From: Eledone cirrhosa
Lineage: Eukaryota
Direction of reading: 5' to 3'
DNA length: 39,722 bases
Assembly: GCA_964016885.1 (NCBI GenBank)
Contig: CAXHJY010001735.1
Coordinates: 1 to 39,722, forward strand
In this document: positions 1 through 39,722 of the stretch, one piece after another
Position numbering within the stretch: position 1 is the stretch's first letter
Layout of the letters: each line of letters starts with the position of its first letter
Position numbers and translations under genes: made by a program
Notes under the pieces: model-generated
Told to the model about the DNA's origin: nothing
Seen by the model: only the letters and a program-made list of their open reading frames with translations
Databases searched by the model: none

Positions 1-3000
1 TTTTTTATGGGGGGGGGGTCCGTTTTTTATTTGGGTGCCCCGTTTTTTTATGGGGGGGGGTCCGTTTTTTATTTGGGTAGCCCGTTTTTTATTTGGGTGC
101 CCCGTATTTTTATGGGGGGGTCCGTTTTTTATTTGGGTACCCCTTTTTTATTTGGGTGCCCCGTTTTTTTTATGGGGGGGGGGGGTCCGTTTTTTATTTG
201 GGTGCCCCGTTTTTTTATGGGGGGGGTCCGTTTTTTATTTGGGTACCCCGTTTTTTATTTGGGTGCCCCGTTTTTTTATGGGGTGGTCCGTTTTTTATTT
301 GGGTGCCCCGTTTTTTATTTGGTTACCCCGTTTTTTATTTGGGTGCCCCGTTCTTTTATGGGGGGGGGTCCGTTTTTTATTTGGGTACCCCCTTTTTTAT
401 TTGGGTGCCCCGTTTTTTTATGGGGGGGGGGTCCGTTTTTTATTTGGATACCCCGTTATTTATTTGGGTGCCCCGTTTTTTTATGGGGGGGGGTCCGTTT
501 TTTATTTGGGTGCCCCCGTTTTTTTATGGGGGCGTCCGTTTTTTATTTGGGTGCCCCGTTTTTTTTATGGGGGGGGGCCGTTTTTTATTTGGGTACCCCC
601 CCCCATAAAAAAACGGGGGCACCCAAATAAAAAACGGGGTATCCAAATAAAAAACGGACCCCCCCCATAAAAAAAACGGGGCACCCAAATAAAAAACGGG
701 GTACCCAAATAAAAAACGGACCCCCCCCCCATAAAAAAACGGGGCACCCAAATAAAAAACGGACACCCCCAGAAAAGAACGGGGGCACCCAAATAAAAAA
801 CGGACCCCCCCCATAAAAAAACGGGGCACCCAAATAAAAAACGGGGCACCCAAATAAAAAACGGGGCACCCAAATAAAAAACGGACCCCCTCCATAAAAA
901 AACGGGGGCACCCAAATAAAAAACGGGGTACCCAAATAAAAAACGGGACACCCAGATAAAAAACGGACCCCCCCATAAAAAAACGGGGCACCCAAATAAA
1001 AAACGGGGGCACCCAAATAAAAAACGGACCCCCCCCCATAAAAAAACGGGGCACCAAAATAAAAAACGAGGTATCCAAATAAAAAACGGACCCCCCCCAT
1101 AAAAATAGGGGTCACCCAAATAAAAAAACGGACCCCCCCATAAAAAACGGACCCCGCCCATAAAAAACGGGACACCCAAATAAAAAACGGGGTATCCAAA
1201 TAAAAAACAGACTCCCCCCATAAAAAAACGGGGCACCCAAAATAAAAACGGGGTATCCAAATAAAAAAACGGACCCCCCCCATAAAAAAACGGGGCACCC
1301 AAATAAAAAACGGGGTATCCAAATAAAAAACGGACCCCCTCCCCCATAAAAAAACGGGGCACCCAAATAAAAAACGGGGCACCCAAATAAAAAAACGGGG
1401 TATCCAAATAAAAAACGGACCCCCCCCATAAAAAAACGGGGCACCCAAATAAAAAACGGGGCACCCAAATAAAAAACGGACCCCCCCATAAAAAAACGGG
1501 GCACCCAAATAAAAAACGGACCCCCCCCCCATAAAAAAACCGGTCACCGAAATAAAAAACGGACCCCCCCTTAAAAAAAACGGGGCACCCAAATAAAAAA
1601 CGGGGTACCCAAATAAAAAACGGCCCCCCCCATAAAATAACGTGGCACCCAAATAAAAAACGGACCCCCCCCCCCATAAAAAGACGGGGCACCCAAATAA
1701 AAAACGGGGTATCCAAATAAAAAACGGACCCCCCCCATAAAAAAACGGGGCACCCAAATAAAAAACGGGGGTACCCAAATAAAAAACGGACCCCCCCCAT
1801 AAAAAAACGGGGCACCCAAATAAAAAACGGACCCCCCCCATAAAAAAACGGGGCACCCAAATAAAAAACGGGGCACCCAAATAAAAAACGGGGTACCCAA
1901 ATAAAAAACGGGGCACCCAAATAAAAAACGGACCCCCCCATAAAAAAACGGGGCACCCAAATAAAAAACGGACCCCCCCCCATAAAAAAACGGGGGCACC
2001 CAAATAAAAAACGGCGTATCCAAATAAAAAACGGACCCCCCCATAAAAGAACGGGGCACCCAAATAAAAAACGGACCCCGCCCATAAAAAATCGCGGCAC
2101 CCAAATAAAAACGGACCCCCCCCCATAAAAAAACGGGGCTCCCAAATAAAAAACGGACCCCCCCATAAAATAACGGGGCACCCAAATAAAAAACGGACCC
2201 CCCCCCCCATAAAAAAACGGGACACCCAAATAAAAAACGGGTTACCCAAATAAAAAAACGGGGTACCCAGATAAAAAACGGACCCCCCCCCATAAAAAAA
2301 CGGGGCACCCAAATAAAAAACGGACCCCCCCATAAAAGAACGGGGCACCCAAATAAAAAACGGGGCACCCAAATAAAAAACGGGGCACCCAAATAAAAAA
2401 CGGGGCACCCAAATAAAAAACGGGGCACCCAAATAAAAAACGGACCCCCCCCCCATAAATAAACGAGGCACCCAAATAAAAAACGGGGTACCCAAATAAA
2501 AAACGGACCCCCCCATAAAAAAAACGGGGCACCCAAATAAAAAACGGGGTATCCAAATAAAAAACGGACCCCCCCATAAAAAAACGGGGCACCCAAATAA
2601 AAAACGGGGTACCCAAATAAAAAACGGACCCTCCCATAAAAAAACGGGGCACCCAAATAAAAAACGGCCCCCCCCCCATAAAAAAAACGGGGCACCCAAA
2701 TAAAAAACGGACCCCCCCCATAAAAAAACGTGGCACCCAAATAAAAAACGGGGCACCCAAATAAAAAACGGACCACCCCATAAAAAAACGGGGCACCCAA
2801 ATAAAAAACGGACCCCCCCCATAAAAAAACGGGGCACCCAAATAAAAAACGGGGCACCCAAATAAAAAACGGGGTACCCAGATAAAAAACGGACCCCCCC
2901 ATAAAAAAACGGGGCACCCAAATAAAAAACGGGGTATCCAAATAAAAAACGGACCCCCCCCATAAAAAAACGGGGCACCCAAATAAAAAACGGACCCCCC

Positions 3001-6000
3001 CCCCATAAAAAAACGGGGCACCCAAATAAAAAATGGACCGCCCCCATAGAAAAACGGGGGACCCAAATAAAAAACGGGGCACCCAAATAAAAAACGGGGC
3101 ACCCAAATAAAAAACGGGGCACCCAAATAAAAAACGGGGCACCCAAATAAAAAACAGACCCCCTCCATAAAAAAACGGGGCACCCAAATAAAAAACGGGG
3201 TACCCAAATAAAAAACGGGGTACCCAGATAAAAAACGGAACCCCCCCATAAAAAAACGGGGCACCGAAATAAAAAACGGACCCCCCCCATAAAAAAACGG
3301 GGCACCCAAATAAAAAACGAGGTACCCAAATAAAAAACGGACCCCCCCCCCCCATAAAAAAAACGGGGCACCCAAATAAAAAACGGGGTATCCAGATAAA
3401 AAACGGACCCTCCCATAAAAAAACGGGGCACCCAAATAAAAAACGGGGTACCCAAATAAAAAACGGACCCTCCCATAAAAAAAACGGGGCACCCAAATAA
3501 AAAACGGACCCCCCCCATAAAAAAACGTGGCACCCAAATAAAAAACGGGGCACCCAAATAAAAAACGGACCACCCCATAAAAAAACGGGGCACCCAAATA
3601 AAAAACGGACCCCCCCATAAAAAAACGGGGCACCCAAATAAAAAACGGGGCACCCAAATAAAAAACGGGGTACCCAGATAAAAAACGGACCCCCCCATAA
3701 AAAAACGGGGCACCCAAATAAAAAACGGGGTATCCAAATAAAAAACGGACCCCCCCCCATAAAAAAACGGGGCACCCAAATAAAAAACGGACCCCCCCCA
3801 TAAAAAAACGGGGCACCCAAATAAAAAATGGACCGCCCCCATAGAAAAACGGGGGACCCAAATAAAAAACGGGGCACCCAAATAAAAAACGGGGCACCCA
3901 AATAAAAAACGGGGCACCCAAATAAAAAACAGACCCCCTCCATAAAAAAACGGGGCACCCAAATAAAAAACGGGGTACCCAAATAAAAAACGGGGTACCC
4001 AGATAAAAAACGGAACCCCCCCATAAAAAAACGGGGCACCGAAATAAAAAAACGGACCCCCCCCATAAAAAAAACGGGGCACCCAAATAAAAAACGGGGT
4101 ACCCAAATAAAAAACGGACCCCCCCCCATAAAAAAAACGGGGCACCCAAATAAAAAACGGGGTATCCAGATAAAAAACGGACCCCCCCATAAAAAAACGG
4201 GGCACCCAAATAAAAAACGGGTCACCCAAATAAAAAACGGGGCACCCAAATAAAAAACGGGGCACCCAAATAAAAAACGGACCCCCCCATAAAAAAACGG
4301 GGCACCCAAATAAAAAACGGAGTACCCAAATAAAAAACGGACCCCCCCATAAAAAAACGGGGCACCCAAATAAAAAACGGGGCACCCAAATAAAAAACGG
4401 GGCACCCAAATAAAAAACGGGGTACCCAAATAAAAAACGGGGCACCCCAATAAAAAACGGACCCCCCCCATAAAAAAACGGGGCACACAAATTAAAAACG
4501 GACCCCGCCATAAAAAAACGGGGCACCCAAATAAAAAACGGACCCCCCCCATAAAAAACGGTGCACCCAAATAAAAAACGGTGTACCCAAATAAAAAACG
4601 GACCCCCCATAAAAAAACGGGGCTCCCAAATAAAAAACGGACCCCCCCCCATAAAAAAACGGGGCACCCAAATAAAAAACGGGGCACCCAAATAAAAAAC
4701 GGACCCCCCCATAAAAAAACGGGGCACCCAAATAAAAAGCGGGGTACCCAAATAAAAAACGGACCCCCCCCATAAAAAAACGGGGCACCCAAATAAAAAA
4801 CGGACCCCCCCATAAAAAAACGGGGCACCCAAATAATAAACGGACCCCCCCCCATAAAAAGACGGGGCACCCAAATAAAAAACGGGGTATCCAAATAAAA
4901 AACGGGGTATCCAAATAAAAAACGGACCGCCCCCGCATAAAAAAACGGGGCACCCAAATAAAAAAACGGACCCCCCCCATAAAAAAACGGGGCACCCAAA
5001 TAAAAAACGGGGCACCCAAATAAAAAACGGAAACCCCCATAAAAAAACGGGGCACCCAAATAAAAAACGGGGTACCCAAATAAAAAACAGGGTACCCAGA
5101 TAAAAAACGGACCCCCCCATAAAAAAACGGGGCACCCAAATAAAAAACGGAACTCCCCATAAAAAAACGGGGCACCCAAATAAAAAACGGACCCCCCCCA
5201 TAAAAAAACGGGGCACCCAAATAAAAAACGGGGCACCCAAATAAAAAACGGGGCACCCAAATAAAAAACGGGGTACCCAAATAAAAAACGGGGTACCCAG
5301 ATAAAAAACGGACCCCCCCATAAAAAAACGGGGCACCCAAATAAAAAACGGGGTACCCAAATAAAAAACGGGGTACCCAGATAAAAAACGGACCCCCCCA
5401 TAAAAAAACGGGGCACCCAAATAAAAAACGGGGTATCCAAATAAAAAACGGACCCCCCATAAAAAAACGGGGCACCCAAATAAAAAACGGGGTACCCAAA
5501 TAAAAAACGGACACCCCCCATAAAAAAACGGGGCACCCAAATAAAAAACAGACCGCCCCCATAAAAAAATGGGGCACCCAAATAAAAAACGGACCCCCTC
5601 CATAAAAAAACGGGGCACCCAAATAAAAAACGGGGTACCCAGATAAAAAACGGACCCCCCCCCATAAAAAAACGGGGCACCGAAATAAAAAACGGACCCC
5701 CCCCATAAAAAAACGGGGCACCCAAATAAAAAACGGGGTACCCAAATAAAAAACGGCCCCCCCCCATAAAAAAACGGGGCACCCACATAAAAAACGGACC
5801 CCCCCATAAAAAAACGGGGCACCCAAATAAAAAACGGACCCCGTTTTTTATTTGGGTGCCCCGTTTTTTTTATGGGGGGGGTCCGTTTTTTATTTGGATA
5901 CCCCGTTTTTTATTTGGGTGCCCCGTTTTTTTACGGGGGGGTCCGTTTTTTATCTGGGTACCCCGTTTTTTATTTGGGTACCCCGTTTTTTATTTCGGTG

Positions 6001-7719
6001 CCCCGTTTTTTGATGGGGGGGTCCGTTTTTTATTTGGGTGCCCCGTTTTTTTATGGGGGGGGTCCGTTTTTTATTTGGGTACCCCGTTTTTTATTTGGGT
6101 GCCCCGTTTTTTTATGGGGGGGGGTCCGTTTTTTATTTGGGTGCCCCGTTTTTTTATGGGGGGTCCGTTTTTTATTTGGGTACCCCGTTTTTTATTTGGG
6201 TGCCCGTATTTTTATGGGGGGTCCGTTTTTTATTTGGGTGCCTCGTTTTTTATTTGGGTGCCCCGTTTTTTTATGGGGGGGGGGGTCCTTTTTTTATTTG
6301 GGTACCCCGTTTTTTATTTGGGTGCCACGTATTTTTATGGGGGTTCCGTTTTTTATTTGGGTGCCCCGTTTTTTATTTGGGTGCCCCGTTTTTTTATGGG
6401 GGTCCGTTTTTTATTTGGGTACCCCGTTTTTTATTTGGGTGCCCCGTTTTTTTTATGGGTGGGTCCGTTTTTTATTTGGGTGCCCCGTTTTTTTATGGGG
6501 GGGGTCCGTTTTTTATTTGGGTGCCCCGTTTTTTTATGGGGGTGTCCGTTTTTTATTGGGGGGGGTCCGTTTTTTATTTGGGTGCCCCGTTTTTTTATGG
6601 GGGGGGGTCCGTTTTTCATTTGGGTGCCCCGCTTTTTATTTGGGTGCCCCGCTTTTTATTTGGGTGCCCCGTTTTTTTATGGGGGGGCGTTTTTTATTTG
6701 GGTACCCCGTTTTTTATTTGGGTGCCCCGTTTTTTATTTGGGTGCCCCGTTTTTTTATGGGGGGGGGGTCCGTTTTTTATTTGGGTGCCCCGTTTTTTTA
6801 TGGGGGGGGTCCGTTTTTTATTTGGGTGCCCCGTTTTTTTATGGTGGGGTCCGTTTTTTATTTGGATACCCCGTCTTTTATTTGGGTGCCCCGTTTTTTT
6901 ATGGGGGGGGGGGTCCGTTTTTCATTTGGGTGCCCCGTTTTTTTATGGGGGGGGGTCCGTTTTTTATTTGGGTGCCCCGTTTTTTTATGGGGGGGTCCGT
7001 TTTTTATTTGGGTACCCCGTTTTTTATTTGGGTGCCCCGTTTTTTTATGGGGGGTCCGTTTTTTATTTTGGTGCCCCGTTTTTTTATGGGGGGGTCCGTT
7101 TTTTATTTGGGTACCCCGTTTTTTATTTGGGTGCCCCGTTTTTTTATTGGGGGGTCCGTTTTTTATTTGGGTGCCCCCTTTTTTTATGGGGGGGGGGTCC
7201 GTTTTTTATTTGGGTGCCCCGTTTTTTTATGGTGGGGTCCGTTTTTTATTTGGATACCCCGTCTTTTATTTGGGTGCCCCGTTTTTTTATGGGGGTTTAG
7301 TTTTTTATTTGGGTGCCCCGTTTTTTTATGGGGGGGGGGTCCGTTTTTTATTTGGGTGCCCTGTTTTTTATGGGGGGGGGGGACCGTTTTCTATTTGGGT
7401 GCCCCGTTTTTTATTTGGGTGCCCGTTTTTATATGGGGGGGGGTCCGTTTTTTATTTGGGTGCCCCGTTTTTTATGGGGGTGCCCCATTTTTTATTCGGG
7501 TGCCCCGTTTTTTATGGGGTGCCCCATTTTTTATTTGGGTGCCCTGTTTTTTTATGGGTGGTCCGTTTTTTATTTGTCTGCCCCGTTTTTTTATGGGGGG
7601 GGTCCGTTTTATATTTGGGTGCCCCGTTTTTTTATGCGGGGGGGGGGGGGTCCGTTTTTTATTTGGGTGCCTCGTTTTTTTATGCGGGGGGGGGGGGTCG
7701 TTTTTTATTTGGGTGCCTC

Positions 7720-7722
<3 letters not shown>
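1..7722. repeat. ~20-bp two-monomer satellite (ATTTGGGTGCCCCGTTTTTT / ATGGGGGGGTCCGTTTTTT) in three blocks of alternating orientation
   Basis: T/G-rich 1-~595, A/C-rich ~596-5837, T/G-rich 5841-7722; more degenerate beyond ~7300; followed by a poly(A) run at 7724-7766. Confidence 0.95.
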
Positions 7723-7767
<45 letters not shown>

Positions 7768-8723
7768 GTTGCTGATTTTCAGATAGTTTTGAAAATAATG
7801 GAGACTTTGGAGGGATTCAATAAAATAAATAACTTTCGTTATAAAACTGCTTTCTGAAACACAATGAAGGTTCTTACTTAAACGTACGATGGAAGGTTTT
7901 TTGAAAAATATAAAGACTTCAAAATAGTTTGTTTTTTTAATCGTTTCAAGCAGTTTTGAGCATTCTCAGATTTTACTTTACGAGAAAAAAATATGACACC
8001 ACACAAGTGTTGATGAGTGGCTATTGTCCTATAAAAAAAAAAAAAATAAATAAAAATAAAAATAAAAATTAAAAAAAAACGGAAATTTGTTTCTATTGTC
8101 GAATTCACCGAGTTTATACGTCAGCATGATAATCTTATTTCCTAGAAATAGAGAACGTTCCTCTGGTTTCGGATTTCATTACATACATACGTACATAAAT
8201 ACATTTCAATTCCTGGATTTATGACAAAATGGTTTTTTTTGTTTCAAAGGCATGCATTAATTTCAACTCTTCTTAATAGCTGCATTGTTTCTTTCCAGGG
8301 ACTATGTTGAAAAATAAACCTCATTTGGTTTTTCTAGCAGAGTATCTTGGTCAACCTCGGACCTTTTCAGTAAAGCCATCGTATGTAACGATATATCTTG
8401 GTCGATATTTTTCCTTCTATATTCGATTTTTCATATTTCTTTTATCATTTTTATAAAACATTTTTATAATCGACAGCAGATCGCTATAAAATAATAGCTT
8501 TCATTTTTTCGTCTCAAAGAGGTATTTTACCCTATTTTCGAAACTATTACACACACGTACAAAGAAAGAAGTCTAAGTCAACAGGTTAGAATTAACTTCG
8601 TTTATTTATTCATATTCGCTGATAACCATTATGCAACAGCTATGACCTCATCAGACAGAATTTAAACAGAATAAAAACAGAAAAACAACGATGGAATAAA
8701 GCTTACTCCTCAAAGCAATGGTC

Positions 8724-8759
<36 letters not shown>

Positions 8760-8827
8760 CCAAGCCACCGCCTGTCTTCATTCATAAACCTGTTCAATCA
8801 TGGCTGACCTGTAGCTAATAATTATTA

Positions 8828-8966
8828 CAGTGTATTACTGGTACTTTATTTTATCGACCCCGTAAGGATTAAAGGCAAAGTTAACCTCGGCGGGTTTTGA
8901 ACACAGGCCATAATGGGCCGTAACTCTTTGCTGCAAAGCATGGCGTCCGACCCTCTACCGCAGCCA
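8828..8966 (-). mobile_element. SINE copy
   Basis: Family consensus match. Confidence 0.75.
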
Positions 8967-9005
8967 TTTGTATTTAGCTTTTCTATCTTCAACAACACAT
9001 ATATG

Positions 9006-9045
<40 letters not shown>

Positions 9046-9428
9046 TAAATAAATTGATAAGCAATGGATTGAAAGGTTTTCTGTAGATTTATTCCCCCAA
9101 CGCCTCCAAAATACCCCCAAAATAAACATCACCATTATCACATTATTTATCTATCTATAAATTTATGTGTATTGAAGACAAAACCAGGCTGTTGGCACGT
9201 GGCAACAATTTTCATTTCGATTACTTTACATTTCATTTCAATTTCTTTAAATTTGTATATTTTTTTATAGATTTAAAGCTTCAACTTGTCCCAGATTCTC
9301 CTTCTGGATTTTTGATGGTCTATTTATCTATATATGTCTTTGTGTGTGTCTGCCCATCGTAGTTAGTCGGTGAATTGGTGGAAATTTATTAGTGTATTAT
9401 AGAGAGATGTGTATATACATAAATACAA

Positions 9429-9461
<33 letters not shown>

Positions 9462-9496
9462 AGTGTACATACATATTACACACACACAAGCACATT

Positions 9497-9539
<43 letters not shown>

Positions 9540-9865
9540 AATTAACAAGGCAATACGAAAAATCCTGACACACACACATTTGAAAATAAGAGTCTCAAAT
9601 GCAATAACTAATACAAGTCGATCACTATAAACAATAGAGAAAATCGGGTAAATTATCCTCGAAGATAGATAAACGGAAAGAGATGTTTATGGAGAAATGA
9701 ACCAGCTTCTCATTTTTTTTTTTAGGAGGAGTGTTTTTAGGATGTTATACTATACAGCTTTGGACTAGAGTGTAGTTGAATGTAAATAAACATTAAACGC
9801 AGAAAGTAAGATACGGGGTTCGATTCCTCGTAGGTCCTTCTACCCACATTTTTTCTCTCCAAGAG

Positions 9866-10008
9866 TACCATATTTCCCGGCGTCTTAAAAATCTACCATG
9901 CGTCCCGAAGACCGAAGGTTATTTGTTAATTTTTTTTCAAATTTTTGGTTGCCAAAATTAGGGTGCGTCCTCGAGGACGAAGCATCTTCGGCGCCGGGAA
10001 ATACGGTA
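9866..10008. mobile_element. MITE, Tc1/mariner-pogo-like TIRs (copy 1)
   Basis: TACCATATTTCCCGGCGTC ... GGCGCCGGGAAATACGGTA terminal inverted repeat with TA ends; no coding capacity. Confidence 0.75.
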
Positions 10009-10193
10009 TATGTAAATATATCGTAATAATAAATGTGAAGACTAAAATCCAAAGAGTTTCAGAAGATCCCGTTAAGGGTGAAAACAACGATTCTTTGCTT
10101 AAACTTTAATCTGTTGTTTTAATATATATATTATATCTATATATAATATATATATCTGGCTTGTATCTGCCGAAATTACCTCTTGTTGTTTTG

Positions 10194-10241
10194 ATTGCCC
10201 TGATGAGTCCTTAATAGGACGAAACATTGTCGGCTAATAAA
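10194..10241 (+). ncRNA. Minimal type I hammerhead ribozyme motif (Penelope-like style)
   Basis: GCC-CTGATGA-GTCCT-taat-AGGAC-GAAAC-att-GTC^GGC, then AATAAA: full core, 5-bp stem II, stem I GCC/GGC (extendable over a bulge), very short stem III. Confidence 0.75.
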
Positions 10242-10381
10242 AACTTTTGATGTATTAAAGGATTCTTTGTTTTACTCTCTTAATTTTTCGGCTCTGTTTA
10301 ACTGCATTGAGCTATACCTTTTACTGTCATTTCTATAATACGAAGAGGGTGTTTGACTCAAACACGCTCCAGTATTCTAAT

Positions 10382-10420
<39 letters not shown>

Positions 10421-10427
10421 GTATAAA

Positions 10428-10578
10428 TACCGTATTTTCCGGCGTCGAAGACGCTACTTTTTTCCTAAAATAAGTCAAAATTCTACCATGCGTCCTGGTG
10501 GCCGAAGGTTGTTTATTACTTTTTTTTTCAAATTTGCGTCCTCGAGGACGAAGCGTTTTCGGCGCCGGAAAATATAGT
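10428..10578. mobile_element. MITE, same family (copy 2), in the probable LOX 3' UTR
   Basis: TACCGTATTTTCCGGCGTCGAA ... TTCGGCGCCGGAAAATATAGT; shares internal CTACCATGCGTCC and GCGTCCTCGAGGACGAAGC with copy 1. Confidence 0.75.
10512..10517 (-). promoter_or_regulatory. Candidate LOX polyadenylation signal AATAAA
   Basis: First AATAAA on the minus strand after the stop codon (~143 nt downstream), inside MITE copy 2. Confidence 0.35.
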
Positions 10579-10659
10579 GATCGATTTTTTTACAATTATT
10601 TTCTACATTTCTGCATTTCAAATACTCCCTACGCTTCGATAATTTGTAGGATATATAAT

Positions 10660-29938
<19,279 letters not shown>

Positions 29939-30702
29939 TTCTGTAAAGAAAAAATAAGATGAATTGCGATTTAAAAAAAAAAAAATGTTAAACCATAGAC
30001 ACTTAAAAGGAGGCCGCTTAGAAAAGTCAGCCCAGTGTCGGTGTTGATATGGCTGTGGGCAGTGAATAAGGAGTGTTAGAGGGAATGGCTAGGGTCTAGT
30101 TTGTGGGGTTCTTTCTAAGTTCAAATTCCAACCAGTTCTACTCGCTCTTTTCTTCTTTCCAGATCAATAAAAATAGGGACCACACAAAGTATAGAATCAA
30201 GTAAGACCTTTGATGGTGTTGCCCCAGAAGATCGAAGTTCAATAACTGAAACTAGTAAAAGAATAAGAGAGAGAGAGAGAGAGAAAATGCGTGAACTAGA
30301 ATATAACTTTAGAAAAATTCAGAGCTCGCACTTATGTAGGTTTACCAGACTTCCTTCGAGGTTGCATCGCATAGGAACTCCATCTCAATTCTACTTTCGA
30401 AAAGCAGAAGAACTGCGAAACCGGTAAAGGAACCAAATAAATACATATTAAAAAAAAAAAAAAAGACTCCTGATGCATTTTCGAATCATCTTTTTTCCTT
30501 ATACTTTCACTCTTGTAGGACCCTCGTTTTTTTTTTTCATTTTGTAAAAAAACCTCACTTTCTAATATATATATAGAGAGAGAGAGAGTAATGACTAACA
30601 AGGATTTGAATTTAAATTATTGAAGTGATACGACCGTTTCGTCAAAATAACTGGAATATTTCATTCCTGTATAATAATCTCATCAGAATCGATTAAATAT
30701 AA

Positions 30703-30815
30703 ATAATTGTTTCTACTTTTGGCACAAGGCCAGCAATTACCCAGTGTATTACTGGTACTTTATTTTATCGACCCCATAAGGATGAAAGGCAAAGTTAACC
30801 TTAGCGGGATTTGAA
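30703..30815 (-). mobile_element. Truncated SINE
   Basis: Family consensus match. Confidence 0.75.
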
Positions 30816-31034
30816 ATATAAATAATATTTGCCTTTCATGTCCATAAATTTTAATGAAACCGTCGTAAATAAATGATTTATTGTTAATCTTTACACTTTA
30901 TATATATGTGTGTGTGTGGTATTGTAAAACTACTGTGGTTGGAAATTTATCGATTGGATTAAACTCTGAACTGTCTCTTATCTTGTGGACTTATCTTTGT
31001 CTTTATATGGTTGTATTATTAACGCATTTAAACT

Positions 31035-31067
<33 letters not shown>

Positions 31068-31449
31068 TTACCAGTGTTAGACCATTAGGCAGTAACTCAT
31101 TACAATATATATTTGTATATATATGTTTGTGTATATATATATATGTGTGTGTATCCGCTCTGCCGACTAGTGAAGGAGGCGAATCCATTCTTATTTTACC
31201 AACTAACACCTTCAAAACGTTCTATTTCCATGTAAAGTGTGTGGTGGGGGGTACACTTTAACCCTTTAGCATTTAAACTGGCCATATCCTACCATAATTC
31301 TCCCACCTTTCTTTGTTCAAACCCGCCGTAACTGGCCACTTATACTGACATTAAAGTGTTGCCTCAAAATAAATAACATCAAAATCTCGTAGATTCAATA
31401 TTATGTGAGATAAAGCCTTTACCACAAAAATATAATAGTATATATAGAG

Positions 31450-31718
31450 CAGCGGTTCCCAAGCTGGGAACAGCGAAGCGATTTAGAGGAACCACGAAGG
31501 CTTAGCCAAATTTTCATTGTATACTGTGATTGAAGTTTTAAATCTTTAGAAATCATTGAACATGATAGCAGTTTTGGGCATTTTGATACTACTTAAATTA
31601 AATCGTAGTAGAATTGTCATGCATTTCATAAAAAGTTTGTATTTGAAAAATTTTGGAAATGCTGCCATAATATGATAGGGGACCGCGAGGCATCCAAAAG
31701 CTGGTAAGGGAACCACCG
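31450..31718. mobile_element. hAT-type MITE (older)
   Basis: CAGCGGTTCCC ... GGGAACCACCG; no TSD visible. Confidence 0.55.
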
Positions 31719-32350
31719 AGAAAAAAATTTTGAAAACTTTGCCTTTCATCATACGGGTGTCGATAAAATAAAGCACCAGTAACGTACTGTGGTCGATTTA
31801 ATCGACTGCCCCCCCCCCCCATACACACACACCAAATTGCTGGCTTTGTGCCTATATAAGAAACCATTAATAACTGCATTGTTTTTTTCCAGGGACGATG
31901 TTGAAAAATAAACCTCATTTTGTCCTTCCCTGAGAGTATCTTGGTCATTCCACGGGATTTGAACACAGAAGACATTCGTGATACGCAGCAAATGAATGGA
32001 ACGGGTGGCGTTATGTTGATGAAACTAATACGCTAACCACAAAGTGTGCTACGTATTTCTATGTTGATTCAATTCCTTCAATAAAAAAAAGTCGATTCTG
32101 AATTCTGAGATAAGAGATGATAATCTTTGACCTCTGTTGCGAGGCAACGACAAGTGGCGTGAGCTAGTATTTCTGGATTGCTTATTCTTGTGTTACCATC
32201 CTAAATCAGTTATCGGAAAATATAAAATATATTTGCATATCTATTATCTGAGACCGGAGTAGAAAGTTAGGCTATTTCTCACATAAACTTATATGTAGGC
32301 ACAAAACTAAGAATTAAAATTAGTAACGCCGCATTATTTCATTTATAGAT

Positions 32351-32475
32351 CCCTTTATGATCTGAGTTCAAATCCCGCCGAAGTTAACTTTGCCTTTCAT
32401 CCTTACGGGGTCGATAAAATAAAGTACCAGTAATGGATTGGGGTAATTGCTGGCCTTGTGCCAAAAGTAGAAACA
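32351..32475 (+). mobile_element. 5'-truncated SINE with 18-bp TSD
   Basis: ATTATTTCATTTATAGAT at 32333-32350 and 32476-32493. Confidence 0.8.
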
Positions 32476-32599
32476 ATTATTTCATTTATAGATGGTATAT
32501 AATATACAGACACTGAATACTATTGTGAAATCATGTGGCCAAGTGATTAGGGGCGTTCAATTTGCGATCATGATGTCGTGGGATCGATTCCTAGACGCG

Positions 32600-32709
<110 letters not shown>

Positions 32710-32900
32710 AGGTGAAGTTGAAAATAGCACGAAAAATATGTGTGTATATATATATATATATATATTAGTCCGGAACTAGCTGTTGAAACGGCAAGAGCTC
32801 AGCCGTCGGGTCCTGATACTTTATTATATATATATATATATATATATATAACCACTTAACCGATGATAGAGAATATTCTTGAAAACACACACGCACACAC

Positions 32901-33365
<465 letters not shown>

Positions 33366-33466
33366 CAGGAATATATTGTCTATCATGGAATAAGTGGCAG
33401 TCAACCAGTATTAATTCGGTCTGCGTTGCCACCAGGCTAGCAACATTGATTAATTTCGAAAACACT

Positions 33467-33546
<80 letters not shown>

Positions 33547-33783
33547 AATATTATATATATATATAAATATTATATATATAAATATTATATATATAAATAT
33601 ATATATATATATAATATATATATATATATAAATAGTTGGTCGTCAAGTATGAAATTAGTACAAATTTGTAGAAAAAAAAAACAAATTTCTACAATTTTCA
33701 TATTTGACGACCCAATATACACACACACACACATACACACACACATACATACAGATATGTATATATACACACACACATGTATA

Positions 33784-33975
33784 TAATTGTTTCTACTTTT
33801 GGCACAAGGCCAGCAATTATCCCAGTGCATTACTGGTACTTTATTTTATCGACCCCGTAAGGATGAAGGGCAAAGTTAACCTCGGCGGGATTTGAGCTGA
33901 GACCGTAAAGGGCCGTACCTCTATGCTCCAAAGCATGGCGTCCAACCCTTTACTGATACTGCCAATCCTCTGCCC
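33784..33975 (-). mobile_element. Full-length SINE (short form)
   Basis: Family consensus match. Confidence 0.8.
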
Positions 33976-34129
33976 TGATATAGTATATAATACCAGTAAG
34001 ACAATTATTCAACTGTTAAAAAAAGGTACTCAATACATGTATGAAAGTGACGTCCAAACGAGTATCCTCCACTACCAACTAACTCAACCTCCGCCTCTGG
34101 GTCCCGGGGAATATATGAAAGGCGCCCAT

Positions 34130-34415
34130 CGGTGACTAATGAACATGGTTTTGTACCAAGAAAGTTCCCCCCGAGGCACATGCCTGGGCAAGGTTTGTTT
34201 GTGGAAGTTCAGTAGTCGCTCAAGTAAACCAGTTCCCCCTCTCCACGCCACTAATGTTGTCAAAGGGAAAGGTAATGGACAATATAGCTTGAGCCCAGGG
34301 ACATCGCAACACATTTCTACAGCTGAGTGAACTTGAGCAACGTGTAATAAAGTGTCTTGCTCAAGGACACAACGCATCACCCGGTCCGAGAATCGAACTC
34401 ACAACCTCTCAATTG
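34130..34415 (-). mobile_element. Second SINE family copy (GTCCTTGAGCAAGACACTTTATT type)
   Basis: Reverse-complement similarity to 37565-37850; tRNA-like head GTGAGTTCGATTCT. Confidence 0.65.
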
Positions 34416-34481
34416 CAAACCCGAGAGAATATATAATTAATATATAATTATATAAATGTTTTCTTATATAACATATATGGG

Positions 34482-34693
34482 TTCTTATATAGGCACAAGG
34501 CCAGCAATTTTTGGGGAGGGGAAAGTCGATTAAATCGACCCCAGTGCGTGACTGGTACTTTATTTTTCGACCCCGGAAGGATGAAAGGCAAAGTTAACCT
34601 CGGCGGGATTTGAACTCAGATCATAAAGGGTCGTAACTCTATGCTGCAAAGCATGGCGACCGACCCTCTTCCGATACTGCCAATCAACTGCCC
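34482..34693 (-). mobile_element. Full-length SINE (long form)
   Basis: Family consensus match. Confidence 0.8.
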
Positions 34694-35207
34694 TTGTTTA
34701 GCATGTAAATGAATATCGTTTTAACGCATGAAACACAAAATAATTATTTACATGGTAGACATGTAGGATTAAAACTCAGGACCTGGTGGTTGGAAAGCAA
34801 ACTTCTTATTGTAACAACATGACTGAAATAGGAAATGCATTGTGTGTGTTTGTGTGTGTAAACAGACAGAGATATCTGTATATATATATATATATATATA
34901 TAGAATGAATAATAACAGGTAGACATCATAAAAAGGGTAGTTTATTCCGTGTGCTTACAAGTGTTTCCACGGTGGTGCTGCAGCCTAGTTCCGCTACGTG
35001 CAAATTCACAAGTATTTGCCGAACTCGAATATCCAATGCTGTGACCACTGTTTCCTCAGAGCAGAATTGGATAATCCTATACCTAATATATATATATATA
35101 TAATATATAAAGAGTGTCTCTTTTCCTATTACCCACTCTACTACCCTAAGTATCGAGTACTCTGGGGTGCGTTATAATCCACCTGGTATCTTACCACACA
35201 TACTTTG

Positions 35208-35278
<71 letters not shown>

Positions 35279-35752
35279 GTAGAACCTCGGTTCAGGAACA
35301 ATTTTTCCGAACATAAAGAAACATCTCGGTTGACGAACGCTATCTCGAGCAAGGAACACACAAGCCAGCAACAGTGATTGGTGACAAATTAGAAGTATTG
35401 TCGGGAAAGGTCCGACGAGCTTTTGGTTCCAGAGTCGGGCCAGATCGATATAGATCGAACCTTGAGCCGTTCAATAAACGTAATGAAGGCTTATCGTCCT
35501 TGTATTTTTATATTACACTGTCTAGCTCTACACCTCGTTACAGACGTGAACCTAAACATCAATTTCAATTATATTTAGACACCCTAATGGGGGTTAAACC
35601 CTATTAGGGTTCCTCGGAGGCACAAACCCCCCGCTGAATTTTTTTTCCCTTAGATTTATATGAAATTTAAACCATAGGTATATGACAAGATATGATGCCT
35701 ATTCACAAAAGTTTTGAATTGATATTTTGAAAAACATTATTTACAAGAAACA

Positions 35753-35937
35753 GGGCGGTGGATTGGCAGTATCGGTAGAGGGTCGGACGCCATGCTTTCC
35801 AGCAGAGTTACGTCCCTTTACGATCTGAGTTCAAATCCCGCCGAGGTTGACTTTGCCTTTCATCCTTACGGGGTCGATAAAATAAACTACCAGTAATGCA
35901 CTGGGTATTTGCTGGCCTTGTGCCTAAAGTAGAAACA
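35753..35937 (+). mobile_element. Full-length tRNA-derived SINE (reference copy of the dominant family) with 17-bp TSD
   Basis: A-box-like TGGCAGTATCGGTAG, B-box GAGTTCAAATCC, body GCCTTTCATCCTTACGGGGTCGATAAAATAAA, tail GTAGAAACAATT. TSD ATTATTTACAAGAAACA at 35736-35752 and 35938-35954. Confidence 0.85.
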
Positions 35938-36011
35938 ATTATTTACAAGAAACAAAATAAGAATAAGATTTAATAATGTAATTTTGATTTGATATATTAC
36001 AAAAAAATAAT

Positions 36012-36150
36012 TGTTTCTACTTTTGGCACAAGGTCAGTAATTACTCAATGCATTACTGGTACTTTATTTTATCGACCCCGTAAGGATGAAAGGCAAAGTT
36101 AACCTCGGCGGGATTTGAACTCAGAATGGCAAGGGCCGTAACTCTATGCG
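36012..36150 (-). mobile_element. 5'-truncated SINE, inverted relative to the neighbouring copy
   Basis: Same family; direct repeat TTACAAAAAAATAAT at 35997-36011 and 36151-36165. Confidence 0.8.
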
Positions 36151-36544
36151 TTACAAAAAAATAATGTTTTCCAATTTTTCATGCATTACATTTTACATTG
36201 AGTAATATTGAAATGCATAAATTAGATCACTGATTTAAAATCAAACATCATTTTCTTACAAAAAAATGTGTGAAACGCAGCAAGGCGCGGCTAATCCGGC
36301 TAGTATATAATAGACACACACACACACACATATATATATAGGGTTTGATTCCTCATGGGCGCCCTTATCCACATTTTTCAATCCCCAGGTGTCATTTACC
36401 TGGTTACTATTTATAGTGGCCGTCTAATATTACAGTCTAATATGTCATCCTTTTTATTGTTGATATAACAAAGGAAGTGTGGTAAGGAACCAGATGGACC
36501 ATAACGCACCAGAGTACTCAATACTTAGGGTAGTAGAGTGGGAA

Positions 36545-36661
36545 ATAGGAAAAAGTATGACCCCGACGGCAGAGCTCAAGCCGTTTCGACGGCTATTTCG
36601 AGTCCAGAAATAGCTGTCGAAACGGCTTGAGCTCTGCCGTCGGGGTCATACTTTTTCCTAT
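36545..36661. other. Near-perfect GC-rich palindrome (55-bp arms, 7-nt loop, one G.T mismatch)
   Basis: ATAGGAAAAAGTATGACCCCGACGGCAGAGCTCAAGCCGTTTCGACGGCTATTTC-gagtcca-reverse complement. Confidence 0.95.
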
Positions 36662-36749
36662 GTATATATTATGGGTCAACGAGACAAGATAAAAATGTCT
36701 AGTTATTCTGTGGAGGAGTATAGTACTAAATATGTGTACTATGTATTGT

Positions 36750-37420
36750 GGCATGGTGTTGGTGGTGTTGGTGCTGGTGGTGACGGTGATGGTGATGGTG
36801 GTGGTGATGGTGACGATGGTGGTGGTGTTGGTGGTGTTGGTGCTGGTGGTGACGGTGATGGTGACGATGGTGGTGGTGTTGGTGGTGGTGACGTGGTGGT
36901 GATGGTGGTGTTGGCGGTGGTGATGATGGTGGTGGTGTTGGTGGTGACGGTGGTGTTGGTGGTGACGGTGGTGGTGGTGTTGGTGGTGGTGGTGGTGGTG
37001 ACGGTGGTGGTGTTGGTGGTGACGGTGGTGGTGTTGGTGATGGTGACGATGGTGGTGATGGTGGTGGTGTTGGTGGTGTTGGTGGTGATGATGGTGGTGG
37101 TGTTGGTGGTGACGGTGGTGTTGGTGTTGGTGGTGGTGGTGGTGGTGGTGGCGGTGGTGTTGGTGGTGGTGACGTGGTGGTGATGGTGGTGGCGGTGGTG
37201 GTGTTGGTGGTGTTGGTGGTGGTGGTGGTGGTGGTGACGATGACGGTGATGGATGATGGTGGTGACGGTGATAGCGTTGGTGGTGGCAGTGGCGACAGTG
37301 AGGACGGTGATGGATGATGGTGGTGTCGGTGGTGACGGTAACGATGGTGGCGGTGGTGGTATTGTTGTTATTGTTGTTGTTGGTTCTGGTGGCAGGTGCT
37401 GGTTGGTGGTGGGGATCATG
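36750..37420. repeat. Degenerate (GGT)n trinucleotide tract
   Basis: Direct reading. Confidence 0.95.
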
Positions 37421-37496
37421 GTGTGGTGTGTGTGTGTGGGGGGGGGGGGGCTTGTGGTGATATTTTATTTCATAACAATTGAAAATAAAGAAACAT

Positions 37497-37564
<68 letters not shown>

Positions 37565-37850
37565 AAGGCGGGTGGCTGATAGGTTACAGTGCTGGTTTCA
37601 CAATCGAGAGGTTGTGATTCTATTCCTGGAACAGGCGATTCATTCTGTCCTTGAGCAAGACACTTTATTTCCCGTTGCTCCAGTTCCCTCAGGTTGTATC
37701 GGCCATTGTCTTTCCCTTGGACAACAATAGAGGTATGGAGAGGAGGAGAATAGCATGCATGGGTGACAGCTGATCTTCCACAAAAAAGGACCTTACCCCG
37801 GTCTTGGGCCTCAGAAGGGGAACTTTCTAGTCACAACCCCCATGGTCTTA
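37565..37850 (+). mobile_element. Second SINE family copy
   Basis: GTGGCTGATAGGTTA...GTCCTTGAGCAAGACACTTTATTTCCCGTTGCTCCAGTT; ends in an (AT)n tract. Confidence 0.65.
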
Positions 37851-37851
37851 A

Positions 37852-39722
<1,871 letters not shown>

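Follow-up and report, generated by a model that had tools for sequence, protein, structure and literature searches.

Does the hammerhead-like motif lying antisense to a lipoxygenase (LOX) gene of Eledone cirrhosa belong to a genuine ribozyme, what kind of sequence carries it, and does it act on the gene? We have examined the complete 39,722-nucleotide stretch of DNA that contains it, which we term the window. The coordinates of the features are collected in Table 1.

A preliminary description of the DNA had reported all the core nucleotides of a minimal type I hammerhead, a perfect 5 bp stem II with G10.1-C11.1, a tiny stem III and a terminal AATAAA, and all of these are present. The motif contains CUGANGA, GAAA and UH with G10.1-C11.1, and since C17 is nucleotide 10231 the predicted cut falls between 10231 and 10232. 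Comparison with Rfam Hammerhead_1 (RF00163), which had been proposed as a check, gave a mixed outcome. Infernal cmscan (701 nt search) matched all 45 positions of the model with E = 6.7e-6, but the score of 31.7 bits is below the Rfam gathering score of 34, and the motif therefore falls outside it. A scan of the whole window at the gathering score returned no hammerheads. That score is an annotation cut-off and not a biological criterion.

Calculated pair probabilities are 0.95-1.0 for stem II and 0.90-0.92 for the GCC/GGC section of stem I. The suggested extension of stem I to ATTGCC/GGC(T)AAT stands up less well. AUU/AAU pairs with a probability of 0.11-0.16, and its outermost base is variable (A in 18, C in 14 and G in 2 of 34 related copies). 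In terms of the three helices of a type I hammerhead, stems I and II are well supported, and stem III is so only as an intermolecular duplex. The motif differs from RF00163 in its 3 bp stem I with a bulged extension, and in having no evident contact between loops I and II. The AATAAA is kept in nearly all aligned copies. A pattern search of the minus strand near the locus found no hammerhead core, which rules out a hammerhead on the antisense strand within the LOX RNA.

The sub-threshold Rfam score might suggest a chance match in AT-rich DNA. Against this, a loose hammerhead-core pattern finds two matches in the window where 0.04 are expected from 100 shuffles, and, as set out below, the motif has 1,018 exact copies and a fixed position inside a coding element. 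We therefore give chance practically no credence. Inspection by eye of the second loose-core match, at 15737, revealed no evident stem II. A 28 bp tandem array of 44 copies (window 14469-15705) contains CTGAGGA and so generates false hammerhead-core matches.

Table 1. Positions in the window of the hammerhead, the elements around it and the neighboring gene
Feature	Position	Strand	Basis
Minimal type I hammerhead (cleavage predicted)	10194-10238	+	RF00163 match; conservation in 34 ORF-selected copies
Stem I 5' strand; CUGAUGA	10194-10199; 10200-10206	+	Sequence, cmscan
Stem II, 5 bp, closed by G10.1-C11.1, 4 nt loop	10207-10220	+	Sequence, cmscan
GAA; C17; stem I 3' strand	10221-10223; 10231; 10232-10238	+	Sequence, cmscan
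Stem III, self-complementary, 3 pairs around one U; predicted dimer interface	10224-10230	+	Self-duplex energy, diversity
AATAAA, part of the element, overlapping the stem I extension; putative polyadenylation role	10236-10241	+	Sequence
5'-truncated pseudo-LTR end with 101 nt tail, Hydra-clade Penelope-like family A	10155-10385	+	Genome-wide copies, ends of intact-ORF elements
Tail between near end (~10284) and far end (~10385), inferred RT start sites	10284-10385	+	BLAST rows
GCUC/GAGC hairpin, ~6 nt past near end	10290-10313	+	Fold -7.1 kcal/mol, z -2.2
Imperfect TA run, left flank of insertion	10121-10154		Sequence
(TA)n run, right flank, typical Hydra-clade target	10385-10418		Sequence; other copies also end in (TA)n
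Family-B microcopy: inverted far tip 10024-10055, sense arm 10055-10129	10024-10129	+	Matches to L008 and L172
Damaged family-B hammerhead, A at core position 4	10055-10104	+	Within sense arm
MITE-like element 1	9866-10008		17 nt inverted ends, 94% complementary; very high contig depth
MITE-like element 2, related to element 1	10428-10579		23 nt inverted ends, 10433-10455 and 10552-10574
Lipoxygenase last coding exon with stop, outside the element	10660-10774	-	ORF list; Pfam on upstream exons

What carries the motif becomes clear from the rest of the genome. A search of the 3.0 Gb E. cirrhosa assembly with 10150-10360 gave 2,158 candidates, and the 40 of these that were scored are 99-100% identical from 10155 onward. 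The sequence common to the copies ends at 10385 and is followed by (TA)n. The genome-wide count that had been suggested for the motif found 1,018 copies of an exact 38-mer and at least 2,577 of a looser core, with none for reversed-pattern controls. Some copies extend more than 1.5 kb upstream, into an ORF, and a protein search revealed many stop-free frames of ~915 codons. From 20 loci chosen by that protein search we read the order of an intact element as hammerhead, 263 nt, an ORF of 897 amino acids, a UTR of ~1.9 kb and a second hammerhead. The unit is thus 4.5-4.9 kb long, with an ORF for a telomerase-like RT and a GIY-YIG domain between its two hammerheads; we call this family A.

Aligned with the ends of intact-ORF elements, the window fragment shows 1-3 mismatches in 231 nt, with a single mismatch in the best case; we therefore regard it as a young copy with one arm and a truncated 5' end. 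The preliminary description had considered a young Penelope-like relic, and this part of its interpretation was right; what it missed was the cluster, in which one Penelope-like end holds the motif and a second Penelope-like microcopy lies upstream. No second family-A sequence or hammerhead occurs within the window. We consider it very probable that the motif is the hammerhead of the pseudo-LTR (pLTR) of a young Hydra-clade Penelope-like element (PLE), left as a lone 231 bp end that is probably passive and without a role for LOX. Elsewhere in the genome, four family-A copies 10-12 kb apart (L023-L026, G000:C4:77.74-77.77 Mb) share one change in stem II, and represent a segmental tandem duplication.

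The 897 amino acid protein has the motifs RWR, DKT and YRDD, a CxCx5C linker and a C-terminal IVY...YIG endonuclease, with CxxC before the catalytic E, CxH after the N, and no CCHH; a single cysteine lies between IVY and YIG. The Y-YIG, R, H, E and N residues and most of the diagnostic cysteines do not vary across 76 aligned sequences from among the query and 120 listed homologs. In a structure search with an AlphaFold model (mean pLDDT 81.9) telomerase RTs took ranks 1-9, the best with E = 6.9e-10. Pfam named neither RT nor endonuclease in the query ORF, and GIY-YIG in one of 14 homologs; sequence searches of the PDB with the query ORF gave no meaningful match. A disordered insert of ~140 residues (492-629) lies between the RT thumb and the linker of the family-A protein (L061:2944-5634), and is absent from most homologs of ~700 amino acids.

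A single ORF with a telomerase-like RT and C-terminal GIY-YIG is the constitution of an EN+ PLE, and the hammerhead-bearing pLTRs, the partial tandem and inverted copies, and the tail are those of PLEs in general. The diagnostics of the Hydra clade, including (TA)n insertion, are given in section 11 of PMC8557442 (Craig et al. 2021). Like the members described there (Hydra-1_Obim, Penelope-1 to -18_HM), family A has RW(K/R) as RWR, DKT rather than DKG, CxCx5C, CxxC and CxH without CCHH, (TA)n insertion, inverted truncated arms, a tail at one end, and a sense type I hammerhead with a palindromic stem III and 1 nt loop. It is larger, at 4.5-4.9 kb compared with 'generally <3 kb', a typical size that is not strict; its protein has 897 against ~700 amino acids and its tail 101 against 30-40 nt (PMC8557442). 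On the evidence of its sequence motifs and (TA)n targets we place family A in the Hydra clade. Because the hammerhead of Hydra-1_Obim has a different sequence and its protein is clearly diverged (compared by eye), family A appears to be absent from the Hydra families listed in PMC8557442, the one relevant source on octopus Penelope hammerheads or ribozymes in the literature searched.

The preliminary description had also entertained a retrozyme relic. A retrozyme consists of non-coding tandem units that each carry a hammerhead. Metazoan non-LTR retrozymes carry type I hammerheads, related to pLTRs as is that of family A, and an origin from pLTRs has been proposed for them in the preprint bioRxiv 10.64898/2026.07.22.740005; moreover tandem hammerhead arrays of other families are present in the E. 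cirrhosa genome. The window copy, however, is single and is not non-coding by origin: on either side of the fragment the sequence leads on into a coding element, and no short-period family-A tandem exists in the loci examined. The match to an intact coding element with one mismatch refutes a retrozyme identity for this copy, to which we assign a very small residual probability. Type I hammerheads of over ten further families turned up in the 1.17 Mb of DNA fetched, in many cases nested next to family A within TA runs.

Returning to family A as a Hydra-clade PLE, its copies stop at two fixed ends. Of the first 30 exact-core loci, 22 stop at ~10284, seven at ~10385, and one runs into the ORF (BLAST rows). 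Where two inverted arms are visible, each fixed end is taken by one arm. A GCUC/GAGC hairpin lies past the near end, and full elements have a twin ~7 nt past the far end (L065:7055-7090; -7.4 kcal/mol, z -1.4). The twin hairpins are seen in an alignment of 16 family-A copies, their folding z-scores being weak alone, and GCUC/GAGC also occurs past both fixed ends in family B, described below. A stable tail hairpin lies just inside the far end (window 10338-10375; -14.6 kcal/mol, z -3.9). Reading the far end as a 5' splice site was rejected: the GTAACT of young copies is replaced in older copies by GTCACT, GTTACT or ATTACG, and GT is missing at this place from family B.

These ends resemble those of the Poseidon element PAc of Anolis carolinensis (Frangieh et al. 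2024, PMC11167929), in which two internal RT start sites delimit the tail and the endonuclease cuts AT-rich DNA. In both, two fixed ends bracket a tail, the targets are AT-rich, and the pLTR hammerhead is left uncut in inserted copies. PAc belongs to another clade and has its ends inside the ORF, whereas those of family A lie upstream of the ORF start; PAc was examined biochemically, and family A is known here from sequence and computation. By analogy with the anole element, the GIY-YIG domain would have nicked a TA run at the insertion site, and RT would have initiated internally on the RNA, at the far start site (10385), and read across the uncleaved hammerhead before halting after 231 nt.

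Is the family-A hammerhead maintained? We picked 40 loci by ORF similarity, from 100% to ~66% amino acid identity, and analyzed 34; in the other six no family 3' hammerhead lies within ~2 kb of the ORF. The mean pairwise difference amounts to 0.054 for the hammerhead, 0.017 for the CUGAUGA core and 0.006 for GAA with stem III, compared with 0.118 for the 46 nt downstream and 0.20-0.26 for the upstream UTR. The hammerhead is thus some five times more conserved than the adjacent UTR in these ORF-selected copies. The hammerheads were located with a core-based pattern, which biases the core diversity low; stem III and position 17 were left free by that pattern. Some of the signal is attributable to general conservation of the pLTR, given the likewise reduced value (0.118) just 3' of the hammerhead. 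No site of the hammerhead varies more than position 17 (C in 15, U in 18, A in one and G in none of the 34), and G is likewise absent from position 17 in the first 100 listed of the 2,577 genome-wide copies. There is almost no compensatory change inside family A. As for covarying homologs elsewhere in the genome, by eye other families in the fetched loci have altered stems I and II while keeping the core and the palindromic stem III. The low diversity and the lack of G17 indicate that selection acts on the element family. These sequence comparisons support function in active elements; they are uninformative on the window copy, whose intactness is accounted for by its youth.

How such a hammerhead might cleave is constrained by its stem III, since 3 bp with a 1 nt loop cannot close. 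In ViennaRNA calculations, which exclude tertiary contacts of the core, the family-A monomer misfolds at -10.6 kcal/mol and the active-like monomer has a probability of 1.4e-5. A double hammerhead reaches -19.1 kcal/mol, compared with -9.4 for two active-like monomers; it is not the lowest state, as two misfolded monomers have -21.2 and the cofold minimum is -24.0 kcal/mol. The self-duplex of stem III contributes -2.3 kcal/mol with a central U-U mismatch. From the palindromic stem III we predict that cleavage is dimer-only or protein-assisted. The energies agree with reports that monomers of minimal PLE hammerheads are inactive and dimers weakly active (PMC4209133; PMC6765202). The hammerheads described by Cervera and de la Pena 2014 (PMC4209133) are likewise type I with G10.1-C11.1 and a small palindromic helix III, and occur mostly as single motifs from truncated PLEs with some opposite-strand pairs; family A differs in having no extra nucleotide between A9 and G10.1. 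It is highly homogeneous, as the same paper reports for Drosophila virilis.

In the mechanism we propose, the two hammerheads of a full element, 4.5-4.9 kb apart, would pair through their palindromic stems III, and this dimer, probably helped by the protein of the element, would slowly cut tandem precursor RNA into unit lengths. Most template RNA would stay uncut or be re-ligated. Without a second copy to pair with in trans, the lone window copy would have almost no activity.

The hammerhead could instead be kept as a protein-binding or promoter-linked structure, with cleavage rare or dispensable. This concerns the family as a whole and is compatible with its identity as a PLE. Among truncated family-A copies starting at 10226-10243 there is no excess of ends at the cut site: none of 30 loci starts at 10231 or 10232, and two of 80 listed start at 10232 (by eye), in a test where the pattern recovers less than half of the junctions and TA microhomology blurs them. 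The lack of a pile-up counts against a strong role for cleavage. The anole hammerhead cleaves only with protein; in the experiments described in PMC11167929 its mutation leaves insertion in vitro unaffected, and reads ending at the cut site are absent. The success of family B (below), at 16,493 copies and with A as base 4 of its core, also favors a structural role. On the other side, position 17 is free among C, U and A and never G, in the 34 copies or the first 100 listed, which is the pattern expected of catalysis, and related families change their stems while retaining the core and palindromic stem III. We consider a purely structural role rather unlikely, though deserving of weight, and prefer slow cleavage that depends on a dimer or on protein.

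The second Penelope-like microcopy lies 140 nt upstream of the family-A motif and belongs to a different family, B. This has intact frames of 713 codons in an element of ~3.3 kb, with 36-45% amino acid identity to family A (loci L146-L185). Its hammerhead has a type I fold with an unpaired U flanking stem II on each side (Hydra-type), a longer stem III, a CUU triplet and the core CAGAAGA, i.e. U4A; stem III of the window copy further carries two G-to-A changes. Searched with base 4 left open, a 34-mer has 16,493 copies, 16,327 with A4 and 166 with other bases of mixed kinds. Where the frame is intact the motif was found at 18 of 20 loci, always with A4. A4 is also kept, with one extra base in loop III, in tandem units of ~370 nt derived from the family-B end (L119-L125), which are a candidate retrozyme. 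A heterodimer of the A and B hammerheads was rejected, their stems III not being complementary by eye.

In 40 copies anchored outside the family-B hammerhead, its stems and core vary by 0-0.04, against 0.15-0.19 in the upstream flank; it is no less variable than the 16 nt downstream (0.03). Because this set includes loci picked for non-A4, the sequence comparison suggests selection on the hammerhead. The copy ends of family B, inspected by eye for a footprint of cleavage in the first 100 of 1,294 listed, are confounded by indels and TTAA microhomology. Separately, and as an observation made without a control, many family-B arms start at the 5' strand of stem I, no more than ~10 nt before the core of the hammerhead (window 10055, L008, L149, L158, L167, L168, L175, L176 and L181). 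U4C is a known natural hammerhead variant with reduced activity (PMC3088659). We found no paper on a natural U4A hammerhead; Lunse et al. 2017, on PLE hammerhead variants, was outside the scope of the search and may list it. We advance tentatively the idea, possible but on the doubtful side, that the upstream microcopy represents an autonomous Hydra family whose U4A form, present in 99% of 16,493 copies, is catalytically active as a natural variant of the ribozyme.

The remaining question is whether the family-A copy does anything for its neighbor. The LOX gene, with an N-terminal PLAT domain, spans 10660-30088 on the minus strand (PLAT E = 2.5e-15 and Lipoxygenase E = 1.2e-5 in Pfam, two of five exon frames tested; splice sites by eye). 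The motif had been described as ~420 nt past the LOX stop, antisense and between two MITEs, and this is accurate. The stop is 10660-10662, 419 nt from 10241, and two related MITE-like elements flank the cluster. Being antisense to LOX, the motif cannot make the LOX mRNA cleave itself. Further out in the window, a 20 bp satellite occupies 1-7723, with switches of orientation near 600 and 5838. By eye, 9770-9850 includes the B-box-like GGTTCGATTCC; we take this stretch to be possibly a remnant of a tRNA-derived SINE.

Co-option offers an alternative: as the preliminary description had speculated, the copy might cleave an antisense transcript that reaches the LOX 3' end, or the pLTR fragment might start such a transcript. 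Its location on the opposite strand just past the stop and its intact core invite the idea; PLE promoters sit in pLTRs (PMC6765202), and a partner in trans could come from any of thousands of identical copies. But the core is intact because the copy is young, the window holds no partner hammerhead, and the first AATAAA on the LOX strand (10512-10517 in a hexamer scan, within MITE-like element 2) is reached before the element. A paralogous LOX last exon, 82-84% identical, at G000:C17:28.95 Mb (L112) shares that exon only and is without the insertion; no second assembly copy of the locus lacking the insertion was found. Four runs aligned to the locus, all contigs of a single study, revealed repeat depth and variants, which bear neither on expression nor on an empty insertion site. 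With 2,577 copies, or by our estimate about one per 1.2 Mb, some are expected near gene ends. Co-option is thus most improbable. We found no tie between the hammerhead and the lipoxygenase, and the insertion is likely to be passive.

Taken alone, the window motif carries little weight, as one among thousands of ends of a known kind of retrotransposon. It is the pLTR hammerhead of an apparently unlisted Hydra-clade family, of which the window copy is a likely passive stub. With its young, intact elements and clear selection on the hammerhead, family A is suited to the question of what PLE hammerheads do in vivo, and the U4A of family B sharpens that question. If our tentative reading of family B is true, A with its canonical core and B with U4A would be a matched pair in one genome for testing the part of cleavage in Penelope retrotransposition. 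If U4A cleaves, the natural repertoire of hammerhead cores would be extended; if it is inactive, a family of 16,000 copies would have spread without a working ribozyme.
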